Virus record (IMG/VR): IMGVR_UViG_2718218171_000002
Location: 1-39,731 of that record
Length of the DNA: 39,731 bases
Source of the DNA: a virus
Lineage: Duplodnaviria > Heunggongvirae > Uroviricota > Caudoviricetes
Reading direction: 5' to 3' (one strand)
Shown here: one piece after another, positions 1-39,731 of the stretch
How positions within the stretch are numbered: position 1 is the stretch's first letter
How the letters are laid out: each line of letters begins with the position of its first letter
Notes under the pieces: model-generated
Database searches by the model: none
The model's input: only the letters and a program-made list of their open reading frames with translations
What the model was told of the DNA's origin: nothing
Made by a program: the position numbers and the translations under genes

Positions 1-192
1 TCAGGAGCATTTCTGGTTAACGCCACCGTTAAGAATCCACCCTTCAACAGCTTCACGAAGGTATGATTTTGGGTGGGTTCTGACTGGCTTCGGAAATCCG
101 TGCCGTTTGGTATAGTTCCAGATTGTCTGACGTGATGAAACACCGAGCTTGTTCATCACTTCTTTCTCAGGAATCAGGCTGGTATCGGTCAT
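1..192 (-). CDS. xis: excisionase / AlpA-family DNA-binding protein
   Basis: 63 aa; motif KEVMNKLGVSSRQTIWNYTKRHGFPKPV resembles AlpA/Xis helix-turn-helix; stop codon at 1-3; RBS GGAG upstream of ATG at 192. Confidence 0.6.
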   Translation of the reverse strand: MTDTSLIPEKEVMNKLGVSSRQTIWNYTKRHGFPKPVRTHPKSYLREAVEGWILNGGVNQKCS

Positions 193-204
193 CTTAATTC
201 TCCA

Positions 205-235
205 GGCAAAAAGAAACCGCCATATAGCGGCTCTA
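205..235 (-). terminator. intrinsic terminator-like hairpin immediately upstream of xis
   Basis: Imperfect GC stem (ccgc..gcgg) followed by U-rich tract on the minus-strand transcript. Confidence 0.35.
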
Positions 236-292
236 TCAGATATGTACAGGCCTCATCGAGTGTGAGGCGGTGTGATTTCTTTATTTCCACTC

Positions 293-508
293 TTAATGTT
301 TGTCAGTGAATGGTTTCTCCATCTCCATTAATGCCTTATTCATCTCCTTTCGTAACTCTATAGCCATCCTGACGGCTTCAACCTGAGCAGGATGTCGGTT
401 AATTGCTGGAGAATATCGTCGGGAGCGAAGGATTGAGAAAACAAAGATAATGCAAGCAACTATCTGAATTGCATTGCATGTTATTGATACAATGTGAATT
501 GCAGCCAT
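293..508 (-). CDS. small hypothetical membrane protein (71 aa)
   Basis: N-terminal hydrophobic segment IHIVSITCNAIQIVACIIFVFSIL followed by a charged tail; ATG at 508. Confidence 0.35.
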   Translation of the reverse strand: MAAIHIVSITCNAIQIVACIIFVFSILRSRRYSPAINRHPAQVEAVRMAIELRKEMNKALMEMEKPFTDKH

Positions 509-514
509 CTACTA

Positions 515-540
515 CCCCCAAAAAACCGCCATCAGGCGGC
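515..540 (-). terminator. intrinsic terminator (minus strand)
   Basis: Stem CCGCC/GGCGG with 4-nt loop followed by UUUUUU on the minus-strand transcript. Confidence 0.55.
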
Positions 541-590
541 TTGGTGTTCTTTCAGTTCTTCAATTCGAATATTGGTTACGTCTGCATGTG

Positions 591-779
591 CTATCTGCGC
601 CCATAGCATCCAGTGGTCATAGCAGTCGTTGATGTTCTCTGCTTCGATAACTCTGTTGAATGGCTCTCCATTCCATTCTCCTGTGACTCGGAAGTGCATT
701 TATCATCTCCATAAAACAAAACTCGCCGTAGCGAGTTCAGATAAAAGAAATCCCCGCGAGTGCGAGGATTGTTATTCAT
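591..779 (-). CDS. hypothetical protein (62 aa), doubtful
   Basis: ORF with AAGGTG RBS-like sequence, but a terminator hairpin (708-738) lies inside it; may be non-coding or a shorter ORF. Confidence 0.2.
   Translation of the reverse strand: MNNNPRTRGDFFYLNSLRRVLFYGDDKCTSESQENGMESHSTELSKQRTSTTAMTTGCYGRR
708..738 (-). terminator. intrinsic terminator (minus strand)
   Basis: Stem ACUCGC/GCGAGU with UACG loop followed by UUUUGUUUUAU. Confidence 0.45.
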
Positions 780-1056
780 TGCTGATATTCACCTTTATCG
801 CGAACACCTTTACCGGTTTATCGCCGAAGTGCGGATGTGTGATTGTCTTGATTTCATATCCGTCATACGGAACATCAATTCTACGGCTGGAATCGTCGCG
901 CTTCGGATATCCCTTTGTGATAATCAGGCGGTCATACTTACGGTTAACGAGGCGCTTTTTCCAGTAGTCATTACACAGGCGATACTCTTCCGTTTTCTCC
1001 CCGCGAATCATGGCATCGAAGTATTCACCTTTGACAGCAAGTTGCAGGTTAGCCAT
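772..1056 (-). CDS. ASCH (PUA-like) domain protein
   Basis: GxKxxExR signature (RGEKTEEYR) near N-terminus; start taken at MANLQ (ATG 1056..1054) preceded by GGAGGTG RBS and overlapping upstream stop (TAATG). Confidence 0.5.
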   Translation of the reverse strand: MANLQLAVKGEYFDAMIRGEKTEEYRLCNDYWKKRLVNRKYDRLIITKGYPKRDDSSRRIDVPYDGYEIKTITHPHFGDKPVKVFAIKVNISNE

Positions 1057-1316
1057 TACCGCACCTCCAGTCTCCATACCGCCTGACCAATCCGGCTGGC
1101 ATAGGTATCTTTGGATACTGTTCCGTCTTTAGCCATCTCCATAAGAATTTTGCGCAAATCTGCCGAACGCCATTCTTCATCAGGAAATTCCTTCTCCATT
1201 GCCAACCGCAGATTCCAGGTTGCCATCCTGAATGGATATTCCCCGCCGAGAGCTTTATCTTGCAGGGCAGCCCGGGAACGCATCACCTGCAAAACCTTCT
1301 CTTTTACATCCATCAT
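1056..1316 (-). CDS. hypothetical protein (86 aa)
   Basis: ORF with AGGAGG RBS; start overlaps stop of upstream gene. Confidence 0.5.
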   Translation of the reverse strand: MMDVKEKVLQVMRSRAALQDKALGGEYPFRMATWNLRLAMEKEFPDEEWRSADLRKILMEMAKDGTVSKDTYASRIGQAVWRLEVR

Positions 1317-2053
1317 TTCACCTCCTGCGGAGGTTCTGGTAGCGGCATCCAGTGTGTGACATTGCTAATCAGGTCATATTCATTAGTTTGAGGATGGTTG
1401 CCGCTATCATCTCCATATTTAAGACTCTCCATAAAACCATAATGCTTATTCCCATTAACTCTCACAAAGCCGTAATAAGCAGGTATAACGCCGATCTCAC
1501 ACGTAACCAGTAAAGGAAAACTAGTTCTCCAATTTAGCTCGCCAATTACAGGCATTCGCTCACTACAGCTTATCCAACCATCCGGAGTTACCGGAGAGTT
1601 GCCACCGGGAATATTTTCCGGAATATTTTGTTGTGCGTTTTGTGGTTGTTCGGATTTACCCTGAAGCATGGCGGCGCGGCAGGCGTTCCAGCCAGCTGTT
1701 CGCCCAAGCGCGTAAACTTCAGATGGCTCAAGATAATCAATGTCATGCCCATCCTCATCGTCGTTCTCAGGTAATGCAGCAGGTACTACCGGTACTGGCG
1801 GAGCGGCGTAGACTTCAATAATCCCATTATCAATAGGCCATTCCCCATCCTTGATGTAGTCACTTGTGCCGTCAACTTGCTGTTCTGCAATGTGGAATGC
1901 GCCAATAGGCTCTGCTTCCAGCGATGCCAGTGCAATACGCAGGGCAGCCAGGATATTCCCCTGGTAATCATCAAGCCCGAAAGGAAGCTCATCACGAACG
2001 CTTTCATAATCGTTGATAGCCTGCTGCAGCCATTCTCTTGTGATAGTGCTCAT
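1313..2053 (-). CDS. DUF551-like prophage protein
   Basis: 246 aa; C-terminal WMPLPEPP motif typical of DUF551; ATGA start/stop overlap with upstream gene. Confidence 0.55.
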   Translation of the reverse strand: MSTITREWLQQAINDYESVRDELPFGLDDYQGNILAALRIALASLEAEPIGAFHIAEQQVDGTSDYIKDGEWPIDNGIIEVYAAPPVPVVPAALPENDDEDGHDIDYLEPSEVYALGRTAGWNACRAAMLQGKSEQPQNAQQNIPENIPGGNSPVTPDGWISCSERMPVIGELNWRTSFPLLVTCEIGVIPAYYGFVRVNGNKHYGFMESLKYGDDSGNHPQTNEYDLISNVTHWMPLPEPPQEVK

Positions 2054-2724
2054 GATGCCTCTCCTTTACATGCTTCGGTGACGTTTATTCCAGCGTTGTG
2101 CAGTGCCTCAAGAACCTGATGCTGCCTGTAAACCATTTCAGTGTGGTAAGGCTCGTCAAAATCGACGCGATGCAACATGCTATAGCATTGCGGAAGCACA
2201 ACCTCCCGCAACTCCAGCTCAGCAATGCGCTTCTCTGCGGCTTCCAGCTTCTCGCGCATATCATCAACGTACTCGACCAGAGATCCGCCAGCAGGAATTT
2301 CGCACTCCTCGACCAGTTGGAAGTAGATATCAGCTGCGGCCCGTGTGCTGCTATGCCTAGCGTCGCCCATCTCACCTTCACGAAGAGCATCGCGTTCGGC
2401 GGTAAGATTGGCTATTTTGCTGTCTTTGCCTTCCAGCTCAACGCGCAGCTTCCCTACCGTTAGCGCAATTTCCTCGTTCTCCTGGTCGCGGGATTTGATG
2501 TATTGCTGGTTCCTTTCCCGTTCATCCAGTAGTGCCAAAGCAACCTTTGGATTAAAGGCAGCAATAAATTCAGCGTTGTTTTTCAGAACGTGTTGCGTAA
2601 TCGCCTGACTACTTAGTCGGACCTCATAACCACGTGCGCCACGGTGTGGTTTATATGAGTCCCAGTCTCCCCACGTTGCCTTCTCTGCCGCCTCACGCAG
2701 TGCCTGATAGTCAATCTTGCTCAC
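2050..2724 (-). CDS. Ead/Ea22-like protein
   Basis: 224 aa; N-terminus [16 protein letters not shown] and coiled-coil resemble Ea22-like prophage proteins; GTG start with AGGAGG RBS. Confidence 0.55.
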   Translation of the reverse strand: MSKIDYQALREAAEKATWGDWDSYKPHRGARGYEVRLSSQAITQHVLKNNAEFIAAFNPKVALALLDERERNQQYIKSRDQENEEIALTVGKLRVELEGKDSKIANLTAERDALREGEMGDARHSSTRAAADIYFQLVEECEIPAGGSLVEYVDDMREKLEAAEKRIAELELREVVLPQCYSMLHRVDFDEPYHTEMVYRQHQVLEALHNAGINVTEACKGEAS

Positions 2725-3260
2725 TGGTTTCCTCCTTTGCGAAGCTGGTCGGCGAACAAACGTACACCAGACGCTTCACTGCGTAGAAACTTAACGGCAT
2801 AATCAAAACCACCTCGTTCTGCGTCGTCTGCTCCGTTGTCGAGGTTATCTGCGTACATCTCTACCCCCTGCGCCCGTACTTCAGCCAGGAAAGCATCGGT
2901 GGCTTGGGTTTCTTCAAGCGCTCGCTTAACCTTTTCCTCAGCTTCGCAAATTGACTGAACCCAGAAGTCAGCGTGAGGTGGCCTGCCTGCCTTTTTTATC
3001 TCCGCACGAAGCTCAATTTGCTGAGTTACCGCAGATTTCAGCCTCGCATTCTCCGCCGCCAGCGCCTCGCACTTGGCTTCAAGGTTATCAATCGTGATTC
3101 CGGAAGAACGACACTCACGAAACGCCGTTTCTAGTTTTGATTCAAGTTCACCGAACTTACGCACCAGATATTCAGCGTTTGTTTCGTTAACCTTTAAATC
3201 ACTTGGGATGCATTTACCTTTCAGAAATCCATCCATCTCAATTAGTGACATTTGTTTCAT
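2721..3260 (-). CDS. hypothetical coiled-coil protein (179 aa)
   Basis: ORF in operon context; ATGA overlap with upstream small ORF. Confidence 0.5.
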
Positions 3261-3421
3261 TTTTTCCCACTCCGCAACATCGCATTCAGATATTTGTTTT
3301 GATTTACTGACGGAAAAGAATTTCTCTTAAGCAATTCCTCTCTCGATGGCATTGGCTTTACGCGTTGGCGAATAATCATTTCTGCCGGAAGAATGCCGGG
3401 ATTGTATGCAAGTCCTCTCAT
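3257..3421 (-). CDS. small hypothetical protein (54 aa)
   Basis: ATG preceded by AGAGGA RBS; stop overlaps next start (ATGA); below the ORF-track length cutoff. Confidence 0.3.
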
Positions 3422-3437
3422 GGTAAATTCCTCTTTG

Positions 3438-3752
3438 TTAATTTATTCGTATGCCTGCTCTTTCTTCATCGAGTTTTTTTAGCTTGTATCGCATAGCTCT
3501 TACTGAATAAATTGAGCGGCAGGTTGCAATTGCTATTTCTTCTGCGGAGAACTTACCGAAAAGTGATACTTCGGCTCTTGTCCAGCGTCTTCCACGAAGT
3601 CGGCTAACAATGTCAGCGCCAATCCTTGTTGCTTTCGCCATAACTGCTTTTTCAGTCCTTTCCAGTTTTTCAGCGATAACTTCAACTGGCATTGTCGCCG
3701 CTACTTCGCGCAAGAAATCGACTTCCCATTTCTCCCATGGAGTCTTTTTCAT
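3438..3752 (-). CDS. hypothetical protein with two internal W-x-x-x-E-V repeats (possible DNA-binding)
   Basis: 104 aa; repeated WEKWEVDFL and WTRAEVSLF segments. Confidence 0.45.
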
Positions 3753-3763
3753 AGGCGATACCG

Positions 3764-4246
3764 TTATTTGATAAGAAGTGAAGGTTTCCCAACTTTGAGT
3801 TGAGCACCGGGGATATTTATTCCTGCTTTTAGTTGGTGTTTGATTGCCAGTTTGTCGGCTTTAATTGTCGTTTCGAACTCAACGTATTCAGGAGGAAGGG
3901 CGCTTGAGTCGATGATTTCTACAGTTTCTGACGGTTTGCGGATTGTTACCTGGTGAATACCTGCTCGAATCTTTTTCTTGCCAACCATTTCAAGCGATGA
4001 CGCTATATACGCCATAATGCTGTCAATCTTATTTTGAATTACTACGGCTCGCTCATTTAGTGACTTTGCCTCTTCCTTGAGGCGTTCAGCATAACCAGAT
4101 TCATTTTTAATAATGGCGAGAAGTTGCTCTATTTTATCGGTAAATTCTCCTTCCATGCCTTCTATTGTGTCAGCAATCATCTCTGGTTCTAAATCTGAAT
4201 CCATCAATTTTGCGTATTCATTGGCAATTTCATACAGTTTGCTCAC
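3764..4246 (-). CDS. Gp157-family (siphovirus Gp157-like) protein
   Basis: Size and sequence resemble the Gp157 family often encoded next to recT; start assigned to GTG 6 nt after a GGAGG RBS. Confidence 0.5.
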   Translation of the reverse strand: MSKLYEIANEYAKLMDSDLEPEMIADTIEGMEGEFTDKIEQLLAIIKNESGYAERLKEEAKSLNERAVVIQNKIDSIMAYIASSLEMVGKKKIRAGIHQVTIRKPSETVEIIDSSALPPEYVEFETTIKADKLAIKHQLKAGINIPGAQLKVGKPSLLIK

Positions 4247-5132
4247 TGGCAACCTCCAGTTTCGCTTTGCATTCTATGTAAATGGCTTGTACGTTCTGCT
4301 GCAATTTCATTCCAGATGTCAGGCGATATGCTTCTGCAAAATATCGCTTCAAATCGTCCATGTTTTCTGCCTGAGCCATTTCATCGCAAAGAAGTTGTGC
4401 TTTATCCATTATTTCCTGCTGGCGTTTCCGTTCATCTTCGCGGATATCTTCCTCTGATTTGTGCGGCATAACTGGTTCCTGATGCATACCTTCATCTTCG
4501 TTAAGAAGGTGAATGGCATTATCCAGTCGCTGGGCTTTAGGCCAGTATTTGCTGGCGCGTTTAACTATTGTTTTACGCGCCATCTCTTCCCAGAATGTTT
4601 TCCACGGTCCATTCTTTGCCTTGCTCGTTGCTTCCACAGCTTTAATTTCTGCCAGACTCATTTCTTCAGTCAGGTAGTCACCATCTGCTGTTTTAACCGT
4701 GCAATAACCTCCAACAATAGAGCCTCGCTCACCAAATGCGTTGTATTTGTGGGTTGGTGCTGAATCAAGGCCATTTGATTCATAGGTGTCGTTTGAGTAC
4801 ACCAGTTTGCATTGCCCCCACTTAATTGATCCTGTCGATTGCGCAAGATGAAGTAATCCCATGTAACTGATATCAAGGCACACCATGCCGTCGCGAGGAA
4901 CCAGATAAGCCAGTTTGCTGGCCGGGTTTAAGGTGATGCCGATCGCCGCAACATTGATGATGGCGTTCTGTGCGCTGGTTGGATTTGCCAGTGCTGTTTT
5001 AGCCAGGTAATCGTTTTTCTGGAAATACTGAATTGCAAACTGGCTTTCCTTAGCCCATGTCACCGTCTGTTCAGTCAATGCTCCGCAGAATAACTGCTCT
5101 TGCTGTTTAACGAATTCAACGATATTGCTCAT
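4230..5132 (-). CDS. recT: RecT-family single-strand annealing recombinase
   Basis: 300 aa; conserved NGPWKTFWEEMARKTIVKRASKYWP block matches the RecT family. Confidence 0.8.
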   Translation of the reverse strand: MSNIVEFVKQQEQLFCGALTEQTVTWAKESQFAIQYFQKNDYLAKTALANPTSAQNAIINVAAIGITLNPASKLAYLVPRDGMVCLDISYMGLLHLAQSTGSIKWGQCKLVYSNDTYESNGLDSAPTHKYNAFGERGSIVGGYCTVKTADGDYLTEEMSLAEIKAVEATSKAKNGPWKTFWEEMARKTIVKRASKYWPKAQRLDNAIHLLNEDEGMHQEPVMPHKSEEDIREDERKRQQEIMDKAQLLCDEMAQAENMDDLKRYFAEAYRLTSGMKLQQNVQAIYIECKAKLEVASEQTV

Positions 5133-5440
5133 GCAGCTTCTCCATAAATATGTCTGCGTTTGAATATTGCGAAGGCATATTCAGCCTTAACTCTTTCGGT
5201 TATTGCATCCCAGAACCATTCAGCGGCTTTTTCCTGATAGTTACAGTCATCATCTTCCAGCCAGTCGATAGCGTCCTTAGTGTGTTCATCTGGTTTATAT
5301 GAGCGAAGCATTTCGCTTATTGGGTCGCAACGTTTGCAGAGGCGATCAACTTCACTGTTGATTCGTTCGTAATCATCATCGGTAAAACTTGCGATGATTT
5401 GCGATATTTCACGCTTATCATTCAGAGTCAGAATCATCAT
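5129..5440 (-). CDS. hypothetical acidic protein (103 aa) in the gam-like position
   Basis: Translationally coupled (ATGA) immediately upstream of recT; acidic composition. Confidence 0.5.
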   Translation of the reverse strand: MMILTLNDKREISQIIASFTDDDYERINSEVDRLCKRCDPISEMLRSYKPDEHTKDAIDWLEDDDCNYQEKAAEWFWDAITERVKAEYAFAIFKRRHIYGEAA

Positions 5441-5521
5441 CTTTCTCCTGTTCTTTGTGCTGATTGAGCATTTTGTTCATCTGACGAATGAATTCTTCGT
5501 CTGACCAGTTATCTGTAAAAC

Positions 5522-5674
5522 TCATTTCCTGCGATACCACGGAATGTTGATCGCTGATTTCATCGCTTTATTTGCTTCAAGCCACATTTTGGAATCACCA
5601 ATAAATCTGGCTATTACTGCTTTGTTTTGTGCTGCACGAAGCATCTGGTGATTGATGGCTATTTCATTGCGCAT
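5522..5674 (-). CDS. small hypothetical protein (50 aa)
   Basis: ATG preceded by GGAGG RBS; stop overlaps another short ORF start; below ORF-track cutoff. Confidence 0.3.
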   Translation of the reverse strand: MRNEIAINHQMLRAAQNKAVIARFIGDSKMWLEANKAMKSAINIPWYRRK

Positions 5675-5876
5675 AACGCCTCCAGTTGTTTCTTTGCTGC
5701 TCTGATTAATTGTTTAACTCGGCGTGATAATTCAGATTCGTGCGGGTAGAAAGCGGACATGACGCCGCTACCCGCGAGCTGAAAGTGCATCATGGGTAAC
5801 TCCTTATATTTGATTGCATAACGAAAACGCCTCGAGTGAAGCGTTATTGGTATGCGGTAAAGCCGCGCTTGGCGGC

Positions 5877-6293
5877 TTATTTGAAGACTTCTATGAAATC
5901 AAGAACTGATGATATTTCGTGGTTGAACGATTTTCTTTTGTATCTTTCTATCGCAGAGTCTACCTGGTGTTTATAGTCATCGTCGTTTGAGTATTTAACG
6001 AAGCATTCTATTGTCTCAGGCGTTACAGCTATAAGGCTCCACCAACCTTCATCAGATTGATATTCAAATCCCATGCTTTCAAGCCATCCAGCATATTTCC
6101 CTCCAGCATCTTGCCAGTGTGTCTTTTCTGCAAGGAAGCTGTTAACCGTCATATGTGCATCAAGGCATTTATCCAACTGTTTACCATTAAGTAGCCATGC
6201 GCTGACAGTTGCACATCCCAAATCAACTGATTGAGTAGAGATATTGAATTGGTCGTAATTATCTGGATTAACCAGAATATCTGTAATTTCCAT
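5877..6293 (-). CDS. hypothetical acidic protein (138 aa)
   Basis: Start taken at MEITDIL (ATG 6293..6291) preceded by GGAGG RBS; upstream terminator hairpin. Confidence 0.5.
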   Translation of the reverse strand: MEITDILVNPDNYDQFNISTQSVDLGCATVSAWLLNGKQLDKCLDAHMTVNSFLAEKTHWQDAGGKYAGWLESMGFEYQSDEGWWSLIAVTPETIECFVKYSNDDDYKHQVDSAIERYKRKSFNHEISSVLDFIEVFK

Positions 6294-6303
6294 AATTCCT
6301 CCG

Positions 6304-6332
6304 TCAAAAAAATTGCCCTCACACTGGAGGGC
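6304..6332 (-). terminator. intrinsic terminator inside early-left operon
   Basis: Stem GCCCUC/GAGGGC followed by U7 on the minus-strand transcript. Confidence 0.5.
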
Positions 6333-6428
6333 AAAGAAGATTTCCAATAATCAGAACAAGTCGGCTCCTGTTTAGTTACGAGCGACATTGCTCACATAGC
6401 AGACTCGTAAATCTGCTATAGGTGCTTA

Positions 6429-6584
6429 TTCGCATCGCGTGACAACATCAAATTTTTCGAGATTACTTTGTCGCAACAATCCTTCTTCTACGCGGTCAGC
6501 TTTTCTATAATTATCAAATTCGAAATGTTTAATTACTTCTTTTGTTTCTCGCTCTATAACTTCAACAATGTATTTCTTATTCAT
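6429..6584 (-). CDS. small hypothetical protein (51 aa)
   Basis: ATG overlaps stop of upstream gene (ATGA); below ORF-track cutoff. Confidence 0.3.
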
Positions 6585-6880
6585 CATTCTTCCCCAAGAG
6601 CTTTTCTGATTGCTGCAAGACCTTTATTAACAGCTCCATACCATTCTGGATATGTTGTCGTTGTTCTATTTTTGGTTTGCTTAAGTAATAACTGAAGTGC
6701 TTCGAGAAGGTCAGGTGCTGCCGCTATTAGATTGGCATCTTCAATGCATTGAACTTCCTCACAGATTGCAATATACGAACGCCAGCCTGCGCCATTTTCA
6801 AGTGAGTCTGCCTGGATTATTTTAATCTCGTCGCCATCCATCATTATTTCCCACTTGCCTTCAGTACCTTTAAATTCCAT
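6584..6880 (-). CDS. hypothetical acidic protein (98 aa)
   Basis: AGAGGA RBS; contains LIAAAPDLLEAL motif seen in small prophage proteins. Confidence 0.5.
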   Translation of the reverse strand: MEFKGTEGKWEIMMDGDEIKIIQADSLENGAGWRSYIAICEEVQCIEDANLIAAAPDLLEALQLLLKQTKNRTTTTYPEWYGAVNKGLAAIRKALGEE

Positions 6881-6899
6881 GTTATCCTCTGTTGTTTAT

Positions 6900-6935
6900 G
6901 CCAAAAATAAAGGCCACCATCAGGCAGCCTTGTTG
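6900..6935 (-). terminator. intrinsic terminator (minus strand)
   Basis: 7-bp stem with two G-U pairs, UGAU loop, then UUUAUUUUU; sequence-related to the hairpin at 515-540. Confidence 0.45.
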
Positions 6936-7171
6936 TAAATGTTGCAGGTATCAAGTAAGTAATTAGATGGAGCGCCATAAATTATGAATTCATCGTTTGT
7001 CGGGTCCATCTCCATCTCTTGGCCTATTGCCATTCTTGCGTCAGTGTCGTCAGCGGCGAAGCATAAAACAGCCCACGCCCCCATTGTTTTAAAAAGAACT
7101 GCAATTGGCTGTGGTTTTACTGAATTTGCGTTAGCGCGAAAATCATAAATCGCACTTTCATGAAATTCCAT
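6920..7171 (-). CDS. hypothetical acidic protein (83 aa), first gene after N
   Basis: GAGGTG RBS; position corresponds to ral-like genes in lambda but no clear similarity. Confidence 0.5.
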   Translation of the reverse strand: MEFHESAIYDFRANANSVKPQPIAVLFKTMGAWAVLCFAADDTDARMAIGQEMEMDPTNDEFIIYGAPSNYLLDTCNIYNKAA

Positions 7172-7179
7172 ATATCACC

Positions 7180-7479
7180 TCAAATAAGTGGTTTGCTGCC
7201 TAATTTCATTTTCTGGCGACCAACACAAGTCACACCCATTTCACTGCGTGGCTTGCGGTAGTAAATACGATTCTGTTTACGCTCGACTTCTTCTGCCTTC
7301 TTGCAGCGAAGGCTTCCGAGTGATGCTGCTTTATCTGCTCTGACGCAACCAGAGAGCTTTAGCGCAATTTTTCGTGCCAGTCGCTGCTCTTGCATTGCCT
7401 GTTCACGTTGAGCCTGTCTGCGTGCTCTGCGGCGATTTCTGGCGTTATCGTCAGCCAGATATGTAATGACTACTGTCAT
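7180..7479 (-). CDS. N-like transcription antiterminator
   Basis: 99 aa with N-terminal arginine-rich motif (NARNRRRARRQAQREQ); first gene of the leftward operon downstream of nutL; GGAGG RBS. Confidence 0.6.
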   Translation of the reverse strand: MTVVITYLADDNARNRRRARRQAQREQAMQEQRLARKIALKLSGCVRADKAASLGSLRCKKAEEVERKQNRIYYRKPRSEMGVTCVGRQKMKLGSKPLI

Positions 7480-7586
7480 GTTGACCTCCGATGATTGACT
7501 TTGGCGGTGACGCGCCGGGTGCTTATCTTCCGGTTGCCGTCGTGCAGCTGCACTTCACGTCACCCCAAAGCCAACTACTCTTTGGT

Positions 7587-7628
7587 TCCCGCATTTCGGC
7601 GGGACAATCCCATCAATGTTAAAGAGCA
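7587..7628 (-). promoter_or_regulatory. nutL (boxA TGCTCTTTAACA plus boxB hairpin)
   Basis: Minus-strand reading gives a boxA-like sequence followed by a stem-loop; identical 42-bp copy in opposite orientation at 8717-8758. Confidence 0.6.
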
Positions 7629-7664
7629 TGCCAATCTGTTCCGTTTGGCTACCAGCGTCCTGCT

Positions 7665-7710
7665 GATGGCTTAAATTTAAGATCTCTTTAATTAATGGTC
7701 AAGAGTATTT
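7665..7710 (-). promoter_or_regulatory. PL promoter / OL operator region
   Basis: ATTTAAGATCTCTTTAAT (7675-7692) matches the P22-type operator half-site pattern; TTGACC -35 on the minus strand about 17 bp upstream. Confidence 0.5.
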
Positions 7711-7767
7711 TTGAAGAAAACTTAAATTTTCTTTCGTAACTTAAGTTTGGCTTTGATTTTTAAAGGA

Positions 7768-7796
7768 AATAAAAAAAAGGGGCGAATGCCCCCTTA
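7768..7796 (-). terminator. intrinsic terminator at end of repressor gene
   Basis: Stem GGGGC/GCCCC followed by U8 on the minus-strand transcript, overlapping the c2 stop codon. Confidence 0.6.
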
Positions 7797-8444
7797 TGGA
7801 AGGTTTGCTAGTTTTGCATCGACAACTACGCCGATGATTTTGCAGTTTCCGTTGATCTCGATCATCGGATATTGTGGGTTAAGTGGTTTTAGAAACTTCC
7901 TGCCTGCATCAATAACTAACTTCTTGAAAGTTGCCTCGTTTTCTCCTTCGAGCTTTGCAACTACCAGTTTCCCGTTACGCGGCTCTACTTCAGGATCGAC
8001 GAGTATTATCATTCCTTCAGGGATACTGAGACCGGCCGGAGCCGTCATTGAGTCTCCCTTCACGTCCAACCAAAACGAATCTTCTGAACAGTCTACGGTT
8101 GTATCGTACCAGTTATCTATTGCACGCTTATGATATGGTTCTACAGCTTCCATCCAGCATCCTGCGCTCACCCAGCTAATCAGAGGGTATGACCCTCTTG
8201 GATCATGCCTACTGTGATAGGCAATGTTTGAAAGACTTTCCTCTCCTTTCATCAGATAGTCAGGGGAACACTTCAACGCATTAGCCAGGGCGAGAAGATT
8301 CTCTCCATTTGGCTCTGTCTCAGAGCGTTCCCACTGAGATATGGCAACATTAGACACGCCGACCATCTTTCCAAGTGCGGCCTGCCTGATCTTAAGTTCT
8401 TTTCTCCGAGCGCGAATGCGCTCTCCCATCAATTGAGTTTTCAT
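7794..8444 (-). CDS. c2: P22 C2-type prophage repressor (LexA-like, S24 peptidase fold)
   Basis: 216 aa, near-identical over its length to the P22 C2 repressor as remembered. Confidence 0.9.
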   Translation of the reverse strand: MKTQLMGERIRARRKELKIRQAALGKMVGVSNVAISQWERSETEPNGENLLALANALKCSPDYLMKGEESLSNIAYHSRHDPRGSYPLISWVSAGCWMEAVEPYHKRAIDNWYDTTVDCSEDSFWLDVKGDSMTAPAGLSIPEGMIILVDPEVEPRNGKLVVAKLEGENEATFKKLVIDAGRKFLKPLNPQYPMIEINGNCKIIGVVVDAKLANLP

Positions 8445-8524
8445 AGTTAAGACATCTTAAATAAACTTGACTTAAGATTCCTTTAGTGGATAATTTAAGT
8501 GTTCTTTAATTTCGGAGCGAGTCT
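8445..8524 (+). promoter_or_regulatory. OR operators with PR (TTGACT-16-GATAAT) and divergent PRM
   Basis: Palindromic operator-like sites AGTTAAGACATCTTAAAT (8445-8462) and ATTTAAGTGTTCTTTAAT (8493-8510); -35 at 8467-8472 and -10 at 8489-8494 ahead of cro. Confidence 0.65.
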
Positions 8525-8710
8525 ATGTACAAGAAAGATGTTATCGACCACTTCGGAACCCAGCGTGCTGTAGCTAAAGCGTTAGGCATTAGCGATGCAG
8601 CAGTCTCTCAGTGGAAGGAAGTCATCCCAGAGAAAGACGCCTATCGACTGGAAGTCGTTACAGCTGGCGCCCTGAAGTATCAAGAAAGCGCTTACCGCAA
8701 AGCGGCATAA
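8525..8710 (+). CDS. cro: Cro repressor (P22 type)
   Basis: 61 aa, near-identical to P22 Cro as remembered. Confidence 0.9.
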   Translation: MYKKDVIDHFGTQRAVAKALGISDAAVSQWKEVIPEKDAYRLEVVTAGALKYQESAYRKAA

Positions 8711-8716
8711 GCAAAT

Positions 8717-8758
8717 TGCTCTTTAACATTGATGGGATTGTCCCGCCGAAATGCGGGA
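8717..8758 (+). promoter_or_regulatory. nutR (boxA plus boxB)
   Basis: TGCTCTTTAACA followed by hairpin TCCCGCCGAAATGCGGGA; identical to nutL. Confidence 0.6.
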
Positions 8759-8816
8759 ATACAACGCGCATAAGTTGATGCGCATAACTTCTTATTTGTT
8801 AAGGAAATACTTACAT

Positions 8817-9110
8817 ATGGTTCGTGCAAACAAACGCAACGAGGCTCTAAGAATCGAGAGTGCGTTGCTTAACAAAATCGCAATGCTTGGAACTGAGAAG
8901 ACAGCGGAAGCTGTGGGAGTTGATAAGTCGCAGATCAGCAGGTGGAAGAGGGACTGGATTCCAAAGTTCTCAATGCTGCTTGCTGTTCTTGAATGGGGTG
9001 TTGTCGACGACGACATGGCTCGATTGGCACGACAAGTTGCTTCGATTCTCACCAATAAAAAACGCCCGGCGGCAACCGAGCGTTCTGATCAAATACAAAT
9101 GGAATTTTAA
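8817..9110 (+). CDS. c1: C1 (lambda CII-like) transcriptional activator
   Basis: 97 aa, matches P22 C1 as remembered; AAGGAAA RBS. The ORF-track N-terminal extension spans nutR and is rejected. Confidence 0.85.
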   Translation: MVRANKRNEALRIESALLNKIAMLGTEKTAEAVGVDKSQISRWKRDWIPKFSMLLAVLEWGVVDDDMARLARQVASILTNKKRPAATERSDQIQMEF

Positions 9111-9132
9111 CAACATCCAACGAGGTAATTAT

Positions 9133-9405
9133 ATGCGAAACAAAGGCTTTAATCCACCTGATACACACAAAGAAGCTAAGCGTTTGCGCTTCCTTCGTTC
9201 CATTGATGAAAGAACTCAAATCTCTTTTGTGAAAGTTGCCAGAACTGAGCTTCTGAAGGCTGAGGCGAGGGCGTTGCTCCCGTCTCTACCAAAAGAGGAG
9301 GGATATACGTTCATTCCAAACGCATTTCTGGAAAAGCTTCTCAAAGAAGACATATCCGTAAGTCAGTTTAACGATGTTCTTAAGGTCTTTCGTCAAGGCA
9401 GGTAG
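9133..9405 (+). CDS. hypothetical protein (90 aa)
   Basis: GAGGT RBS; sits between c1 and the replication initiator gene. Confidence 0.45.
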   Translation: MRNKGFNPPDTHKEAKRLRFLRSIDERTQISFVKVARTELLKAEARALLPSLPKEEGYTFIPNAFLEKLLKEDISVSQFNDVLKVFRQGR

Positions 9406-9407
9406 TT

Positions 9408-10355
9408 ATGAGCAATACAGCAAAAATCTACGATTTCAGCGCCGCACACGAGCGCAGGAGCAACAGGATGGAGAACCAGAAAACTGGTTACATTCCGTTG
9501 TACCGGAGCATTCTGAAACAGTCATGGGCGAAAGATGTTTATCTTCGCACCCTGTGGGAAAACCTTCTCCTGAATGCCGCCAGAAAGCCATACAAAGCGA
9601 ATTTCAAAGGTCATGAATGGCATCTGCAACCCGGTCAACTGGTTGTGACAGCAGCTGATTTAGGTCTTCAGTTATGCGACAGACATGGCAAGCCAGCAAG
9701 CCGTGATCAGGTTGAGCGGATGCTTCAGGTTTTTGTGAAAGAGGGGATGATCTCCATTGATGGAGAGAAGCAAAAAGGTCGTGTGATAACCATCACAAAT
9801 TACCATGAATATGCTCAAAAAATGGACAATTTACCCGCACATGAAGCCGCACAAACAACCGCACATGATGCCGCACATGGCGAAGCCAGTAATGGCGCTG
9901 CTTTCAGCGTACATGCCGCACATGAAAGCGCACATAAAGCCGCACAAACAACCGCACATCATGAACAAGAAGGTATTAACAAGAATATAAATAATACCCC
10001 CCTACCCCCCAATGGGGGAGGCGATGGGCAGGTTAAACCTGAACGTCGCAAGGCAGAACGAATCGACTACGAATCCTTCCTGAACGCCTACAACACCGAA
10101 GTCGGTGACAGACTGCCACACGCTGTTGCGGTCAACGAGAAACGCAAACGCCGCCTGAAGAAAATCATCCCGCAACTGAAAACGCCAAACGTGGACGGTT
10201 TCAGAGCGTATGTCAGGGCGTTTGTACATCAGGCCAAGCCGTTTTACTTCGGAGACAACGACACTGGCTGGACGGCCGATTTTGATTACCTGCTGAGGGA
10301 AGATTCGTTAACGGGAGTTCGGGAAGGGAAGTTTGCAGACAGGGGGATTGCATGA
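9408..10355 (+). CDS. replication initiation protein (lambda O-like / P22 gene 18-like)
   Basis: N-terminus [10 protein letters not shown] resembles lambda O; gene contains iteron array and an AT-rich segment. Confidence 0.75.
9835..9958 (+). repeat. putative origin iterons: two clusters of four 12-bp CCGCACA repeats
   Basis: Repeat starts at 9835, 9847, 9859, 9871 and 9916, 9928, 9940, 9952; followed by an AT-rich tract 9966-9995. Confidence 0.6.
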
Positions 10356-11728
10356 AACAGGATATCGAAGCGAGCGTTATCGGTGGCCTGCTGATTGGTG
10401 GATTAACACCAACCGCCAGCGACGTTCTGGCAACGCTGGAGCCGGAAGCGTTTTCAATTCCGCTCTACCGGAAAGCCTTCGAGGTTATCCGCAAGCAGGC
10501 GAGAAACAGAAACCTAATCGACGCGCTGATGGTTGCCGAGGCGTGCGGAGAGGAGCATTTCACGTCAATCCTGATGACCAGCAAAAACTGCCCGAGTGCC
10601 GCAAACCTGAAGGGATATGCCGGAATGGTCGCGGATAACTATCACCGCCGTCTGGTGCTGGAAATCATGGATGAAATGCGTGAACCAATTCAGAGCGGAA
10701 CCATCGACGCATCGAGTCAGGCGATGGATGAACTTGTAAAGCGTCTTTCAGCCATCAGAAAGCCCCGTGACGAGGTTAAACCGGTACGGTTAGGGGAAAT
10801 CATCACCGACTACACTGACACGCTTGACAGGCGTCTGAGGAACGGAGAAGAGTCAGATACCCTGAAGACCGGAATCGAAGAACTTGATGCCATCACCGGA
10901 GGGATGAACGCGGAAGACCTGGTGATAATCGCTGCTCGTCCTGGTATGGGGAAAACCGAGCTGGCGCTGAAGATTGCCGAAGGCGTTGCAAGCCGCGTTA
11001 TTCCTGGTTCTGACGTCCGGCGCGGAGTATTAATTTTCTCGATGGAAATGAGCGCATTGCAGATTGCAGAGCGAAGCATTGCCAACGCCGGGAGGATGTC
11101 GGTTAGCGTGCTGCGAAATCCTGCATCGATGGATGACGAAGGCTGGGCGCGCGTTGCTAACGGCATGAGTCAGCTTGCAGATTTGGATGTATGGGTAGTC
11201 GATGCCTCGCGGTTATCGGTCGAAGAAATACGCTCAATCGCAGAACGGCACAAACAGGAAAATCCAAACCTGTCACTCATCATGGCGGATTATCTTGGCC
11301 TGATTGAGAAGCCGAAAGCAGACCGCAACGACCTCGCAATTGCTCACATCTCCGGAAGCCTGAAGGCGATGGCGAAAGACCTGAAAACGCCTGTTATCTC
11401 CCTGAGTCAGCTTTCGCGCGATGTTGAGAAGCGACCAAACAAACGACCGACAAACGCAGATTTGCGTGATTCAGGAAGCATTGAGCAGGACGCAGACTCA
11501 ATCATCATGCTCTATCGGGAAGCGGTATATGACGAGAACAGTAGCGCCGCGCCATTTGCTGAAATCATCGTGACGAAAAACCGTTTTGGCTCGCTTGGTA
11601 CGGTTTACCAGCGGTTCTGCAACGGACACTTTGTTGCATGTGACCAGGATGAAGCCAGACAGATTTGCACAGCATCAAATGCACCTGCTGCGCGTGGCAG
11701 ACGATATGCACAAGGGGCTGACGTATGA
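10352..11728 (+). CDS. DnaB-family replicative helicase (P22 gene 12-like)
   Basis: 458 aa; Walker A GMGKTE and DnaB-like C-terminal domain; ATGA overlap with upstream gene. Confidence 0.85.
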
Positions 11729-11753
11729 CCATCTACATCACTGAGCTAATAAC

Positions 11754-11785
11754 AGGCCTGCTGGTAATCGCAGGCCTTTTTATTT
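11754..11785 (+). terminator. intrinsic terminator between helicase gene and nin region
   Basis: Perfect 8-bp stem AGGCCTGC/GCAGGCCT followed by TTTTATTT. Confidence 0.6.
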
Positions 11786-11801
11786 GGGGGAGAGGGAAGT
11801 C

Positions 11802-12242
11802 ATGAAAAAACTAACCTTTGAAATTCGATCTCCGGCACATCAGCAAAACGCTATTCACGCAGTACAGCAAATCCTTCCAGACCCAACCAAACCAATCGTA
11901 GTGACCATCCAGGAACGCAACCGCAGCTTAGACCAAAATCGGAAGCTTTGGGCTTGCCTTGGTGACGTCTCTCGTCAGGTTGAATGGCATGGGCGCTGGC
12001 TGGATGCAGAAAGCTGGAAGTGTGTGTTTACCGCAGCATTAAAGCAGCAGGACGTTGTTCCTAACCTTGCCGGGAATGGCTTTGTGGTAATAGGCCAGTC
12101 AACCAGCAGGATGCGTGTAAGCGAATTTGCGGAGCTATTAGAGATTATACAGGCATTCGGTACAGAGCGTGGCGTTAAGTGGTCAGACGAAGCGCGACTG
12201 GCTCTGGAGTGGAAAGCGCGATGGGGAGATCGGGCTGCATGA
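11802..12242 (+). CDS. ninB: NinB (Orf-family recombination protein)
   Basis: 146 aa, lambda NinB-like sequence and position. Confidence 0.75.
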   Translation: MKKLTFEIRSPAHQQNAIHAVQQILPDPTKPIVVTIQERNRSLDQNRKLWACLGDVSRQVEWHGRWLDAESWKCVFTAALKQQDVVPNLAGNGFVVIGQSTSRMRVSEFAELLEIIQAFGTERGVKWSDEARLALEWKARWGDRAA

Positions 12243-12766
12243 CTATCAAATCAAATACGCCAGCACACGACAAGGACTGCTGGCAAACGCCGCTTTGGCT
12301 TTTTGATGCACTGGATATTGAGTTTGGATTCTGGCTGGATTCGGCAGCGAGCGACAAAAATGCTCTGTGCGCTCACTGGCTAACTGAGGCTGACGACGCG
12401 CTAAATTCTGAGTGGATAAGCCACGGTGCAATCTGGAATAACCCACCGTACAGCAGTATCAGGCCGTGGGTGGAAAAAGCCGCTGAGCAGTGCATACAAC
12501 AGCGACAGCCGGTAGTGATGCTTGTGCCAGAGGATATGTCTGTCGGATGGTTCAGCAAGGCTCTGGAGAGTGTTGACGAAGTTCGCATTATCACTGATGG
12601 ACGGATTAATTTTATCGAACCATCGACGGGGCTGGAGAAGAAGGGAAACAGCAAAGGCTCCATGCTGCTGATTTGGCGACCGTTCATCAGTCCTCGACGG
12701 ATGTTTACTACCGTATCCAAAGCGGCATTGATGGCGATCGGGCAGGGCGTCAGGAGGGCGGCATGA
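12239..12766 (+). CDS. phage DNA N6-adenine methyltransferase (Dam family)
   Basis: NPPY catalytic motif (IWNNPPYSS); nin-region position; ATGA overlap with ninB. Confidence 0.75.
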
Positions 12767-12939
12767 GGCGACAGCGACGAAGCATCACCGACATCATCTG
12801 CGAAAACTGCAAATACCTTCCAACGAAACGCTCCAGAAATAAACGCAAGCCAATCCCAAAAGAATCTGACGTAAAAACCTTCAACTACACGGCTCACCTG
12901 TGGGATATCCGGTGGCTAAGACATCGTGCGAGGAAATGA
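12763..12939 (+). CDS. NinE-like protein
   Basis: 58 aa basic protein at the lambda ninE position; ATGA overlap. Confidence 0.5.
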
Positions 12940-13301
12940 CAATGGATTATTCACAGTTAAGTGATTTTGAAATTAACGTGGCGGTATTCGAAGCTATTCA
13001 TAACGGATCACCGGATTACAAAGAAGGTGAGAATGGCGATATGGTGTTTGTCTCATTTGAGGGAGACATTGTAAACGGAGACGCAGTTGAAGTAGAAGTT
13101 GAGCGCGGTTCCTTTAACCCATGCGCAAACCCAGCAGACGCATGGCCGATTATTGAAAAATACAGGATTAGCATTATCAATCTCGATGAAGACGAGTGGG
13201 GTGCACGCGGTGTGACCTACTGTAAATCTAAGCGAGCTATACATGAAAATCCCCTCCGCGCCGCCATGATTGTCTTTCTCATGATGCAGAGAATCCAATA
13301 A
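12936..13301 (+). CDS. NinX-like / hypothetical protein
   Basis: 121 aa; nin-region position; ATGA overlap. Confidence 0.45.
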
Positions 13302-13477
13302 TGCTTAGCCCATCCCAATCCATTCAATACCAGAAAGAAAGCGTCGAGCGGGCATTAACGTGCGCTAACTGCGGTCAGAAGCTGCATGTGCTGGAAGTTC
13401 ACGTGTGTGAGCACTGCTGCGCAGAACTGATGAGCGATCCGAATAGCTCAATGTACGAGGAAGAAGACGATGGCTAA
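13301..13477 (+). CDS. ninF: NinF
   Basis: 58 aa, [40 protein letters not shown] matches lambda NinF as remembered. Confidence 0.65.
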
Positions 13478-14081
13478 ACCAGCGCGAAGACGATGTAAAA
13501 ACGATGAATGTCGGGAATGGTTTCACCCTGCATTCGCCAATCAGTGGTGGTGCTCTCCAGAGTGTGGAACCAAGATAGCACTCGAACGACGAAGTAAAGA
13601 ACGCGAAAAAGCGGAAAAAGCAGCAGAGAAGAAACGACGACGAGAGGAGCAGAAACAGAAAGATAAACTTAAGATTCGAAAACTCGCCTTAAAGCCCCGC
13701 AGTTACTGGATTAAACAAGCCCAACAAGCCGTAAACGCCTTCATCAGAGAAAGAGACCGCGACTTACCATGTATCTCGTGCGGAACGCTCACGTCTGCTC
13801 AGTGGGATGCCGGACATTACCGGACAACTGCTGCGGCACCTCAACTCCGATTTGATGAACGCAATATTCACAAGCAATGCGTGGTGTGCAACCAGCATAA
13901 AAGCGGAAATCTCGTTCCGTATCGCGTCGAACTGATTAACCGGATCGGGCAGGAAGCAGTAGACGAAATCGAATCAAACCATAACCGCCATCGCTGGACT
14001 GTCGAAGAGTGCAAGGCAATCAAGGCAGAGTACCAACAGAAACTCAAAGACCTGCGAAATAGCAGAAGTGAGGCCGCATGA
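13470..14081 (+). CDS. ninG: NinG (Rap) recombination-associated protein
   Basis: 203 aa, Cys-rich N-terminus and lambda NinG-like sequence. Confidence 0.8.
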
Positions 14082-14284
14082 CGTTCTCAGTAAAAACCAT
14101 TCCAGACATGCTCGTTGAAGCATACGGAAACCAGACAGAAGTAGCACGCAGACTGAAATGTAGTCGCGGTACGGTCAGAAAATACGTTGATGATAAAGAC
14201 GGGAAAATGCACGCCATCGTCAACGACGTTCTTATGGTTCATCGCGGATGGAGTGAAAGAGATGCGCTATTACGAAAGAATTGA
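14078..14284 (+). CDS. ninH: NinH
   Basis: 68 aa, matches lambda NinH as remembered. Confidence 0.7.
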
Positions 14285-14927
14285 TGGCAGCAAATACCGA
14301 AATATTTGGGTAGTTGGCGATCTGCACGGATGCTACACGAACCTGATGGAAAAACTGGAGACGATAGGATTCGACACCAAAAAAGACCTGCTTATCTCTG
14401 TTGGCGATTTGGTCGATCGCGGTACAGAGAACGTTGAATGCCTGGAATTAATCACATTCACCTGGTTCAGAGCTGTACGTGGAAACCATGAGCAAATGAT
14501 GATTGATGGCTTATCAGAGCGTGGAAACGTCAATCACTGGCTGTTTAATGGCGGTGGCTGGCTCTTTAATCTCGATTACGACAAAGAAATTCTGGCTAAA
14601 GCTCTTGCCCATAAAGCAGATGAACTTCCGTTAATCATCGAACTGGTGAGCAAAGGTAAAAAATACGTCATCTGCCACGCCGATTATCCTTGTGACGAAT
14701 ACGAGTTTGGAAAGCCAGTTGATCATCAGCAGGTAATCTGGAACCGCGAACGAATCAGCAACTCACAAGACGGGATCGTGAAAGAAATCAAAGGCGCGGA
14801 CACGTTCATCTTTGGTCATACGCCAGCAGTGAAACCACTCAAGTTTGCCAACCAGATGTATATCGATACCGGCGCAGTGTTCTGCGGAAACCTCACATTG
14901 ATTCAGGTACAGGGAGAAGGCGCATGA
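14262..14927 (+). CDS. Ser/Thr protein phosphatase (lambda PPase / NinI type)
   Basis: 221 aa with metallophosphatase motifs GDLHG, GDLVDRG, GNHE. Confidence 0.85.
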
Positions 14928-15547
14928 GACTCGAAAGCGTAGCTAAATTTCATTCGCCAAAAAGCCCGATGATGAGTGACTCACCACGGGCCACGGCTTC
15001 TGACTCTCTTTCCGGTACTGATGTGATGGCTGCTATGGGGATGGCGCAATCACAAGCCGGATTCGGCATGGCTGCATTCTGTGGTAAGCACGAACTCAGC
15101 CAGAACGACAAACAAAAGGCTATCAACTATCTGATGCAATTTGCACACAAGGTATCGGGGAAATACCGTGGTGTGGCAAAGCTTGAAGGAAATACTAAGG
15201 CAAAGGTACTGCAAGTGCTCGCAACATTCGCTTATGCGGATTATTGCCGTAGTGCCGCGACGCCGGGCGCAAGATGCAGAGATTGCCACGGTACAGGCCG
15301 TGCGGTTGATATAGCAAAAACAGAGCAGTGGGGGAGAGTTGTTGAGAAAGAATGCGGAAGATGCAAAGGTGTCGGCTATTCAAGGATGCCAGCAAGCGCC
15401 GCATATCGCGCTGTGACGATGCTAATCCCAAATCTTACCCAACCCACCTGGTCACGCACTGTTAAGCCGCTGTATGACGCTCTGGTGGTGCAATGCCACA
15501 AAGAAGAGTCAATCGCAGACAACATTTTGAATGCGGTCACACGTTAG
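14924..15547 (+). CDS. Q: late antiterminator Q (lambda type)
   Basis: 207 aa, near-identical to lambda Q as remembered. Confidence 0.9.
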
Positions 15548-15589
15548 CAGCATGATTGCCACGGATGGCAACATATTAACGGCATAATA

Positions 15590-15618
15590 TTGACTTTTTG
15601 AATAAAGTTGGGTAAATT
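15590..15618 (+). promoter_or_regulatory. late promoter PR' (TTGACT-17-TAAATT) with qut region
   Basis: Sequence closely matches the lambda PR' region as remembered. Confidence 0.6.
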
Positions 15619-15653
15619 TGACTCAACGATGGATAAATGCACTCGTTAAATAA

Positions 15654-15690
15654 AGCCCTGAGTTAATAGCTCGGGGCTTTTTGCGTTTTA
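15654..15690 (+). terminator. tR'-like intrinsic terminator ending a short 6S-like leader RNA
   Basis: Stem AGCCCTGAG/CTCGGGGCT followed by TTTTGCGTTTT about 40-70 nt downstream of PR'. Confidence 0.55.
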
Positions 15691-15825
15691 AGCACGGCCT
15701 TTCTGAAAGCACATCAAACCAAATACCAGACAGACAAAAATAATCACCTTATCCGCTGTGGCTACGGTGCGGTGTGCTTTGCATAAAAGAAAACCAGCTC
15801 AATGGCTGGCTTCGTGAAAGCGGGT

Positions 15826-15860
15826 GGCAAGAGGTTGCGCTAACAACCTCCTGCCGTTTT
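15826..15860 (+). terminator. second terminator-like hairpin between Q and S
   Basis: 11-bp stem with one mismatch (GCAAGAGGTTG / CAACCTCCTGC) followed by CGTTTTG. Confidence 0.35.
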
Positions 15861-15980
15861 GCCCGTGCATATCGGTCACGAACAAATCTGATTACTAAAC
15901 ACAGTAGCCTGGATTTGTTCTATCAGTAATCGACCTTATTCCTAATTAAATAGAGCAAATCCCCTTATTGGGGGTAAGAC

Positions 15981-16304
15981 ATGAAGATGCCAGAAAAACA
16001 TGACCTGTTAGCCGCCATTCTCGCGGCAAAGGAACAAGGCATCGGGGCAATCCTTGCGTTTGCAATGGCGTACCTTCGCGGCAGATATAATGGCGGTGCG
16101 TTTACAAAAACAGTAATCGACGCAACGATGTGCGCCATTATCGCCTGGTTCATTCGTGACCTTCTCGACTTCGCCGGACTAAGTAGCAATCTCGCTTATA
16201 TAACGAGCGTGTTCATCGGCTACATCGGTACTGACTCGATTGGTTCGCTTATCAAACGCTTCGCTGCTAAAAAAGCCGGAGTAGAAGATGGTGGAAATCA
16301 ATAA
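15981..16304 (+). CDS. S: holin S (class I, dual-start Met1-Lys-Met3)
   Basis: 107 aa, near-identical to lambda S as remembered. Confidence 0.9.
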
Positions 16305-16764
16305 TCAACGTAAGGCGTTCCTCGATATGCTGGCGTGGTCAGAGGGGACTGATAACGGACGTCAGAAAACCAGAAATCATGGTTATGACGTCATTGTTGG
16401 CGGAGAGCTATTCACTGATTACTCCGATCACCCTCGCAAACTTGTCACGCTAAACCCAAAACTCAAATCAACAGCAGCCGGACGTTACCAGCTTCTTTCC
16501 CGTTGGTGGGATGCCTATCGTAAGCAGCTTGGCCTGAAAGACTTCTCTCCGAAAAGCCAGGACGCTGTGGCATTGCAGCAGATTAAAGAGCGTGGCGCTT
16601 TACCGATGATTGATCGCGGTGATATCCGTCAGGCAATCGACCGTTGCAGCAATATCTGGGCTTCGCTGCCGGGTGCTGGTTATGGCCAGTTCGAGCATAA
16701 GGCTGATAGCCTGATTGCAAAATTCAAAGAAGCGGGCGGAACGGTCAGAGAGATTGATGTATGA
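16288..16764 (+). CDS. R: endolysin R (lytic transglycosylase)
   Basis: 158 aa, near-identical to lambda R as remembered. Confidence 0.9.
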
Positions 16765-17198
16765 GCAGAGTCACCGCAATTATCTCCGCTCTGGTTATTT
16801 GCATCATCGTCTGCCTGTCATGGGCTGTTAATCATTACCGTGATAACGCCATGACCTACAAAGAGCAGCGCGATAAGGCCACATCCACAATCGCTGACAT
16901 GCAGAAGCGTCAACGTGATGTAGCAGAACTTGACGCCAGATACACAAAGGAGCTTGCTGATGCTAACGCGACTATCGAAAGTCTCCGTGCTGATGTTTCT
17001 GCTGGGCGTAAGCGCCTGCAAGTCGCCGCCACCTGTGCAAAGTCAACGACCGGAGCCAGCGGCATGGGCGATGGAGAAAGCCCAGGACTTACAGCAGATG
17101 CTGAACTCAATTATTACCGTCTCCGAAGTGGAATCGACAAGATAACCGCGCAGGTTAACTACCTGCAGGAGTACATCAGGACGCAATGCCTGAAATAA
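16761..17198 (+). CDS. Rz: i-spanin Rz
   Basis: 145 aa, N-terminal TM segment and coiled-coil; lambda Rz-like. Confidence 0.8.
16960..17145 (+). CDS. Rz1: o-spanin Rz1 (lipoprotein embedded in +1 frame of Rz)
   Basis: Lipobox LLGVSAC followed by a Pro-rich segment, nested inside Rz. Confidence 0.6.
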
Positions 17199-17229
17199 TT
17201 TTTTTGCAAATCACAAAGTCCATTTAATG

Positions 17230-17288
17230 AGCCTCGCGATGCGGGGCTTTTTGCAATAAATGCGTACCGCAACGCATGTTTTTTACAC
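17230..17288 (+). terminator. two tandem intrinsic terminators after the lysis cassette
   Basis: Hairpin AGCCTCGC/GCGGGGCT + TTTTGC (17230-17253) and ATGCGT/ACGCAT + GTTTTTT (17258-17288). Confidence 0.5.
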
Positions 17289-17399
17289 CGAACCTGCACC
17301 TTTGGAATGGGCCTTTGAGGATACCAGTTAGTGCTGGCGAGCCTCGGTGGGCTGGTTTCCTGTGCGGCAAAGGTTCATTTCAAAGAGTAGGTACACGCT

Positions 17400-17897
17400 A
17401 TGAAATCATTAACCCTCTTCAATCAACCAATTCGTATCGGTGAAGATGGCATGATCTGCCTCACTGATATGTGGAAAGCCAGTGGTAAAAGTGAATCTGA
17501 ATCGCCTTACCACTACCTGCGAAACAAGCAGACCAAAGAGTTCTTAGCCGAGTTGGAGAAAAACCACGAATCTGTGGTTTTTACTGAGCGCGGTGTACAC
17601 GGTGGAACATATGGCGGGAAGTTTGTTGCTTACGATTATGCGGCTTGGTTAAACCCCGGGTTCAAGTACGCGGCCTATAAAGTCCTCGATGACTACTTCA
17701 CCGGAGAACTTCAGCATCGCAACAGCTTAAGTGCGCAGCTCAACATGAAATGTCATGAGTTTGACCAGAAGAAAGACATGGCGAGCTTCTGCGGACAAGG
17801 GCTGGCAGCATGGCGCTATACGAAGCCAGTGTTGGTCGCTGAGATTAACTCCCTGGCTAACCAGCTGCAGATTACGATACCCGGGCTTCCGGGATGA
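17400..17897 (+). CDS. KilA-N domain protein
   Basis: 165 aa with N-terminal KilA-N-like region; accessory position between lysis and terminase. Confidence 0.55.
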   Translation: MKSLTLFNQPIRIGEDGMICLTDMWKASGKSESESPYHYLRNKQTKEFLAELEKNHESVVFTERGVHGGTYGGKFVAYDYAAWLNPGFKYAAYKVLDDYFTGELQHRNSLSAQLNMKCHEFDQKKDMASFCGQGLAAWRYTKPVLVAEINSLANQLQITIPGLPG

Positions 17898-18157
17898 GTG
17901 ATCGTGTCATTGAATGCGCCTCCAGAGCGGGGCGTGACTTCTCAGAGTTCATGAATGGTGAGAAGGGCATGATGGAAGCATTGGCCTCGGTGGATGAGTT
18001 TGGCGAGCAGCTGCGCCTCAACGGCTGTGTCAATCATCACTTTGTTAGCTACATGATGCGGAACTCGATCATGCAGGCATTCATGGACATGGCAAAAGCC
18101 GAGAGGAAAGAAGAGCGCCGGCGTAAGCGAGCGGAAGCAAAAGCAAAAGTGAAGTAG
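17894..18157 (+). CDS. hypothetical protein (87 aa) coupled to the KilA-N gene
   Basis: ATGA overlap with upstream gene; basic C-terminal tail. Confidence 0.45.
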   Translation: MSDRVIECASRAGRDFSEFMNGEKGMMEALASVDEFGEQLRLNGCVNHHFVSYMMRNSIMQAFMDMAKAERKEERRRKRAEAKAKVK

Positions 18158-18387
18158 CCATTACAAAGCCCATTTACGGGTGGGCTTGATAATGAAACCG
18201 GAATTTATTCTGGGCCACCAGTTAACGGCAGTACAGCGAAACAACCCAAGCCAGTAAGTTGGGGAAATAACACTGGCAGCCACTGAAAGATGAACCTCCT
18301 GTCTTATGGCAAAAAAGATTCTTTGTGGTGGCGGACTGATGGAAAGACATCCGCTGAATTGATGATGAACAAGTGGAAGAGGTTGCG

Positions 18388-18558
18388 ATGGTTTTCGTGA
18401 ACAAAGATCCGAAGGAAGGCGTTGAATACATCACTGGTGCTGATGGTGTGAAAAGGCCAATGGCTTATTACAAAGCGGCTGAAGAGAGGGCAAGAATGGA
18501 AAATCCCCCTAAATGCGGATCATTTTTCGACATACTGGACCTTCAATGGAAGTTGTGA
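18388..18558 (+). CDS. small hypothetical protein (56 aa)
   Basis: ATG preceded by GAGGT RBS; hairpin downstream. Confidence 0.3.
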   Translation: MVFVNKDPKEGVEYITGADGVKRPMAYYKAAEERARMENPPKCGSFFDILDLQWKL

Positions 18559-18697
18559 ACAACTAACAGGTCGCTAAGTCGGCCTTTTTTATTGCCATCA
18601 CAAAAGCCATTCCCTACAGAGTGGCTTTGATAATGGCTTATACCCTACACGGGATAACTTAACTGATATCCCTTTTAACGGATAAACGGAGCCAACA

Positions 18698-18940
18698 ATG
18701 GCAGAGATTATTCCCATGACTGAAGAACAGAAATTCCAGTTAGAGATTTACAAACTGGTCATGAACCAGAACGCAGCCGCAGAAGAAGCATTTCAGTTCA
18801 TTGGTACTGACGAGTTGAAGCTTGAACTATTCAAAATTCACTTCCAGTCAGGCGGCGCTAATTCAGATATCACGACCCGCACTATCGAAGCGGTGCGTAA
18901 ATCGAAGGAAGCGTTAGACCTGTTTACTACCGGAGCATGA
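18698..18940 (+). CDS. hypothetical protein (80 aa)
   Basis: ORF directly upstream of the small terminase gene. Confidence 0.4.
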   Translation: MAEIIPMTEEQKFQLEIYKLVMNQNAAAEEAFQFIGTDELKLELFKIHFQSGGANSDITTRTIEAVRKSKEALDLFTTGA

Positions 18941-18975
18941 TGCTCAGCCTGAAATAACAACTAAGTGAGATGAAT

Positions 18976-19464
18976 ATGGCAGCACCAAAGGGCAACCGAT
19001 TTTGGGAGGCCCGCAGTAGTCATGGGCGAAATCCTAAATTCGAATCGCCAGAGGCGCTGTGGGCTGCTTGTTGTGAATACTTCGAGTGGGTGGAAGCTAA
19101 CCCGCTATGGGAGATGAAGGCATTCTCGTATCAGGGTGAAGTGATACAAGAGCCTATCGCCAAGATGCGAGCGATGACTATTACAGGCCTCACTCTGTTC
19201 ATTGATGTGACGCTTGAAACATGGCGCACATATCGCCTGCGAGAAGATTTATCTGAAGTCGTTACGCGAGCAGAACAGGTCATCTACGACCAGAAATTCT
19301 CTGGCGCAGCCGCTGACCTTCTCAACGCTAACATCATCGCCCGTGATTTGGGCCTCAAAGAGCAGTCGCAAGTTGAAGACGTGACACCTGATAAGGGAGA
19401 TCGCGATAAGCGACGCTCTCGTATCAAGGAGCTATTCAACCGTGGAACTGGACGCGATTCTTGA
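18976..19464 (+). CDS. 3: terminase small subunit (P22 gp3)
   Basis: 162 aa, near-identical to P22 gp3 as remembered. Confidence 0.85.
19243..19261 (+). other. putative pac site inside the small terminase gene
   Basis: GAAGATTTATCTGAAGTCG matches the P22 pac core as remembered. Confidence 0.45.
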
Positions 19465-20941
19465 TAACCTGAGCGACGAAGAGCAAATCGAATTGCTCGA
19501 GCTACTCGAAGAAGAAGAGAACTACCGGAACACACACCTGCTATATGAATTTACGCCATACAGCAAACAGCGTGAGTTCATCGACGCCGGGCATGACTAT
19601 CCAGAGCGCTGTTTTATGGCTGGTAACCAGCTTGGCAAGTCATTTACTGGTGCTGCTGAAGTCGCGTTTCACCTTACCGGGCGTTATCCGGGCACAAAAG
19701 GCTATCCTGCTGATGGTAAATATGGCGGGGAGTGGAAAGGTAAGCGTTTCTATGAGCCTGTTGTCTTCTGGATTGGCGGAGAGACAAACGAGACTGTAAC
19801 CAAAACGACTCAACGCATCCTGTGCGGTCGTATAGAAGAGAATGGTGAGCCAGGCTACGGTTCCATACCGAAAGAGGACATCATTAGCTGGAAGAAGTCT
19901 CCTTTCTTTCCGAATCTTGTTGATCACCTTCTGGTTAAGCATCACACGGCTGATGGCGTTGAAGATGGCATTTCAATCTGCTACTTCAAACCATACTCGC
20001 AAGGCCGTGCACGCTGGCAGGGTGACACAATCCACGGCGTGTGGTTTGACGAAGAACCACCATACAGCATTTATGGCGAAGGGCTTACCCGTACCAACAA
20101 ATACGGGCAATTCTCAATTCTGACGTTTACCCCGCTGATGGGGATGTCTGACGTTGTTACCAAGTTCCTGAAGAATCCCAGCAAGTCGCAGAAAGTGGTC
20201 AACATGACCATCTACGACGCTGAGCACTACACCGACGAGCAGAAAGAGCAAATCATCGCATCCTATCCCGAGCATGAGAGAGAGGCGCGTGCTCGCGGTA
20301 TTCCTACGATGGGTAGTGGTCGAATCTTCCAGATACCGGAAGAGACGATTAAGTGTCAGCCGTTCGAGTGTCCTGATCACTTCTACGTAATTGGCGGGAT
20401 GGATTTCGGATGGGATCACCCACAGGCGCAGGTTCAGCTTTGGTGGGATAAGGACGCAGACACAATCTACGTTTCACGCGTGTGGAAGGCGAAAGAAAAA
20501 ACAGCTGTTCAGGCATGGGGAGCTGTTAAATCATGGGCGCATAAAGTGCCAACCGCATGGCCTCATGACGGAAACCAGCATGAGAAGGGCGGCGGTGAGC
20601 AGCTCAAAGGGCAGTATGCAGACGCTGGATTTATGATGTTACAGGAGCATGCGACATGGCCTGATGGCGGTAATGCTGTTGAGCCTGGCATCACTGAATT
20701 GCGCGACATGATGCTCGATGGTCGCTTCAAAGTATTCAACACCTGTGAACCATTCTTTGAGGAATTCCGCCTCTATCACCGTGATGAAAACGGGAAGATA
20801 GTCAAGCTTAACGACGACGTGCTATCCGCCGTTCGCTATGCATACATGATGCGCCGCTTCGCAAAAATGATGCGCGACATCAAAAAACCAAAAGAGAAAA
20901 AGATACCAGCCCCAATCAGGCCCATCGCACGGAGAACTTAA
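19442..20941 (+). CDS. 2: terminase large subunit (P22 gp2)
   Basis: 499 aa, P22 gp2-like; GTG start overlapping the end of gene 3. Confidence 0.9.
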
Positions 20942-23107
20942 ATGGCCGACGAAAACAGACTCAATTCCATTCTGTGTAAGTTTGACGCAGACTGGATGGC
21001 GAGCGATGAAGCCAGAACCGAGGCGACAAATGACCTGTATTTTAGCCGAGTGTCGCAATGGGATGACTGGCTATCAAACTACACCACCCTGCAATATCGC
21101 GGACAATTCGATGTTGTTCGCCCGGTGGTCAGGAAGCTGGTCGCAGAGATGCGCCGGAACCCTATCGACGTTCTCTTCAGACCAAAAGACGGCGCTAATC
21201 CTGATGCTGCCGATGTGCTGATGGGGATGTATCGTACTGATATGCGCCATAATACGGCAAAAATTGCCGTTAACGTTGGCGTTCGTGAGCAGATAGAGTC
21301 CGGCGTTGGTGCATGGCGTCTGGTCACGCAGTACGAAGACAACGATCCAACAAGCAACAATCAGGTAATCCGACGCCTGCCAATCCATGAAGCCTGCTCA
21401 CACGTCATATGGGACGCCAACAGCAAGCAGATGGATAAGAGCGACGCTAAGCACTGCACGGTGATTAACGCTTTGTCACGCAATGGCTGGAAAGAGTTCG
21501 CAGAGGATTACGGTATTGATCCGGACACGCTGCCATCTTTCCAGAATCCGAACGACACATGGCTGTTTCCGTGGGTATCGAATGATGTCGTCTACGTCGC
21601 CGAGTATTACGAGGTAGAAGAGAAGAAGGAGAAAGTCTTCATCTACCGCGACCCGCTGACAGGTGAGCCGGTCAGCTATTACCAGCAGGATATTAAAGAC
21701 GTTATCGACGACCTGGCTAATCGTGGATTCATTAAGGTAGCAGAGCGCAAGGTGAAGCGTCGGCGTGTGTATAAGTCGATCATCACCTGCACGCAGATAC
21801 TGAAAGATCGCGAGAAGATAGCCGGAGAGCATATCCCAATCGTTCCAGTGTATGGAGAATGGTCATTTGCTGGTGACAAGGAGTGCTACGAAGGCGTGGT
21901 AAGGCTGACGAAAGACGGTCAACGCCTTCGTAACATGATCATGTCGTTCAACGCCGATATTGTTGCTCGTTCACCGAAGAAGAAACCGACCTTCTTCCCT
22001 GAGCAAATCGAAGGCTACGAATACATGTACGGTGGAAATGATGACTATCCGTACTATCTGCAGAACAGGACCGATGAAAACGGTAACGACCTGCCGATTG
22101 GTCCAATCTCCTACATGGAAAACCCTGAAGTGCCGCAAGCCAACGCTTACATGCTTGAGGCTGCCACCAACGCAGTGAAAGAGGTGGCTAGTCTTGGCGT
22201 GGATGCACAGGCAGCAAACTCTCAGGTCGCTTTCGATACCGTCAATCAACTGAACATGCGGTCAGACCTTGAGACATACGTGTTTCAGGATAACCTGGCT
22301 ACCGCAATGCGGCGTGATGGCGAGATTTATGCCTCAATGGTCAATGATATTTATGACGTTCCTCGTCATGTAACGCTGACACTCGAAGATGGAAGCGAGA
22401 AAGACGTTCAACTCTATGCGCAAGTTGTTGATTACCAGTCCGGCAATGTGGTCACACTCAACGACATTCGCGGTCGCTATGAGTGCTATACAGACGTTGG
22501 GCCATCCTTCCAGAGCATGAAGGAACAGAATCGCGCAGAGATTCAGGAGTTGCTAACCAAGGTTCCGCAAGGTACTCCAGAGTTCCAGATGCTGATGCTG
22601 CAATACTTCACGTTGCTTGACGGTAAAGGCGTCGAGATGATGCGAGAGTACGCGAACAAGCAACTGGTGATGATGGGGCTGAAGAAACCAGAAACGCCTG
22701 AAGAGATGGAGATAGTGCAGCAGGCACAACAACAGCCGCAGCAGCCATCAGCAGAGCAAATTCAGGCGCAGGGTATCCTTCTGCAAGGTCAGGCTGAATT
22801 GCTCAAGGCAGAGAACCAACAGGCGCAGATTCAGGTTGAAGCTGCCAAGGTTGAAGCTCAAAACCAACTCAACGCCGCGAAGATTGCAGAAATCTTCAAC
22901 AATATGGACCTCGACAAGCAGGCAGAACTGCGTGAGTACCTCAAGCTCGTAGGTCAATTCCAGCAACAGCGCAGCAAAGATGCTCGTGCTAACGCTGAGC
23001 TGCTTCTTAAAGATGCAGACCAGACTCATTCACAACGCATGGATTTCGCGAATCTTATGCGTCAAGTTCAAATCCCCTCCGGCGGAGTAGCCGAGACACC
23101 TCAATAA
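20942..23107 (+). CDS. 1: portal protein (P22 gp1)
   Basis: 721 aa, P22 portal-like with Gln-rich C-terminal barrel segment. Confidence 0.9.
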
Positions 23108-23120
23108 GAGAGAGTTAATC

Positions 23121-24032
23121 ATGGACCAAACCACCGACATTCAGGCTTCTGAAGAATTAACCCTGCCCGGCAATCATGCAGCGGCATCTGCTGATGGCTT
23201 AGTTGTCGATAATGCCAACGACAACGCAGGTCAGGAAGAAGGCTTCGAGATTGTCCTGAAAGACGATGAGAAACCAAAACAAGACCCGGCAACTAATGCT
23301 GAATTTGCCCGTCGCCGCATCGAACGCAAACGCCAGCGTGAGCTTGAGCAGCAGATGGAAGCGGTTAAGCGTGGAGAGTTGCCGGAGCACCTGCGGGTGA
23401 ACCCTGAGTTACCAAAACAACCAGACCCTAACGATTATCTTTCCGAAGATGCACTGGCTAAGTACGACTATGACCAGAGCCGCGCACTGGCTGCCTTCCA
23501 GCAGGCAAACAGTGAATGGCAGATCAAGGCTATGGACGCACGAAGCCAGGCTGTCGCCGAGCAGGGTCGCAAAACTCAGGAGTTCACCCAGCAATCAGCG
23601 CAATACGTCGAGGCAGCCCGTAAGCACTACGACGCAGCGGAAAAGCTCAATATCCCTGACTATCAGGAGAAAGAGGATGCATTCATGCAACTGGTGCCGC
23701 CAGCAGTCGGTGCCGACATCATGCGCCTCTTCCCGGAGAAATCCGCTGCTCTCATGTATCACCTTGGTGCTAATCCTGAGAAAACACGCCAGTTGCTGGC
23801 GATGGACGGGCAATCCGCGCTGATTGAACTCACTCGACTGTCAGAACGTTTAACTCTCAAGCCTCGAGCCAAACCTGTTTCAGAAGCCCCGCTACCTGAT
23901 GAACCCATTCAGGGACACGCTGTTGCTGCAAATATATCTGCGATTGAAAAGCAGATGGAAGCGGCAGCAAACAAAGGGGATGTAGAGACATACCGCAAGC
24001 TCAAGGCGCAACTGAATAAAGGAATTCGATAA
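23121..24032 (+). CDS. 8: scaffolding protein (P22 gp8)
   Basis: 303 aa, P22 gp8 size and sequence. Confidence 0.85.
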
Positions 24033-24554
24033 TTATTTCGATATCGTGATGTTGTTTTCCTCGTCAAACTTTCTGATTACTTCTCTCGCCTCTTCGAATG
24101 AAGAACATACTTTTTGCACTCTTGCATTAAGCAGTCGCTTATGAGCGATCCATCTTTTCCGCGTGTTGCAAAAGTAAACTCCAGATATTCCGCTGGAGTT
24201 ATTTTTAGATAGTTTGATTCTATTCCTTTGGTTTGCTGATTTTTTCACAAGACGAAGATTTTCAATTCTGTTGTCGTGGCGAATCCCATTTATATGGTCA
24301 ATTTCCATGCCTTCTGGAATATCTCCGTTAAACATCACCCATACGATGCGGTGTGCTAGCCACTTAATGCCGTTAATTCTTATGCGGATATATCCATTGC
24401 TTTCTAAAAGACCAGCAACTTTCCCAGCGTGTTTTGCATTCCAAACGTTGTGATAGTTGCGATTCTTTTTGTTGTTGAAAAATTCAGAGCTTCTGGCTTT
24501 CCAAACCAAAGAGCCATCGCGGTATTCGAAGTATTCATTCAGTTCCATGCTCAT
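24033..24554 (-). CDS. HNH homing endonuclease (HNH_3 plus AP2-like DNA-binding domain)
   Basis: 173 aa; motif EIDHINGIRHDNRIENLRLV and C-terminal GISGVYF..RKRW; AT-rich; antisense to the late operon. Confidence 0.75.
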   Translation of the reverse strand: MSMELNEYFEYRDGSLVWKARSSEFFNNKKNRNYHNVWNAKHAGKVAGLLESNGYIRIRINGIKWLAHRIVWVMFNGDIPEGMEIDHINGIRHDNRIENLRLVKKSANQRNRIKLSKNNSSGISGVYFCNTRKRWIAHKRLLNARVQKVCSSFEEAREVIRKFDEENNITISK

Positions 24555-24561
24555 AACCCTA

Positions 24562-24598
24562 ATGCGCTATATGTTGATATAACAATAGTATAGCGCAT
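24562..24598. repeat. 10-bp perfect inverted repeat (ATGCGCTATA / TATAGCGCAT) between HNH start and coat RBS
   Basis: Read directly from the sequence; 16-17 bp spacer. Confidence 0.6.
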
Positions 24599-24621
24599 AA
24601 AGAAAGTAAGGTATTCAATAT

Positions 24622-25917
24622 ATGACTCTCAAAGAAGGGCAGTTAGTTACTTACGCTATCGATGAAATCATCGAAACCATCCAGAACCTGACGCCAATGG
24701 CGTCCAAAGTGACAAAATACACCCCTCCGGCAGAATCCATGCAACGTTCAAGCAACACCGTGTGGATGCCTGTTGAGCAGGAAGCGCCAACTCAGACTGG
24801 CTGGGATTTAACTGGCAACGCAACCGGGATTCTGGAACTCTCCGTGAAATGCAATATGGGCGATCCGGATAACGATTTCTTCGAGCTTCGTGCAGATGAC
24901 CTGCGTGATGAGCGTTCTTACCGTCGCCGCATCCAGGCATCCGCCAAAAAACTGGCGAATAACATTGAGTCAGCGATTGCCAAACAGGCAACTGAAATGG
25001 GCTCGCTTGTTGTTCACGATACCCGCGCAATTGGTCCATCTACTGGCCTGTCTGGCTGGGATTTTGTGTCTGATGCAGAGCGCCTGATGTTCTCCCGTGA
25101 GCTAAACCGCGATATGGGCATCAGTTACTTCCTGAACCCTGACGATTACCGCAAAGCAGGCCGCAACCTGGTAGATGGTGACATCTTTGGGCGCGTTCCT
25201 GAAGAAGCGTATCGTAACGGTACTATTCAGCGCCAGATTGCTGGCTTTGATGAAATTCTTCGCTCACCGAAACTTCCGGCAGTTACCAAGTCAACCGCTA
25301 CTGGTGTAACTGTTTCTGGTGCGCAGAAGTTTAAGCCGCAGGCATACACCCTTGATACCGATGGTAACAAAGAGAACGTCGACAACCGTGTTGCAACGGT
25401 GACCGTATCCTCCACCACCGGATTTAAGCGCGGAGACAAAATCAGCTTCACTGGTGTGAAATTCCTGTCTCAGATGGCGAAGAACGTGCTGACTGATGAT
25501 GCTACTTTCTCAATCACCCGTGTGATCGATGGTACTCACATCGAAATCACGCCGAAGCCGATTGCGCTTGATGACTCTTCACTGACAAAAGAAGAGAAGG
25601 CTTACGCTAACGTAAACACCTCTCTTGCTGATTCCACTCCGGTAAACGTTCTGAACGTGGCAACAACCACCGCCAACGTGTTCTGGGCTGATGACTCAAT
25701 CCGCCTGCTGTCTCAGCCGATTCCGGTAACCCATGAACTGTTTGCTGGCATGAAAACGTCTTCCTTCAGCATTCCTGGTATTGGTGTTAACGGCATCTTC
25801 GCAACGCAGGGTGATATCAATACTCTGTCTGGTAAGTGCCGTATTGCTGTGTGGTATTCAGCATGTGCTGTACGGCCAGAGGCAATTGGTGTTGGTCTGC
25901 CTAACCAGACCGCGTGA
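24622..25917 (+). CDS. 5: major capsid (coat) protein (P22 gp5)
   Basis: 431 aa, P22 coat-like throughout. Confidence 0.9.
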
Positions 25918-25925
25918 TAACCAGA

Positions 25926-25946
25926 GGGAGCTTCGGCTCCCTTTTC
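25926..25946 (+). terminator. intrinsic terminator after coat gene (UUCG tetraloop hairpin)
   Basis: GGGAGC-UUCG-GCUCCC followed by TTTTCTATT. Confidence 0.6.
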
Positions 25947-25960
25947 TATTGGAGATACCA

Positions 25961-26560
25961 ATGAGCGTAATGATTTTTCAGGCTGGCGGAGATACCAAAA
26001 TCTGGGGGCGCAAGCTGAAAACGAAAACCGTTGATCCTGATGATGTAGCTGTGCACTTAGCAAATGGCTGGTATAAGCACCCTGACGATGTTCCTGATGA
26101 TCCTCTTGTTGGTGATCAAATTGGGAATGTTGGCGGAGGTGAAACTTCCCCAGTTGATATGGGCGAAGTGTCCGACGGTTATCACACTTTTAACGAGCTT
26201 TACGCTCACCGAGTGCGACTCTTCTCATCGCTGATGCATGCTTACGCTGAGTTTTCGTGGTGGTCTCGCAAACACAGTGACGGTGAAGAGTGGGATGGCT
26301 GGATCATTGCTGGTATCACCACTCCAGAAGGCGAAATCACTTATCACCTACCTGTTGAAGAAATCGAGTTCCTTCCTGAAGGTACTGAGCTTGAGTTCGG
26401 GAAAGAGTGGGATGGTCATGAAGCAAATGATGTTCTTGGACGACTCCTGAGTTTGCGTCCGGCTATTGCAGAGCCAGAGCCAGAGCCAGAAGAAAAACAG
26501 CGTAAAAAGCCTGGTCGAAAACCTAAGGCGGCAGCAGATGAACCTGACAACGAAGGGTGA
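25961..26560 (+). CDS. hypothetical protein (199 aa) between coat and gene 4
   Basis: ATG preceded by GGAG RBS just after the coat terminator; C-terminal EPEPEPEE plus Lys-rich tail; overlaps gene 4 start. Confidence 0.5.
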
Positions 26561-27038
26561 TTTAGTTCTTGCGGCATTACGTAAGCTCGGTGTGGCATCA
26601 AATGCCACGTTAACCGATGTCGAACCTCAGTCCATGGAAGATGGTGTCAACGACCTTGAAATGATGATGGCTGAATGGCTTGGCGGTGATGCGTCACCAG
26701 GTATCAACGTTGGCTACATTTTCGCTGATGCAGATGTCGCTCCGGATCCGGGCGATGAGCACGGTTTATCAAATAACGCTATCAATGCCGTCATTTTTAA
26801 CCTTGCCTGCCGCATTGCTCCAGATTATGCGCTGGAAGCGTCTGCAAAACTTATAACCACTGCCAGATACGGGAAAGAGCGACTCGTCAAACTGTCTGCA
26901 ATGGATAGGGCAAAAGCCGCTAAATGTAAGTCCGGTTATCCAAACCGTATGCCTGTTGGTAGCGGTAACCAGTTGGCGAAGTGGAACGGTTGGAATTACT
27001 TCCACCGGAAGGAACCTTGCGATAACGGGGGCGAATAA
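26538..27038 (+). CDS. 4: head completion / tail accessory protein (P22 gp4)
   Basis: 166 aa; [25 protein letters not shown] block matches P22 gp4 as remembered. Confidence 0.8.
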
Positions 27039-28457
27039 ATGCCGATTCAGCAACTTCCGCTTATGAAAGGTGTCGGCAAAGACTTCCGAAACGCCGACTA
27101 TATCGACTATCTGCCAGTGAATATGCTGGCTACTCCCAAAGAAATACTCAACAGCAGCGGATATCTTCGCTCATTCCCGGGCATTGCCAAACGTTCTGAT
27201 GTGAACGGTGTATCGCGCGGAGTCGAGTACAACATGGCGCAGAATGCTGTTTATCGCGTTTGCGGTGGCAAGTTGTATAAGGGTGAAAGCGAAGTCGGTG
27301 ACGTCGCCGGAAGTGGTCGCGTATCAATGGCGCATGGTCGAACATCTCAGGCGGTAGGCGTTAATGGTCAACTGATCGAGTATCGCTATGATGGTACGGT
27401 TAAAACCGTCTCAAACTGGCCTACAGACAGTGGATTCACTCAGTATGAGTTAGGTTCAGTTCGCGACATTACGCGCTTACGTGGGCGTTATGCGTGGTCA
27501 AAAGACGGAACTGATTCATGGTTTATCACTGATCCTGAAGACGAATCGCATCCTGACCGTTACAGCGCACAATATCGTGCCGAGTCTCAGCCGGACGGCA
27601 TCATCGGTATCGGGACATGGCGAGACTTCATCGTCTGCTTTGGTTCATCGACTATTGAATATTTCTCCCTTACTGGCGCAACCACCGTTGGTGCTGCTTT
27701 GTATGTCGCACAGCCATCACTGATGGTGCAAAAAGGCATCGCCGGGACTTACTGCAAAACGCCGTTTGCTGATTCGTATGCGTTCATCAGCAATCCGGCA
27801 ACGGGTGCGCCGTCTGTGTATATCATCGGCTCCGGTCAGGTGTCACCAATTGCCAGCGCGAGCATTGAGAAAATCCTCCGCTCCTACACTGCTGATGAAC
27901 TGGCTGATGGTGTGATGGAATCGCTGCGGTTTGATGCTCATGAGTTGCTGATTATCCACCTTCCTCGCCATGTTCTCGTGTACGACGCATCTTCAAGCGC
28001 CAATGGTCCGCAATGGTGTGTACTGAAAACAGGCTTGTATGACGATGTGTACCGCGCTATCGACTTCATTTACGAAGGAAATCAGATAACGTGCGGCGAT
28101 AAGCTGGAATCGGTGAACGGGAAATTGCAGTTCGATATCAGCAGTCAGTATGGGCTTCAACAGGAACACCTGCTGTTTACTCCACTGTTCAAAGCGGATA
28201 ACGCCAGATGCTTCGATCTGGAGGTGGAATCATCCACTGGCGTAGCTCAGTACGCCGACCGCCTGTTCCTCTCTGCAACCACTGACGGCATCAATTACGG
28301 GCGTGAGCAGATGATTGAGCAGAATGAACCGTTCGTTTACGACAAACGAGTTTTGTGGAAGAAAGTAGGGCGCATCAGGAAAAACATTGGTTTCAAATTG
28401 CGCGTTATCACGAAGTCACCTGTCACTCTGTCTGGCGCTCAGATAAGGATTGAGTAA
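27039..28457 (+). CDS. 10: tail accessory protein (P22 gp10)
   Basis: 472 aa, P22 gp10 size and position. Confidence 0.8.
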
Positions 28458-29410
28458 TGGCGGATTCGAATCTCAATGTGCCGGTAACCATTCAGGCCAC
28501 ACGGCTCGATACATCAGTTCTTCCACGCAATATCTTCTCGCAGTCGTATCTGCTTTACGTTATCGCACAGGGCACTGATGTTGGTAACGTGGCTAACAAG
28601 GCTAACGAAGCAGGGAAGGGTGCTTATGATGCACAGGTGAAGAATGATGAGCAGGATGTCACCCTTGCAGACCATGAATCCAGAATTGAAGCTGCTGAAG
28701 CAACTCTCATCAATCATGAAAATAGAATTGCAGCAGCGGAAAGCACTCTTGCAGATCATGAAACAAGGATTACGGCTGCTGAAACAGAGCTGGCTGATCA
28801 CGAGACGCGAATTGCTGCCAATGAATCTGAGTTAGCAAACCATGATGCGCGCATAACTCAGAATACAACCGATATCGACGCACTTGATACCAGGCTCACA
28901 GCGGCAGAGGGAAGTATTTCGACGCTACAAAGCACAGTTGGTGATCACTCAACAAGAATATCTGCGCTTGAGTATGCCACCACGCGCAAGAAATCAGAGG
29001 TTGTTTACTCAGGAGTATCTGTAACCATCCCGACAGCGCCGACCAACCTTGTTAGCCTGCTGAAAACGCTCACGCCGTCATCCGGCACGTTGGCACCATT
29101 CTTCGACACCGTTAACGACAAGATGGTTGTGTTCAACGAGAACAAAACCTTGTTCTTCAAGCTGTCGATCGTCGGGACGTGGCCCAGCGGAACCGCCAAC
29201 AGGTCAATGCAGCTAACCTTTTCAGGCTCTGTTCCTGACACACTGGTAAGCAGCCGCAACTCGGCGACAACGACAGATAACATCCTGTTAGCTACGTTCT
29301 TCAGCGTGGATAAAGACGGCTTTCTTGCCACAAATGGCAGCACGTTAACCATTCAGTCTAATGGTGCGGCGTTTACTGCCACAACCATCAAGATAATCGC
29401 GGAGCAGTAA
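28457..29410 (+). CDS. 26: tail needle protein (P22 gp26-like) with extended C-terminal domain
   Basis: Conserved gp26 N-terminus ([35 protein letters not shown]), heptad coiled-coil repeats, 317 aa vs 233 aa in P22. Confidence 0.75.
28664..28873 (+). repeat. five tandem 42-bp repeats encoding LADHE(S/T)RIxAAExx units
   Basis: Read directly from nucleotide and protein sequence within the needle gene. Confidence 0.7.
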
Positions 29411-29865
29411 TGATTCAGTTCAAACCAACGCGAAACATCGACCTGATCGAAGCAGTCGGAAATCACCCTGACATTATTGCCGGAAGCAACAACGGTGATG
29501 GATACGACTACAAGCCTGAATGCCGTTACTTTGAGGTGAACGTGCACGGTCAGTTTGGCGGCATTGTTTACTATCAGGAGATTCAGCCGCTGACATTCGA
29601 TTGCCACGCCATGTACCTGCCAGAGGTTCGCGGATTCAGCAAGGAAATCGGTCTGGCGTTCTGGCGATACATTCTGATTAACACCACCGTTCAGTGCGTC
29701 ACATCGTTCGCTGCACGCAAATTCCGCCACGGGCAGATGTACTGCGCAATGATTGGCCTTAAGCGTGTAGGAACTATCAAGAAATACTTCAAAGGCGTGG
29801 ATGACGTGACGTTTTACAGCGCCACACGCGAAGAACTAATCGACTTCCTGAATCACGGGAGATAG
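29410..29865 (+). CDS. 14: tail accessory protein (P22 gp14-like)
   Basis: 151 aa; gene order and TAATG coupling. Confidence 0.7.
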   Translation: MIQFKPTRNIDLIEAVGNHPDIIAGSNNGDGYDYKPECRYFEVNVHGQFGGIVYYQEIQPLTFDCHAMYLPEVRGFSKEIGLAFWRYILINTTVQCVTSFAARKFRHGQMYCAMIGLKRVGTIKKYFKGVDDVTFYSATREELIDFLNHGR

Positions 29866-29867
29866 CC

Positions 29868-30560
29868 ATGTTATATGCATTTAAACTGGGCAGAAAACTG
29901 CGCGGCGAGGAACCTTATTGCCCTGAAAAAGGCGGGAAAGGTGGCAGTTCTGATAAAAGCGCAAAGTATGCAGCAGAAGCTCAGAAGTATGCAGCAGACC
30001 TGCAAAATCAGCAGTTCAACACCATCATGAACAACCTGAAGCCGTTTACTCCTCTGGCTGATAAGTATGTCGGCAGCCTCGAGAACTTATCGTCTCTGGA
30101 AGGGCAAGGTCAGGCACTTAACCAGTATTACAACTCTCAGCAGTACAAAGATCTTGCTGGTCAGGCTCGCTATCAGAGTCTGGCGGCAGCGGAAGCAACA
30201 GGTGGATTGGGTTCCACTGCAACCGGTAATCAGTTAGCAACAATCGCACCAACGCTTGGTCAGCAATGGCTATCTGGACAAATGAACAATTACAACAACC
30301 TGGCAAATATCGGTCTTGGCGCTCTTCAGGGACAGGCAAACGCCGGGCAAACATATGCCAACAACATGAGTCAGATTTCACAGCAAAGCGCGGCGCTGGC
30401 TGCGGCAAACGCCAACCGACCGTCAGCATTGCAGCAGGGGGTTAGTGGTGCTGCATCCGGTGCACTTTTGGGTGGTGGCATAGCCAGTGCTCTCGAGCTA
30501 TCAACTCCGTGGGGTGCTGGTATCGGTGCTGGTCTTGGTCTGCTTGGCTCGTTGTTTTAA
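29868..30560 (+). CDS. 7: ejection protein (P22 gp7-like)
   Basis: 230 aa; Gly/Ala/Gln-rich; gene order. Confidence 0.7.
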   Translation: MLYAFKLGRKLRGEEPYCPEKGGKGGSSDKSAKYAAEAQKYAADLQNQQFNTIMNNLKPFTPLADKYVGSLENLSSLEGQGQALNQYYNSQQYKDLAGQARYQSLAAAEATGGLGSTATGNQLATIAPTLGQQWLSGQMNNYNNLANIGLGALQGQANAGQTYANNMSQISQQSAALAAANANRPSALQQGVSGAASGALLGGGIASALELSTPWGAGIGAGLGLLGSLF

Positions 30561-30570
30561 GGGGTAATCA

Positions 30571-32046
30571 ATGGCTACGTGGCAACAGGGTATTAATTCT
30601 GGTGGGTTTCTTGCTGGCATCGGTGCGCAAAATGAGAATGCGCCAAAGGCAAGCGACATTAACGCAACGCTTGGTCTGATCCGCGAAAACAATGAACTGG
30701 CTCGCTCAGGTGCAAATAACGTTGGTCTGACCGCGTTACGTGGTCTGGCTGGAGTTGCTGATATTTATAAGCAGGAACAGCAACAGAAAGCGATTAATGC
30801 GTTCAATAAGGTTCATGCTGATGCATGGGCTTCTGGTGATCCATCGGGACTATTTAAGTTTGCCCAGGAAAATCCAGCGTTTGTTGCACAGGCACAACAG
30901 GCATTTTCCGGTCTTAATGAGCAGCAACGCAACGATATGGGCGATTTAGCCATGAGGGCTAACGTCGCTCTTTCTCAGGGACCGGAAGCCTACAGTAAAT
31001 TCATTACTGATAACAAGGACAGGTTAAATCGCGTGGGGGCGAATGCTGACTGGATGATTCAGACAGGTATTCAGAATCCAGAGCAGCTATCACACATGCT
31101 GACTACTATGTCTCTCGGTGCACTTGGGCCAGAAAAGGCGTTTGCTGTTCAGGACAAGATAGCTGGTCGTGAGATTGACCGAGGCAGACTGGCAGAGACA
31201 ATCCGCAGCAATCAGGCCAGCGAAGCACTTCAGGCGAGAGGGCAGGATATTAGCCGAGCAAATGCGTTAACGTCAGCATATGCACCAACAGCCGCAATGC
31301 AGAATTACAATCAGTACGCGCAAATGTTAAAGGCGGATCCAGATGGTGCAGCGGCATTTGCGGCAGCGGCGGGAATTAATCCCAATGCTAAGAAATTACT
31401 TAAGGTTGAAACCAATCCTGATGGATCGGTAACTAAGTATTACACCGATGGCAGCGAGGAAGCAGGAAAACTAAACCAACCTATATCTGGTGATGGCATT
31501 AAACCAATTAGTTTGCCACAAGCGCAAAGCATCATAGATAAGGCTAATGAGGGTTCCAAGAAGGCGGCAGGATTTGCTTTGCGATTAAAAGATTCAATGG
31601 ACTCAATGAATCAGCTTAGTAAAAGCATTGACCCTAAGCGAGTTGCATTAATAAATCGCTCTCTTGGTGATGGGACTATTGCAAATTTAAGCCTATCACC
31701 AGCGGAGCAGCAATATATGGTAAATGCGAGAGACGCCTTGTATGCAATTTTGCGCCCAGAAACAGGTGCAGCAATTACTCTGCCAGAGATGCAGGAGTAT
31801 TCCAAAATGTACCTGCCTCAGCCCGGTGATTCCAAGGCTGCTACTGAAACAAAAATGCGAAAAATGCAGGGCCAATATAACTCATTACGTGGTCAGTCTG
31901 GTCGCGTTTATGATGCTTTGGTGGTTTCAAGTGCTGCAAATAGTCAACAACAGAGCAATAGCCAACAACCGACAAATACCCAACAGCAGCAGAGTCAATC
32001 CGGATCATATACCTCAAAATCAGGCATTCAATTTACGGTGGAATGA
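30571..32046 (+). CDS. 20: ejection protein (P22 gp20-like)
   Basis: 491 aa; gene order. Confidence 0.7.
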
Positions 32047-34172
32047 TGAAAGTAACTGCAAACGGTAAGACATTTACCTTCCCTGATGGTACGAGCACGG
32101 AAGATATTGGCACCGCCATTGATGAGTATTTTGCTGGTCAGGCTGTTCAGCAACAAACAGTTAATCAGGCCAATAATGAACCAGCACGTGAAGAACCATC
32201 ATTGATGCAACAAGCTGGCGATTGGCTCACAGGTGGTCAAAGTGCAGGGCAAATTGCAGAGCAGGCTGGTCGTGGTCTGGTAAACATACCATTTGACGTA
32301 TTGCAGGGTGGCGCAAGTCTGATTAATGCAATCAGCCAGGGGCTTGGTGGCCCCAAGGTTTTGGATGATGTTTATCGCCCTGTCGATCGACCGACAGACC
32401 CTTACGCGCAAGCCGGTGAAACAATTGGTGGGTATCTCCTGCCAATTGGCACAGCGGCAAAAGCTGCTGGAGCGCCAGCAAAGCTCGCTGGAGATATCGG
32501 TTCCGCAGGAAACATGATTGCAGGTTCTCTTGCTGATGCTGCAAATCAGGAGGGCGACTTTGCACAAAATGCTGCCATTAACGGTGGTATCAATATTGGT
32601 GCTCAAGGCGTTCTTTCAGGTGTCGGGCGCGTTATTGCGCCAAGGGTTTCACAGGCTCTTGGTGGTGCAGCACTGAATTCTGCTAATGATGTTTCCAGGA
32701 TGGCAAAGTCAGGTGCTGGGCGTCAGTCAATTGCCAGTCAGGCCGCTAATGTGTCCGAAGATGTAGCAAAAGCAGCTGAGTCTGCTGGAATTGATATAAA
32801 CGCATTAACACCAGGAATGCGATCTGGAAGTCGTGGAATTGCACAAGCCGAAGGCGCATTGGCATCAACACCAGGAATTGTTCAGGACGCCCATCAGGCA
32901 GCATTTAACGAAATATCATCAAAGTTAAGTCGAAACCTTGATGAATTTGGGGCCGCATCTGGAACGGCATCAGAAAAAAGTGCGGCTATAAAACAAAGGA
33001 TCCTTCAAAATCTTGATCAGATGAAGGATGCCGAGCGCGAGGCATGGGATGACGTGCGGTCAACAATGCCAAATCAAAAAGCAAGAATGCTAAATGGTAA
33101 TGCCGTTATTCAGGCAGAGCGATCTGCTGGCATACCGCTTACTCCTGAAATGAAACAGTTTGTTCAGGCAAACAATCAAGGTGGAGTAACATTTGATGGC
33201 ATGAAAGCATGGAGAGCGAAATTTGCTGATGCGGAGCAAAAATATAAGCGTAGCGGAGAGGCAAATGCGGCAAGGAGAGCAGGGGAAATACGCCGGGCAA
33301 TTACTGATGATATGCGCACAATGGCGGAAAACGGCGGATTTCTTGATGACTGGCAGAAAGCTAATGATCTGTCTAAAGCGAGGTTATCAGCACAAGAGGG
33401 TGCAGAGTCTGTTTTCGGGCGTGATTTGGCAACAGATGCACTGATTACGAATGGAGTAAAATCCCTTCAATCATCTTCAGCTAAAGGTCTTAATGGTCCT
33501 GCTGGATTCCATTCTATGATCCGCGCTCTGCCGGTATCAGAGCGTGTTCCTGCTATATCATCAATGCTGCAAGATGCTATCTCGCATGGTGTCCGTGGTG
33601 GCAAATCTGATGCAGCAGGAATTAACCATATTGCAGAGATACTCACGCCACAAAATGTAAAAGCCATTAGCCGATATTCCTCAGAGCTTGGAAGAATTGC
33701 TGATGCATATGGCACTCTTGCAAGAGCAGCTGTGAAACCTCAGCAGCATATTGAAAGAACAGGGAGAACTGCCAATGTACTACGCGATCTTGATGCTGGT
33801 TTATCCAACGTTACATCAACAGTGTTAAATGCAATTGCCAACTCAACATCAGGTGCCATTGTTGGTGGAGCAGGAGGCGGGGGCGTTGCTGGCGCTGCCG
33901 CAGGTGCTTTAATTGGCGCTGGGTTAAAAGGCGCTGTATCTAAAATTGCCACCACACGTAGTGGTCGGTATGCGATAGAGAAAGCAGTTCAGGAAGCAAC
34001 TAAAGCAGTAAGAGCAGGCGGAAGCAAAGAAGCATTAGTGGCGGCTGAACGCAGATTTATGGCAAATAAAGCTGCCGTAAAAGCAATACGTGACACAGTC
34101 GGAAACGAAGAGTTCAATCGCTTAGCGAGGGCTGGCATTGTAGCGTCGCTAAGCGGAATAGCACAGGAGTAA
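32043..34172 (+). CDS. 16: ejection protein (P22 gp16-like)
   Basis: 709 aa; Gly/Ala-rich segments; gene order; ATGA coupling. Confidence 0.7.
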
Positions 34173-34496
34173 TTAATCATCCATGGATGGATTGAGCTTA
34201 TCTCGTGTTGATGTGGCGATTTGTCCTACATTTCTAAGCCAAGATTTCAAATCCTTGATATTGTCATTGATTTCATGAATATCTTCTTTTTTTAATCTGT
34301 TAACATTATTTTCAATAATTTCAATGGATTGCTCAATATCAGATATAGTGAATGATAGTTTGTTCTTCTCATCTTTTATTGAGTTTTTAAGTGCTTCGTT
34401 CTCAGTCTTGAGGTCAGATATCTTTTGTTTTAAAGATGCCAGTTGGTACTGAACCACAATGAGTGCGATAGCTATCACGATAACTGTTGTATACAC
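34173..34496 (-). CDS. single-pass membrane coiled-coil protein (107 aa), function unknown
   Basis: GTG start after AAGGAGG RBS; N-terminal TM helix TTVIVIAIALIVVQY; strongly AT-rich; stop abuts gene 16 stop. Confidence 0.5.
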   Translation of the reverse strand: MYTTVIVIAIALIVVQYQLASLKQKISDLKTENEALKNSIKDEKNKLSFTISDIEQSIEIIENNVNRLKKEDIHEINDNIKDLKSWLRNVGQIATSTRDKLNPSMDD

Positions 34497-34613
34497 ACCA
34501 ACCTCCTTAGTTTTGAGCAGGATACCATGAAAAAAGTAAACATCTTTTGCCTACTTCACATTTGAATGTTTTGTCATTAGGATGTTTCCGGTTTTTTAAA
34601 TATGGAAATTGAT

Positions 34614-35033
34614 ATGAAGAGGATTATCGGCGTCGTTGCTGGCGCTATATTGTTATCTGGGTGCGCAACTATTGTTGGTGACGAAACACAGCTTGTGCAA
34701 GTGAACAGCAATCCTTCCGGTGCGATCTTTAAGGTAAAAGACGAATCAGGCGTGATTGTTGCGCAAGGTAAGACCCCGCAAGGAGTAACTCTTGCCAAGT
34801 CGGATGGTAGTTATTTTGGCAAAAAGAGCTACCAGATCACTATGGAGAAGGATGGGTACGAACCAGTTACCCTGCCAATCAAAGCCAATGCTAATGGTTG
34901 GTATATTGGTGGGAACCTTGTGTTTGGTGGGTTAATTGGTTGGCTTGCTGTAGATCCATTTAATGGTGGGATGTATACCTTGAAGCCAAAAGAGGCAAAC
35001 GCATCTCTTATACCATCAACAAAGCAAGACTAA
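34614..35033 (+). CDS. predicted lipoprotein with PEGA-like domain (alternative start 34602)
   Basis: Signal peptide with lipobox LLSGC; PSGA..GKTP motif; Gly-rich hydrophobic C-terminal segment. Confidence 0.55.
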   Translation: MKRIIGVVAGAILLSGCATIVGDETQLVQVNSNPSGAIFKVKDESGVIVAQGKTPQGVTLAKSDGSYFGKKSYQITMEKDGYEPVTLPIKANANGWYIGGNLVFGGLIGWLAVDPFNGGMYTLKPKEANASLIPSTKQD

Positions 35034-35041
35034 TAAATAGG

Positions 35042-35066
35042 ACCCACCTTCAGGTGGGTTTTTTGT
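35042..35066. terminator. bidirectional intrinsic terminator between lipoprotein gene and mnt
   Basis: Stem ACCCACC/GGTGGGT with TTCA loop followed by TTTTTTG; mnt stop codon lies within the hairpin. Confidence 0.6.
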
Positions 35067-35301
35067 ACAAATCCTTCAGCGTATCAAACACCATCTTCTT
35101 AACAAGCTCTGATTGCTCATCAGCGATGCGTTCCGCATCGTCTCGATAGCCTGAAATTTTGGATGGCCTTGATACAGCATCAGTCACTATCTGAACTAAT
35201 TCTGAATTAAGAGAGCGGCCATTGGATTTGGCTCGCTGTTTTAGTTTTTCCTTTAATTCGTAAGGTAGCCGCAGATTAAATTGCGGGTCATCTCTTCCCA
35301 T
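35050..35301 (-). CDS. mnt: Mnt repressor (ribbon-helix-helix, P22 immI)
   Basis: 83 aa, matches P22 Mnt as remembered, including C-terminal ERIADEQSELVKKMVFDTLKDLYKK. Confidence 0.85.
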   Translation of the reverse strand: MGRDDPQFNLRLPYELKEKLKQRAKSNGRSLNSELVQIVTDAVSRPSKISGYRDDAERIADEQSELVKKMVFDTLKDLYKKPT

Positions 35302-35365
35302 TCTTGATGCCTCGCTCTTGTGAGTGGATCGGCATCTTATTATCTGCTGGTTGCATCCTCAATAA

Positions 35366-35378
35366 GACCACGGTGGTC
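35366..35378. promoter_or_regulatory. putative Mnt operator (palindrome GACCACGGTGGTC)
   Basis: Perfect 13-bp palindrome containing the CCACGGTGG core remembered for the P22 mnt operator; sits between mnt and the tailspike gene. Confidence 0.55.
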
Positions 35379-35436
35379 GTATTTTTTGATTAATAATGAA
35401 TCACTGCGGCCATTCCTTGTATCTGGAGCAAATTAA

Positions 35437-37854
35437 ATGACAGACATTACAGCCAATGTTGTAGTGAGCATGCCTTCGCAACTCTTTACTATGGCCCGCT
35501 CTTTTAAAGCCGTAGCTAATGGCAAAATTTATATCGGTAAAATTGACACTGACCCAGTAAATCCAGAAAACCAGATTCAGGTTTATGTGGAGAACGAAGA
35601 CGGCTCTCACGTTCCTGTTTCTCAACCAATCATCATTAACGCTGCTGGTTATCCGGTATATAACGGACAGATTGCCAAGTTTGTAACTGTGCAAGGCCAT
35701 TCTATGGCTGTTTATGATGCGTATGGTGCGCAGCAGTTCTATTTTCCTAATGTGCTGAAGTATGACCCTGATCAGTTACGTCAGCAATTAGAAGACCCAT
35801 ATGGTGCGGAAAAATACCCTGAATTACAAATAGCCAGATGGATAGATGATGGAGATGTAAGGGGGTGGGGGTTAAAACCAGGCTATTATTTTGATAATAG
35901 TTCTGTATGGGAAAATCTGTTAAATTCTGGACGCAAAGATTTTGTTGTGCCTTCTGGTGTTTTCAGATTTTCTAACGGAATTGATATACCAGGAGACTTT
36001 AGATTTATAGGGCAGGGCTCTCCTATTCTTGGTTTTGGCACAGATGATGATAAGCATTTTTTGTCTGAAGGAATTAAGCAAAACATGCCGGGTTCATCAT
36101 TTATATTTTCTGGAAAAGGGACAAGAGAAGCCACGGCGTACAATCGCAATGACCAATTTTCAAGCGTAAGGTATTGTGTGCGAGTTATGTCACCAGAGTA
36201 TGGTTCTAGTGGAGCCGTATTACGTGGTATTGCAATAATTCAGGACATGGTCTGCTTTGATGGTGATGGTATTCCAACAACCCCTAATAATGATATGCGT
36301 TCAGATTATGAGTGTGGTGTTTATTACGACGACTCTGCAAGAAATCTTCAGGAGGATGTTTGTGTATTCGGATACTTTTCAAAAGCAGGTACAATAATTC
36401 AGTCAAAGCAAGGAAACGATGACCCTGATTACAATACCATTACTGGTGGGTCAACTATGGGGAGAGTCGGTTTAGCAATTCTTGGTTCAAACACTGGGCC
36501 TGCAAGTTATGGTCTCAGCGGAACTAGAGTAGATAAATGTGGTATTTATACCCTTGATCACCACAGTCGTGCATCAATGTCTCATGAAGAGCTTGTTTCT
36601 TATTACTCTAGCGCAAACACATGGCGATGCCTTTATATAGATGGTGATGTTAATGCGACATCCGCTGAAATAAATGGGCATTACTTTTATGGCTGTGAGT
36701 TTAGAACCAGAGCTAATCATGCATTAGAATTTGATCACGCATCCAACATCCAGTTTTATGGTGGCGTGGTAGAGCAATCCCCTTATGGTATTACAAATTC
36801 AGATATTCCGACTTTTATTGGTTCTGAGAATGTAAAGAGAGGCGTTGGTTTTTATGGCGTGCGCATGAATTATATTTCTCAGATATTTAATGACAATTTT
36901 GCTGGAGTGATTCCTGTAAAAATAATAGTTTCAGGCGATCCGCTAAACGGTAGATTTGGAGTTGTAGGTAAAGACCCAGCAGGCGGTTATACCGTTGCAA
37001 TTCTTGGCTCTGATGGGAATATTGGTGACGCATCAATTCAGTTTACGAAGAATGCTGCTGATGGGTCTACAGGATGGAAAGTGATGATGGATGCAAGCTC
37101 CGACAGACTATTGGTCAGCAAGGATGGAGAAACCATGACGTCACTCACTGAGACAGGAATGTACACTGTATCGGCTCCATCTGGTTCTGATGCTATTCTT
37201 GGCCTGCTCAGTAATGGCAACGCTACATCTTGGTTCATGAGAACACAATACAACAGTGTAGGTCAATTACAGTTCAGACATGGTGGGTCTGGAGCTACTC
37301 CAGCAATGCAAATAGCAACGTCAGGAGGAATAACTCCTGGAACTGATGCCACTTCAAATATAGGTAGCGCATCACTACGATATAACATTGGTTATTTTGC
37401 CGGAGGAACCCAGTCAAGCTCTGATGCAAGACTGAAGGATCCGATAAGAGAAATGACAGATTCTGAAAAGTCAGCAGCTAAAGAAATAGGAGAAATGATT
37501 GGGTTTTGGACATGGATTGATGATGACTCAAAGCGTTTGCATGCAGGAATAACAGTTCAATCAGTTATATCTGTATTAGAAAAACATGGATTAAATTGGA
37601 GGAATTATTCATTTATAGGTTTTGATGAATGGGATGACATATATGATGATGTAGTTAAAGACATCGAAGTTGAAGATGCGAATGGTAATAAAAAAATAAT
37701 ATCGGTTAATTCTGGAGAGAAAAAGCTTGTAAAAAAAGCAGGGAATCTTTTTCAATTTAGAGACCAAGAATTAGACAGATTTATAATGAGAGGGTTATCA
37801 GAAAGGATATCTGATATTGAAGATTTATTGATTAAAAAAGTTATTAAACAATAA
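35437..37854 (+). CDS. 9: tailspike protein: P22 gp9-type head-binding domain, beta-helix-type receptor-binding region, C-terminal intramolecular chaperone (S74-like) domain
   Basis: N-terminal ~115 aa matches P22 gp9; SDARLK self-cleavage-type motif about 144 aa from the C-terminus; 3' ~440 bp strongly AT-rich. Confidence 0.85.
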
Positions 37855-38558
37855 TACAACAACAAAGCTTTGCACTGGATTGCAAGGCTTTGTGCTCTTC
37901 GATAGTGGTTAAGGTTGATCACACCACCTTTTCATCAATCCAATCCGCCCACCACTGCATCATTTCTCTGCGCTTAACGTAGCGGATGCCTCACTATCAC
38001 ACGGTGATGGTTCGTTACTGGTTTGCAGAATGGATAGAGAACTGAGGATAAAAAGATATCCCAAAACTCTAAAATCTCATCTTTAGGATTTGCAGACAGG
38101 TAGGCATGAACAGATACCTACGCATGAAGATGGAACTAGTCCGGATGCGATATTTTTGGTGATCACGTACATCATCAACGAAGAGCGTTATGGTGAGTTT
38201 TATGACTGCCCGGTGATGTGAAAATTGCGATGTGTACCAAATTGTGTACCAAACTAAAATCATAAACCATGAAACCCTTACTCATGGCTGTTCTCAGGTG
38301 GGGTGCGTGTAATCGTGAAACAAAAAGGTAGATTGTTGCTTACCGTCATTCATCATTAGGTTAAATCCGTTGTTTCTGCTGTCTGCCAGAGTATCAAATA
38401 TCACCGTGCTAATCAGCTTTAGCGCAACAATTTGACAGCGAGTGGCAACAGATCATGTCAGATAAAAATGCGAGGGTAGTCACATTTTCTTGCACTTTAT
38501 TCCAGCCAGTTCATAAGTATTTCCGTAAAAAGAACAGCTATTTGAAACTCCTGAGGGT

Positions 38559-39731
38559 TTGCTGTTGAAACGCCGTCTTATTATTGCTGCTTCTTTGTTC
38601 GTTTTTAACTTATCGTCTGGTTTTGCGGCGGAAAACATTCCTTTTTCACCTCAGCCTCCAGAGATTCATGCCGGCTCCTGGGTATTGATGGATTACACCA
38701 CCGGTCAGATCCTCACCGCGGGTAATGAGCATCAACAGCGCAATCCCGCCAGCCTGACAAAGCTGATGACGGGCTATGTCGTGGATCGCGCTATCGATAG
38801 TCATCGCATTACGCCAGACGATATTGTCACCGTGGGGCGCGATGCGTGGGCGAAAGATAATCCAGTGTTTGTCGGTTCTTCACTGATGTTTTTGAAAGAG
38901 GGCGATCGCGTATCGGTACGTGATTTAAGCCGTGGTTTAATTGTGGATTCCGGAAATGATGCTTGTGTTGCTCTGGCTGACTATATTGCCGGTGGGCAAC
39001 GGCAGTTTGTTGAAATGATGAACAACTATGCCGAGAAGCTGCATCTCAAGGATACGCATTTTGAAACAGTGCATGGTCTGGATGCACCAGGCCAGCATAG
39101 CTCGGCTTATGATTTAGCTGTGCTTTCTCGCGCTATCATCCACGGCGAGCCCGAGTTTTATCATATGTACAGTGAGAAAAGTCTCACCTGGAACGGTATC
39201 ACCCAGCAAAACCGTAACGGGTTATTGTGGGATAAAACCATGAATGTTGACGGCCTGAAAACGGGTCATACTTCTGGTGCCGGGTTTAATCTCATTGCTT
39301 CGGCTGTAGATGGGCAGCGTCGTCTCATTGCAGTGGTAATGGGGGCTGACAGTGCAAAAGGTCGTGAGGAAGAGGCAAGAAAATTACTGCGTTGGGGGCA
39401 ACAAAACTTTACTACGGTGCAAATTTTGCATCGTGGGAAAAAGGTCGGTACGGAACGCATCTGGTATGGCGATAAAGAAAATATCGCCCTGGGAACGGAA
39501 CAAGAGTTCTGGATGGTGCTACCGAAAGCCGAAATTCCACATATCAAAGCCAAATATACCCTTGATGGTAAAGAGCTCACTGCGCCAATTAGCGCCCATC
39601 AGCGGGTAGGGGAAATTGAACTTTACGACCGTGATAAACAGGTGGCGCACTGGCCGCTGGTTACCCTGGAATCTGTCGGGGAAGGCAGCATGTTTTCCCG
39701 CCTGAGTGATTATTTCCACCATAAGGCTTGA
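38559..39731 (+). CDS. dacD: D-alanyl-D-alanine carboxypeptidase, DacD-like (host gene)
   Basis: 390 aa; penicillin-binding motifs SLTK, SGN, KTG; TTG start; stop codon is the last three bases of the window. Confidence 0.85.
   Translation: MLLKRRLIIAASLFVFNLSSGFAAENIPFSPQPPEIHAGSWVLMDYTTGQILTAGNEHQQRNPASLTKLMTGYVVDRAIDSHRITPDDIVTVGRDAWAKDNPVFVGSSLMFLKEGDRVSVRDLSRGLIVDSGNDACVALADYIAGGQRQFVEMMNNYAEKLHLKDTHFETVHGLDAPGQHSSAYDLAVLSRAIIHGEPEFYHMYSEKSLTWNGITQQNRNGLLWDKTMNVDGLKTGHTSGAGFNLIASAVDGQRRLIAVVMGADSAKGREEEARKLLRWGQQNFTTVQILHRGKKVGTERIWYGDKENIALGTEQEFWMVLPKAEIPHIKAKYTLDGKELTAPISAHQRVGEIELYDRDKQVAHWPLVTLESVGEGSMFSRLSDYFHHKA

Follow-up and report, generated by a model that had tools for sequence, protein, structure and literature searches.

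In lambdoid phages, the N antiterminator lets RNA polymerase read downstream genes past terminators, cIII is an FtsH-inhibiting lysogeny factor, and Kil is an inhibitor of host cell division. The long N-terminal helix of lambda Gam plugs the ssDNA channel of RecB (PMC5218532). A second protein, GamL, diverges in sequence, and its predicted fold is reported to resemble that of Gam (Zheng et al. 2025, PMC12315714). That study surveyed 325 lambdoid Rec modules and recognises no anti-RecBCD types other than Gam, GamL, Abc2 and MuGam; it presents the HK140 module as consisting of RecT and MuGam, and counts the MuGam-like protein as its anti-RecBCD function (Zheng et al. 2025, PMC12315714).

The window, the whole 39,731-nt stretch of DNA that we analysed (IMGVR_UViG_2718218171_000002:1-39731), contains a block of small minus-strand ORFs (5129-7171) bounded upstream by an N-like gene (7180-7479) and downstream by recT (4230-5132). 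The region corresponds to the N-dependent pL (delayed-early) segment of an E. coli phage of the P22-like type (Lederbergvirus), an ordinary and highly shuffled early-left block, and most of its content is equally ordinary for lambdoid phages: cIII, Kil, and shuffled hypothetical genes. One of its products, o103, is most likely an unrecognised relative of lambda Gam, and we read it as a probable third type, by sequence, among Gam-fold inhibitors of RecBCD. The genes of the region and of the adjoining Rec module are, in transcriptional order:

7180..7479, minus strand: N-like antiterminator, pI 11, the upstream boundary (phrog_271 'anti-termination protein N-like', E 4.8e-37; Pfam N_peptide E 8.4e-4, under the curated cut-off)
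6920..7171, minus strand: o83, acidic protein of 83 aa in the ral slot of other prophages (phrog_2471 over its full length, E 1.2e-60)
6584..6880, minus strand: o98, acidic protein of 98 aa, P22 orf78 / ST104 ORF18 family (phrog_1273, E 1.8e-32)
6426..6587, minus strand: o53, protein of 52/53 aa, coupled to o98 by a 4-nt ATGA overlap (phrog_6949, E 5.6e-39)
5877..6293, minus strand: o138, acidic protein of 138 aa from a narrow orphan family, ATG start
5659..5793, minus strand: cIII, 44 aa (Pfam PF08134, E 2e-30; phrog_550), annotated CIII in Kapi1
5522..5674, minus strand: Kil, 50 aa (Pfam PF06301 Lambda_Kil, E 1.7e-20; phrog_2055, E 3e-35)
5418..5525, minus strand: o35, very acidic mini-ORF of 35 aa that follows kil and precedes the Rec module, where P22 has arf
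5129..5440, minus strand: o103, acidic protein of 102/103 aa with five predicted helices, overlapping recT by ATGA (phrog_3486)
4230..5132, minus strand: RecT single-strand annealing protein, the partner of o103 (Pfam PF03837, E 2.5e-33)
3764..4252, minus strand: Sipho_Gp157 / 'Mu Gam-like' protein of the same Rec module (phrog_253, E 6e-53)
3438..3752, minus strand: Abc1-like protein, context, named only by its position after Gp157 in Gally

The ORFs that an initial annotation of this DNA had placed between the N-like gene and recT do exist, except that the one given as 51 aa has 53 (52 from the second Met) and that the 35-aa ORF at 5418-5525 was overlooked; the full set measures 83, 98, 53, 138, 44, 50 and 103 aa, plus 35 aa. 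The description of most of these proteins as acidic holds for o83 (pI 4.24), o98 (4.56), o138 (4.51), o35 (4.27) and o103 (4.64), but o53 is near neutral (5.83) and the products of 44 and 50 aa are basic (pI 9.9 and 11.0). Similarly, the tight packing and ATGA junctions ascribed to the block are seen in part of it: three 4-nt ATGA overlaps (98/53, kil/35 and 103/recT) and two longer ones (16 nt between cIII and kil, 23 nt between 35 and 103) occur beside gaps of 8, 39, 78 and 83 nt. The supposed absence of recognisable domains does not apply to the 44-aa ORF (cIII) or the 50-aa ORF (Kil); the other six match PHROG families over approximately their whole length, and every one of these families is annotated 'unknown function'. 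For each of the six, the protein collection contains the exact sequence, and the 90%-identity clusters into which these fall have 100 to 1,003 members. Given these full-length matches and the exact copies in large clusters, the ORFs of the block are real conserved genes, not chance ORFs. Scans of the six unnamed ORFs against Pfam, NCBIfam and PADLOC returned no significant match (for the PADLOC defence-system models, 0 families at E ≤ 1), single-sequence searches of the PDB (queries o138, o103, o98 and o83) yielded no match below E 0.2, and an Rfam scan of 4800-8000 gave one match only, at chance level. The view that no specific function can be read from the sequence is overly pessimistic for three ORFs out of the eight, two of which are already-known proteins. 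By contrast, the argument from position, that lambda and P22 keep takeover and anti-defence genes here, is borne out by kil, cIII, a protein of Gam-like predicted fold (o103) in the gam slot, and o83 in the ral slot.

The two known proteins are cIII and Kil. The 44-aa ORF scores 104.7 bits against PF08134 (gathering cut-off 25) over profile positions 1-37, the full profile, and the 50-aa ORF scores 72.6 bits against PF06301 (cut-off 27.6) and carries the PGAP name 'host cell division inhibitory peptide Kil'. The 35-aa ORF that follows kil, a putative gene, belongs to PHROG families (phrog_17766, E 5e-16; phrog_2123, E 3.5e-10 over the first 20 residues), its first 26 residues are kept after kil in HK97, HK022 and Sf6, and more than 1,000 contigs carry copies. 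Like P22 Arf, o35 is tiny, very acidic, and encoded between kil and the gene of an annealing protein, with a D-x-x-D-[DE]-E-F-I stretch near its N-terminus. Unlike Arf, whose partner is Erf, it is paired with RecT, and the C-terminal halves are unrelated. An assignment as Arf is not supported: phrog_2445 'Erf recombination cofactor Arf' reaches only E 0.062, BLASTP only E 0.1, and Pfam Phage_Arf (PF17585) does not match o35 while scoring BTP1 Arf at E 7.9e-34.

Synteny places o103 in the gam slot of a Rec module. Gene order is cIII-kil-o35-o103-recT in the window and cIII-kil-gam-bet in lambda. Phage Dewey has the order cIII-kil-hyp-Gam-RecT-MuGam-like, where Gam is of the lambda type, RecT is 86% (85.7%) identical to that of the window, and the last gene, annotated 'Mu Gam-like end protection protein', is 95% identical to the window Gp157. 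KO-TP1 has kil-GamL-RecT-MuGam-like, where GamL is 78% identical to phi80 GamL and the next two genes are 66% and 62% identical to those of the window. In these homologous RecT modules, a true gam or gamL replaces o103 in its exact slot. Gp157 homologues in two loci (L006 and L009) carry PF05565, and in Gally the gene that follows Gp157 bears the annotation 'Anti-RecBCD protein 1, similar to P22gp35_Abc1'. The o103 gene itself is widespread: prophage contigs of E. coli and Salmonella that carry it number well over 1,000, and the phages HK140, mEpX1, Kapi1 and Gally have it too. A recombinase gene abuts it in 19/19 phage records with a homologue (38-99% identity); this neighbour is recT in phages of E. 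coli, Cronobacter and Erwinia, and RecE-like in SEN22. Homologues from prophages or metagenomes that are 34%, 56% and 60% identical (the 60% one from Dryocola) likewise lie directly upstream of a PF03837 RecT, whichever third gene follows, Gp157 or YqaJ.

The predicted fold of o103 is Gam-like, and its sequence bears a weak but specific relation to Gam. The protein has 24 D+E against 15 K+R residues, and its model shows a GamS-like helical arrangement in which the N-terminal helix is broken (5-16 and 20-34, with the break at 17-19). A profile of 44 o103 sequences, searched against 177,635 PDB sequences, found GamS (2uuz, 5mbv) weakly at E 0.15, equivalent to a per-sequence p of ∼1e-6 for a hypothesis, Gam, that gene position had set beforehand. 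The o103 HMM gave four Gam proteins 14-18 bits and 16 controls ≤5 bits. Alignment of the o103 and Gam profiles by hhalign at default settings scored 27.0 over 56 columns, with a probability of 44%, below usual family thresholds; 200 column-shuffled Gam profiles averaged 10.7 (sd 2.2, maximum 18.7) and 0/200 reached 27.0, while the accepted Gam/GamL pair scores 31.2. Under relaxed settings, residues 6-94 of o103 align colinearly with Gam 48-138; a shallower o103 profile against a single Gam sequence gave a probability of 1%. BLASTP pairs o103 with Dewey Gam over 23 residues at 48% identity (E 9.5e-5), around a DDDxx[YF]QE[KR]xAE motif present in both. As phi80 GamL (phrog_1050), o103 was rejected at an hhalign probability of 1.7-3% and 5.0 HMM bits or less.

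Small helical bundles match much, and the resemblance to Gam could in principle be coincidental, with o103 an accessory gene that lies beside recT by chance. Several results count against a Gam assignment: the o103 profile matches uS15, alphaRep designs and saposin-like repeats equally weakly, Pfam Gam (PF06064) detects neither o103 nor 42 family members even at E ≤ 10, and PHROGs sort o103 into phrog_3486 ('unknown function') and lambda Gam into phrog_259. A Foldseek search of BFVD with o103 returned nothing significant and did not return Gam; rank 5 was a weak match to an uncharacterised 104-aa protein of phage Edno5. Coincidence strikes us as rather improbable.

We favour a reading of o103 as a strongly diverged protein of the Gam fold that occupies the gam slot. 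Through translational coupling, o103 and RecT would be produced jointly. On the model of lambda Gam, o103 may form an acidic helical DNA-end mimic, probably dimeric, that would bind the DNA-entry site of RecBCD and inhibit the enzyme; such a block would protect the linear, rolling-circle and recombination intermediates used by RecT. The linkage to RecT and the translational coupling across 34-99% identity would also suit a cofactor of the annealing protein (as P22 Arf for Erf) or a RecT loader or adaptor, acting on RecT or DNA and not on a host nuclease, with a Gam-like shape that reflects common ancestry without a common target. Two further observations agree with such a cofactor: the predicted N-terminal helix is kinked where that of Gam plugs a channel, and a second inhibitor is not obviously needed because the MuGam-like protein already in the module is counted as anti-RecBCD in HK140. 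However, in SEN22 the o103 gene adjoins a RecE-like gene in a module to which the survey assigns no annealing protein (Zheng et al. 2025, PMC12315714). Moreover, sister modules fill the slot with genuine gam or gamL yet keep the MuGam-like gene; since the two coexist, the role of the slot looks like 'Gam' and not redundant with MuGam-like. We consider the cofactor reading unlikely. A third Gam-fold lineage with changed action (on another host nuclease, on a defence that guards RecBCD, or in handing DNA ends to RecT) is conceivable because phrog_3486 genes are always fused to recT or recE, coexist with MuGam-like genes, and encode a predicted kinked helix, but we give it little credence. Were it true, modules of the 'no anti-RecBCD' or 'MuGam only' kind (HK140 type, possibly Edno5) would need reclassifying.

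Returning to the operon as a whole, the window matches the Lederbergvirus phages Kapi1 and Gally piecewise, at ∼97-98%. Parts of 5129-7171 occur in 2,283/5,426 complete E. coli genomes (42%); at least 80% of it in one place occurs in only 1 of them and in none of the phage records. No Chi site is present in the 39,731-nt window, where chance alone predicts only ∼1.2; this fits, weakly, the expectation that phages encoding an anti-RecBCD function lack Chi (Zheng et al. 2025, PMC12315714). Between 5000 and 7800 we found 7 terminator-like hairpins, against 2.6 ± 1.6 in shuffled sequences. Three of them lie in the gaps around the cassettes:

6910..6931, minus strand: terminator-like hairpin with T-run at the o83/o98 junction (9-bp stem, 5 GC pairs)
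6313..6334, minus strand: terminator-like hairpin with T7 run, immediately ahead of the o138 ribosome-binding site
5826..5845, minus strand: terminator-like hairpin between o138 and cIII

The second hairpin lies inside the TTG-extended, 156-aa reading of o138, which makes that reading unlikely and favours the ATG at 6293. A promoter scan showed no enrichment (6 found, 5.5 expected), so the idea of self-transcribed morons is unsupported. In our reading, the promoter-proximal part consists of three exchangeable accessory cassettes (o83; o98 with o53; o138), separated by hairpins that N-modified RNA polymerase would read through, whose small, acidic proteins are shuffled among lambdoid and even unrelated phages. 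The distal part is a conserved takeover and recombination block in lambda order: cIII, Kil, the 35-aa ORF in the arf position, and o103-RecT-Gp157/MuGam-like-Abc1-like. We hold this joint account, a P22-like pL segment with exchangeable cassettes and a conserved distal block that includes o103 as a diverged Gam-fold protein in the gam slot, with moderate confidence as the best explanation.

The cassette proteins were proposed in the initial annotation as anti-restriction, anti-RecBCD or toxicity factors. For the block as a whole this idea fares unevenly: kil is a toxicity gene and o103 an anti-RecBCD candidate, but o83 and o53 have near-identical copies with no listed phenotype. A screen of 200 accessory genes in wild E. 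coli (Silas et al., bioRxiv 10.1101/2023.04.06.535777) included UDP0060 and UDP0149, which differ by one residue from o83 and o53, respectively. Neither appears among the genes for which the screen lists a phenotype, and this is weak evidence against a part in anti-defence or toxicity under its conditions. The 90%-identity cluster of o83 has 429 members, all 'hypothetical'. In NZ_CP180393, ral lies directly upstream of an o98 homologue, that is, in the position of o83, and o83 resembles lambda and P22 Ral in this operon slot, which ral occupies in E. coli prophages with the same downstream genes. In sequence they are dissimilar (BLASTP against lambda Ral gave no match at E ≤ 10, and the PHROG also differs), and Ral gave phenotypes in the same screen. 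Assignments of o83 as lambda ea10, orf28, orf60a/61/63 or Ral were rejected for want of similarity.

The o98 protein shows 47.5% identity (E 1.7e-25) with a protein of a Salmonella prophage for which a PF27050 match had been precomputed. Its membership of the PF27050 Phage_P22_Y8K6 family is thus indirect, through this homologue, because the Pfam set that we scanned gave nothing even for that family member. ST104 ORF18 is annotated 'similar to P22 orf78', and o98 shares with this family the pattern FKGT.G.W ... LIAAAPDLLEALQ ... ALG(EE) and a place in the ral-to-cIII interval, whereas the Dewey member lies between kil and gam. Large virulent phages of Klebsiella, Cronobacter and Salmonella also encode the N-terminal half of o98. 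A LIAAAPDLLEAL motif had suggested an Ead/Ea22 N-terminal domain; BLASTP against three Ea22-like proteins gave nothing significant, and this candidate was dropped. That o83, o98, o53 and o138 are DNA-mimic or other anti-restriction or anti-defence proteins would agree with the acidity of o83, o98 and o138 (pI 4.2-4.6), the ral slot of o83, the strong shuffling of the cassettes, as expected of arms-race genes, and the presence of the o98 and o138 families in unrelated phages. We nonetheless find it doubtful, in that the cassette ORFs match no anti-defence or defence model in Pfam, NCBIfam or PADLOC, the near-identical o83 and o53 copies are not listed with a counter-defence or lethality phenotype, and the o138 structure model matched no known fold. 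These negatives narrow later work: o83 and o53 have been screened with no listed phenotype, and o138 has no fold match.

For o103, the survey of 2025 probably missed a cryptic Gam. If o103 inhibits RecBCD, both the survey's classification and its correlation between Chi density and inhibitor absence would change (Zheng et al. 2025, PMC12315714), recombineering would gain a new compact inhibitor to pair with RecT, and o103 would be a further case of the Gam fold outlasting sequence similarity.

With lambda Gam (GamS; PDB 2UUZ, 5MBV; PF06064, phrog_259), o103 shares ∼16% identity; it is missed by the Pfam and PHROG Gam models, lacks the long (GamL-isoform) N-terminal extension, and has an interrupted predicted N-terminal helix, so that the details of its binding could differ from those of Gam. 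The phi80 gamL gene is annotated as toxic without an upstream modifier gene (agt/Mog), and the window has no such partner. The GamL of phi80 / Lula is, like o103, encoded directly upstream of a RecT-type gene (in phi80 and KO-TP1 for GamL), and GamL sets the precedent that the gam slot can hold unrelated-looking proteins with the Gam fold (Zheng et al. 2025, PMC12315714).

The window belongs to a P22-like (Lederbergvirus) E. coli phage, and the DNA between its N-like gene and recT is a mosaic lambdoid early-left block that is mostly ordinary, with the known cIII and Kil and four shuffled hypothetical genes. Eight minus-strand ORFs lie downstream of the cI and N-like genes and run to recT (ORFs o83 to o103 are named by length in aa).

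Features of the early-left block
7794–8444, minus strand: cI repressor gene
7776–7795, minus strand: terminator-like hairpin after cI
7180–7479, minus strand: N-like antiterminator
6920–7171, minus strand: o83
6910–6931, minus strand: terminator-like hairpin, gap o83/o98
6584–6880, minus strand: o98
6426–6587, minus strand: o53
6313–6334, minus strand: terminator-like hairpin inside the TTG-extended reading of o138
5877–6293, minus strand: o138
5826–5845, minus strand: terminator-like hairpin, gap o138/cIII
5659–5793, minus strand: cIII, 44 aa (PF08134, E 2e-30)
5522–5674, minus strand: Kil, 50 aa (PF06301, E 1.7e-20)
5418–5525, minus strand: o35
5129–5440, minus strand: o103
4230–5132, minus strand: recT

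The initial annotation described a cluster of small, mostly acidic proteins without recognizable domains, often joined by ATGA overlaps. The ORFs are real and their sizes were given correctly, except that o53 (53/52 aa) was called at 51 aa and the 35-aa ORF was overlooked. Five proteins are clearly acidic (pI 4.2–4.6), but o53 is near neutral and the 44-aa and 50-aa proteins are strongly basic. ATGA overlaps do occur at three junctions (o98/o53, kil/o35 and o103/recT), alongside two longer overlaps. The supposed lack of domains is wrong for two ORFs, cIII and Kil. Each of the other six matches a PHROG family over its whole length, labelled ‘unknown function’, and has exact copies in the protein collection, where the 90%-identity clusters (100 to 1,003 members) are always ‘hypothetical protein’. 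NCBIfam and PADLOC scans of these six gave zero matches, and PDB sequence searches with o138, o103, o98 and o83 as single sequences found no relatives.

The promoter-proximal half of the block is an exchangeable, N-dependent cassette set. Positions 5000–7500 are 97–98% identical to Kapi1, Gally, and several mEp and HK phages, in pieces only; no phage record covering 80% of this region was found. Likewise, of 5,426 complete E. coli genomes, 2,283 contain pieces of the region and one contains the full combination. Other prophages that have the stretch from o98 through recT in common with the window carry ral in place of o83. Hairpins with T-runs occupy all three gaps dividing o83, o98–o53, o138 and cIII, and 5000–7800 holds seven terminator-like sites versus 2.6 ± 1.6 in shuffles; promoter-like sites show no enrichment in the block. 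The hairpins coincide with the mosaic units, implying N-dependent read-through, and together with the mosaic pieces and the ral/o83 swap they argue for exchangeable cassettes. Because the hairpin at 6334–6313 falls inside the TTG extension of o138, the 138-aa form is supported over the 156-aa reading; the PHROG match is also to the 138-aa form.

Among the cassette genes, o83 and o53 each differ by one residue from UDP0060 and UDP0149, respectively, two of 200 accessory genes expressed in wild E. coli by Silas et al. (bioRxiv 10.1101/2023.04.06.535777, Supplementary File 3). Neither gene appears in the text of that study or in its list of ‘all AGs that produced phenotypes’. The o98 family is that of P22 orf78 and ST104 ORF18 (phrog_1273), and o98 is 47.5% identical to a protein for which a PF27050 Phage_P22_Y8K6 match had been precomputed. 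The N-terminal half of o98 is also found in large virulent phages of Klebsiella, Cronobacter, and Salmonella. Relatives of o138 (65% identity) lie at 3501–3917 of two metagenome contigs, within long runs of small ORFs of unknown function and with no lambdoid marker genes on the contigs, so the gene travels among highly dissimilar kinds of phage; one neighbor there has a faint Macro-domain match. Elsewhere in the window, three larger minus-strand ORFs at 1313–3260 (246, 224, and 179 aa) resemble Ead/Ea22-type early-left proteins, and related loci carry PF13935 Ead_Ea22 at the equivalent position. The 224-aa protein contains NAEFIAAFNP...LALLDE, reminiscent of the o98 motif LIAAAPDLLEAL; BLASTP gave nothing significant between the two proteins.

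The very acidic mini-ORF o35, a possible gene, occupies the position of P22 arf. Downstream of kil in HK97, HK022, and Sf6, the first 26 residues of o35 are likewise conserved, and o35 matches phrog_17766 and phrog_2123. We did not adopt an identification as Arf: the Arf PHROG matches at E 0.062 only, and there is no Pfam Arf match. A 69-aa E. coli protein is a natural fusion of the o35 N-terminus in frame with the C-terminal half of o103 (window 5129–5525), apparently produced by deletion in some prophages.

The stop codon of o103 overlaps the recT start. Nineteen phage records contain an o103 homolog (38–99% identity), and in every one the homolog abuts a recombinase gene: a RecE-like gene in Salmonella SEN22, and RecT in the phages of E. 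coli, Cronobacter, and Erwinia. Prophage and metagenome homologs at 34%, 56%, and 60% identity likewise lie directly upstream of a PF03837 RecT, followed by Gp157 or YqaJ. The family is small (65 clusters in a profile search; 68 representatives at 50% identity among 1.84 billion proteins), and its members carry no Pfam domain.

The best explanation for o103 is a host-nuclease inhibitor of the Gam fold that is new to this group and divergent in sequence. Curated models (Pfam, PHROG) reveal no relationship with Gam, and a Foldseek search of BFVD with the o103 model returned nothing significant. Directed profile tests agree with the Gam lead and point to a weak but specific sequence relation. A 44-sequence o103 profile searched against 177,635 PDB sequences aligned residues 30–88 with GamS 33–92 (E 0.15), and the corresponding HMM gave four Gam proteins 14–18 bits versus ≤5 bits for 16 controls. 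Against a small Gam profile, hhalign scored 27.0 (probability 44%), compared with a mean of 10.7 (sd 2.2, maximum 18.7) for 200 column-shuffled Gam profiles, 10.5 for reversed Gam, and 31.2 for the accepted Gam/GamL pair; a relaxed alignment placed o103 6–94 colinear with Gam 48–138. On this register the predicted o103 helices run in what we take, from our own reading of the Gam sequence, to be the order of the GamS helices. Pairwise BLASTP aligned 23 residues with the Gam of phage Dewey (48% identity, E 9.5e-5), around the shared motif DDDxx[YF]QE[KR]xAE. BFVD also holds a weak match to the o103 model (TM 0.44), the uncharacterized 104-aa A0A3G3BYC6 of Edwardsiella phage Edno5, which may be a distant family member; Edno5 is listed with RecT and RecE and no anti-RecBCD gene (Zheng et al. 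2025, PMC12315714).

Slot replacement is the strongest contextual evidence for o103 as a Gam. Dewey has the order cIII-kil-(o98-like)-lambda-type Gam-RecT-MuGam-like, its o98-family member lying between kil and gam and its RecT and MuGam-like proteins being 86% and 95% identical to the window's. Klebsiella phage KO-TP1 has kil-GamL-RecT-MuGam-like (GamL 78% identical to phi80 GamL; RecT 66% and MuGam-like 62% identical to the window's). A single slot of this one module is thus filled alternatively by Gam, GamL, or o103. Because the MuGam-like (Gp157) gene accompanies each of them, it does not render a Gam superfluous, and its role as the module's anti-RecBCD function, assumed in recent surveys, is questioned. 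Zheng et al. 2025 (PMC12315714) distinguish Gam, GamL, Abc2, and MuGam as anti-RecBCD types and list HK140 as RecT plus MuGam; HK140 carries o103 at 99% identity, so the o103 family seems to have gone unrecognized. The MuGam-like (Sipho_Gp157) gene of the window, at 3764–4252 on the minus strand, has an ambiguous start: a TTG at 4252 gives 162 aa, and an internal ATG, the start annotated in Dewey, gives 146 aa. After the module comes an Abc1-like gene (3438–3752, minus strand), with no obvious Abc2 homolog beside it in the window. Silas et al. (bioRxiv 10.1101/2023.04.06.535777) reported that P22 abc1 (orf116) triggers cell death in a wild strain of E. coli, dependent on a P4 prophage.

The Chi site GCTGGTGG is absent from both strands of the 39.7-kb window (chance expectation 1.17 ± 1.08), as would fit a phage that encodes an inhibitor; with ∼1.2 sites expected by chance, the absence does not discriminate.

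The window's order, N-(o83)-(o98, o53)-(o138)-cIII-kil-o35-o103-recT-Gp157/MuGam-like-Abc1-like, parallels N-ral-ea10-cIII-kil-gam-bet-exo of lambda. Gam acts as an acidic dimer: it imitates the end of a DNA molecule and obstructs the entry site of RecBCD (PMC5218532). By analogy, o103 would be made together with RecT through ATGA coupling, would dimerize, and would inhibit RecBCD, shielding linear phage DNA. The gene's position, its coupling to recT, the predicted fold, the weak but specific similarity in sequence and the slot replacement are results of the analysis; dimerization, target, and inhibition are inferred. Whereas a long N-terminal helix of Gam plugs the RecB channel, the corresponding helix in the o103 model is broken at residues 17–19, so that its binding details, and even its target, could differ from those of Gam.

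Follow-up and report, generated by a model that had tools for sequence, protein, structure and literature searches.

The gene studied here raises a simple question: what does the small acidic protein encoded immediately upstream of recT do, in the place where phage lambda carries gam? The locus lies in a stretch of 39,731 nucleotides (hereafter the window) that represents a temperate phage or prophage of E. coli; it is P22-like (Lederbergvirus-type) and has IME10, Dewey, Louie and Gally as its nearest relatives. The gene, here called ORF103, occupies positions 5129–5440 on the minus strand and encodes an acidic protein of 102 or 103 residues, predicted to be all-helical and to adopt a lambda-Gam-like fold.

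ORF103 is a conserved gene coupled to recT

The ORF103 frame opens with ATGATG and counts 103 codons from the first ATG. A Shine-Dalgarno GGAG, read directly off the minus strand at 5445–5448, precedes the first ATG by 4 nt and the second, at 5437, by 7 nt. Since homologs begin at this second Met, which also has the better spacing from GGAG, the protein is more likely 102 aa long. With 24 D+E against 15 K+R, it has a pI of 4.64 and a net charge of −9.3. The initial annotation had reported a 103-aa acidic protein at 5129–5440 and a stop codon overlapping the recT start in a coupled arrangement, and both descriptions agree with the sequence, apart from the likelier second start. The ORF103 stop TGA (5131–5129) and the recT ATG (5132–5130) share the overlap ATGA, and a GGAG at 5140–5143 is embedded in the last ORF103 codons, 7 nt 5' of the recT ATG, so that the whole coupling junction spans 5129–5143 on the minus strand. 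Similar junctions, with a Shine-Dalgarno within the last 3–4 codons and an overlap of the ATGA, GTGA or TAATG type, were present at 11 of 11 sites inspected, in front of various downstream genes. The family C-terminus is conserved as E-[AV]-A because these codons contain the Shine-Dalgarno and the start of the downstream gene; we rejected the idea that it forms a functional tail, as this embedding accounts for its conservation and the tail is also modelled with low pLDDT.

ORF103 matches PHROG 3486 (function unknown) with an E-value of 2.6e-59, its residues 2–103 covering positions 1–102 of the 102-position profile. It has no family in Pfam or NCBIfam, and we regard a Pfam match to HJURP_C (E 0.056) as noise. 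When 1.84 billion representative proteins were scanned exhaustively with HMMER, only 54 clusters (50% identity) came up, nearly all of them about 100 aa long. Judged by this conservation, with ~100-aa homologs at 25–97% identity, ORF103 is a real gene and no chance ORF. Homologs with 95–99% identity occur in Kapi1, HK140, mEpX1, Gally, Louie, E212 and SEN22, and others with 29–49% identity in Cronobacter phage ENT47670, Erwinia phages Midgardsormr38 and phiEt88 and Pantoea phage PA-1; together they make up a small family of Enterobacterales phages. Of 5,426 complete E. coli genomes, 267 (~5%) carry the gene, always annotated as 'hypothetical protein', and every source name given to its homologs in a large protein collection is likewise 'hypothetical'. 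No source annotates a function for the family. Each of the 36 aligned members is acidic, the net charge ranging from −4 to −14. The most conserved residue is Q69 (32 of 35 sequences); A89, P40 and I27 are further conserved internal positions.

ORF103 occupies the gam position of an early-left operon

The early-left operon of the window reads cIII-kil-orf40-ORF103-recT-gp157. On the minus strand, the cI repressor gene (7794–8444) and N (7180–7479) are followed by cIII (5659–5793), identified from the CIII annotation of matching phage records, and by kil (5522–5674; Pfam Lambda_Kil, E 1.7e-20), a marker of lambda-like gene order. Between kil and ORF103 lies a small ORF (5418–5540, minus strand) encoding 40 aa from a GTG or 35 aa from the ATG at 5525. 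This ORF is very acidic (…KEQEKDDDSDSE) and overlaps the ORF103 start; its N-terminal 20–32 residues match PHROGs 17766 and 2123. Downstream, recT (4230–5132, minus strand) encodes a single-strand annealing protein (Pfam PF03837, E 2.5e-33; PHROG 148; NCBIfam RecT), and gp157 (3764–4252, minus strand) is a Sipho_Gp157/Mu-Gam-like gene (Pfam PF05565, E 1e-36; PHROG 253 'Mu Gam-like end protection') with a putative role in DNA-end protection.

Two further statements of the initial annotation hold for this region. It had assigned the gene to the position that lambda uses for gam, and the window order of cIII, kil, 35/40-aa ORF, ORF103 and recT indeed corresponds to cIII-kil-gam-bet-exo in lambda. 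The coupling to the next gene differs, since a few bases lie between gam and bet in lambda whereas ORF103 and recT overlap. It had also described RecT as lacking a cognate exonuclease, and no homolog of lambda Exo, YqaJ, a RecE-like protein, Erf or Bet was found anywhere in the window.

Terminator-like hairpins on the minus strand were found at 7795–7776, just after cI, and between early genes at 6931–6910, 6334–6313 and 5845–5826. Counting both strands, the early-left region contains 11 hairpins against 5.2 expected by chance. These four minus-strand hairpins are presumably N-antiterminated tL sites. No terminator-like hairpin was found on the minus strand from 5826 to recT, and this placement fits N-antiterminated delayed-early expression, as for lambda gam.

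In a survey of 325 lambdoid phages (PMC12315714), gp157 is scored as the 'MuGam' anti-RecBCD function of an HK140-type module, which consists of SAP-4 and MuGam and has no nuclease; the survey text makes no mention of ORF103.

ORF103 heads diverse recombination modules and is exchanged with gam

In every locus examined (14 distinct contexts), the ORF103 homolog immediately precedes the Rec module, overlapping its first gene by 1 or 4 nt, and in several loci cIII and a Kil-like small ORF are found just 5' of it. The module behind it varies. RecT and Gp157 follow in loci of the window type, in the locus L009 and in PA-1; RecT and YqaJ/Exo in ENT47670, Midgardsormr38, L010 and L013; Erf and YqaJ in L014; and a RecE-like DUF3799 nuclease, with or without RecT, in SEN22, L011 and phiEt88. 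So varied a set of downstream genes speaks for a target in the host and against a single dedicated phage partner.

Two mosaic breakpoints delimit the exchangeable unit. In SEN22, the block homologous to the window runs from 5525 to 5129 with 97% identity and breaks off precisely at the ORF103 stop, a RecE-like gene taking the place of recT. Dewey shares with the window, at 90% identity, both 5855–5519 (cIII and kil) and 5134–3400 (recT, gp157 and the following HTH gene), whereas 5518–5135 is replaced by a cassette that ends in a lambda-type gam, 63% identical to lambda Gam. Taken together, these breakpoints indicate that ORF103 and the small acidic ORF form an independent cassette interchangeable with gam. 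In Dewey, the true Gam coexists with the same gp157. With homologs preceding Erf and RecE-like genes and breakpoints at both borders of the cassette, we rejected a RecT-specific partnership as the main reading of ORF103.

ORF103 is predicted to share the fold and a local motif of lambda Gam

AlphaFold2 models of ORF103 are all-helical, with a pLDDT of 80.5 when five sequences were supplied and a pLDDT of 92.0 (pTM 0.79) when 36 were supplied; the latter model places helices at residues 6–17, 21–35, 40–47, 54–64 and 66–102. Its top structural match is Gam, and no known mediator, at a structural-alignment identity of 15–16%. Like GamS, the predicted protein is helical with about 90 ordered residues. 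The two are also close in size and acidity, with 98 aa and a net charge of −9.9 for lambda GamS and about 100 aa and −4 to −14 for the ORF103 family.

A Foldseek search of the model against BFVD gave weak matches only, the best (E 0.07) being an unnamed 107-aa protein. The fourth match was A0A3G3BYC6, an uncharacterised 104-aa protein of Edwardsiella phage Edno5 (TM 0.47, E 1.6), which may be a more distant member of the ORF103 family. In PMC12315714, Edno5 is listed with SAP-4 and RecE and with no anti-RecBCD function.

At the level of sequence, lambda Gam (GamS; PF06064; PDB 2UUZ and 5MBV) and ORF103 share no similarity detectable by HMMER. None of the 36 family members matched PF06064, even at E-values up to 10, and HMMER searches of Pfam, NCBIfam and the PDB sequences with the single protein, a five-sequence profile and a 36-sequence profile gave no link to Gam. 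A profile-profile comparison with hhalign aligned the 36-member ORF103 family to a 19-member lambda-Gam alignment. It returned one local match of 27 columns, pairing ORF103 residues 53–79 (HTKDAIDWLEDDDCNYQEKAAEWFWDA) with GamS residues 57–83, at a P-value of 8e-4 and a probability of only 25%. The score of this match, 23.4, was reached by 0 of 400 column-shuffled Gam profiles of preserved composition (best 19.9), and the reversed profile scored 8.8. The motif common to the two proteins is A-I-x6-D-D-x-x-[YF]-Q-E-x-x-A-E; in ORF103 the shared region covers residues 53–73 (5220–5282, minus strand), reads T-K-x-A-I-x4-D-D-D-x-x-Y-Q-E-x-x-A-E and includes Q69. The matched segment holds Q69, A57, L61 and D65, which are among the most conserved columns of the ORF103 family, and the last three align with invariant Gam residues. 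ORF103 probably descends from the Gam family.

The global alignment of the Gam and ORF103 profiles was no better than shuffled controls (28 of 250 shuffles), and for this reason we make no claim for an N-terminal 'D-[KR]-x-E' resemblance. The N-terminal motif MNAY..DR[IL]E..W of Gam and GamL has no significant alignment in ORF103, and the region of the Gam helix that plugs RecB, whose motif is not conserved in ORF103, is predicted there as two short helices. A cryo-EM complex shows that Gam's N-terminal helix fills the ssDNA channel of RecB and that its acidic side chains mimic duplex DNA (PMC5218532). Without the N-terminal motif, ORF103 may bind differently, or bind something else.

How ORF103 differs from known inhibitors

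The closest precedent is GamL of phage phi80 (PHI80_39, 'host RecBCD/SbcCD enzymes inhibitor'), a protein of 93 aa and net charge −7.4 that resembles ORF103 in size and acidity. According to PMC12315714, it is another protein with the Gam fold but a divergent sequence, the second of its kind, and it occupies the same slot, ahead of a RecT-type (SAP-4) gene. Lambda Gam and GamL have only their N-terminal 26 residues in common (P 7e-7), the very residues that ORF103 is without, and the hhalign comparison of ORF103 with GamL was not significant (P 0.009, probability 4–5%). Falling outside PF06064 and lacking the Gam/GamL N-terminal motif, ORF103 would represent a third sequence type of Gam-fold inhibitor. 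GamL is toxic without its upstream partner Mog/Agt, whereas ORF103 is accompanied by no such 320-aa partner.

The Mu Gam/Sipho_Gp157 proteins, of which the gene at 3764–4252 encodes one, are a putative anti-RecBCD function of the same module. They are different proteins, of 160 aa and with a Ku-like end-binding mechanism, and ORF103 matches neither PF07352 nor PF05565. P22 supplies Abc2, Abc1 and Arf, small accessory genes found in P22-like Rec modules, which modulate RecBCD or assist in recombination. In addition, a large structural screen has reported unnamed structural homologs of anti-RecBCD proteins (PMC10799925).

Searches for homologs of Gam, GamL (by tblastn) and Abc2 were negative for every ORF103 locus, for the entire window and for the complete SEN22, ENT47670, phiEt88 and Midgardsormr38 genomes, and gp157 was also not found in these four genomes. 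Chi sites (GCTGGTGG) are absent from both strands (0/0) of the 39.7-kb window and of the complete ENT47670, phiEt88, SEN22 and Midgardsormr38 genomes (L019, L020, L021 and L022+L023), while base composition predicts about 6.5 in total across the five genomes, and dinucleotide shuffling 1.17 for the window alone. According to PMC12315714, Chi is mostly absent from phages that carry an anti-RecBCD gene, 14 of 21 phages with a nuclease and SAP and without an anti-RecBCD gene have at least 4 top-strand Chi sites, and the SEN22 type, scored as having no anti-RecBCD gene, yet has Chi 0/0. In their Chi content, ORF103-bearing phages thus behave like phages that carry an inhibitor. This pattern is suggestive only, because phi80 has GamL and still shows Chi 7/2.

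ORF103 may act as a Gam-like inhibitor of RecBCD

We favour, with a probability of about 0.5, the reading that ORF103 would be a diverged Gam-fold DNA mimic that inhibits RecBCD and whose synthesis slightly precedes, and keeps pace with, that of the phage recombinase. The protein would be an early product of the N-antiterminated early-left (pL) operon, followed at once by the recombinase to which its translation is coupled. Acting as a DNA mimic, probably as a dimer, it would occupy the DNA-end binding site of host RecBCD, as in the lambda Gam mechanism. Blocking RecBCD in this way would protect linear phage DNA and recombination intermediates and allow the phage RecT pathway to operate. The initial annotation had put forward the same candidate function, and we keep it on account of the predicted Gam fold, the local motif, the exchange with gam in Dewey and the failure to find another Gam, GamL or Abc2 gene. 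The argument then offered was weaker than its conclusion: it tied the need for an inhibitor to a RecT lacking an exonuclease. That tie does not stand, given that the family also precedes RecT+YqaJ, Erf+YqaJ and RecE-like modules and that the module of the window carries gp157, which had been overlooked.

The predicted fold and the acidity would also suit a DNA mimic directed mainly against some other DNA-binding nuclease or defence protein of the host, such as SbcCD, the Kiwa protein KwaB or an unknown system. Lambda Gam itself inhibits KwaB (PMC11785009) and is reported to affect SbcCD (PMC5218532); the motif with which Gam and GamL plug the RecB channel is missing from ORF103; the Mu-Gam-like gp157 of the window could already cover RecBCD; and a related locus has other anti-defence genes in this part of the operon, such as Gad1 in L014. 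Against such a target, ORF103 strictly heads recombination modules to which it is coupled, a true gam replaces it in its slot, and the four complete genomes in which no other anti-RecBCD gene was found still lack Chi, all of which point to the axis of RecBCD and recombination. We regard this alternative as unlikely, and we hold to a similarly tentative degree that ORF103 could be a Gam scaffold deprived of its RecB-channel plug and retargeted to SbcCD, to a Kiwa-like KwaB, to an undescribed system or, via a new binding mode, to RecBCD. A scaffold of this kind would explain why ORF103 co-occurs with a Mu-Gam-like protein.

Tight coupling in 11 loci and the constant first place in the Rec module could also be understood if ORF103 were a recombination accessory factor that works with phage Rec proteins or host SSB, as proposed for P22 Arf and Abc1, its Gam-like fold being convergent. 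It might then be a loader, a chaperone or a partner that sets the stoichiometry of the downstream protein, and the weakness of the sequence evidence for Gam homology would be in keeping with this. The downstream partners (RecT, Erf and the RecE-like DUF3799 nuclease) nevertheless represent three families with no relation to one another, recombination of the cassette is independent of recT in both directions, which is hard to square with a specific protein-protein partnership, and the top structural match is Gam and no known mediator. The initial annotation had named an accessory factor as its second option; the variety of partner genes makes it the less likely one, and we consider it rather improbable. 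It is very improbable that ORF103 has an unrelated role, for example in regulation, or that it is chiefly an upstream cistron whose translation brings ribosomes to the recombinase gene: its C-terminal E-[AV]-A is indeed explained by translation signals, and Pfam, NCBIfam and the PHROG assign it no function, but a mere leader cistron would not maintain conservation over the whole length down to 25% identity, a compact fold at pLDDT 92 and conserved Q69, A89, P40 and I27.

If ORF103 does act as a Gam-like inhibitor of RecBCD, a 'hypothetical' gene becomes a third sequence type of Gam-fold host-nuclease inhibitor, carried by HK140, mEpX1, Kapi1, SEN22, ENT47670 and phiEt88. This would correct the census in PMC12315714, where HK140 counts as MuGam only and the SEN22 type as having no anti-RecBCD function, and would help to explain the missing Chi sites of ORF103 phages. 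RecT-based recombineering, and ideas for potentiating antibiotics by means of Gam, would also gain a compact part that blocks RecBCD. Conceptually, such an inhibitor is no surprise, since the kind of protein, the slot and the logic are all known already. If instead the scaffold has been retargeted, SEN22-type phages and several RecT+Exo phages that were scored as having no anti-RecBCD gene would carry an unrecognised counter-defence gene.

Other genes of the early-left region and related loci

The start of gp157 is ambiguous between TTG at 4252, GTG at 4246 and an internal ATG, and the product is 147 aa long in the Gally record and 160 aa in that of Louie; the long form, reaching into the end of recT, is favoured by conservation from residue 3 in PA-1 and L009. 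Next to it, 3438–3752 (minus strand) encodes a 104-aa D5-like HTH protein (PHROG 'transcriptional regulator, D5-like'). The Gally record gives a conflicting label for the equivalent gene, 'Anti-RecBCD protein 1, similar to P22 Abc1'.

The region between N and cIII is a frequent site of anti-defence or host-takeover genes in lambdoid phages. In the window it contains three conserved minus-strand ORFs, at 5877–6347, 6584–6880 and 6920–7171, which belong to PHROGs 8967, 1273 and 2471 and have no assigned function. In L014, a metagenomic Erf+YqaJ phage, the early-left operon carries Gad1 (Gabija anti-defence, PF25705) at 2206–3180, immediately ahead of cIII, kil and its ORF103 homolog.

In SEN22 (L002), the RecE-like gene is followed at 5130–5699 by a gene for a 189-aa 'hypothetical protein' with no NCBIfam match, presumably the one scored as SSB in PMC12315714, in which the SEN22 type has SSB and a nuclease and no SAP. 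In Louie (L006), an HNH endonuclease gene at 1826–2293 lies between recT and gp157 and breaks the otherwise collinear module; it looks like a mobile, homing-type insertion.

Follow-up and report, generated by a model that had tools for sequence, protein, structure and literature searches.

A probable free-standing HNH homing-endonuclease cassette at the P22-like scaffold/coat junction

Within the head-assembly genes of a P22-like E. coli phage, a short gene for an HNH protein lies antisense between the scaffolding and coat protein genes. The locus raises the question of whether this gene is a mobile element that spreads through the junction, an addition that serves the phage carrying it, or a remnant with no present role. 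We addressed this question in a 39,731-nucleotide stretch of viral DNA (IMG/VR record IMGVR_UViG_2718218171_000002, positions 1 to 39,731; hereafter the window) and in the corresponding junctions of its relatives. We conclude, with a probability of roughly 0.75, that a free-standing HNH homing-endonuclease cassette, specialised for the P22-like scaffold/coat junction, makes up the insert at 24033-24621. It is comparison, not activity, that underlies this reading.

The original prediction for this locus described an AT-rich insert of ~590 bp, an HNH stop codon placed back to back with that of the scaffold gene, and an HNH start about 65 bp from the coat start. All three points agree with our measurements (Table 1). 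The insert is 589 bp long with a GC content of 0.38-0.39, against 0.49-0.57 in its flanks. The scaffold TAA occupies 24030-24032 and the HNH stop, read on the other strand, occupies 24033-24035, so that no base separates 24032 from 24033, and the spacer from the HNH start to the coat start (24555-24621) measures 67 nt. From ~8.7 kb to the end of the window, every other substantial ORF lies on the plus strand, the portal, scaffold, coat and tail genes included. Late transcription therefore crosses the HNH gene in antisense, as had also been proposed. No second HNH copy was found in the window, and an Rfam scan of 23700-25000 returned no family, group I or II introns included, and no known RNA element.

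Table 1. Positions of features at the scaffold/coat junction of the window.
Feature	Position	Strand	Details
Scaffolding protein gene (gp8 type), upstream neighbour	23121..24032	+	Pfam Phage-scaffold, 596 bits
Left copy of duplicated coat translation-initiation region	24019-24032	+	last 14 nt of scaffold gene, AAGGAATTCGATAA
Optional insert (HNH gene plus 67-nt spacer)	24033..24621	-	589 bp
HNH endonuclease ORF	24033..24554	-	173 aa (171 aa if start is 24548)
HNH Shine-Dalgarno	24557..24560	-	AGGG on minus strand, read from sequence
Inverted repeat/hairpin	24562..24598	.	arms 24562-24571 (ATGCGCTATA) and 24589-24598 (TATAGCGCAT), loop 17 nt
Predicted -10 box of HNH promoter	24587..24592	-	TATACT, in hairpin upstream arm
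Coat Shine-Dalgarno	24607-24611	+	TAAGG
Right, diverged copy of coat translation-initiation region	24608..24621	+	AAGGTATTCAATAT; filled/empty junction alignment
Coat (major capsid) protein gene, downstream neighbour	24622..25917	+	Pfam P22_CoatProtein, 549 bits
Divergent, insert-linked tract, coat codons 2-13	24625..24660	+	filled versus standard empty alignment

The product of the ORF matches the Pfam family HNH_3 (PF13392) at 78 bits (cut-off 24.8; E = 4e-22), with residues 66-110 covering profile positions 2-46 of 46. It also matches PHROG 99, an HNH endonuclease family, at 1.8e-50, as well as homing-endonuclease models of PADLOC; the general HNH family PF01844 gave no match in Pfam. The domain layout consists of an N-terminal beta-rich region, the HNH_3 catalytic core (D86-H87, N99, N108) and an AP2-like C-terminus. 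In an AlphaFold model (pLDDT 89.7), the HNH core is formed by strands 83-87 and 100-104 followed by a helix at 105-112. The nearest solved structure, by sequence as well as by fold, is I-HmuI of Bacillus phage SPO1 (PDB 1U3E), which was matched in sequence over residues 35-120 (E = 8e-4). I-HmuI was also the best Foldseek match of the model, with a probability of 1.0 and an rmsd of 3.7 Å over 115 columns, at an E of only 2.5e-3 and a TM-score of 0.39.

The protein had been described from the outset as a 173-aa HNH plus AP2-like product of the minus strand. Pfam bears out the HNH part, whereas the AP2 label falls below the Pfam threshold and is a matter of predicted fold. PF00847 scored 15.4 bits with the whole protein and 18.0 bits with the isolated C-terminus, against a cut-off of 33.3, and the alignment covered only the first 19 of 54 profile positions. 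The modelled C-terminus (residues 126-166) consists of strands 126-129, 134-140 and 145-150 and a helix at 153-166, and Foldseek returned AP2-domain matches from Plasmodium and Toxoplasma (probability 0.57-0.93, E = 0.02-0.17). Several homologues carry a precomputed PF00847 match. We regard "AP2-like" as a fair description of the domain as modelled.

Residues H68, D86, H87, D94, N95, R96, N99, L100 and N108 are invariant across 88 homologues, and D86, H87, N99 and N108 are also invariant in the four lineages that carry the gene in this slot. Against the 82%-identical homologue the dN/dS is ~0.06, and 5 of 8 polymorphisms within the population are synonymous. Comparison thereby shows the homologues in the scaffold/coat slot to be under strong purifying selection. 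Two copies have been inactivated independently, one by a 1-nt deletion and the other by a 20-bp deletion of the D-H motif, and these copies are what would recommend the ORF as a decaying remnant with no present activity. However, the reading frame is intact in the window and in nearly all copies, and this, together with the invariant catalytic residues, the low dN/dS and the synonymous nature of most polymorphisms, makes an inert relic the least credible of the explanations considered. The AGGG Shine-Dalgarno is spaced 8 nt from an ATG at the third codon (24548-24546) and 2 nt from the first ATG, and the third codon may be the true start.

When scaffold-coat junctions were compared among relatives, the empty site proved to be the majority state. 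Dewey and Louie, both plaque-forming isolates (PMC12243541), are filled, and the close phages HZ41, APC_JM3.2, Bas106 and IME10 are empty, that is, four of the six distinct close phage genomes (6 of 8 GenBank records). Far from being present in all relatives with no empty-site allele, the gene is lacking, at a standard empty junction, from ~190 of the 216 complete E. coli genomes that contain the junction (~191 of 218 records). Of the remainder, 19 (~9% of the total) are filled and 8 carry a hybrid empty allele. IMG/VR contigs comprised 11 filled, 3 hybrid and at least 117 empty junctions. The borders of the insert are precise and identical in every filled allele, and empty alleles restore the sequence TAATG. 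In the 500-bp flanks, filled and empty alleles diverge by 1.39% and 1.83%, with a diversity within classes of 1.3-1.9%, and the scaffold protein of the window is 99.7% identical to that of the empty-site phage Bas106. Over a single set of 13 genomes, variable sites number 8 of 522 in the insert, 24 of 533 in the scaffold flank and 37 of 579 in the coat flank. By comparison, then, the insert is shown to be optional, precisely bordered and present in a minority of otherwise interchangeable genomes. This presence and absence at an exact site, along with occupation of the same slot in more distant relatives, supports the earlier reading of the gene as a free-standing homing endonuclease.

The same distribution bears on the possibility that the HNH protein has been domesticated as a helper of phage morphogenesis, either in packaging, in the manner of HK97 gp74, or as a regulator of scaffold and coat. 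Such a role would suit a gene that sits within the head-assembly module and has kept its position in four lineages under purifying selection. It is hard to reconcile with the absence of the gene from ~90% of close relatives, which are functional phages or prophages. Moreover, the gene is not adjacent to the large terminase gene (19442-20941) but ~3 kb downstream of it, past portal and scaffold, and the protein belongs to HNH_3 with an AP2-like tail, PF01844 being unmatched. P22-type phages also package by a headful mechanism. We consider a domesticated helper very unlikely, if slightly less so than an inert relic.

Three further P22-like lineages (L199, L200-L204 and L205) have a homologue in antisense orientation at the scaffold/coat junction, with identities of 82, 74 and 59%, respectively. 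Their divergence parallels that of the flanking genes, which also fits long vertical residence with occasional loss, and not only active homing. The nearest full-length phage homologues outside the scaffold/coat slot are ~49% identical. A scan of genome contigs for additional slot-specific lineages retrieved only relatives of at most 49% identity in other contexts, and a scan of metagenome contigs gave more 99% copies, one 74% copy and one deleted copy but no new lineage. We found no description of the element in the literature searched, and an earlier mention in comparative work on P22-like assembly genes is possible.

Insertion has consequences for both neighbouring genes. In empty alleles the coat ATG overlaps the scaffold TAA within TAATG, and the genes are annotated accordingly in Bas106, IME10 and APC_JM3.2 (scaffold 1122-2033, coat 2033-3328). 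Because the insert destroys this stop/start overlap, it carries its own coat ribosome-binding region; loss of the overlap is also the reason that alignments of insert-bearing and empty junctions contain 590 extra bases for an insert of 589 bp. The right copy of the initiation region is identical to the scaffold 3' end at 11 of 14 positions, and a AAGGnATTCnAT motif precedes the coat ATG in all four insert-bearing lineages. Neither the loss of the TAATG overlap nor the duplicated ribosome-binding region had been noted in the original prediction. On the scaffold side, the alignment of filled and empty alleles is without a cluster of substitutions. The end of the scaffold gene resembles the 3' end of the HNH gene in a "TTCGATA" stretch, which is not kept in other lineages and was rejected as a chance resemblance.

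On the coat side, the insert is accompanied by clustered substitutions within the first 13 codons of the gene, which likewise had not been noted before. Over codons 2-13, 14 of 36 bases differ between filled and standard empty alleles, amounting to seven synonymous and three residue-changing codon changes (A2T, N4K and L13I). There are 15 mismatches within 24622-24700 versus roughly 1 per 60 bp elsewhere, and divergence is 23.5% in coat nucleotides 1-60 and 1.8% beyond. Thirteen insert-bearing copies have the same tract, the only exception being a single site in one of them. The four insert-bearing lineages share GAA GGG CAG and ACW, whereas all standard empty alleles have GAA GGT CAA and ACG. 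The AAY at codon 4 of the empty alleles is partly imposed, since these alleles were retrieved by a pattern that fixed AAN GAA GG; GGT CAA and ACG are free of this effect. A search of the phage collection for empty-site relatives of the L201 and L205 lineages gave no close match, and the recoded-tract comparison is therefore limited to one lineage. The altered first 13 codons always accompany the insert.

From this tract we infer that cleavage of empty alleles by the enzyme takes place near coat codons 4-10, and the tract itself is probably a self-protecting, non-cleavable version of the target. Alternatively, the altered tract could be an old natural coat variant in which the gene first inserted, and not a protective recoding. 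The hybrid allele of eight E. coli genomes, found for instance in the ECONIH6 prophage, is free of the insert yet has the altered coat sequence from codon 4 onward, that is, most of the tract, and sits in a coat subtype that differs slightly and has a one-codon indel; these hybrid alleles are compatible with both readings. Recent import of the tract from an L199-like donor was ruled out by comparison of identities: the window and L199 are ~82% identical in the tract, a value that the HNH gene and the remainder of the coat gene equal or exceed.

A 10-bp perfect inverted repeat had been predicted in the spacer, and in the window the arms are indeed complementary at 10 of 10 positions, a perfect repeat of this length arising in 6 of 5000 shuffles of the spacer. 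The perfection is private to the window, however. At 24595, A takes the place of G in 12 other aligned insert-bearing copies and in both inactivated ones, so that at least 14 copies besides that of the window have a 9/10 repeat. L199, L200 and L205 have a repeat of different sequence at the equivalent place, and the spacers of the four lineages differ widely in arm sequence and loop length. In all four, 9-25 nt separate the hairpin from the coat Shine-Dalgarno downstream of it. The features that are conserved, and that the earlier account had not included, are a hairpin of changing sequence and a -10 box on the minus strand.

The predicted -10 box is kept as TGCTATAAT in L199, as TGCTATACT in L200, Dewey and the other E. 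coli-type copies, and as TATAAT in L205, while the other arm sequence differs. In the other aligned copies the base at 24595 contributes to an extended -10, TGCTATACT. The window has CGC there, its G at 24595 completing the repeat at the expense of the TG of the extended -10. A consensus -35/-10 promoter scan of 23800-24900, which requires a -35 box, found no promoter in the spacer; the best -35 candidate for the proposed HNH promoter is TTGAAT, 20 nt away, and there is no proper -35 box. GAGG, GAGGG and GGAG occupy the equivalent Shine-Dalgarno place in the three other lineages. In the predicted fold of the HNH-sense RNA, the HNH Shine-Dalgarno lies at the base of the structure formed by the spacer, paired to the coat Shine-Dalgarno complement.

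The predicted folds also address a different role for the repeat, in which it would act on plus-strand late mRNA and not on HNH expression, either as a processing or stabilising hairpin or as an insulator of the coat ribosome-binding site from the 520-nt antisense stretch. An insulator of this kind would offset the lost translational coupling of scaffold and coat. In the window the plus and minus strands fold with equal stability (-17.1 and -17.2 kcal/mol; z-scores -4.2 and -4.35), the hairpin precedes the coat Shine-Dalgarno at short distance in all four lineages, and viable insert-bearing phages must still make much coat protein, all of which is as a plus-strand role would have it. In Dewey, L199 and L200, in contrast, the plus-strand folds reach only -11.7, -10.9 and -10.2 kcal/mol (z-scores -1.4 to -2.0), and the HNH-sense RNA is the more stable by 3.6-6.2 kcal/mol. 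The consensus A at 24595 likewise creates a C-A mismatch on the plus strand and a G-U pair on the minus strand. Neither strand has a T run after the stem, and the hairpin is therefore not an intrinsic terminator. We view an action on the late mRNA as a possibility, though an improbable one. A terminator-like hairpin within the HNH gene (24177-24200, plus strand) was set aside as incidental, being conserved in neither L200 nor L205.

Returning to the homing cassette, we propose the following sequence of events. When insert-bearing and insert-free genomes share a cell, through co-infection or through infection of a lysogen by a phage, the enzyme would bind the insert-free allele. Coat codons 4-10 (AAY GAA GGT CAA ... 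ACG) are the most likely place for the enzyme's recognition site, which possibly reaches back across the TAATG junction. After a nick or cut at this site near the coat start, recombinational repair would copy the cassette, together with the adjacent altered coat tract, from the insert-bearing genome. The insert-bearing allele would be spared because its target is both split and recoded. Expression of the HNH gene would depend on a minus-strand promoter of the sigma-70 extended -10 type, located within the spacer hairpin. RNAs initiated at this promoter would be missing the upstream arm and leave the HNH Shine-Dalgarno free, whereas longer minus-strand RNAs would fold and hide it.

A further possibility is that the gene is mainly a prophage weapon, a moron-like nuclease that is expressed in the lysogen and directed against incoming insert-free P22-like phages, with its spread a by-product. 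It would have its own host-type promoter, be transcribed against a silent late operon and exclude such phages by cutting them at the start of the coat gene. Prophage additions that are expressed independently typically show what is seen in this gene, namely antisense orientation, a -10 box of sigma-70 type of their own and low GC, and E. coli prophages account for most of the known copies. Long-term purifying selection is also easier to explain if the host phage benefits, and PADLOC lists the matched homing-endonuclease models among defence-associated proteins. A weapon fits less well with a gene present in only ~9% of junctions, with undifferentiated flanks of filled and empty alleles and with the existence of inactivated copies; furthermore, the linked recoded tract is predicted by selfish homing and is not required by exclusion alone. 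We judge a primary role as a prophage weapon to be unlikely, although considerably less so than a helper or a relic. The two roles can coexist. A variant that we likewise hold to be unlikely, if at somewhat better odds, is that the cassette is expressed in the repressed prophage from its own extended -10 promoter and cuts superinfecting insert-free P22-like phages where their coat gene starts; some of these would be destroyed and others converted by repair from the prophage copy. If so, homing would run from the chromosome to the incoming virus, the arena would be the lysogen and not co-infection, and the cassette would double as an exclusion system. The promoter within the hairpin would then silence the nuclease on read-through RNA.

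Several known systems resemble parts of this locus. I-HmuI has the same D-H ... N catalytic arrangement and is likewise a small modular protein with a separate C-terminal DNA-binding module. However, I-HmuI is encoded in a group I intron of a DNA polymerase gene and nicks one strand, whereas the present gene is intergenic and free-standing with no intron detected, and its C-terminal module is AP2-like instead of the helix-turn-helix of I-HmuI. The two are only ~22% identical in sequence. The HNH-AP2 endonucleases of phages and cyanobacteria (HNH_3 with AP2; PHROG 99) share the same two-module architecture. Many database homologues at 35-50% identity carry PF13392 and PF00847, and over 2000 phage records encode relatives, among which T1-like, Klebsiella and Salmonella siphoviruses stand out; the present protein differs in that its AP2 match is under the Pfam threshold. 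We know of no member of the HNH-AP2 subgroup with a mapped target, and found none in the literature searched.

The intergenic organisation recalls that of the T4-family nuclease genes mobE, SegB, SegF and SegG, which also lie between conserved genes and are variably present. Such free-standing endonucleases spread by cleaving the endonuclease-lacking genome and co-convert flanking markers (PMC2988022, PMC2790892). In I-TevI, I-TevII, I-TevIII, segB and Aeh1 mobE, the promoter lies in a hairpin whose base hides the ribosome-binding site (PMC2988022), and the same geometry is predicted for the present HNH gene. T4 segD, like the HNH gene, is antisense to its neighbours. The differences are that the T-even hosts are virulent and the present host is a temperate P22-like podovirus or prophage, that a host sigma-70 extended -10 is predicted here in place of a T4 late promoter, and that the present gene splits a translationally overlapped pair of late structural genes and brings a duplicate ribosome-binding region. 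The Seg proteins, moreover, are GIY-YIG enzymes, and mobE, while HNH, has no detectable close relationship to the present protein. Finally, recent comparisons of ICP1 and of lactococcal Skunavirus phages are reported to link phage HNH genes to boundaries of genetic exchange (PMC10448857, PMC12724721). This is the same kind of signal as the short divergent tract beside the insert, in other phage groups and with other nuclease subfamilies.

As a mobile element, the insert at this junction is of an ordinary kind, found in a setting that is well documented and testable. To our knowledge, what is known of free-standing homing endonucleases comes almost entirely from virulent T-even phages, whereas the present element sits in a temperate, genetically tractable phage group. 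Its alleles fall naturally into three classes (filled, empty, and empty with recoding), its target site is predicted within ~20 bp, and both filled (Dewey, Louie) and empty (CurroJimenez_Bas106) isolates grow on the same E. coli K-12 host. For annotation, the first 13 coat codons of insert-bearing genomes would belong evolutionarily to the mobile cassette and not to the local coat gene. The locus thus makes it possible to test how elements of this type enter prophage populations and stay in them, what allows their expression opposite a strong convergent late transcript, and how the phage tolerates loss of the scaffold/coat stop-start overlap.

Comparison of the scaffold/coat junction among P22-like relatives, named beforehand as decisive, uncovered insert-free sites and supports the original prediction that the antisense HNH gene is probably a free-standing homing endonuclease gene. 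In the phage collection, the insert is also found in phages Dewey and Louie, with 99% identity. In phages HZ41, APC_JM3.2, CurroJimenez_Bas106 and IME10 the flanks are 97% identical on both sides and the 590 bases are absent; in these loci scaffold (1122-2033) and coat (2033-3328) overlap, the stop codon TAA and the start codon ATG being merged into TAATG. The junction type is present in 216-217 of 5,426 complete E. coli genomes, where 19 carry the insert (filled alleles), 8 lack it but show a coat start that is altered in part (hybrid alleles) and about 191 remaining records have the standard empty site. IMG/VR holds 11 filled contigs, at least 117 standard empty contigs and 3 hybrid contigs (L169, L180 and L197). 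The insert is optional, and its borders are exact.

In GenBank, the entries for Dewey, Louie and E. coli prophages already label the gene 'HNH endonuclease', and the genome announcement (PMC12243541) does not discuss it. Among the papers covered by our literature search, none described the element. Both Dewey and Louie form plaques (PMC12243541), and thus the insert-bearing scaffold/coat junction is compatible with normal growth. A tblastn search with the HNH protein gave two matching places each in Dewey (PQ850600) and Louie (PQ850616), which therefore have another, more distant HNH-like sequence; in the window the best hit besides the HNH gene has E = 1.4, and there is no second copy.

The genome in the window is P22-like (Lederbergvirus-type); its portal, scaffold and coat were identified by Pfam family matches in the range of 540-600 bits, and apart from the HNH ORF all substantial ORFs from about 8.7 kb to the end of the window lie on the plus strand. 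The expected layout, a 173-aa minus-strand ORF in an AT-rich insert of about 590 bp, with back-to-back scaffold and HNH stops and an HNH start some 65 bp from coat, was borne out: GC content is 0.38-0.39 within the insert versus 0.49-0.57 around it, the stops directly adjoin and the spacer measures 67 nt. The annotated HNH ATG (24554, minus strand) lies only 2 nt past an AGGG Shine-Dalgarno sequence, and an in-frame ATG two codons on (24548, minus strand) has 8-nt spacing from it. The second ATG may be the true start, giving a 171-aa product; in other P22-like lineages with an HNH homologue in this slot (L199, L200-L204, L205), the first HNH ATG has a spacing of 5-8 nt.

Coordinates of features at the insertion locus and in the neighboring head module
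Feature	Positions	Strand	Remark
Portal	20942-23107		Pfam match
Scaffold	23121-24032	+	Pfam match; TAA 24030-24032
Scaffold end AAGGAATTCGATAATG	24019-24032		
HNH ORF, 173 aa	24033-24554	-	stop is complement of 24033-24035
Terminator-like hairpin	24177-24200	+	inside HNH ORF
Spacer, HNH start to coat ATG	24555-24621		67 nt
Inverted repeat ATGCGCTATA / TATAGCGCAT	24562-24571 / 24589-24598		perfect in window
Second, diverged copy AAGGTATTCAATAT	24608-24621		11/14 identical to 24019-24032
Coat	24622-25917	+	Pfam match
Variable region	25918-26500		
WDGH-domain gene, ~200 aa	25958-26560	+	PF25311, 134 bits
gp4-type tail accessory gene	26466-27038		

The protein matches Pfam HNH_3 (78 bits, E = 4e-22, residues 66-110) and PHROG 99 'HNH endonuclease' (1.8e-50), and is a member of the HNH_3/AP2-like group, which is widespread in phages. 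I-HmuI, the SPO1 homing endonuclease, was the only significant solved relative (E = 8e-4) and the top Foldseek match in the PDB (probability 1.0) for an AlphaFold model built from 88 homologues (mean pLDDT 89.7), and is structurally closest as judged from this model. The next matches were AP2 domains from apicomplexan factors (probability 0.57-0.93, E = 0.02-0.17), and C-terminal residues 126-166 are predicted to form three strands and a helix in AP2 topology. Thus the HNH part of the original description stands and 'AP2-like' is justified by the predicted fold, without extending to AP2 family membership, as the protein scored 15 bits against a Pfam AP2 cut-off of 33. Residues H68, D86, H87, D94, N95, R96, N99, L100 and N108 are invariant in the 88 homologues.

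A recoded tract accompanies the insert on the coat side. Window and empty alleles show 15 mismatches within 24622-24700 versus about 1 per 60 bp elsewhere, with no such cluster on the scaffold side. Coat codons 1-14 read ATG GCA TTA AAT GAA GGT CAA CTG GTC ACG TAT GCT CTG GAT in standard empty alleles and ATG ACT CTC AAA GAA GGG CAG TTA GTT ACT TAC GCT ATC GAT in filled ones. Over 24625-24660 they differ at 14/36 bases, with synonymous changes in seven codons and residue changes in three (A2T, N4K, L13I), and the tract is constant across 13 filled copies, bar one site in one copy. When 27 filled alleles, 18 of them distinct, were compared with 86 empty ones, divergence was 23.5% over coat nt 1-60, 1.39% in the 500-bp left flank and 1.83% over coat nt 60-560. 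Since within-class diversity (1.3-1.9%) equals these flank values, the cassette sits on the same recombining flank pool as the empty alleles, with only a stretch of about 40 bp bound to it. Variable sites in the same filled genomes number 8/522 in the insert, 24/533 in scaffold and 37/579 in coat; this low insert variation fits recent spread into varied backgrounds. In the alignment of 13 filled copies, four substitutions occur in the window only: at 24595, C24085 (HNH R157; K in the others), A24679 (coat I20; V in the others) and T24855.

In all four filled lineages coat codons 5-7 are GAA GGG CAG and codon 10 is ACT or ACA, versus GAA GGT CAA and ACG in every standard empty allele, whether of the E. 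coli or the Salmonella (P22) type, a comparison free of bias only past GAAGG, as the retrieval pattern for empty alleles fixed 'AAN GAA GG'. These shared differences are the grounds for predicting that the enzyme recognizes or cleaves its target at coat codons 4-10. Additionally, the coat Shine-Dalgarno sequence of empty alleles lies within the last scaffold codons (AAGGAATTCGATAATG), which in filled alleles stay as the scaffold end, while the diverged second copy precedes the coat ATG; a AAGGnATTCnAT motif occurs there in 4/4 filled lineages. Insertion thus ends the stop/start overlap and brings a replacement initiation region.

The hybrid allele (ATG GCA TTA AAA GAA GGG CAG TTA GTT ACT TAC GCT ATC; for example NZ_CP026199 4315709-4315859) combines the empty-type junction and codons 2-3 with filled-type bases in codons 4-13. 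Its coat subtype is 96-97% identical to both other classes, with a one-codon indel near residue 140 (PSSTDLSG versus PSTGLSG in the window and Bas106). Hybrids may represent the variant that first received the gene, or may have arisen by repair or crossover between a filled and an empty allele around codons 3-4; in both cases they are insert-free, presumably uncuttable alleles of the kind a homing cycle predicts. Furthermore, two copies of the gene are independently inactivated: the prophage of E. coli EEC_W5 (L206 2501-2520) lacks 1 nt immediately ahead of the catalytic motif, which could be a sequencing error, and metagenome contig OHBN01012218 (L273 308-347) has lost the E-I-D-H-I-N codons in a 20-bp deletion.

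A search of 5.8 billion proteins recovered homologues of 82% (P0002), 74% (P0003) and 59% (P0004) identity, each encoded antisense between P22-type scaffold and coat genes, with stops abutting in two of the three loci and spacers of 60-67 nt; the next full-length relatives (about 49% identity or less) occur in other phage types and contexts. By the identities tabulated below, the nuclease has diverged at roughly the same pace as scaffold and coat. The gene family has an old association with this slot.

Identity to the window, spacer repeats and predicted spacer RNA folds
Source	Scaffold / HNH / coat identity (%)	Repeat at same place	Loop (nt)	Shuffles reaching length	HNH-sense fold (kcal/mol)	Coat-sense fold (kcal/mol)
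Window				6/5000	-17.2	-17.1
Dewey					-15.3	-11.7
L199	74 / 82 / 89	TAATGCT	8	810/5000	-15.2	-10.9
L200		ATACTCTT	7	87/5000	-16.4	-10.2
L201	74 / 74 / 72					
L205	51 / 59 / 68	GCTTGTATAA	9	8/5000	-13.7	-13.5

The dN/dS between the window and L199 is 0.06, so the protein is kept under selection, a signal that excludes an inert relic; in other pairs synonymous sites are saturated and non-synonymous divergence is 0.17-0.26. A packaging-helper role is unlikely, as the gene is optional, the terminase gene is not adjacent and the HNH subfamily differs. An exclusion nuclease expressed from the prophage, perhaps alongside homing, is compatible with all data.

The 10-bp inverted repeat is perfect in the window alone: position 24595 is A in the 12 other aligned filled copies and both inactivated copies, so that on the plus strand C and A are mismatched and on the minus strand G pairs with U. 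At the base of the HNH-sense fold the HNH Shine-Dalgarno sequence pairs with the complement of the coat Shine-Dalgarno sequence, a pairing that between divergent genes partly arises by construction. While the arms vary, a short minus-strand sequence is kept (TGCTATACT in the E. coli type and L200, TGCTATAAT in L199, TATAAT in L205) and is predicted to be an extended -10 promoter box inside the upstream arm. A good -35 box is absent (TTGAAT lies 20 nt upstream), and a consensus promoter scan returned nothing at this position. Transcripts from the predicted -10 would start within the loop, and the missing upstream arm would leave the HNH Shine-Dalgarno sequence free; putative longer minus-strand RNAs would hide it. 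G24595 both perfects the repeat and turns TG of the predicted box into CG, so a weaker promoter is expected if the promoter is real. Alternatively, the hairpin could have its role in late mRNA that encodes coat. The same geometry, a promoter within a hairpin, is known for I-TevI, I-TevII, I-TevIII, segB and Aeh1 mobE (PMC2988022) and is predicted here. I-TevI also uses an operator resembling its homing site to repress its own promoter (PMC2988022); by analogy the palindrome could be an operator, and the diverged copy of the junction sequence sits at the would-be -35 position. Within the HNH ORF, the terminator-like hairpin on the late-transcript strand (8-bp stem with 4 G-C pairs, then ATTTTTAG) is made by SSGISG codons; it is weaker in L199 and not conserved in L200 or L205, and is thus probably incidental.

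The head module has a second variable slot, between coat and the gp4-type gene, where the WDGH-domain gene lies. This region did not align to Dewey, Bas106, IME10 or APC_JM3.2, which have a shorter, different sequence there; in L205 a WDGH gene likewise follows coat.

The HNH gene is predicted to work like the free-standing homing endonucleases of the T4 family, among which segD is antisense to its neighbors (PMC2988022), a precedent for the orientation seen here. Beyond the first reading, the analysis adds the recoded coat tract, the duplicated ribosome-binding region, three allele classes and long-term slot fidelity of the gene family, and corrects the inverted-repeat claim. The biology is as expected, and the system is unusually clean and testable at once with existing isolates.

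What the first reader, a model, noticed from the sequence alone, without database searches (positions are those of the whole stretch)
25921..26560. 199-aa unknown protein in its own cassette between coat and gene 4
A strong UUCG-tetraloop terminator directly follows the coat gene; then comes a 199-aa ORF with its own RBS, a C-terminal EPEPEPEE and Lys-rich tail, overlapping the gene 4 start by 23 nt. It may be a conserved but uncharacterised virion or assembly factor, or accessory cargo; I cannot tell which from sequence.
Basis: partly seen in the sequence, partly recalled or inferred. Interest (0 to 1): 0.4.

Follow-up and report, generated by a model that had tools for sequence, protein, structure and literature searches.

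The report
Optional WDGH cargo gene after coat
The 199-aa ORF is real: it is the long form of a small, already catalogued, dispensable gene that P22-like phages carry between coat and gene 4, and its extra "WDGH" domain is optional cargo that circumstantial evidence points to as an untested counter-defence module, not a virion part.

Summary
Every detail of the observation checks out: coat stop, UUCG hairpin, GGAG ribosome-binding site, 199-aa ORF at 25961-26560, EPEPEPEE plus a basic tail, and a 23-nt overlap with gene 4.

The ORF is not new. It is the orthologue, in the same position, of ε34 gene 6, L/ST64T orf186 and ST104 orf54. P22 orf69 and Sf6 gene 6 are short forms. Residues 68-165 are a Pfam WDGH domain (PF25311, function unknown).

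The gene has three parts:
- a 45-aa N-domain specific to P22-like phages;
- an optional WDGH insert;
- a hypervariable EP repeat and a basic tail that carries gene 4's ribosome-binding site and start.

Among phages with gp4 at least 98% identical, only about 14% carry WDGH. The rest have 74-104-aa alleles. One relative has lost the gene entirely. P22's truncated version is reported as non-essential.

WDGH is under strong purifying selection (dN/dS 0.04-0.06) and has no solved structural relative. Its partners with a described function are all anti-defence modules (Sequestin, Tad2-like, Acb2/Tad1, Lar). In other P22-like prophages the same slot holds free-standing Tad2-like and Acb2/Tad1-like genes.

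Best reading: accessory, probably counter-defence, cargo expressed late. The object is already known. The predicted function is new and untested.

The parts
24622..25917 (+). Coat (P22 gene 5 type) gene, left border of the slot
   Evidence: 431-aa ORF. It is 97-98% identical in DNA to the major head genes of phages Dewey, IME10 and APC_JM3.2.
25923..25950 (+). UUCG-tetraloop hairpin plus U-rich tail ('t coat'): a terminator-like or mRNA-stabilising element inside the late operon
   Evidence: Fold. A UUCG-loop hairpin lies 3-14 nt after the coat stop in most of the window-type, P22-type and Xenorhabdus-type loci surveyed. The two stem versions, GGGAGC/GCUCCC and GGGGC/GCCCC, differ by compensatory changes. 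No UUCG hairpin was found in the Sf6-type loci or in 35 P22-type loci. The P22 record annotates a stem_loop at this place and the Sf6 record a 't coat' terminator.
25951..25954 (+). GGAG ribosome-binding site of the ORF
   Evidence: Read from the sequence. It lies 6 nt before the ATG.
25961..26560 (+). 199-aa ORF: long (WDGH) allele of the P22 orf69 / ε34 gene 6 / orf186 gene
   Evidence: PHROG 3769 matches over the full length, E 2.7e-100.
25961..26095 (+). N-domain, aa 1-45 (beta-hairpin plus helix), the part shared with the short alleles
   Evidence: phrog_1175, E 2e-14. AlphaFold pLDDT 86-96. The family contains only 47-81-aa proteins of P22-like prophages of Enterobacterales. dN/dS 0.09-0.17.
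26096..26161 (+). Disordered linker, aa 46-67
   Evidence: pLDDT about 40 at aa 49-61. dN/dS 0.3-0.4.
26162..26455 (+). WDGH domain (PF25311), aa 68-165: the optional cargo module
   Evidence: Pfam 134 bits, E 2e-39. pLDDT 96-98. dN/dS 0.04-0.06. Near-invariant residues are S71 D72 G73 H75 T76 F77 E79 Y81 H83 R84 W100 S102 H105 D107 Y128 H129 W150 D151 G152 H153 R161.
26471..26494 (+). (GAGCCA)3 GAAGAA = EPEPEPEE, a hypervariable hexanucleotide repeat; right-hand junction of the allele swap
   Evidence: Alignment with Dewey, IME10 and APC_JM3.2 regains identity here. Copy number ranges from 1 to about 12 among relatives and is always in frame. Matches in E. coli genomes differ in length by ±6 nt.
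26495..26557 (+). Basic tail [21 protein letters not shown]; its DNA holds gene 4's ribosome-binding site (TAAGG 26524-26528) and start
   Evidence: The natural deletion in L256 keeps exactly this end, AAGCCTAAGGCGG...ATG.
26538..27038 (+). Gene 4 (head-tail adaptor), right border of the slot; overlaps the ORF by 23 nt
   Evidence: It is 99-100% identical to gp4 in 80 IMG/VR contigs.

Best explanation
The ORF is the long allele of a small late gene found between coat and gene 4 in essentially all P22-like phages.

Shown:
- The gene is a modular fusion. It has a 45-aa N-domain specific to P22-like phages, a disordered linker, an inserted WDGH domain, an EP-repeat spacer of variable length, and a basic tail.
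- The last codons of the tail contain the ribosome-binding site and start of gene 4.
- The WDGH module is optional. Relatives with near-identical coat and gp4 mostly lack it.
- Where present, it is held under strong purifying selection.

Inferred:
- It is transcribed with the late operon by read-through of the coat hairpin, and translated from its own GGAG site.
- Gene 4 translation is probably coupled to its termination.

Inferred from association only:
- WDGH is counter-defence cargo. Most likely it is a small domain that binds or cleaves a nucleotide-type immune signal, or otherwise blocks a host defence.
- It is not a building block of the virion.
- The many invariant His, Asp, Arg and Trp residues fit a catalytic or ligand-binding site. 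Whether it acts as a sponge or an enzyme is open.
For: Identity and synteny:
- Pfam WDGH and PHROG 3769/1175 match.
- The protein is 62% identical over aa 1-165 to ε34 gene 6, L/ST64T orf186, ST104 orf54 and the BTP1 copy, at the same position.
- P22 orf69 and Sf6 gene 6 are short versions behind an annotated hairpin.

Optional module:
- Dewey, IME10 and APC_JM3.2 have 84-88-aa alleles (N-domain + (EP)n + tail; tail identical in IME10 and APC_JM3.2, one substitution in Dewey).
- 11 of 76 IMG/VR loci with gp4 at least 98% identical carry WDGH, one of them partial. 45 of 76 P22-type loci carry it. 0 of 74 Sf6-type loci carry it.
- L256 has lost the whole gene but keeps the hairpin and gene 4's ribosome-binding site.

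Selection: dN/dS is 0.04-0.06 in WDGH.

Association with counter-defence:
- Among 150 representatives of 3651 WDGH clusters, the partner domains recognised by Pfam are Sequestin PF21825 x6, Lar x2, Acb2/Tad1 x1, Tad2-like x1, YodL x1, DUF551 x1 and a zinc ribbon x1.
- Serratia P0098 is a triple fusion, Tad2-like + WDGH + Sequestin.
- Sequestin itself was discovered and validated as a 3'cADPR sponge by exactly this reasoning, 'fused to a known sponge' (10.1101/2025.07.12.664507).
- The same coat-gp4 slot holds free-standing Tad2-like ORFs in Xenorhabdus prophages (L021, L190; E 1e-21 and 3e-24) and an Acb2/Tad1-hairpin ORF in L192 (E 3.6e-18).
- In L202 the slot holds the 'KKPVVIDA...YPCKPDIF' domain, which is fused to WDGH in P0108.

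Not tied to P22 capsids: WDGH genes sit in arrays of small early or accessory genes in Pavtok, SopranoGao, Tsamsa and A511, and next to a NADAR gene in Bacillus phage Nate.

Literature:
- The role of ε34 gene 6 is unknown. The P22 homologue is internally deleted and non-essential. ε34 virion gels differ from P22 only in gp13, the tailspike and a ~15-kDa band (PMC2629481).
Against: - No experiment on any WDGH protein was found.
- Only about 12 of the 150 representatives have a partner that Pfam recognises, so the fusion argument rests on few cases. Domains of phage accessory genes may also be fused simply because they share genomic neighbourhoods.
- Late-operon expression is unusual for a counter-defence protein that should act early.
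- The domain is acidic (net charge -14 here, mean -6.3 across the family), whereas the known sponges described in that paper have positively charged pockets.
- In S. pneumoniae phage IPP66 a stand-alone WDGH gene also lies inside the head module. This could hint at a head-related role.
- The phage L virion mass-spectrometry study lists nine extra proteins that are not all named in the text. Orf186 could be among them.
Confidence: 0.5

Rival explanations
1. It is an assembly or packaging helper, or a minor virion protein. It would be comparable in position to lambda gpFI, which lies between the major head gene and the head-tail joining gene. The N-domain would dock on coat, portal or gp4, the basic tail would touch DNA, and WDGH would be an added functional head-associated domain. 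In that case the protein might be packaged and delivered with the DNA.
For: - The gene position is fixed between coat and the head-completion gene in almost all loci surveyed, and it is coupled to gene 4.
- The N-domain is under purifying selection.
- The layout is a structured domain, a flexible acidic linker and a basic AT-hook-like tail.
- IPP66 also has a WDGH gene inside its head module.
- The L virion mass-spectrometry study found 22 proteins, nine of them not fully listed in the text.
Against: - Most phages with 97-99% identical coat and gp4 lack WDGH.
- L256 lacks the gene altogether.
- P22's copy is non-essential, and ε34 virions show no extra ~21-kDa band.
- WDGH occurs in siphoviruses, myoviruses and jumbo phages with unrelated capsids, mostly among early genes.
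- The Pfam scan at E up to 1 returned only WDGH, so no other family, gpFI-type included, matched.
Confidence: 0.15
2. WDGH is an accessory enzyme or binding protein that has nothing to do with host immunity, for example one acting in nucleotide or cofactor metabolism, or in host takeover. Its fusions to sponge domains would only reflect shared residence in phage accessory gene pools.
For: - Five near-invariant His residues plus Asp, Glu and Arg look catalytic.
- Most WDGH proteins carry extra regions that Pfam does not recognise, some of which match only PHROG families of unknown function.
- Other partners include YodL and DUF551, whose roles are unknown.
Against: - Every partner with a described function is an anti-defence module.
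- The same slot in sister phages holds Tad2-like and Acb2/Tad1-like genes.
- The pattern of sporadic presence combined with strong constraint is typical of arms-race cargo.
Confidence: 0.25
3. The ORF mainly serves as a translated leader that delivers ribosomes to gene 4 after the coat hairpin. The inserted domain would be a neutral or decaying passenger.
For: - Gene 4's ribosome-binding site and start lie inside the ORF's last codons.
- The deletion in L256 preserves just that part.
- The length of the EP repeat drifts freely.
Against: - dN/dS of 0.04-0.06 over 98 codons, with intact reading frames in all 35 distinct long alleles, rules out a decaying passenger.
- The domain family has thousands of clusters outside this context.
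Confidence: 0.05

Closest known systems
ε34 gene 6 / phage L and ST64T orf186 / ST104 orf54 (long alleles); P22 orf69, also named 'uncharacterized 7.7 kDa protein in gp5-gp4 intergenic region'; Sf6 gene 6; HK620 hkbT (short alleles)
   Same: Same position behind the coat hairpin. Same overlap with the gene 4 start. Same N-domain (phrog_1175), WDGH domain and basic tail. 62% identity to ε34 gp6 over aa 1-165.
   Different: This is the E. coli lineage allele, with an EP repeat the Salmonella long alleles (ε34 gp6) lack. At DNA level it is found only in E. coli prophages, not in any isolated phage of the collection searched. Sf6 gene 6 has a different N-domain family, phrog_3251.
Pfam PF25311 WDGH domain (function unknown)
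   Same: Full-length match at 134 bits with all motif residues present.
   Different: Nothing distinguishes it from other members. Here the domain is embedded in the P22-like small late protein instead of standing alone or being fused to sponge domains.
Phage immune-signal sponges and their fusions: Tad2 (PF11195), Acb2/Tad1 (PF24729), Sequestin (PF21825)
   Same: Small phage-only domains, sporadically distributed, often fused to each other. WDGH is fused to all three in other phages, and those families occupy the same coat-gp4 slot in sister prophages (for the published logic).
   Different: No sequence or fold similarity to any of them. The domain is acidic with a His/Asp-rich conserved core. 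No ligand or activity is known.
Lambda gpFI (packaging helper encoded between the major head gene and the head-tail joining gene); comparison from my own knowledge
   Same: Analogous map position, dispensability in the laboratory, and a layout of folded domain plus flexible linker.
   Different: The Pfam scan returned no family other than WDGH. Domain order differs. The WDGH part is absent from most relatives.

Membership tests
Pfam WDGH (PF25311) | HMM score above the gathering cut-off over the whole domain | tested here: met
   134.1 bits against a cut-off of 27; profile positions 1-97 of 97 matched.
Pfam WDGH (PF25311) | Conserved motifs SDGYHTF, ELYxHR, HxDG, TYHLP and WDGH | tested here: met
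   All are present. They are 90-100% conserved in 86 and in 150 homologues.
P22 orf69 / ε34 gene 6 small late gene | Position between the coat hairpin and gene 4, with its 3' end overlapping the gene 4 start | tested here: met
   The same arrangement is seen in the 316 surveyed loci, apart from the near-total deletion (two rows, possibly the same contig).
P22 orf69 / ε34 gene 6 small late gene | N-terminal domain of phrog_1175 | tested here: met
   aa 1-44, E 2e-14. P22 orf69 and the short E. coli allele hit the same profile at 4.5e-31 and 9.4e-37.
Known immune-signal sponges (Tad1/Acb2, Tad2, Sequestin, Acb4) | Sequence match to the family profile | tested here: not met
   The Pfam scan at E up to 1 returns only WDGH.
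Known immune-signal sponges (Tad1/Acb2, Tad2, Sequestin, Acb4) | Shared fold with a solved member | tested here: not met
Known immune-signal sponges (Tad1/Acb2, Tad2, Sequestin, Acb4) | Homo-oligomer with a ligand pocket; binding of a signalling nucleotide | not testable with these tools
   Only monomer prediction is available, and no biochemistry.
Moron (autonomous inserted gene unit) | Own promoter in front and terminator behind | tested here: not met
   No sigma-70-like site lies between 25918 and 25960. The hairpin lies upstream of the ORF, not downstream. The 3' end overlaps gene 4.
Intrinsic terminator | G+C-rich hairpin followed by a U tract | tested here: met
   6-bp G+C core, UUCG loop, then UUUUCUAUU. 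Whether it terminates transcription or only stabilises the coat mRNA cannot be told from sequence.
Virion structural protein of P22-like phages | Present in purified particles | not tested
   Literature only. No extra band of this size was noted in ε34 virions. The table for the L virion mass spectrometry is not held.
Lambda gpFI-type packaging helper | Sequence match to the family profile | tested here: not met
   The Pfam scan at E up to 1 returned only WDGH.

The most novel reading that the evidence does not exclude
WDGH would be a new, widespread family of phage counter-defence domains (more than 3600 clusters at 50% identity) with a fold not yet solved. Its His/Asp-rich core suggests an enzyme, rather than a sponge, that destroys or sequesters a nucleotide immune signal. 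The coat-gene 4 junction of P22-like phages would be a dedicated hotspot where such modules (WDGH, Tad2-like, Acb2/Tad1-like and others) are swapped in and out. In the WDGH case the module is fused to a small late protein that might even carry it into the capsid for delivery with the DNA.
Probability: 0.35. Interest if true: 0.65.

Novelty: already known. Interest (0 to 1): 0.4.

Why it matters
As an object the ORF is ordinary. It is an annotated, conserved hypothetical gene of P22-like phages with a Pfam domain name.

What the follow-up adds is a concrete, testable prediction for a large domain family that has no function assigned. The argument has the same form as the one that recently uncovered the Sequestin sponges, namely fusion to known sponges. 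It is reinforced here by a shared insertion slot in sister phages.

If correct, it would add a new family to the set of proteins with which phages evade signalling-based immunity. It would mark the coat-gene 4 junction as a place to look for further counter-defence genes. It would also explain a long-noted length polymorphism in the otherwise conserved P22 head gene cluster.

Tried and rejected
- Sequence searches for a named function gave nothing: PDB sequences, PADLOC, NCBIfam.
- Literature searches for 'WDGH domain', 'WDGH', 'PF25311' and 'crAss001_48' found nothing relevant.
- I checked whether WDGH is one of the families of Tal et al. 2025. Acb5A (72 aa) and Lockin are unrelated, and the motif DGYHTF is absent from that paper's held supplements.
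- A search with an N-domain profile, run to find other cargo fused to it, returned only 47-81-aa stand-alone proteins among the 120 best of 405 hits listed. This gave no further clue to its role.
- I could not read Casjens & Thuman-Commike 2011, Casjens & Grose 2016, or the phage L virion proteomics table.
- The idea of an autonomous moron with its own promoter was rejected.
- The idea of a decaying pseudogene was rejected.
- An internal start at Met66, used in some RefSeq annotations (P0012, 133 aa), has no well-spaced ribosome-binding site. I did not adopt it.

Full report
**1. What is in the sequence**

The window is a P22-like (Lederbergvirus-type) phage or prophage genome. It has the usual order portal, scaffold, coat, gene 4, gene 10, needle.

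- The coat ORF ends at 25917.
- Six bases later a hairpin begins: AGAGGGAGC-UUCG-GCUCCCUUU, 25923-25944. It has a six-pair G+C core and a U-rich tail.
- A GGAG at 25951-25954 precedes ATG 25961.
- The ORF runs to TGA 26558-26560 and encodes 199 aa.
- The protein ends in [29 protein letters not shown].
- Gene 4 starts at ATG 26538. It encodes 166 aa whose N-terminus aligns with P22 gp4, so the overlap is 23 nt.

No promoter-like site lies in front of the ORF, so it belongs to the late operon.

**2. It is a known, named but uncharacterised gene**

- Residues 68-165 match Pfam PF25311 'WDGH domain' at 134 bits. The whole protein matches PHROG 3769, and residues 1-44 match phrog_1175. All three are of unknown function.
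- A translated search of phage genomes finds 62%-identical proteins at the same map position. These include ε34 gene 6, g341c gene 6, ST104 orf54, SE1 orf56, ST64T and L orf186, and the BTP1 copy.
- In complete E. coli genomes the 701-nt stretch occurs at 98-99% identity in 41 genomes. RefSeq labels it 'WDGH domain-containing protein' or 'hypothetical protein', between 'P22 phage major capsid protein family protein' and 'packaged DNA stabilization gp4 family protein'.
- The ε34 genome paper states that homologues of gene 6 vary in length, that the P22 and Scho1 versions have internal deletions, that the role is unknown, and that the gene is not essential in P22 in the laboratory (PMC2629481, which cites Eppler et al. 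1991).
- The phage L paper calls orf186 'detailed function unknown' (PMC8022706).
- The P22 record annotates the stem-loop and orf69. The Sf6 record annotates a 't coat' terminator and gene 6.

**3. Anatomy: a modular gene with an optional middle**

The closest sequenced phages are Dewey, Louie, IME10, APC_JM3.2, HZ41 and CurroJimenez. They are 96-98% identical in the aligned parts of coat and gene 4 but match only 79% of the region.

The alignment shows why. Identity holds through the hairpin and is lost at the ribosome-binding site. It returns inside the GAGCCA repeat. Between those points the relatives encode only a 45-aa N-domain joined directly to (EP)n and the same tail, giving alleles of 84-88 aa.

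The AlphaFold model (mean pLDDT 85) agrees with this layout:
- a confident beta-hairpin plus helix at aa 1-45;
- a disordered stretch at aa 49-61;
- a very confident alpha/beta domain at aa 68-165 (pLDDT 96-98);
- a low-confidence tail.

**4. How common each form is**

I anchored on gp4 and surveyed 316 loci that contain both coat and gp4. They comprise 173 distinct intervals from GTDB genomes and IMG/VR.

| gp4 type | Loci with WDGH | Loci without |
|---|---|---|
| At least 98% identical to the window | 11 of 76 (one partial) | 65, with alleles of 74-104 aa |
| P22/Salmonella type | 45 of 76 | 31, of the orf69 type |
| Sf6 type | 0 of 74 | 74, with a 61-aa protein |

- In the short alleles of the window type, the EP repeat ranges from one to about twelve copies and is always in frame.
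- The 61-aa Sf6-type protein belongs to another family, phrog_3251.
- One P22-type prophage, L256, has lost the whole gene. It keeps the hairpin and the last nine codons, which carry gene 4's ribosome-binding site.
- The small scaffold gene is thus nearly universal, and the WDGH part is dispensable.
- Part of the tail's conservation (KPKA = AAGCCTAAGGCG) is explained by the gene 4 ribosome-binding site embedded in it.

**5. The domain is functional**

I compared the window with other long alleles that are 77-84% identical in protein. dN/dS is 0.04-0.06 in WDGH, 0.09-0.17 in the N-domain and 0.3-0.4 in the linker. All 35 distinct long alleles are intact.

The family is large. An exhaustive search finds 3651 clusters at 50% identity.

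Near-invariant residues include five His (75, 83, 105, 129, 153), Asp 72, 107 and 151, Glu 79, Arg 84 and 161, Trp 100 and 150, and Tyr 81 and 128. This looks like an active or ligand-binding site. The domain is acidic in all 150 representatives.

**6. What it keeps company with**

WDGH genes occur in phages of Listeria (A511/P100 type), Bacillus (Tsamsa type), Streptococcus, Lactococcus, Staphylococcus, Klebsiella, Erwinia and others. Usually they sit among arrays of small early or accessory genes. In one case the gene lies next to a NADAR gene. In another it lies inside a siphovirus head module.

Of 150 representatives, the partner domains that Pfam recognises are:
- Sequestin/PF21825, six times;
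- Lar restriction alleviation, twice;
- Acb2/Tad1 hairpin, once;
- Tad2-like, once;
- YodL, DUF551 and a zinc ribbon, once each.

A Serratia prophage encodes Tad2-like + WDGH + Sequestin in one 265-aa protein, between its lysis genes and terminase.

PF21825 was shown in 2025 to be a family of 3'cADPR sponges. It was found precisely because it is fused to Tad2 and Acb4 (10.1101/2025.07.12.664507). That study does not mention WDGH.

The coat-gene 4 slot itself gives independent support. It holds other such genes in sister prophages, inserted between the hairpin and the small ORF:
- Tad2-like ORFs in two Xenorhabdus loci (L021, L190);
- an Acb2/Tad1-hairpin ORF in L192;
- in L202, an 83-aa domain that is fused to WDGH in P0108;
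- an unknown 78-aa ORF in L013.

**7. Interpretation**

The steps that are shown:
- orthology with gene 6 and orf186;
- the modular build;
- optional presence;
- strong constraint;
- association with anti-defence modules, both by fusion and by shared slot.

The steps that are inferred:
- late expression by read-through of the hairpin, as in the P22 late operon under gp23 antitermination (established knowledge of P22; the BTP1 lysogen transcriptome does not list the gene among prophage-expressed accessory loci);
- translational coupling to gene 4;
- the counter-defence function itself.

I put about 0.95 on the identity, about 0.8 on 'accessory cargo rather than assembly part', and about 0.5 on counter-defence.

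The main rivals are an unrelated accessory enzyme (0.25) and an assembly, packaging or packaged protein (0.15). Points against my reading are:
- the late timing;
- the acidic surface;
- the small number of informative fusions;
- the lack of any experiment;
- the unresolved phage L virion proteomics.

**8. Verdict**

The universally conserved part, the N-domain plus tail, remains without a role.

Interest is moderate. The value lies in a specific, cheap-to-test prediction for a large family of unknown function, and in recognising the coat-gene 4 junction as an exchange site for counter-defence modules.

Noticed in passing
window 24033-24554 (- strand): A 173-aa ORF on the opposite strand sits between the scaffold and coat genes. 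The equivalent gene in phage Dewey is annotated as an HNH endonuclease. IME10 and APC_JM3.2 have no gene there, and in them scaffold and coat abut. It looks like a homing-endonuclease insertion in the head gene cluster.
   Followed up: partly
window 26471-26488; loci L028-L107: The GAGCCA (Glu-Pro) hexanucleotide repeat in front of the basic tail varies from 1 to about 12 copies among otherwise near-identical phages. It always stays in frame. Matches in E. coli genomes differ in length by ±6 nt.
   Followed up: partly
L021 (about 125-370) and L190 (about 2560-2820), Xenorhabdus prophages: A free-standing Tad2-like (PF11195) ORF of 81-86 aa is inserted between the coat hairpin and the small orf69-type ORF.
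   Followed up: yes
L192 (about 2540-2785): An 81-aa ORF matching the Pfam Acb2/Tad1 hairpin domain (PF24729, 65.9 bits) occupies the same coat-gene 4 slot in a P22-type IMG/VR contig.
   Followed up: yes
L202 (about 2530-2780) and L013 (about 2520-2760): The slot holds two further inserted ORFs. L202 has an 83-aa 'KKPVVIDA...YPCKPDIF' domain with a GTG start (phrog_419/1810/4502). The same domain forms the N-terminus of the WDGH+Sequestin protein P0108. L013 (Kluyvera) has a 78-aa ORF with no family match.
   Followed up: partly
L256 2958-3001: A natural deletion of the whole small gene. Only 42 nt separate coat from gene 4. The hairpin and the last nine codons, with gene 4's ribosome-binding site, are kept.
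   Followed up: partly
L345 6001-6798 (Serratia fonticola prophage): A single 265-aa protein combines Tad2-like, WDGH and Sequestin domains. It is encoded between the lysis cassette and the terminase/portal genes of a prophage with a P22-type portal.
   Followed up: partly
window 28457-29410: The ORF in the tail-needle (gene 26) position is 317 aa and contains repeated 'ADHETRI(A/T)AAE'-like heptad segments. The corresponding gene in Dewey, IME10 and P22 is about 233 aa.
   Followed up: no
L346 2848-4048 (Bacillus phage Nate): A stand-alone WDGH gene overlaps the start of a gene annotated as a NADAR family protein.
   Followed up: no
coat stop +3 to +14 nt in the window-type, P22-type and Xenorhabdus-type loci: The hairpin after the coat gene keeps its UUCG loop across genera, while the stem switches between GGGAGC/GCUCCC and GGGGC/GCCCC, which are compensatory changes. 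Sf6-type phages and 35 P22-type loci have no UUCG hairpin there.
   Followed up: partly

Follow-up and report, generated by a model that had tools for sequence, protein, structure and literature searches.

A 42-bp repeat in the tail needle gene of a P22-like Escherichia coli prophage and its in-frame length alleles

The repeat-bearing gene described here, part of a 39,731-nucleotide stretch of DNA that was analysed in full (referred to as the window), is the tail needle gene of a P22-like Escherichia coli prophage, and the protein that it encodes is of the already characterised HS1 type. We consider it highly probable that the 42-bp period in this gene is the two-heptad unit of the needle shaft and that occasional recombination yields rare, in-frame length alleles. 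In the scheme that we propose, the needle would seal the tail hub with its N-terminal plug, continue as a long coiled-coil trimer that forms the shaft, and end in a distal knob; the 14-residue unit of the shaft would have been multiplied by ancient tandem duplication, and its copies may now be held alike mainly through selection on the protein. In-phase identities of 7 to 9 bp remain between the diverged units, and whole units could occasionally be gained or lost by slippage during replication or by recombination, unequal or mediated by microhomology. The outcome would be a set of rare in-frame alleles with 7 to 20 heptads, each 14-aa unit accounting for some 2 nm of length.

An HS1-type tail needle and its repetitive shaft

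When the translated gene was searched against the PDB with phmmer, the plug matched 8eap_B over residues 3 to 64 (E = 1e-26), with residues 1 to 62 of P22 gp26 aligned, and the match to the P22 gp26 structures 2POH and 3C9I covered residues 1 to 139 only (E of about 1e-41). Toward the C-terminus, PF16532 was found over aa 136 to 317 (E = 7e-108), and the knob (aa 165 to 317) proved to be nearly identical (99%) to those of HS1 (4K6B; E = 5e-90) and Sf6 (3RWN; E = 4e-89). Over its full length, the protein aligns without gaps to the needle of prophage HS1 of E. coli HS (ABV04705.1), with 309 of 317 residues (97%) identical, and a 4.99-Mb E. coli contig encodes the exact protein (APJ72089.1/WP_073461873.1). 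The genes around it follow the order gp4-like (PF11650), gp10 (PF11134), needle, gp14/DUF2824 (PF11039), and the gp7, gp20 and gp16 ejection genes, with PF25688 and PF16928 also in order. This P22 order of tail and ejection genes, together with the domain matches, identifies the product as a P22-like tail needle of the gp26 family: it has an N-terminal plug homologous to that of gp26, a domain common to all P22-like needles (PMC9728967), and its gene is located between gp10 and the ejection genes. The TNF-like PF16532 knob at the C-terminus assigns it to the knob-bearing Sf6/HS1 subtype, and its shaft, which is collinear with EcHS_A0316 and comprises eight 14-aa units (112 aa), assigns it to the HS1 type. 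Coordinates are listed in Table 1.

An earlier note, made from the sequence alone, had called the gene a tail needle gene, and here Pfam, the PDB, the 97% identity to HS1 and the gene order all agree with it. The same note had described a long C-terminal extension relative to P22 gp26, a description that we have to replace: residues 165 to 317, approximately, are the Sf6/HS1 knob, which takes the place of an unrelated P22 tip, and the excess in size over P22 gp26 stems from this exchange plus a shaft that is longer by five heptads.

Table 1. Features of the needle gene and its surroundings, and junctions of natural length alleles (positions are those of the window)
Feature	Position	Strand	Evidence or remark
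gp10-like tail hub gene, upstream neighbour	27039..28457	+	PF11134, E = 7e-297
Tail needle gene, HS1 type (P22 gene 26/Sf6 gene 9 orthologue), 317 aa	28457..29410	+	ORF, Pfam and PDB matches
N-terminal plug/tail-hub-binding domain, aa 1-60	28457..28636	+	P22 gp26 alignment
Coiled-coil shaft, aa 61-172 (V61-E172), 112 aa = 16 heptads	28637..28972	+	Sequence, NxxQD register
Five 42-bp (14-aa) units, in frame with 28457..29410	28664..28873	+	Lag-42 match
Degenerate continuation of the 14-aa period, units 6-7 plus RISALE	28874..28972	+	Identity matrix
C-terminal Sf6/HS1-type TNF-like knob domain	28973..29407	+	PF16532, 4k6b_A, 3rwn_A
DUF2824 (P22 gp14-like) gene, downstream neighbour	29410..29865	+	PF11039, PF25688
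Junction of +84-bp duplication, 345 aa (L001)	28664..28671	+	CTTGCAGA, again at 28748-28755 (offset 84)
Junction of -42-bp allele, fusion 1/2, 303 aa (L004)	28682..28688	+	AGAATTG, again at 28724-28730 (offset 42)
Junction of -42-bp allele, fusion 2/3, 303 aa (L007)	28713..28721	+	ATCATGAAA, again at 28755-28763 (offset 42)
Junction of -147-bp allele, 268 aa (L006)	28795..28801	+	TGATCAC, again at 28942-28948 (offset 147)
Junction of -84-bp allele (289 aa)			CAC
Junction of -42-bp allele, fusion 4/5			AT, compared with the window allele
Junction of Sf6-type 254-aa allele			CATGAAACGCGAAT
Junction of Sf6-type 296-aa allele			CATGAG

Three known needles provide the relevant comparisons. The HS1 needle (EcHS_A0316; knob structure 4K6B) shares with that of the window the length of 317 aa, the eight 14-aa units, the 16-heptad shaft and the knob, and differs from it by eight substitutions, four of which fall in repeat units (e.g., N89 versus H and D100 versus E). 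Sf6 gp9 (282 aa; knob structure 3RWN) has the same plug, a knob that is approximately 99% identical and a unit motif, L-x-D-H-E-x-R-I, in common, whereas its shaft counts 11 heptads (77 aa), to which the window's adds two 14-aa units and one heptad (35 aa). P22 gp26 (233 aa; 2POH and 3C9I) occupies the same gene position and has a homologous plug, the NxxQD layer and the first LADHExRI/DDHESRI units; unlike the window's protein, it has 11 heptads and, in residues 141 to 233, a different tip domain and no knob. This P22 tip reportedly consists of a triple beta-helix and an inverted coiled coil. In the literature, the HS1 needle is given 16 heptads, compared with 11 in Sf6 and P22 (Leavitt et al., 2013; PMC3741392), and from the same source come a shaft identity of approximately 67% between HS1 and Sf6, the 99% identity of their knobs and a range of 220 to 320 Å and 11 to 16 heptads for P22-like needles; it also cites a 2009 paper by Bhardwaj et al., the title of which relates needle stability to the length of the coiled coil.

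The shaft opens with an NxxQD layer (N63 at position a, Q66 at position d), from which the register was taken, since in P22 gp26 the NxxQD motif forms the Ca-binding layer and places N at a and Q at d (PMC13580157). From there, the a/d pattern runs unbroken over 16 heptads, with L or I at a and H, A, N or L at d, in register with the P22 layer. Each 14-residue unit comprises two heptads and follows the pattern L-x-x-H-x-x-x-I-x-x-A, contributing a Leu(a)-His(d) layer and an Ile(a)-Ala(d) layer; units 4 and 5 have Asn at d. By homology to the P22 gp26 structures, the shaft is predicted to be trimeric and to keep this register, and from the usual helical rise one unit should correspond to approximately 2 nm of rod. 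That the repeats build the coiled-coil shaft of the needle, as had been proposed, is thus well supported, at the level of sequence, by a two-heptad motif that recurs through the whole 16-heptad region.

At the DNA level, the array was expected to consist of five imperfect tandem 42-bp repeats, and its boundaries turned out to be exact: five times 42 nt, in frame. The lag-42 nucleotide match is 0.613, compared with 0.311 ± 0.035 in codon shuffles (none of 20,000 reached the observed value), and this signal is the highest among all 210-nt stretches of the 39.7-kb window, with further peaks at lags 84 and 126. Units 1 to 4 are pairwise 50 to 74% identical in DNA and 57 to 79% in protein, and unit 5 is 38 to 55% (DNA) and 36 to 50% (protein) identical to the others. 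Tandem Repeats Finder reported 2.5 copies only (28660-28763, 71% matches), and a direct-repeat search retrieved four copies at 42-nt spacing plus a fifth at 28929-28959, so that both understate the array and lag autocorrelation with codon shuffling was required. Beyond 28873, the 14-residue period runs on in degenerate form to 28972, with the DH-x-x-RI motif of unit 7 displaced by one heptad. Five is a fair count of the recognisable units; the whole periodic region contains eight. Where two units have the same residue, they use the same codon at 32 of 79 positions, indicating that the likeness of the units is kept mostly at the protein level and that they were duplicated long ago. Exact in-phase repeats within the array reach 9 bp at most, and the window's shaft contains three exact direct repeats of at least 8 bp, all in phase with the 42-bp period.

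One further property of this region concerns its relation to other phages. At approximately 28687-28692 (needle nt 230 to 236), within unit 1, the gene abruptly loses its nucleotide homology to its counterparts in P22, HK620, Dewey and roughly 100 further phages, which marks the start of the repeat array as a mosaic recombination boundary. In phage Dewey, which matches the virion module most closely overall, both shaft and knob are different.

Length alleles among relatives and their junctions

For the length survey, the 120 best of 2,512 homologues were taken and their shafts were cut in the 14-aa register. Among these 120, needles of 254, 268, 282, 289, 296, 303, 310, 317, 331, 338 and 345 aa were found, with matching shafts of 49, 63, 77, 84, 91, 98, 105, 112, 126, 133 and 140 aa. 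All of these shaft lengths are multiples of 7, corresponding to 7, 9, 11, 12, 13, 14, 15, 16, 18, 19 and 20 heptads. Aligning the needle genes of relatives and counting their units, as the earlier note had suggested, thus reveals a repeat number that is not invariant and ranges from 7 to 20 heptads.

At least 12 in-phase deletions or duplications of units can be distinguished among these relatives. In the HS1 type, a duplication of units 1 and 2 gives the 345-aa needle, and a like duplication combined with a fusion of units 4 and 5 gives one of 331 aa. Three distinct single-unit deletions (fusions 1/2, 2/3 and 4/5) all lead to 303 aa, two distinct two-unit deletions lead to 289 aa, and a deletion of 49 aa, by which unit 4 is joined to the shifted unit-7 motif, leads to 268 aa. 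In the Sf6 type, needles of 254 and 268 aa result from the loss of 28 and 14 aa, and needles of 296, 310 and 338 aa from duplications of 14, 28 and 56 aa, respectively.

Some proteins were set aside in this count. Shafts of 80, 93, 104 and 111 aa (P0055, P0050, P0054 and P0006) are off phase; these are one-off sequences, and we left them out of the unit events. Proteins of 324, 298, 288 and 285 aa (the last being P0083) are not shaft variants either: their shafts are standard and the difference lies elsewhere, in the 298-aa protein (P0078) in a short N-terminal duplication. One of the off-phase sequences, P0054, is a 309-aa Sf6-type needle encoded on a 5.03-Mb contig, with a 27-residue shaft duplication (6 mod 7). 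Insertions of 6 residues are reported in PMC4786415 to make beta-layers in trimeric coiled coils; for P0054, the alternatives are a needle that is defective and an alpha/beta coiled coil that occurs naturally.

Breakpoints were mapped on the DNA of ten variants (Table 1). The junction microhomologies span 2 to 14 bp, and 4 of the 10 longest in-phase repeats of the window's shaft are exactly the junctions of natural alleles. That the junctions coincide with in-phase repeats is in keeping with slippage between the diverged units or with their unequal, microhomology-mediated recombination; we infer such a mechanism, for which slippage, a RecA-dependent route and a phage recombinase are all candidates. 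The excess of in-phase events cannot be cleanly assigned to selection, since the microhomologies on offer are themselves in phase.

Frequency, reality and spread of the length alleles

Two lengths dominate: the 16 heptads of the HS1 type, to which the window belongs, and the 11 heptads of the Sf6 type. Approximately 163 of 5,426 complete RefSeq E. coli genomes carry an HS1-type gene, and all those examined measure 952 to 954 bp. When six variant alleles (345, 303 D/E, 303 A/B, 289, 268 and 254 aa) were used as queries, none of them was present in these 5,426 complete E. coli genomes; the best match to each was a standard gene of 954 or 849 bp, aligned in two pieces. This absence indicates that the frequency of variants is low. 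Among the best 80 loci in IMG/VR, 72 encode a 317-aa needle (951 nt) and the remaining 8 belong to the 846-nt Sf6 type, with no needle length between 951 and 846 nt. In cultured phages, the needle measures 317 aa (JEP4, Gally and 720R6), 282 aa (Sf6, N7, Louie, Kapi1 and phiKp_30) or 288 aa (S9-5). Additionally, the 112-aa shaft is kept in relatives from Klebsiella and Serratia at 72 to 78% identity, and the sharing of the 16-heptad length across genera suggests purifying selection on length and no switching. The suggestion that the repeats are substrates for slippage or recombination and that needle length could vary accordingly therefore holds in part: length does vary among relatives, but with exact in-phase repeats of at most 9 bp the units are poor substrates for slippage, and the variants are rare.

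Partial matches in E. coli O157:H7 and in two further genomes were rejected as short alleles because they are truncated pseudogenes. The O157:H7 case (strain ATCC 35150, CP038405, 1522041-1522577), which occurs in many O157:H7 genomes, is an N-terminally truncated needle-knob pseudogene followed by an intact DUF2824 gene, ejection genes and intS, and looks like the remnant of a decayed P22-like prophage.

Two alleles are informative as to age. Compared with E. coli strain 317, whose genome is complete (CP023357), the locus encoding the 345-aa needle shows three SNPs in 5.8 kb of surrounding sequence, and in the needle gene the 84-bp duplication is the sole difference; this duplication is recent. 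The 303-aa allele P0022 was found on 17 contigs, the complete chromosome CP057936.1 among them (the variants P0011, P0063 and P0009 were found on 13, 7 and 5 contigs, respectively). In six P0022 loci (L098 to L103), the needle genes are 0 to 10 nt apart and lie in at least six intact mosaic prophage backgrounds that differ in terminase, portal, coat and ejection genes. Such small differences in such varied backgrounds point to a single, older deletion that was spread by recombination among mosaic prophages. Regardless of the length question, these six loci clearly illustrate that a single gene of the P22-like virion module can be exchanged horizontally.

With these data, two opposing accounts of the array can be weighed. 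If it were a contingency or hypervariable locus, the repeats would slip often and needle length would switch frequently between and within isolates. The repeats are indeed in frame, with a unit length that is a multiple of 3, and there is a ladder of length alleles, one of which is set apart from a near-identical prophage by nothing else than a duplication. However, the units are not near-perfect repeats (38 to 74% identity and no in-phase match beyond 9 bp), variation is not frequent (none in the HS1-type genes of the roughly 163 complete genomes or in the 72 IMG/VR loci), the 303-aa allele goes back to one old event that spread across prophages and gained SNPs of its own, and 16 heptads are conserved across genera. 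Taken together, we regard frequent switching as extremely improbable.

The opposite account, in which the period is a static structural requirement of the coiled coil, copy number is constant and the variants are artefacts of assembly or annotation, is hardly more credible, and we consider it very improbable. In its favour are the codons, which have diverged between units (32 of 79 shared), the absence of every tested variant from the complete-genome collection and the origin of many variants in draft or Logan assemblies. The source of most variant alleles is indeed a short-read draft assembly or a Logan assembly, and the 345- and 338-aa alleles, each known from a single contig, are the least secure. 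Against artefacts, De Bruijn assemblers are unable to cross from one unit to another when no more than 14 bp are shared, and the same variant proteins (P0022, P0011, P0063 and P0009) recur in independent samples; for the same two reasons, the limited exact identity between units and the recurrence in many samples, assembly collapse is an implausible source of the deletions. Moreover, variant alleles bear substitutions of their own and sit in intact virion modules, and cultured phages already have needles of 282, 288 and 317 aa. As far as can be judged from their genes and surroundings, the variants appear to be real and functional looking.

Finally, gain and loss of units might be adaptive, being selected for the reach of the knob past the tailspikes and tracking O-antigen or capsule depth or tailspike size. 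The needle extends beyond the tailspikes and has been proposed to be an outer-membrane sensor, and the sequence of the shaft alters ejection kinetics (PMC3741392). The existence of two discrete dominant lengths, and the persistence and spread of in-phase alleles, would also suit such tuning. The tailspikes of the P0022 loci speak against it. They are of three types, i.e., 665-aa and 805-aa proteins with Head_binding and S74 domains and a 663-aa protein of the pectate-lyase type, so that an identical 303-aa allele occurs with at least three of them and a needle length is not restricted to a single tailspike. Conversely, the tailspike of L101 is 97.8% identical to that of the window, and this tailspike type is thus combined with needles of both 317 and 303 aa; besides, variants are rare. 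Strict coadaptation of needle and tailspike is ruled out by the three tailspike types of the one 303-aa allele, and adaptive tuning in its looser form seems unlikely to us. There is likewise only a slim chance that shaft length is an evolvable, selected trait for which the units serve as a notched ruler, their in-phase microhomologies allowing recombination to change length in steps of approximately 2 nm, with alleles being exchanged among mosaic P22-like prophages and the reach of the knob being retuned to cell surfaces of different architecture.

The surrounding prophage and the place of needle length

Several other features of the window were recorded. Its last ORF (38559-39731) is a host D-Ala-D-Ala carboxypeptidase (PF00768/PF07943), the presence of which indicates an integrated P22-like prophage, not a free phage genome, and places the right end of the prophage between the tailspike gene (35437..37854) and position 38559. 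The 805-aa tailspike combines a P22 head-binding domain (PF09008) with a C-terminal Peptidase_S74 intramolecular chaperone domain, and its receptor-binding middle is without a Pfam match. The O-like replication initiator gene (PF04492; 9408..10355) contains, between 9835 and 10010, iteron-like repeats that recur every 12 bp (CCGCACATGAAG and variants) and form two clusters; two copies of TACCCCCC come next, and the prophage probably has its replication origin here. On the minus strand, at 24033-24554, a 173-aa ORF lies between the scaffold and coat genes. Its counterpart in a 98%-identical locus (L099) carries PF13392 (HNH_3), and in certain E. coli genomes the needle gene instead has an HNH or NUMOD4 gene as its neighbour; the ORF has the look of a mobile insert encoding a homing endonuclease. 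Virion genes contain short in-frame repeats in two other places: an 18-bp period at 31937-31989, which gives the gp20-like protein its Q/S/N-rich C-terminus, and (CAGAGC)x3.7 at 26469-26490, translated as QSQSQSQ close to where the gp4-like ORF begins.

Rods that owe their length to the number of tandem repeats are familiar from the pseudorepeats of the adenovirus fibre shaft and from the streptococcal M protein, where intragenic recombination gives rise to size variants. M-protein repeats are near perfect at the DNA level and vary frequently, whereas the units of the window's needle have diverged and its variants are rare. The needle itself is a known type of protein, and differences in heptad number (11 to 16) among P22-like needles have already been published. 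What is added here is a wider range of 7 to 20 heptads, microhomology junctions in the register of the unit, evidence that the variants are rare and the finding that one allele has spread over several prophage backgrounds. No current view is overturned by these findings. Since the needle plugs the tail and is expected to be the first part of the virion to arrive at the outer membrane, its length could influence the timing of DNA release, and the alleles described here form a natural length series with which the importance of needle length may be tested.

Follow-up and report, generated by a model that had tools for sequence, protein, structure and literature searches.

The two small genes between the gene-16-type ejection gene and mnt of a P22-like prophage are best explained as two separate morons lying side by side, one (hkcB) encoding a predicted inner-membrane protein and the other a predicted outer-membrane lipoprotein. 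We put the probability of this explanation as a whole, with the roles proposed below, at roughly 55%. The window, that is the whole stretch of 39,731 nucleotides analysed here, comes from E. coli C4, in which it is a complete P22-like prophage.

The slot between gene 16 and mnt

The earlier note had placed the pair in the slot where P22 carries sieA, and this is borne out: the genes lie between gene 16 (32043-34172), which matches the PHROG 770 DNA transfer protein with E=6e-230, and mnt (35050-35301), and P22 has sieA in the same place. They are also divergent as described (minus strand, 34173-34496; plus strand, 34614-35033). The features of the slot are as follows.

33936 to 34172, plus strand: 3' end of the gene-16-type DNA transfer (ejection) gene, encoding a C-terminal module of ~78 aa
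34173 to 34496, minus strand: hkcB homologue (epsilon34 gene 14), 107 aa; phrog_5962, E=1e-58, a family with no functional label
34502 to 34508, minus strand: Shine-Dalgarno sequence of hkcB, AAGGAGG, 5 nt 5' of the GTG start, read from the sequence
34527 to 34544, plus strand: hkcC scar, the first six codons (ATGAAAAAAGTAAACATC, MKKVNI), divergent afterwards, from comparison with HK620 and A26
34555 to 34583, plus strand: predicted sigma-70 promoter of the lipoprotein gene (TTCACA, 17 nt, TAGGAT), from a promoter scan and alignments
34614 to 35033, plus strand: lipoprotein gene (epsilon34 gene 15, Gally GALLYPH_14), 139 aa, its start supported by annotation and homology
35039 to 35064, plus strand: intrinsic terminator, a GC hairpin then U6 (-14.2 kcal/mol, z=-3.1), annotated as Rho-independent in epsilon34
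35050 to 35301, minus strand: mnt, Arc/Mnt-family repressor, right boundary of the slot (Pfam Arc E=1e-21, Repressor_Mnt E=1e-18; PGAP annotation)

The stop codons of gene 16 and hkcB abut (TAA/TTA), no arc or ant gene follows mnt in the window, and the tailspike gene starts at 35437. The slot is the hypervariable 'ant moron' hot spot that extends from the ejection genes to the tailspike gene of P22-like prophages. The same pair, with 95.9% nucleotide identity and the same order, orientation and terminator, forms genes 14 and 15 of epsilon34, which were published in 2008 as 'ant moron' genes (PMC2629481). HK620, CUS-3 and SEN22 have hkcB at the same place as in the window, and the lipoprotein gene of Gally/LF82 is 97-98% identical to the one studied here. 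Unlike epsilon34, HK620, CUS-3, SEN22 and Gally, the window has an immunity-I region reduced to mnt alone and a different tailspike gene.

A moron in the sense of Juhala and Hendrix, as PMC3594210 sums it up, is an insert in a phage operon with transcription of its own. As expected of morons, presence varies among syntenic relatives, and many genomes have one gene without the other. In phage Dewey the same gp16 C-terminal DNA is present and gene 16 runs directly into the tailspike gene with no moron; the match to Huey and Louie is limited to the same gene-16 3' end, and Sf6 and APSE lack the region (PMC2629481). The base composition sets hkcB apart, with 32.7% GC (32.5% in the spacer) against 48.3% in gene 16, 42.9% in mnt and 39.9% in the tailspike gene. 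Both genes had been described as much more AT-rich than their structural neighbours; this holds for hkcB, whereas the lipoprotein gene, at 45.2% GC, is not distinctive, lying near gene 16 and above mnt and the tailspike gene.

hkcB and the C-terminus of gp16

The GTG start of hkcB is kept in all homologues, and the 107-aa product has one hydrophobic segment (residues 1-23), in agreement with the single-pass minus-strand protein first proposed. AlphaFold2 returned a single helix over residues 2-101. The predicted product is a bitopic membrane protein, anchored by a transmembrane segment at its N-terminus and made up of one long helix, with a conserved C-terminal motif, W-x-x-NVG-x-IA-x-STRDK-x-NPS. 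A heptad count places hydrophobic residues at 11 of 24 a/d positions at best, which is not convincing, so that the case for a coiled coil comes from the long helix of the model and from weak matches to families of such proteins. There is no positive residue before the transmembrane segment and K23 and K25 follow it; the topology is therefore ambiguous, and the helix could be cytoplasmic.

Homologues of hkcB form only 21 clusters among 5.8e9 proteins, a profile search for remote relatives found almost none (about 7 among 1.84e9 representatives), and by these comparisons the gene is restricted to P22-like phages. Its product has no detectable similarity to any characterised family: Pfam and NCBIfam searches gave coiled-coil noise and nothing diagnostic, and PADLOC-DB 2.0 gave only coiled-coil-level matches (E>=6e-4) to SMC-like proteins. 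Down to 50% identity the ORF, the GTG start, the strong Shine-Dalgarno sequence, the transmembrane segment and the C-terminal motif are all conserved, and distant relatives keep the same architecture. The dN/dS ratio is 0.19-0.26 in distant pairs and reaches 0.39-0.79 in some close pairs, these higher values resting on few substitutions. No sigma-70 promoter for hkcB was detected in the promoter scan, and the gene has no terminator because it abuts gene 16; a promoter and terminator of its own were found for the lipoprotein cassette only. In CUS-3 and UTI89, hkcB ends the leftward mnt-side gene string.

The C-terminal ~78-120 aa of gp16 are 72-97% identical at all 27 hkcB loci of IMG/VR and in epsilon34, CUS-3, HK620 and A26, and they are unrelated in Gally, TUM11352, O111 and P22, all of which lack hkcB. 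Judged by sequence, one type of gp16 C-terminus always accompanies hkcB in the loci examined, a linkage that may be mere adjacency. Relatives with the same gp16 end lack hkcB, which is therefore dispensable for phage growth.

This linkage invites comparison with SieA of P22, which targets the C-terminal regions of gp16 and gp20, where escape mutations map (PMC10883804); hkcB in turn travels with one C-terminal module of gp16. The two genes share a sub-slot (minus strand, immediately behind gene 16), and the hkcB product is likewise, by prediction, an inner-membrane protein of P22-like prophages. They differ in that P22 SieA has several transmembrane segments and the hkcB product one hydrophobic segment. 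Homology between them was considered and rejected, as BLASTP against P22 SieA gave E=0.048 over 18 residues, and FxRYPxEAxxFNK, the motif of the SieA family (P22 types A, B and C), is absent from both the hkcB product and the lipoprotein.

The lipoprotein cassette

With the supported start at 34614, the lipoprotein gene encodes 139 aa, not the 140 aa first given, and is separated from hkcB by 117 bp. The 105-bp intergenic region of the earlier note has to be revised; it fits an alternative upstream ATG at 34602, from which the product would be 143 aa. That the product is a lipoprotein stands. Judged by the lipobox pattern [LVI][ASTVI][GAS]C, preceded by a signal peptide and not followed by Asp at +2, the signal peptide has the lipobox LLSGC (LLSG-C17-A-T, with Ala at +2), and Cys17 and Ala18 are invariant across 42 homologues. 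The lipobox and the +2 residue are those of a Lol-type outer-membrane lipoprotein, with lipidation and localisation predicted. Both genes of the pair thus encode predicted envelope proteins, as had been proposed, one from its transmembrane segment and the other from its signal peptide and lipobox.

Residues 25-93 are predicted to form a transthyretin/PEGA-like beta-sandwich; a near-invariant glycine-rich hydrophobic motif, better conserved than any other part of the family, occupies residues 94-121 (NGWYIGGN..FGGLIGWL.VDPFNGGMY) and is followed by a C-terminal hairpin. The predicted fold is consistent with the PEGA-like assignment made earlier, but the match to Pfam PEGA (PF08308; E=0.011) scores 16.1 bits against a cut-off of 20.8, and PEGA matches at E<=0.01 occur in 5 of 42 family members, the best with E=1.2e-5. 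Unlike PEGA and transthyretin-like (CarboxypepD_reg) proteins, the lipoprotein has the motif of residues 94-121, which lies outside PEGA and matches no Pfam model. Apart from the sub-threshold PEGA match, Pfam and NCBIfam gave a weak LEPBI_I2678 match and nothing diagnostic, PADLOC-DB 2.0 gave no match, a PDB sequence search returned chance matches to RNA polymerase beta' only, and no relevant report of a characterised PEGA-type phage lipoprotein turned up in literature text searches. The dN/dS ratio of 0.05-0.06 indicates strong purifying selection.

Homologues of the lipoprotein, 50-80% identical to it, occur in 303 species genomes of gamma-, beta-, zeta- and delta-proteobacteria; most lie outside prophages, and their neighbours are not conserved. 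Clustering the neighbours of 80 loci revealed no broadly common operon partner of the chromosomal homologues; lineage-specific neighbours include PAS-GGDEF-EAL, ABC-F, MurJ, a lipid A acyltransferase and an OMP barrel, and the Lonsdalea homologue is followed by an ORF that proved not to be a paralogue. Only 124-126 of the 5,426 complete genomes of E. coli have the gene. In prophages it is inserted at the T/H, H/M, K/I and I/J junctions of lambdoid tail operons, where it also sits alone, as well as between gene 16 and mnt. By its sequence relationships, the lipoprotein gene is one captured from a widespread proteobacterial chromosomal family.

The gene appears to move with its own signals. The predicted promoter has a counterpart in Gally (TTCACG, 17 nt, TAAGAT), and the -10 element and 5' UTR are also kept in a Pseudescherichia lambdoid prophage. 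The strong terminator noted at its 3' end is confirmed (35039-35064). The same hairpin follows mnt on the minus strand with a poor U tract, and it was this minus-strand version that the scan picked up. A hairpin and T-run also stand 3' of the gene in E. coli lambdoid, Proteus and Pseudescherichia prophage contexts, and in all prophage contexts the gene has its own terminator. The junction with hkcB retains a trace of an earlier occupant: hkcC of HK620 and A26 opens MKKVNIGNV..., the window reads MKKVNIFCLLHI and then a stop, and up to position 34543 the window and A26 are 99.2% identical. This scar shows that the lipoprotein cassette replaced hkcC beside hkcB.

Published RNA-seq of LF82 shows expression of the Gally orthologue from the repressed prophage. 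In DMEM and macrophages, the four conditions other than LB, the log2(fpkm+5) of GALLYPH_14 is 9.4-11.0, compared with 3.6-4.2 for the neighbouring injection gene and 10.5-12.0 for the C2 repressor (PMC9928086 S1 Table). It is thus transcribed near the level of the repressor, with the adjacent late genes at background, and independently of those late genes. The authors of that study applied a 5-fold cut-off in LB, by which GALLYPH_14 was not scored as a moron (PMC9928086).

A precedent for such a gene is gp15 of HK97, a YebO-like moron of host origin. It lies between the genes for the tail chaperone and the tape measure and encodes an inner-membrane exclusion protein (PMC3594210). Like gp15 (PMC3594210), the lipoprotein gene is a tail-operon moron from a bacterial chromosomal family that is expressed from the prophage, and in E. 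coli and Proteus prophages lipoprotein homologues occupy exactly the gp15 site, the T/H junction. The two are unrelated in sequence: gp15 is small, resides in the inner membrane and has diverged from YebO, whereas an outer-membrane location is predicted for the lipoprotein, which remains close in sequence to its chromosomal homologues. Cor, Llp of T5, Ltp of TP-J34 and Bor and Lom of lambda are comparable as small prophage-encoded envelope proteins, made in the lysogen from genes near tail or late genes, but none is homologous to the lipoprotein, and the family of the latter, unlike Cor and Llp, is broadly chromosomal.

Assortment of the two genes and their candidate roles

Among the 5,426 complete E. 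coli genomes, 155 carry hkcB, 124 the lipoprotein gene and 10 both, where ~15 joint carriers would be expected under independence among ~1,250 P22-like tailspike loci. In IMG/VR, 11 of 27 hkcB loci also carry the lipoprotein gene. Elsewhere hkcB is accompanied by hkcC (HK620, A26) or by a YafO-family toxin operon (CUS-3, UTI89), and the lipoprotein gene by a different lipoprotein of 161-171 aa (Gally, TUM11352) or by a 122-aa ORF (O111). The two genes therefore assort independently, as separate add-on cassettes and not as the parts of one exclusion system. The earlier note had proposed such a system, an inner-membrane helix protein and a lipoprotein acting as one envelope-spanning two-component superinfection-exclusion module. 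The genes are indeed adjacent and divergent from a common spacer, their products are predicted in the inner and the outer membrane, and the IMG/VR co-occurrence could be read in the same way, but joint carriage in E. coli is not above chance, either gene is found with other partners or alone, the hkcC scar records the arrival of the lipoprotein cassette by replacement of another gene, and the lipoprotein family is mostly chromosomal, in bacteria without hkcB. These data leave the two-component reading disfavoured, and we consider it very improbable. The same architectures, a bitopic coiled-coil protein and an outer-membrane lipoprotein, resemble the two spanin subunits and would suit a lysis accessory of the Rz/Rz1 kind, and PHROG gives weak matches with Rz-like spanins (E about 1e-3). 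Those matches are at the noise level of coiled coils, however; the genes are divergent, not nested or in tandem on one strand, and are not inherited together, relatives without both genes exist, and the lipoprotein, with its 139 aa, is a folded beta-sandwich that has homologues in chromosomes. Since a lysis cassette (holin, GH24 endolysin and Rz-type lysis protein) is already present in the prophage ~15 kb upstream and the two genes assort independently, this reading was rejected, with hardly any probability left to it.

Two further alternatives concern the genes singly. The lipoprotein alone could be an exclusion factor of the Cor/Llp type, acting on the periplasmic face of a receptor or on the outer-membrane step of ejection. 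Its gene recurs beside tail-tip, tape-measure or ejection genes in four phage types and is co-oriented with the late genes while also being expressed from the prophage; the very short tether after Cys17 and the hydrophobic motif would hold the protein against the outer membrane, and exclusion lipoproteins such as Cor and Ltp are known (PMC10883804, PMC3594210). Yet the sole PHROG match to Cor (phrog_1119, E=0.003) is to the signal peptide, residues 1-20, and the family is ancient, chromosomal, conserved and under purifying selection, unlike the fast-evolving, phage-restricted exclusion lipoproteins. The carrier phages differ in tail type and probably in receptor, and late-operon junctions tolerate morons generally, which makes position weak evidence (PMC3594210). 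We regard this role as possible but unlikely. A factor of this type would protect the lysogen and also save progeny from loss on cell debris. hkcB, for its part, might act otherwise than by blocking DNA entry, as an abortive-infection or toxic membrane protein, as an antisense regulator of late read-through into the tailspike gene, or not at all, as an AT-rich remnant. The gene is very AT-rich, follows a YafO-family toxin gene in CUS-3 and UTI89, and shows high dN/dS in some close pairs (0.39-0.79, from few substitutions); it is also convergent with gene 16 with no spacer, so that hkcB and late transcripts must collide. Conservation of the ORF, start, Shine-Dalgarno sequence, transmembrane segment and motif to 50% identity, a dN/dS of about 0.2 and the same architecture in distant relatives stand against these possibilities, which together we judge quite improbable.

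In the preferred explanation, of two separate morons, the hkcB cassette fills the minus-strand sub-slot directly behind gene 16, where P22 has sieA, and would supply a small protein, with a long helix and an inner-membrane anchor, that only P22-like phages encode. By analogy its likeliest job is SieA-like: its product, unrelated to SieA, would act at the inner membrane and interfere with the ejection-protein conduit of P22-like phages entering the cell. The second cassette is seen as a self-contained promoter-gene-terminator unit from a chromosomal lipoprotein family that took the place of hkcC here and would be active in the repressed prophage, as RNA-seq showed for its 98%-identical orthologue in Gally. 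The gene has the orientation of the late operon, so that late transcription during lytic growth is expected too. Its product should be sorted to the outer membrane, where a very short tether would hold it at the inner leaflet, and most likely gives the lysogen the conserved envelope function of its family (lysogenic conversion), a function that is for now a biochemical placeholder. Phage exclusion at the outer membrane would be a possible, unproven use of this function. Argued by analogy from position, exclusion is plausible for hkcB, and the case for the lipoprotein is weaker than for hkcB. A bolder version, in which hkcB is a new, SieA-unrelated inner-membrane blocker of the gp16/gp20 conduit that co-evolves with the gp16 C-terminus and, independently, the lipoprotein is a host-derived outer-membrane factor that temperate phages with several types of tail have captured again and again and set next to tail or ejection genes as a broad entry barrier, seems to us doubtful.

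The pair as such is already published and consists of ordinary morons, and the two-component logic proposed for it fails. Should either protein exclude phages, the few DNA-entry blockers listed for Gram-negative bacteria would be joined by a new family, and hkcB would in that case provide a second, unrelated probe of the P22-type ejection conduit beside SieA. The lipoprotein represents a conserved proteobacterial envelope family that about 2% of E. coli genomes have received through prophages; in LF82 its gene is strongly on in cell-culture medium and inside macrophages.

Anatomy of the slot and earlier records

E. coli strain C4 (NZ_CP010121.1) carries the window as a complete P22-like prophage, integrated between sbcB and dacD. 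The region between the DNA transfer gene and the tailspike gene is arranged as follows.

32043-34172 (+), gene-16-type DNA transfer gene
34173-34496 (-), hkcB, a 107-aa ORF
117 bp, spacer between hkcB and the lipoprotein gene
34614-35033 (+), lipoprotein gene, a 139-aa ORF
35039-35064, hairpin (-14.2 kcal/mol) followed by a U6 tract
35050-35301 (-), mnt
35437-37854 (+), tailspike gene

The anatomy proposed in an earlier note is largely right. The pair does occupy the position of P22 sieA, likewise a minus-strand gene directly behind gene 16, and the strong terminator placed after the lipoprotein gene is present as the hairpin and U6 tract. The 105-bp intergenic region proposed there corresponds to an ATG further upstream, at 34602; the supported lipoprotein start at 34614 gives the 117-bp spacer and, for the plus-strand lipoprotein, 139 rather than 140 residues. 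The idea that both genes are much more AT-rich than their surroundings is half right, as only hkcB is compositionally distinct (32.7% GC; spacer, 32.5%), while the lipoprotein gene has 45.2% GC against 48.3% for gene 16 (mnt, 42.9%; tailspike gene, 39.9%).

The tailspike gene encodes a P22 head-binding N-terminal domain (Pfam E=8e-67) and a C-terminal Peptidase_S74 (endosialidase chaperone) domain, and the immunity-I region consists of mnt alone, without arc, sar or ant. Elsewhere in the window, a 173-aa gene at 24033-24554 (-), named 'HNH endonuclease signature motif containing protein' by PGAP, lies between the scaffold and major capsid genes on the opposite strand; its stop codon abuts that of the scaffold gene, tail-to-tail like hkcB and gene 16, and it is probably a homing-endonuclease insertion within the otherwise invariant procapsid gene cluster.

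Both genes of the slot were previously recorded as uncharacterised morons. The pair is 95.9% nucleotide-identical to genes 14 and 15 of Salmonella phage epsilon34, of which the first is homologous to hkcB of HK620. The term 'ant moron' for the stretch from gene 16 to the tailspike gene comes from Villafane et al. 2008 (PMC2629481), who distinguished ten types of it among sixteen genomes and described epsilon34 genes 14 and 15 as of unknown function, with gene 15 matching many bacterial genes. To this record the present analysis adds the independence statistics, a slot made up of two sub-slots and marked by an hkcC scar, the association of hkcB with one gp16 C-terminal module, the descent of the lipoprotein cassette from bacteria and the variety of tail-operon junctions at which it is inserted, and RNA-seq values, so far overlooked, that show strong expression of the lipoprotein gene in a lysogen.

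Two independent cassettes in two sub-slots

The earlier note read the pair as a two-component exclusion module, a reading that the counts over 5,426 complete E. coli genomes do not support.

Occurrence in 5,426 complete E. coli genomes
P22-type tailspike head-binding sequence: 1,250 places in 1,116 genomes
hkcB DNA: 155 genomes
Lipoprotein gene: 124 genomes
Both genes contiguous: 10 genomes
Both genes, expected under independence (derived): about 15

The genes are found together no more often than expected, and each sub-slot holds alternative cassettes, showing that hkcB and the lipoprotein gene are two independent cassettes. In IMG/VR both are present in 11 of 27 hkcB loci, which shows the combination to be a common but not obligatory mosaic. 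Among annotated examples, the minus-strand sub-slot behind gene 16 carries sieA (P22), hkcB, an unrelated 161-171-aa lipoprotein (Gally, TUM11352) or a 122-aa ORF (O111 prophage), and the plus-strand sub-slot carries either hkcC (P22, HK620, A26) or the lipoprotein gene of the window.

The spacer retains the first six codons of hkcC (MKKVNI, 34527-34544, +) within a remnant (34527-34565, +) that then runs out of register until a stop. From these six codons we conclude that the lipoprotein cassette took the place of hkcC beside a resident hkcB, the remnant marking the recombination joint. In other E. coli genomes, the ends of matches fall at a few points of the spacer (window positions 34494, 34554 and 34604), a clustering which suggests that cassettes are exchanged through it as a linker or 'boundary sequence'.

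Envelope proteins of various types seem to accumulate in the sieA/hkcB sub-slot. The unrelated lipoprotein of Gally (GALLYPH_13, L002 2391-2906) and TUM11352 (L022 3391-3876), of 161-171 aa, has the lipobox LLAGC and a Gln-rich helical middle. In CUS-3 and UTI89, hkcB is the last of a leftward string of two mnt genes, a 200-aa ORF and a YafO-family toxin gene, a probable prophage-expressed operon. The toxin gene and the overlapping 200-aa ORF, which precede hkcB on the same strand (L134 2847-3850 in UTI89; L004 3620-4623 in CUS-3), may form a toxin-antitoxin pair.

hkcB and the C-terminus of gp16

The gene starts with GTG preceded by AAGGAGG and converges on gene 16, the two stop codons having no intervening spacer; a promoter scan detected no hkcB promoter. 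Its description as a single-pass membrane coiled-coil protein holds for the membrane segment, the only hydrophobic one (residues 1-23), and for the long helix, which is unbroken over residues 2-101 in the AlphaFold2 model (mean pLDDT 81), but the coiled-coil matches are at noise level, as is every match other than phrog_5962 (function unknown). The membrane orientation is ambiguous. The family is tiny (21 clusters among 5.8 billion proteins, about seven relatives among 1.84 billion representatives), and two distant relatives retain the TM segment, the long helix and a W..NVG.IA motif. A dN/dS of about 0.2 in distant pairs indicates that hkcB is a constrained coding gene.

At every hkcB locus examined, gp16 is of the epsilon34/CUS-3/HK620 type, with the C-terminal ~78 residues in common; in phages without hkcB (P22, Gally, TUM11352, O111 prophage) this terminus is unrelated. 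Dewey has gene-16 3'-terminal DNA about 90% identical to that of the window and yet no moron, so hkcB is not needed for ejection or assembly; Huey and Louie have the same partial gene-16 match. Escape mutations from SieA map to the C-terminal regions of gp16 and gp20 (Leavitt et al., PMC10883804). Its sub-slot, its membrane anchor and its association with one type of gp16 C-terminus together suggest that hkcB would most likely disturb the conduit formed by the ejection proteins of an incoming P22-like phage. It shares with P22 SieA the sub-slot behind gene 16 but no sequence similarity, and our best single guess, at a probability of roughly 0.3, is that it acts as a block at the inner membrane in the manner of SieA.

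The lipoprotein, its family and its expression in a lysogen

The lipoprotein has a signal peptide, a lipobox (LLSG-C17) with Ala at +2, and a tether of only about seven residues ahead of the first strand, and its sequence bears the marks of an outer-membrane lipoprotein. The PEGA-like fold ascribed to it is consistent with a confidently modelled beta-sandwich (residues 25-93); Pfam PEGA stays below threshold for the protein itself but matches 5 of 42 homologues. Beyond the sandwich, the model has a glycine-rich hydrophobic stretch (residues 95-112, low confidence) and a hairpin (residues 121-131). Conservation in the family peaks not in the sandwich but in the motif NGWYIGGN..FGGLIGWL.VDPFNGGMY.

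Judged by its homologues, the family is not phage-specific. Relatives of 50-80% identity occur in 303 species genomes, including Halomonas, Photorhabdus, Lonsdalea, Pasteurellaceae, Nitrosomonas, Gallionellaceae, Mariprofundus and Syntrophaceae; recognisable tail genes lie near only 6 of the 80 best loci, and the chromosomal neighbours are lineage-specific housekeeping genes. E. coli has no core copy, the gene being present in only 126 of 5,426 genomes, and dN/dS of 0.05-0.06 indicates strong purifying selection. A chromosomal homologue in Enterobacter (L014 6001-6390), with no phage genes nearby, has on one side an aldehyde dehydrogenase gene that closes an ABC-transporter cluster and on the other a toxin gene of the GhoT/OrtT family; by K-12 synteny we take the homologue for an accessory gene inserted in the region from ydcS-W/patD to ortT.

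In phages the gene is a classic self-contained moron. A GC hairpin and T-run of its own follow it directly in P22-like, E. coli lambdoid, Proteus and Pseudescherichia prophages, and the predicted promoter (TTCACA-17-TAGGAT; TTCACG-17-TAAGAT in Gally) keeps its -10 element and leader in Pseudescherichia. Insertions are found between gene 16 and mnt (P22-like phages), tail chaperone T and the tape-measure gene (E. coli ED1a-type, Proteus), tape measure and M, K and I, and I and J. The tail operon of the ED1a-type lambdoid prophage holds, besides its T/tape-measure homologue, a second envelope moron, a porin gene (Porin_1/Porin_4) between M and L (L005, L007 10261-11424).

Gally, a prophage of E. 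coli LF82, carries a 98.3% identical gene, GALLYPH_14 (LF82_139), for which expression values are available (Misson et al. 2023, Supplementary Table S1, PMC9928086).

Expression in LF82 as log2(fpkm+5), two values per condition
GALLYPH_14 (lipoprotein): LB overnight 6.2/4.8; B1 9.8/10.2; B6 10.5/10.2; MB1 11.0/11.0; MB6 9.4/9.5
GALLYPH_12 (adjacent injection gene): LB overnight 3.9/3.6; B1 3.7/3.7; B6 3.6/3.6; MB1 4.0/4.0; MB6 4.2/4.1
C2 repressor: LB overnight 9.9/8.9; B1 10.8/11.0; B6 10.5/10.6; MB1 12.0/12.0; MB6 11.2/11.3

The table legend names growth in LB, DMEM and macrophages, and the main text gives MB6 as macrophages 6 h post-infection (PMC9928086); we read B1 and B6 as DMEM, and MB1 and MB6 as macrophages, at 1 h and 6 h. 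These values show that GALLYPH_14 is transcribed autonomously from a repressed prophage, at a condition-dependent level. Misson et al., using a 5-fold threshold in LB, judged Gally to be free of morons (PMC9928086); because that threshold concerned overnight LB cultures only, the expression of GALLYPH_13 and GALLYPH_14, which in DMEM and macrophages greatly exceeds that of the late genes beside them (PMC9928086 Table S1), went unremarked. Transcription of GALLYPH_13 is likewise higher than the prophage background and increases in macrophages (log2 10.3).

A lysogen would gain from the lipoprotein the envelope function conserved in the chromosomal family, a function that E. coli would otherwise lack. 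HK97 gp15, a YebO-derived moron at the same T/H junction as some lipoprotein homologues, acts as an exclusion protein (PMC3594210), a precedent for host-derived morons gaining such a role. That the envelope function is used for phage exclusion, as with Cor or Llp, nevertheless seems unlikely, as this chromosomal family is ancient and evolves slowly. Since the gene is co-oriented with the late operon and its terminator separates gene 16 from the tailspike gene, antiterminated late transcripts should extend through this terminator too, consistent with the role in setting tailspike levels proposed for the P22 ant moron (PMC2629481).

Follow-up and report, generated by a model that had tools for sequence, protein, structure and literature searches.

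Repression of Pant-ant is the established role of Mnt in a P22 lysogen, and the question raised by the locus described here is why an Mnt that is selected and expressed has been retained, along with its operator, by many P22-like phages that have lost the antirepressor. The window, meaning the whole 39,731-nucleotide stretch of IMG/VR virus record IMGVR_UViG_2718218171_000002 that was analysed, is an almost whole P22-like (Lederbergvirus) prophage of E. coli. The early and regulatory genes encoded in the window include those for RecT/Ead, a C2-type repressor, CII, NinB/NinG and the Q antiterminator, while the ORFs between approximately 19 and 34 kb are read, from their sizes and order, as putative lysis, terminase, portal, coat and injection protein genes. 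The right prophage end adjoins E. coli dacD (98-99% identity). The mnt gene follows the injection-protein genes within the late operon and is divergent from the tailspike gene (Pfam domains Head_binding and Peptidase_S74), with no gene between the two and a spacer of 135 bp separating them (Table 1).

Table 1. Features of the interval between the injection-protein and tailspike genes, in window coordinates.
Feature	Position	Strand	Remarks
gp16-like injection-protein gene	32043-34172		
107-aa ORF	34173-34496	-	
Promoter-like site of the lipoprotein-like gene	34555..34583		
Lipoprotein-like moron gene	34602..35033	+	Homologue of epsilon34 gene 15 and GALLYPH_14
Bidirectional intrinsic terminator	35039..35065		Between the lipoprotein-like gene and the mnt 3' end
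mnt	35050..35301	-	ORF, 83 aa
Conserved inverted repeat/hairpin	35306..35336	+	GATGCC..GGCATC with inner stem; overlaps the Pmnt -10 and start region
mnt Shine-Dalgarno, GAGG	35310..35313	-	8 nt before the ATG; read from the sequence
Decayed Pant remnant	35329..35357	+	TCGGCA (35329..35334), 17 nt, TGCATC (35352..35357); aligned to P22 TTGACA-17-TATATT
Predicted Pmnt homologue	35334..35362	-	-35 TTGAGG (35357..35362), 17-nt spacer, -10 TAAGAT (35334..35339)
Predicted Mnt operator	35364..35380		17-bp equivalent of P22 Omnt, by homologous position and flank
Tailspike leader	35379..35436	+	Shine-Dalgarno GGAG at 35425..35428
Tailspike gene	35437..37854	+	P22-type head-binding domain, receptor-binding part, S74 intramolecular chaperone domain

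The mnt homologue recognised in a first-pass annotation of this DNA is borne out by a full-length ORF, the product of which shares 74.7% identity with P22 Mnt across all 83 residues. It carries an N-terminal RHH domain (Pfam Arc PF03869, E 1.1e-21, residues 3-50) and a C-terminal coiled-coil tetramerisation domain (Pfam Repressor_Mnt PF11423, E 1.4e-18, residues 53-80), and matches the PDB entries 1MNT (E 7e-34) and 1QEY (28/31 residues identical). The description of this protein as near-canonical holds for the C-terminal tetramerisation half, which is nearly identical to that of P22 Mnt, but is overstated for the DNA-binding N-terminus (MGRDDPQFNLRLPY versus MARDDPHFNFRMPM in P22), where residue 6 is Gln rather than His. 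The base-contacting residues of P22 Mnt are Arg2, His6, Asn8 and Arg10 (Sauer-laboratory literature). Arg2, Asn8 and Arg10 are kept in the window protein and His6 is replaced by Gln, leaving the P22-type set incomplete; the protein is a member of the Mnt family, but one that appears to belong to a specificity class other than that of P22.

This N-terminal domain is found fused to at least four different C-terminal domains among Mnt proteins. Phage epsilon34 is 95% identical to the window as far as the middle of mnt and divergent thereafter, indicating that the N-terminal domain, the operator and Pmnt are inherited as one unit. Between the E. coli-type and Salmonella-type orphan mnt genes dS is approximately 0.55 and dN approximately 0.04, with a dN/dS of 0.06-0.10 (~0.07). 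The gene is under strong purifying selection, and is probably functional rather than a relic.

The palindrome which had been placed beside mnt and the tailspike gene comprises a 6-1-6 core, GACCACGGTGGTC (GACCAC-G-GTGGTC) at 35366..35378, its distance to the mnt ATG being 64 nt and that to the tailspike ATG (35437) 58 nt, and extends to 11-nt arms (AATAAGACCAC/GTGGTCGTATT). The core has a single exact match in the window, where 0/100 shuffles give one. A search of the whole window for a second operator, with up to two mismatches allowed, found none, a uniqueness which at two mismatches is not significant by itself (expected 0.71). The palindrome is significant because its position is homologous to that of P22 Omnt and because it is conserved. 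The P22 mnt-arc spacer reads TTGACA-N17-TATATT-CTCAATAGGTCCACGGTGGACCT and the corresponding window sequence TCGGCA-N17-TGCATC-CTCAATAAGACCACGGTGGTCGT; this alignment puts the palindrome at the homologous place, and the flank CTCAATA- is common to the window operator and P22 Omnt. The two operators show two differences per half-site (AAGACCAC in the window versus AGGTCCAC in P22).

Conservation was assessed in a comparison set made up of 80 IMG/VR loci selected by the protein, a further 80 selected by the operator pattern and the named phages, from which the loci with an adjacent tailspike gene were pooled (128 loci, 36 distinct spacers). The operator arms are nearly invariant across these spacers, while the central base may be A, C, G or T and several unrelated right flanks occur; in a few loci the operator is altered at a single base or Mnt at Pro13. 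The half-site also covaries with the protein. His6 Mnt is paired with a GTCCAC half-site in 6/7 cases (P22, epsilon34 and Pluralibacter and Pectobacterium prophages), and Gln6 Mnt-like proteins with xACCAC/xATCAC-type half-sites (GACCAC, AACCAC, GATCAC or similar) in 92/93 cases, the two classes never being crossed. Relatives from Pseudomonas and Stenotrophomonas that carry three tandem operators also belong to the Gln6 set, while a third class, represented by Sf101 and VSe13 (..AQFHLRLP..), has GTACC-N5-GGTAT at the same position. A search of genome contigs with one peptide pattern gave 25 loci from Pseudomonas and other taxa and 0 from E. coli or Salmonella. The initial proposal that the palindrome is an Mnt operator is strengthened by its occurrence at the Omnt position, by the conserved arms around a free centre and by the covariation with Mnt residue 6. 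It is most probably a true Mnt operator, homologous to Omnt and matching the Gln6 specificity class of the Mnt encoded beside it. The covariation of Gln6/His6 with A/T at one half-site position would mean that a repressor long used as a model has switched its specificity in nature.

The absence of arc and ant, likewise noted at the outset, is upheld. In tblastn searches with P22 Arc and Ant, mnt itself was the only match in the window, and the same result was obtained with the Arc and Ant proteins of Kapi1, phi330, a viral contig with a complete Gln6-type immI (L118) and a CUS-3-like contig, as well as with other ORFs of the arc/ant regions. A relocated antirepressor was also considered and rejected: Ant queries from six sources had no match in the window, and when 20 ORFs were scanned against Pfam the sole candidate, at 17400-17897, was a KilA-N/ORF11CD3 protein with no operator near it. 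The position of Oarc holds unrelated sequence, and the right part of the tailspike leader aligns with the P22 gene 9 leader (..GCTGCGGCAATTCCTTGCATCTGGAGCAAATTAAATG), placing the probable joint left by the loss of arc-sar-ant on the right side of the operator, no more than approximately 12 nt away. The interval is a stripped-down immI, or "ant moron", consisting of mnt, its own promoter and one operator, after the loss of Pant, arc, sar and ant.

Promoter-like sites were scored by a position-weight sigma-70 scan, for which the background has a median of 7.3 and a 90th percentile of 9.9, and for which the P22 controls Pant (TTGACA-17-TATATT) and Pmnt (TTGAGA-17-TATCAT) score 16.6 and 14.3, respectively. 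The sole above-background site in 35280-35460 is the leftward Pmnt homologue, which matches the consensus at 8/12 positions and scores 10.8 (35362 to 35334); a separate promoter scan reported no promoter in the spacer at all. The predicted mnt start falls near 35327, which would centre the operator near -45. The gap between the Pmnt -35 and the 17-bp operator is 1 bp, as in P22, and the ST160 counterpart (TTGTGG-17-TATGAT) occurs at the same place. With the operator 1 bp upstream of the predicted, conserved -35, Mnt may plausibly act in cis on the promoter of mnt, and to this extent the autoregulation by Mnt that was first proposed can be retained. The hairpin overlapping the -10 and start region folds with -16.2 kcal/mol (z -4.4, + strand) and is itself conserved: over 9 variants, pairing is kept in 95% of cells and 2 pairs are compensatory.

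Rightward, the hexamers of Pant have changed from TTGACA to TCGGCA and from TATATT to TGCATC between P22 and the window. No rightward promoter was found in the spacer by either the promoter scan or the position-weight scan, the best rightward score in 35280-35460 being 6.2, which is less than the median of the background. An intact TTGACA promoter is confined to relatives keeping arc-ant, and since those arc/ant keepers with a GACCAC operator retain TTGACA, the loss of Pant accompanies the loss of ant. Pant having decayed, there is no recognisable rightward promoter left for Mnt to gate. On the other side of mnt, the terminator shared with the lipoprotein-like gene is detected on the - strand by the terminator scan and folds with -14.2 kcal/mol on the + strand, where it is followed by U6, and with -12.0 kcal/mol on the - strand; a terminator is annotated at the homologous place in epsilon34.

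Expression of a closely related locus is documented for the prophage Gally of E. coli LF82, for which RNA-seq under five conditions has been published (Misson et al. 2023, PMC9928086; data set GSE154648). The Gally mnt RNA rises from a log2(fpkm+5) of approximately 3.7 in LB stationary phase to approximately 9.0 under macrophage conditions, a reported 40-fold change, and the tailspike RNA from 3.9 to 7.8, while the adjacent late injection-protein gene stays at background (~3.6-4.1) and the lipoprotein-like moron is highly expressed in the lysogen, reaching up to approximately 11 on the same scale (PMC9928086). In the one assay reported, deletion of mnt (for which a strain, MAC2774, exists) left bacterial survival in macrophages unchanged (PMC9928086). 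The mnt RNA values indicate that the gene is expressed and regulated in lysogens. Some late-operon-independent transcription enters the Gally tailspike gene, and rises with mnt rather than inversely to it. The level of this tailspike RNA is hard to explain by terminator read-through alone, which would leave room for an unrecognised rightward promoter near the operator.

The locus is probably best understood as a functional, self-contained mnt-operator-Pmnt cassette with a cis role at its own promoter. The Mnt tetramer would occupy the operator centred near -45 of Pmnt, and the mnt promoter would be its only cis target. In P22, RNA polymerase is present at Pmnt together with Mnt at Omnt, and the P22-equal geometry of the window, together with the 40-fold range of mnt RNA in Gally, suggests a neutral or positive effect on Pmnt rather than tight negative autoregulation. 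The tailspike gene would be served by Q-antiterminated late transcription crossing the operator, with some read-through from the upstream moron also feeding it across the operator, and not by a Mnt-gated promoter. The selective value of Mnt would most likely lie in a trans activity, the leading, speculative candidate being that it represses Pant-ant in incoming phages whose operator is the same and which would otherwise induce the prophage. If Mnt is without effect on Pmnt, the conservation of the operator in cis is unexplained, and its strong conservation could then point to the blocking of something rightward that the sigma-70 model misses.

The trans activity may also be taken as the whole reason for retention, a form of "orphan immunity" in which Mnt is kept only to repress foreign Pant-ant, thereby shielding the C2 repressor, and the cis operator is autoregulatory only. 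This is compatible with the cassette reading and, when scored as the main selected function, it is possible, if doubtful. It fits the role of Mnt in the P22 lysogen and the strong selection on mnt though no cis target gene remains, as well as the conservation of a DNA-binding domain onto which at least four C-terminal domains have been swapped, and suitable targets exist in the form of six to seven viral contigs in which an identical operator (CAATAAGACCACGGTGGTC) is combined with arc, a P22-type ant, a Mnt of the Gln6 type and a TTGACA promoter that is intact. Near matches to such Gln6-type ant modules are, however, absent from 5426 complete E. coli genomes and 50,697 phage records, and the examined E. 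coli ant modules use other recognition types (Stx-type phi330 and the CUS-3-like contig). It is rather unlikely that the cassette is a stand-alone, environment-responsive "anti-antirepressor" immunity gene, turned on in the lysogen (40-fold in macrophages in Gally), directed against Ant of incoming phages of the same Gln6/GACCAC class and retained in many P22-like phages after the loss of ant, or alternatively a means of tuning the tailspike through a promoter that the sigma-70 model misses.

The first-pass annotation had further suggested that operator-bound Mnt gates rightward transcription into the tailspike gene in the lysogen, as a promoter repressor or as a roadblock. All mnt-only phages do have the operator upstream of their tailspike ATG, a conservation which needs a reason, and the homologous P22 site blocks a rightward promoter; in Gally, the independence of tailspike RNA from the late operon implies that some rightward transcription enters in lysogens. 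An effect of Mnt and Arc on late transcription and read-through into the tailspike gene 9 has also been speculated upon earlier (Villafane et al. 2008, PMC2629481). The proposal is nevertheless improbable and, as far as a repressed promoter is concerned, finds nothing in the spacer to act upon, for a rightward promoter could not be detected and decay of the Pant hexamers is seen throughout the mnt-only lineages. Moreover, a simple gate would predict the reverse of the concerted rise of mnt (3.7 to 9.0) and tailspike (3.9 to 7.8) RNA in Gally. Small RHH tetramers are, in general, poor roadblocks for an elongating, Q-modified polymerase. That mnt and the palindrome are merely non-functional, decaying leftovers of a deleted immI, an idea raised for phage L, would accord with the lack of an arc or ant to control, the decay of Pant, the mnt deletion without phenotype in Gally and the few loci with operator or Pro13 changes. 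It is very improbable in view of the selection data (dN/dS 0.06-0.10 at dS ~0.55), the intact ORF in 128 loci, the conservation of the operator arms while the centre and flanks vary, the covariation of operator and residue 6 across genera, the retained promoter, and the transcription and regulation of the gene in Gally. Scarcely any weight is given to the palindrome and its T-run (GACCACGGTGGTC GTATTTTTTG) being an intrinsic terminator or attenuator that stops rightward transcripts before the tailspike gene rather than a protein site. The terminator scan flagged it, and a T-rich tract follows the palindrome in the E. coli-type variants, but the hairpin has only 5 bp (-6.3 kcal/mol, z = -1.4), the Salmonella-type loci keep the palindrome without the T-run and the half-site covaries with a protein residue; it was rejected as a terminator on the weak hairpin and the missing T-run.

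The mnt-only arrangement is also present in L/ST64T, SE1, ST160, Gally, vB_EcoP-720R6, Sf101 and VSe13, and the recurrent layouts of L/ST64T, SE1/ST160, Gally, Sf101 and VSe13 each carry their own matched operator. All IMG/VR loci with Mnt at least 90% identical to that of the window (64/64) are without arc and ant, and these 64 have the tailspike head-binding domain beside mnt and the operator AAGACCAC-N-GTGGTC; an identical layout occurs in three of the loci examined (L001, L002 and L084). Among 5426 complete E. coli genomes, 111 contain the module of mnt and operator, a single one of them at 100% identity. The region has been described as a variable "ant moron", of which ST64T, ST104 and Para1 hold only mnt and a gene whose function is unknown (Villafane et al. 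2008, PMC2629481), and phage L is without ant, arc and sieA and keeps an mnt homologue, for which either another, acquired function or a remnant was considered possible (PMC8022706). The mnt-only arrangement is therefore already known and published, and is not new. The arrangement in the window is an ordinary finding, a recurrent variant of the hypervariable interval between the injection-protein and tailspike genes in P22-like phages. What is newly added here comprises the pairing of the Gln6 class with its half-site, the purifying selection, the conservation pattern of arms and centre, the Pmnt geometry and the decay of Pant. These comparative data narrow the question of Mnt retention: the protein is probably functional and of a distinct specificity class, its DNA-binding domain, operator and promoter form one recombination unit, and the rightward promoter is gone.

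Among the known systems compared, one is the immI region of P22 and epsilon34 (mnt - Pmnt/Pant with Oarc and Omnt - arc - sar - ant), with which the window shares a homologous mnt (75% amino acid identity), the operator position and its flank CTCAATA-, the Pmnt spacing and the site between the injection-protein and tailspike genes. It differs from P22 in being without arc, sar, ant, Oarc and a working Pant, and in its specificity (His6/GTCCAC in P22 versus Gln6/GACCAC in the window). Given this predicted difference in immunity specificity, the window Mnt should not cross-react with P22. Complete immI modules of the Gln6 type are found in uncultivated viral contigs (L118, L123, L162, L089, L148, L163 and L154), the operator and flank of which (CAATAAGACCACGGTGGTC) are identical to those of the window. 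These modules share the Gln6-type Mnt N-terminus, but have kept a P22-type ant, an arc-like gene and, reading rightward, a strong TTGACA promoter; the C-terminal parts of their Mnt proteins bear no relation to that of the window, and they are not beside a P22-type tailspike gene. Neither the 5426 E. coli genomes nor the 50,697 phage records contain a near match to them.

The mnt-only phages share the layout of the window. Phages L, ST64T, ST104 and Para1 have, like the window, a lone mnt divergent from the tailspike gene and neither arc nor ant. Phage L shares with the window the N-terminal domain of Mnt (MGRDDPQFNLRLPYELKEK..) and the operator (AAGACCAC-C-GTGGTCT), and differs in its C-terminal domain (69% overall identity) and in the flanking morons, which are orf62 in L versus hkcB-like and lipoprotein-like genes in the window. 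A near-identical prophage is Gally of E. coli LF82 (OV696608), which has a 98.8% identical Mnt, the same order of lipoprotein-like gene, mnt and tailspike gene, and the operator of the window but with A as its central base. Gally is integrated beside torT, whereas the window prophage abuts dacD, and the operator-tailspike spacer of the window is 11 nt shorter than that of Gally. The receptor-binding parts of the tailspike differ between the window and the group formed by Gally, vB_EcoP-720R6, SE1 and ST160. In SE1 and ST160 the Mnt proteins are 89-90% identical to that of the window, and the layout of the locus is the same.

The window and epsilon34 share 95% identity from 34500 to 35148, a stretch that spans the lipoprotein-like gene and the half of mnt encoding the C-terminus, and diverge beyond it. 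From this alignment, the point where identity ends marks a recombination joint within mnt, and the DNA-binding domain, the operator and the predicted leftward mnt promoter Pmnt are therefore swapped together as a single specificity cassette. The conserved hairpin between mnt and the tailspike gene (see table below) would lie ~100 nt 5' of the tailspike ATG in any rightward transcript. As + strand RNA it folds at -16.2 kcal/mol (z -4.4), and across nine variants 95% of cells are paired, with two compensatory pairs and an invariant U.G pair which is workable on the + strand only.

Additional features of the window
Feature	Position	Strand	Remarks
ORF with KilA-N and ORF11CD3 domains	17400-17897	+	Between lysis and terminase genes
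Lipoprotein-like moron gene	34602-35033		Promoter-like site at 34555-34583
Inverted repeat/hairpin GATGCC-TCGCTC-TTGT-GAGTGG-ATC-GGCATC	35306-35336		Conserved; overlaps predicted Pmnt -10 and start site

G+C content is 33-45% at the prophage's right end (34200-38600), which comprises the morons, mnt, the tailspike gene and att-proximal DNA, whereas the late genes next to it have about 47-52%. No Pfam match was obtained for the lipoprotein-like moron gene. Its homologue in Gally, the prophage of E. coli LF82, is GALLYPH_14, which is expressed far above the other genes at that end of Gally (log2(fpkm+5) up to 11). The five right-end genes of Gally that are homologous to those of this region are induced together in macrophages. 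It may be speculated that this co-induction and the low G+C content would fit relieved silencing of AT-rich DNA. In eight related IMG/VR loci (L027, L039, L050-L053, L062 and L063) the usual tailspike ORF ends after about 16 codons and is followed by an AT-rich insert of roughly 280 bp, past which the tailspike begins again from a new N-terminal sequence (MNRRLFFK...MPNITPNVV...). L035 has an IS1-like insertion at the tailspike 5' end instead.

Short ORFs with Ant-like similarity or an antirepressor annotation occur in some of the mnt-only Salmonella loci (L138, L150, L158, L168 and phage VSe13), on the injection-gene side of mnt and thus not next to the operator. Such an ORF is missing from the window, and no Mnt operator is present in the vicinity of its KilA-N/ORF11CD3 ORF. 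In the CUS-3-like E. coli prophages (L068-L072), ant is present and an 87-aa second RHH gene precedes a His6-type Mnt in the same orientation. The whole L068 contig, the sole CUS-3-like contig examined, contains no GTCCAC palindrome, and its control region carries other repeats (ATGCGTACC); judging by these sequences, the operator of the P22-type Mnt appears to have been lost in this lineage. Gln6 Mnt-like repressors (MSREDPQFKLRMP..) are also encoded in Pseudomonas, Stutzerimonas, Stenotrophomonas and other taxa (L183-L204), with an Ant-like neighbour in L188 only. Their genes adjoin three tandem GGACCAC-N-GTGGTCC-type operators, which bracket a TTGACA promoter directed toward a divergent gene.

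Follow-up and report, generated by a model that had tools for sequence, protein, structure and literature searches.

A P22-like prophage that ends beside the Escherichia coli gene dacD carries, as its last late gene, a gene for an 805-aa tailspike, and this locus raises the question of which modules the spike was assembled from, where they were joined and what the spike does at the surface of the host. The window referred to below is the whole stretch of DNA that was analysed, 39,731 nucleotides in length. We consider it highly probable, at about 85%, that the gene encodes the receptor-binding and receptor-destroying tailspike of a P22-like temperate podovirus integrated beside dacD in E. coli. 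The protein consists of a virion anchor, a presumed sugar-degrading beta-helix and a predicted self-cleaving folding domain, modules that are interchangeable. This three-part design has been well known since the tailspike of CUS-3, and the name given to the protein in NCBI is already correct; what sets this gene apart is its particular beta-helix and the substrate of that helix.

The gene, its virion anchor and related tailspikes

The open reading frame has exactly the limits, the strand and the 805-aa length given in the original prediction (Table 1), and an exact-sequence look-up found its product in NCBI as WP_249529836.1, 'phage tailspike protein'. When the protein was scanned against Pfam with curated cut-offs (24 bits for PF09008 and 22 bits for PF13884) two matches exceeded them, Head_binding and Peptidase_S74, and the scan gave no match across the approximately 550 residues separating the two. 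The observations on the reading frame, the domains and the AT-richness of the gene's end are far beyond chance. A match of the protein to a betacoronavirus viroporin (ORF3a) lay under the cut-off (E=0.044) and was discarded as noise, and a promoter and terminator scan around the gene yielded no excess over shuffled sequence at any useful place.

Table 1. Features of the window that bear on the tailspike gene, in order of position.
Feature	Coordinates	Strand	Content and basis
P22-type virion module	20942..34172	+	portal, coat, gp4, gp10, Sf6-type needle, gp7, gp20, gp16-like; Pfam matches
Mnt/Arc-family repressor gene, immI region	35050..35301	-	PF03869 and PF11423; immediately 5' of the tailspike gene
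Tailspike gene	35437..37854	+	ATG start, 805 aa and stop codon, intact frame; open reading frame list
Head-binding (virion-anchor) domain, aa 1-113	35437..35775	+	PF09008, PDB matches
Neck/linker, aa 114-143	35776..35865	+	alignments with CUS-3 and 9vvr
Right-handed parallel beta-helix core (predicted), receptor-binding, presumed glycan-degrading, aa 144-580	35866..37176	+	
Recent exchange tract, gene nt 895-1982, aa ~299-661	36331..37418	+	99.1% identity to the 861-aa tail-fibre gene
Stalk before the predicted cleavage site, aa 581-661	37177..37419	+	PHROG matches, 4uw8 alignment; bears D637, R648 and S661
Peptidase_S74 intramolecular chaperone (by homology), aa 662-805	37420..37851	+	PF13884, PDB, Foldseek; 31% GC
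Host gene dacD, 5' part	38559..39731	+	megablast against E. coli genomes, annotated dacD

The first ~115 residues had been read originally as the head-binding domain of P22 gp9, an assignment that holds with a refinement of the subtype. Head_binding extends over aa 1-113 and the complete profile (1-113 of 113) with 223 bits (E=8.1e-67), and this segment is 77% identical to P22 gp9 until the similarity stops at KYDPDQ. The head-binding domains of Sf6 and HK620 are closer than that of gp9, and the first 120 residues carry only two mismatches to CUS-3 (~98% identity). Among structures in the PDB the N-terminus matches Sf6 gp14 (7sg7, E=5e-65), P22 gp9 (8tvr and 2xc1, E~1e-50) and also 1lkt. The anchor is followed by a linker, LRQQLED..YP.LQIARW.D..DVRGWG, that the protein has in common with CUS-3, and this linker constitutes a mini-module shared by CUS-3, the 9vvr tailspike and myovirus fibres; matches to phage fibres start at aa 114. 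To judge from these alignments, the N-terminus is of the CUS-3/Sf6/HK620 subtype and not that of P22 proper, and reaches to about aa 145 by way of the shared linker.

The spikes of P22 (gp9), Sf6 (gp14) and HK620, which have defined substrates among the Salmonella, Shigella and E. coli H O-antigens, occupy the same position on the virion and combine a homologous head-binding domain with the same general right-handed beta-helix fold. Unlike the 805-aa protein, they have no S74 domain but terminate in a trimerisation domain that is integral and uncleaved, and their beta-helices show no sequence similarity to its helix.

The tailspike of CUS-3, a Lederbergvirus prophage of E. coli K1, is nearer in plan. 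It is an experimentally characterised endosialidase (GenBank CP000711, citing Stummeyer et al. 2006; PMC5380687) and, like the 805-aa protein, it joins Head_binding at aa 1-113 to a foreign enzyme module and a Peptidase_S74 domain and is encoded at the end of the late genes in a P22-like prophage. The middle modules are, however, unrelated, since CUS-3 carries the endosialidase beta-propeller, beta-barrel and tail-spike domains (PF12217, PF12195 and PF12219) in place of the beta-helix, and the two chaperones are only ~22% identical. A further tailspike, found at the dacD site in strain FORC_031 and in at least a dozen other strains, combines Head_binding with another middle module and an S74 domain that is 58% identical to the one described here, while the more distant homologue P0004 has Head_binding, the same core and S74, at 72% identity. 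As CUS-3, the FORC_031-type spikes and P0004 share one plan, the architecture is a recurring and described design.

The beta-helix core and its presumed activity

That the middle of the protein is a beta-helix-like region different from that of P22, as first proposed, is borne out by structure prediction and fold searches. An AlphaFold2 monomer model built from an alignment of 86 sequences had a mean pLDDT of 82.6; values were mostly above 90 for aa 130-630 and fell below 50 in the head-binding domain and at aa 638-662, which include the predicted cleavage site. The central module is predicted to form a right-handed parallel beta-helix, and the closest structural neighbours of the core, all at 8-14% identity, include depolymerases, epimerases and non-enzymatic adhesins (PfbA), with depolymerases making up the majority in the fold searches. 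A fold search of BFVD returned nothing but unnamed or generic tail-fibre entries.

A single-sequence search of the PDB with the core found nothing past aa ~204, and a PDB profile search with the core family gave matches confined to the N-terminal cap motif shared by PF12708-type helices, in GH55, phi29 gp12, Sf6 and AlgE structures. NCBIfam contained no match for the core, and a tblastn search of 50,697 phage records with aa 167-580 produced only five matches, all with 33% identity or less. PF12708 itself (Pect-lyase_RHGA_epim) gave no match in the 805-aa protein at E<=1; among homologues, of which a subset of the alignment was scanned against Pfam, two exceeded its 27-bit cut-off (31.1 and 37.6 bits), the 861-aa JNE fibre discussed below fell just under it (26.2 bits), and further homologues bear a precomputed PF12708 annotation.

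Homologues of aa 144-661 numbered 89, and the core occurs in E. coli prophages and as far afield as Sinorhizobium, Achromobacter and Verrucomicrobiales. Pairwise alignments show that the region from about aa 144/167 to about aa 575-580 is common to all of them and that aa 581-805 are kept only in the ~21 closest, the others carrying a different C-terminus of ~100 aa, in the identifiable cases the Phage_depo_C beta-sandwich (PF25692). A global MAFFT alignment had suggested that the homologues lacking the chaperone end at the cleavage site; this was an artefact, and in pairwise BLAST the homology stops at about aa 575-580. In front of the core the family carries Head_binding, Tail_spike_N of the TSP1/Gp66 type (PF18668), the T7 tail-fibre N-domain (PF03906) or an unassigned anchor of ~200 aa.

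Conservation scored over 85 homologues, down to ~27% identity, revealed a series of invariant or near-invariant residues in the core: D204, D239, D270, D299, D329, D331, D374-H375-H376-x-R378, D402, H415, E446 and R476. The motifs GNDDPDYN and LDHHSR are conserved, and Asp residues recur about every 30 residues. That so many charged residues are invariant, or nearly so, suggests that the core is an enzyme; because its catalytic part has no characterised relative detectable by sequence, hydrolase, lyase, esterase and pure binding activities are indistinguishable. Catalytic residues are likewise not assignable by homology, and this, together with the presence of PfbA and epimerases among the best structural neighbours and the confinement of the profile matches to the cap, would fit a core that only binds as an adhesin, or that modifies the glycan, by deacetylation for example, instead of depolymerising it. 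We regard such a function as unlikely, given that the conserved Asp, His, Arg and Glu residues exceed what the fold alone requires, that most structural neighbours are depolymerases and that the P22-family tailspikes studied so far are enzymes (reviewed in PMC5380687). As a depolymerase, the beta-helix of aa 144-580 would bind, and most likely cleave, a host surface polysaccharide, either O-antigen or capsule, and this would bring the virion to the outer membrane.

With regard to the substrate, a specificity unlike that of P22, as inferred originally, is probable, because the core bears no similarity whatever to the P22 endorhamnosidase domain. An endosialidase was ruled out: the families PF12217, PF12195, PF12219 and PF12218, all of which match the CUS-3 tailspike, gave no match in the 805-aa protein, which therefore has only its two end modules in common with the CUS-3/K1F type. 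A match to phrog_8280, labelled 'colanic acid degradation', is confined to aa 1-246, comprising the anchor, linker and cap, and therefore says nothing about the substrate.

The serotypes of lysogens were also considered as a guide to the receptor. Strain JNE25-003, which carries the 861-aa fibre, has wzx/wzy genes of the O17/O44/O73/O77/O106 family, a cluster that occurs in all four JNE strains and in 93 of 5,426 genomes, while in strain 1506, the carrier of the 805-aa tailspike, the O-antigen cluster is of the O88 family. The two are discordant and therefore no receptor can be inferred from them; the comparison may be affected by the divergent segment at aa 144-298. The window itself ends in dacD, short of the O-antigen locus of its host.

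The prophage beside dacD

The window is a P22-like prophage, and the products of its upstream genes match the Pfam families P22_Tail-4, Phage_stabilise, Phage_tail_NK, P22_gp7, Inj_translocase and Mnt/Arc. The virion module is followed by two small genes without known function, the Mnt/Arc repressor gene and the tailspike gene, so that the latter stands beside immI as the last late gene and is encoded together with gp4, gp10 and the needle. The virion module would supply the tail hub for the head-binding domain, and aa 1-113 are expected to dock the mature trimer on the gp4/gp10 hub, both the domain and its partners being present. On two other contigs the exact tailspike lies behind the same P22-type virion genes, including one for a 709-aa product annotated as PF26808, Phage_P22_gp16.

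dacD starts ~700 bp downstream of the tailspike gene, in a flank that matches E. coli chromosomes at 95-99% identity. The gene dacD marks the boundary between prophage and chromosome and shows that the host is E. coli. P22-like prophages with other tailspikes occupy this dacD site in many strains of the species.

It is improbable that the gene is an unused relic in a defective prophage. Such a state would be in keeping with the absence of an integrase end from the window, with the lack of arc and ant from the immI region between mnt and the tailspike gene, and with the rarity of the full-length gene, found in a single one (strain 1506, 98.5% identity) of 5,426 complete E. coli genomes. The 805-codon frame is nevertheless intact, the full P22-type virion gene set upstream gives full-length Pfam matches, an identical protein has the same neighbours on other contigs, and the tract described below, common to this gene and another prophage type at 99% identity, argues for recent activity.

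Predicted cleavage and module exchange

The C-terminal domain of ~144 aa, for which an S74-like nature had been claimed on account of its SDARLK motif (aa 662-667), was recognised by domain searches, by sequence searches against solved structures and by fold searches, and all three modules of the protein were confirmed in this way. Peptidase_S74 matches aa 662-719 over the complete profile (1-58 of 58) at 35.1 bits (E=1.6e-8), and the match begins at the predicted scissile serine, Ser662, encoded at 37420-37422, with Lys667 encoded at 37435-37437. The best solved relative is the L-shaped fibre protein pb1 of T5 (4uw8), which aligns ungapped by HMMER to aa ~617-798 with E=2e-25. Other C-terminal matches in the PDB are to the Klebsiella phage Kp7 fibre (7y5s), the AS12 tailspike (6eu4) and the neck-appendage chaperone (3gud), and a Foldseek search with the modelled C-terminus recovered 4uw8, the K1F chaperone (3gw6) and 3gud. 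T5 pb1 is a siphovirus fibre whose bullet-shaped tip binds oligomannose; in contrast to the 805-aa protein, it has neither a beta-helix enzyme module nor a P22 head-binding domain.

In T5 pb1, Ser1264 is the scissile and catalytic residue and is activated by Lys1269, while the oxyanion site involves Arg1250 from the neighbouring chain, Asp1239 and Thr1263 (PMC4690869), so that cleavage depends on correct folding of the trimer. Each of the five residues proposed for the catalytic site has an aligned counterpart, S662, K667, R648, D637 and S661 corresponding to S1264, K1269, R1250, D1239 and T1263, and the SDARLK motif is identical, so that the S-D-x-x-x-K dyad, the stalk Asp and Arg and the residue preceding the serine are all present. 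PHROG matches to fibres begin at aa 550-616, and the module common with T5-pb1-type fibres starts at about aa 580-596 and not at aa 662; it therefore includes the stalk with part of the putative catalytic site (D637 and R648, both required by the proposed mechanism of cleavage).

In the model the chaperone, mostly at pLDDT of about 85-95, is predicted to consist of helices at aa 675-688, 690-694 and 707-716, long beta-hairpins at aa 727-774 and a helix at aa 776-804 (DSSP). This order is that of the T5 pb1 chaperone, and the secondary structure modelled for aa 675-804, with its 29-residue terminal helix, fits the published description of such chaperones, having a helical/beta hairpin, a long beta-hairpin 'tentacle' and a C-terminal coiled-coil helix. 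Autoproteolysis between S661 and S662 is the expected behaviour because the catalytic residues align, S-D-x-x-x-K is kept in those homologues whose C-terminal domain aligns and the modelled chaperone structure matches. Retention of the domain in the mature spike without autoproteolysis, as a distal receptor-binding or stabilising domain, is very improbable: although the Pfam score is modest, the equivalents of D637 and R648 vary among chaperone-bearing homologues and the model cannot be relied on near the scissile bond, S662 and K667 stand at the exact spacing of the catalytic dyad within a fully aligned site and a conserved motif, and every characterised S74 family member met here is processed (PMC4690869).

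For cleavage by the S74 domain we envisage the following course, largely by analogy with characterised relatives. Three chains would fold together, and aa 662-805, as an intramolecular chaperone, would nucleate the assembly of the stalk and beta-helix into a trimer. Once the stalk has folded, R648 of the neighbouring chain, together with D637 and S661, would shape the oxyanion site and K667 would activate S662, whereupon the S661-S662 bond would be cut to release a 144-aa fragment of 16.65 kDa and leave a mature chain of 71.5 kDa.

The strong AT-richness noted earlier for the last ~440 bp was confirmed: these have a GC content of 31.4%, within the lowest 0.2% of 440-bp windows, and the part coding for aa 662-805 has 31.2% (GC3 20%) against 47.4% for the window. 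The corresponding chaperone alleles of the JNE gene and of CUS-3 have GC contents of 38% and 46%.

The JNE gene gives direct evidence of the domain shuffling that the original prediction had called recent. It encodes an 861-aa 'tail fiber domain-containing protein' (WP_157912201.1) in a podovirus-like, non-P22 prophage inserted near yfgI/pdeF in four Japanese isolates, the JNE strains, where nt 504-2225 of the tailspike gene match inside the fibre gene and genes for a holin, a GH19 endolysin and a DUF2514 protein lie downstream. The two proteins agree in their beta-helix core and in the design of stalk and S74 domain, with 85% identity overall at aa 144-795 and 99-100% at aa ~299-661, and differ in that the JNE fibre has a wholly different N-terminal anchor of ~200 aa and resides in another prophage type. 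At the nucleotide level the exchange tract has 10 mismatches in 1,088 bp, between a 5' flank of 54-72% and a 3' flank of 59-70% identity. Resolved along the gene, identity is 54-72% for aa 151-300 and 98-100% for aa 301-660, and in the chaperone part it is mostly 59-70%, with 50% over the last 25 codons. Dense mismatches cease at about nt 865-894 and set in again at the third base of codon 661 (nt 1983), within the SSSD motif. The protein cluster representative is 100% identical at aa 299-661, with flanks at 68% and 65%.

The gene has thus taken part in at least one recent exchange with the fibre gene of an unrelated type of prophage, and the right break of this exchange falls at codon 661/662, that is, at the predicted scissile bond. 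At the other end of the gene, 1,115 complete E. coli genomes match nt 1-435 (aa 1-145), most of them through prophage tailspike genes at 91-93% identity, and beyond this segment the similarity ends. Taken together, the alignments place at least three junctions in the gene, at about aa 145, at about aa 290-299 and at aa 661/662. The visible recent exchange does not lie at the head-binding junction but inside the receptor-binding part, and it stops at the predicted cleavage site.

That the tract ends exactly at the codon of the scissile bond suggests that S74 cassettes are swapped at the SSD(A/G)RLK-coding motif. If so, one receptor-binding module could work with chaperone alleles that are only ~65% identical. 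This idea, and the separate one that the beta-helix core (aa 144-580) represents an uncharacterised family of glycan-degrading enzymes, are put forward tentatively.

Apart from the module junctions and the substrate and chemistry of the beta-helix, the tailspike is an ordinary one, of an architecture known since CUS-3. It illustrates cleanly how modules are exchanged in nature among phage receptor-binding proteins: one presumed enzymatic beta-helix occurs behind at least four kinds of virion anchor and with two kinds of C-terminus, the predicted self-cleaving S74 domain or the Phage_depo_C beta-sandwich. The gene is also a pointer to a putative, uncharacterised family of beta-helix depolymerases, and the concrete junctions defined by the shared 1.1-kb tract, one of them at the codon of the cleavage site, could guide the engineering of chimeric tailspikes.

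Genes preceding the tailspike gene

The gp16-like gene is separated from mnt by two small genes in the window (see the table), which are possible lysogenic-conversion or exclusion 'morons'. In CUS-3, a P22-like E. coli prophage, hkcB occupies the position corresponding to that of the phrog_5962 gene. The immI region that follows is reduced, with a Mnt/Arc-type repressor gene lying directly 5' of the tailspike gene, and neither arc nor ant is present between the two. In this respect the window differs from P22, CUS-3 and the FORC_031 prophage. A short antisense ORF overlapping the start of the tailspike gene lacks support and is probably spurious.

Features of the tailspike region in window coordinates
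Feature	Position	Strand
107-aa coiled-coil/membrane-like protein, phrog_5962, AT-rich (~33% GC)	34173-34496	-
143-aa protein with lipoprotein-like signal (…LLSGC…), phrog_6823	34602-35033	+
Reduced immI region	35050-35436	
99-aa antisense ORF	35401-35700	-
Conserved-Asp stretch, tailspike aa 239-476	36151-36864	+

Prophages of strains 1506 and JNE

Strain 1506, which carries a full-length 805-aa tailspike gene, has a different, myovirus-like prophage at its dacD site (locus L008, NZ_CP059288.1 1765001-1800000), encoding an O-antigen modification set, made up of gtrA with one GT2 and one DUF6311 gene, as well as a tail protein described as 'glycosyl hydrolase family 28-related'. In this strain the tailspike gene belongs to a P22-like prophage located elsewhere, adjoining another integrase and yfdT/yfdR-type genes. 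The JNE prophage (L002 3788-6844, NZ_AP045053.1) encodes two toxins of the YafO family and an Ant antirepressor just 5' of the gene for the 861-aa fibre that shares the beta-helix core.

Conserved residues and alternative C-termini of the core

Alignment of 86 sequences, comprising the tailspike and its beta-helix homologues, revealed a near-invariant Asp about every 30 residues (D239, D270, D299, D329/D331, D374 and D402); most of these residues lie where consecutive strands of the predicted beta-helix end. Further conserved motifs are GNDDPDYN (aa 326-333) and LDHHSR (aa 373-378). These residues and motifs may line a substrate groove or constitute a structural ladder.

In distant core homologues, including P0021 and P0045, the stalk and S74 chaperone are replaced by a Phage_depo_C beta-sandwich (PF25692). 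Since both types of ending occur on the same beta-helix core, this constitutes one core family with two alternative C-terminal solutions.
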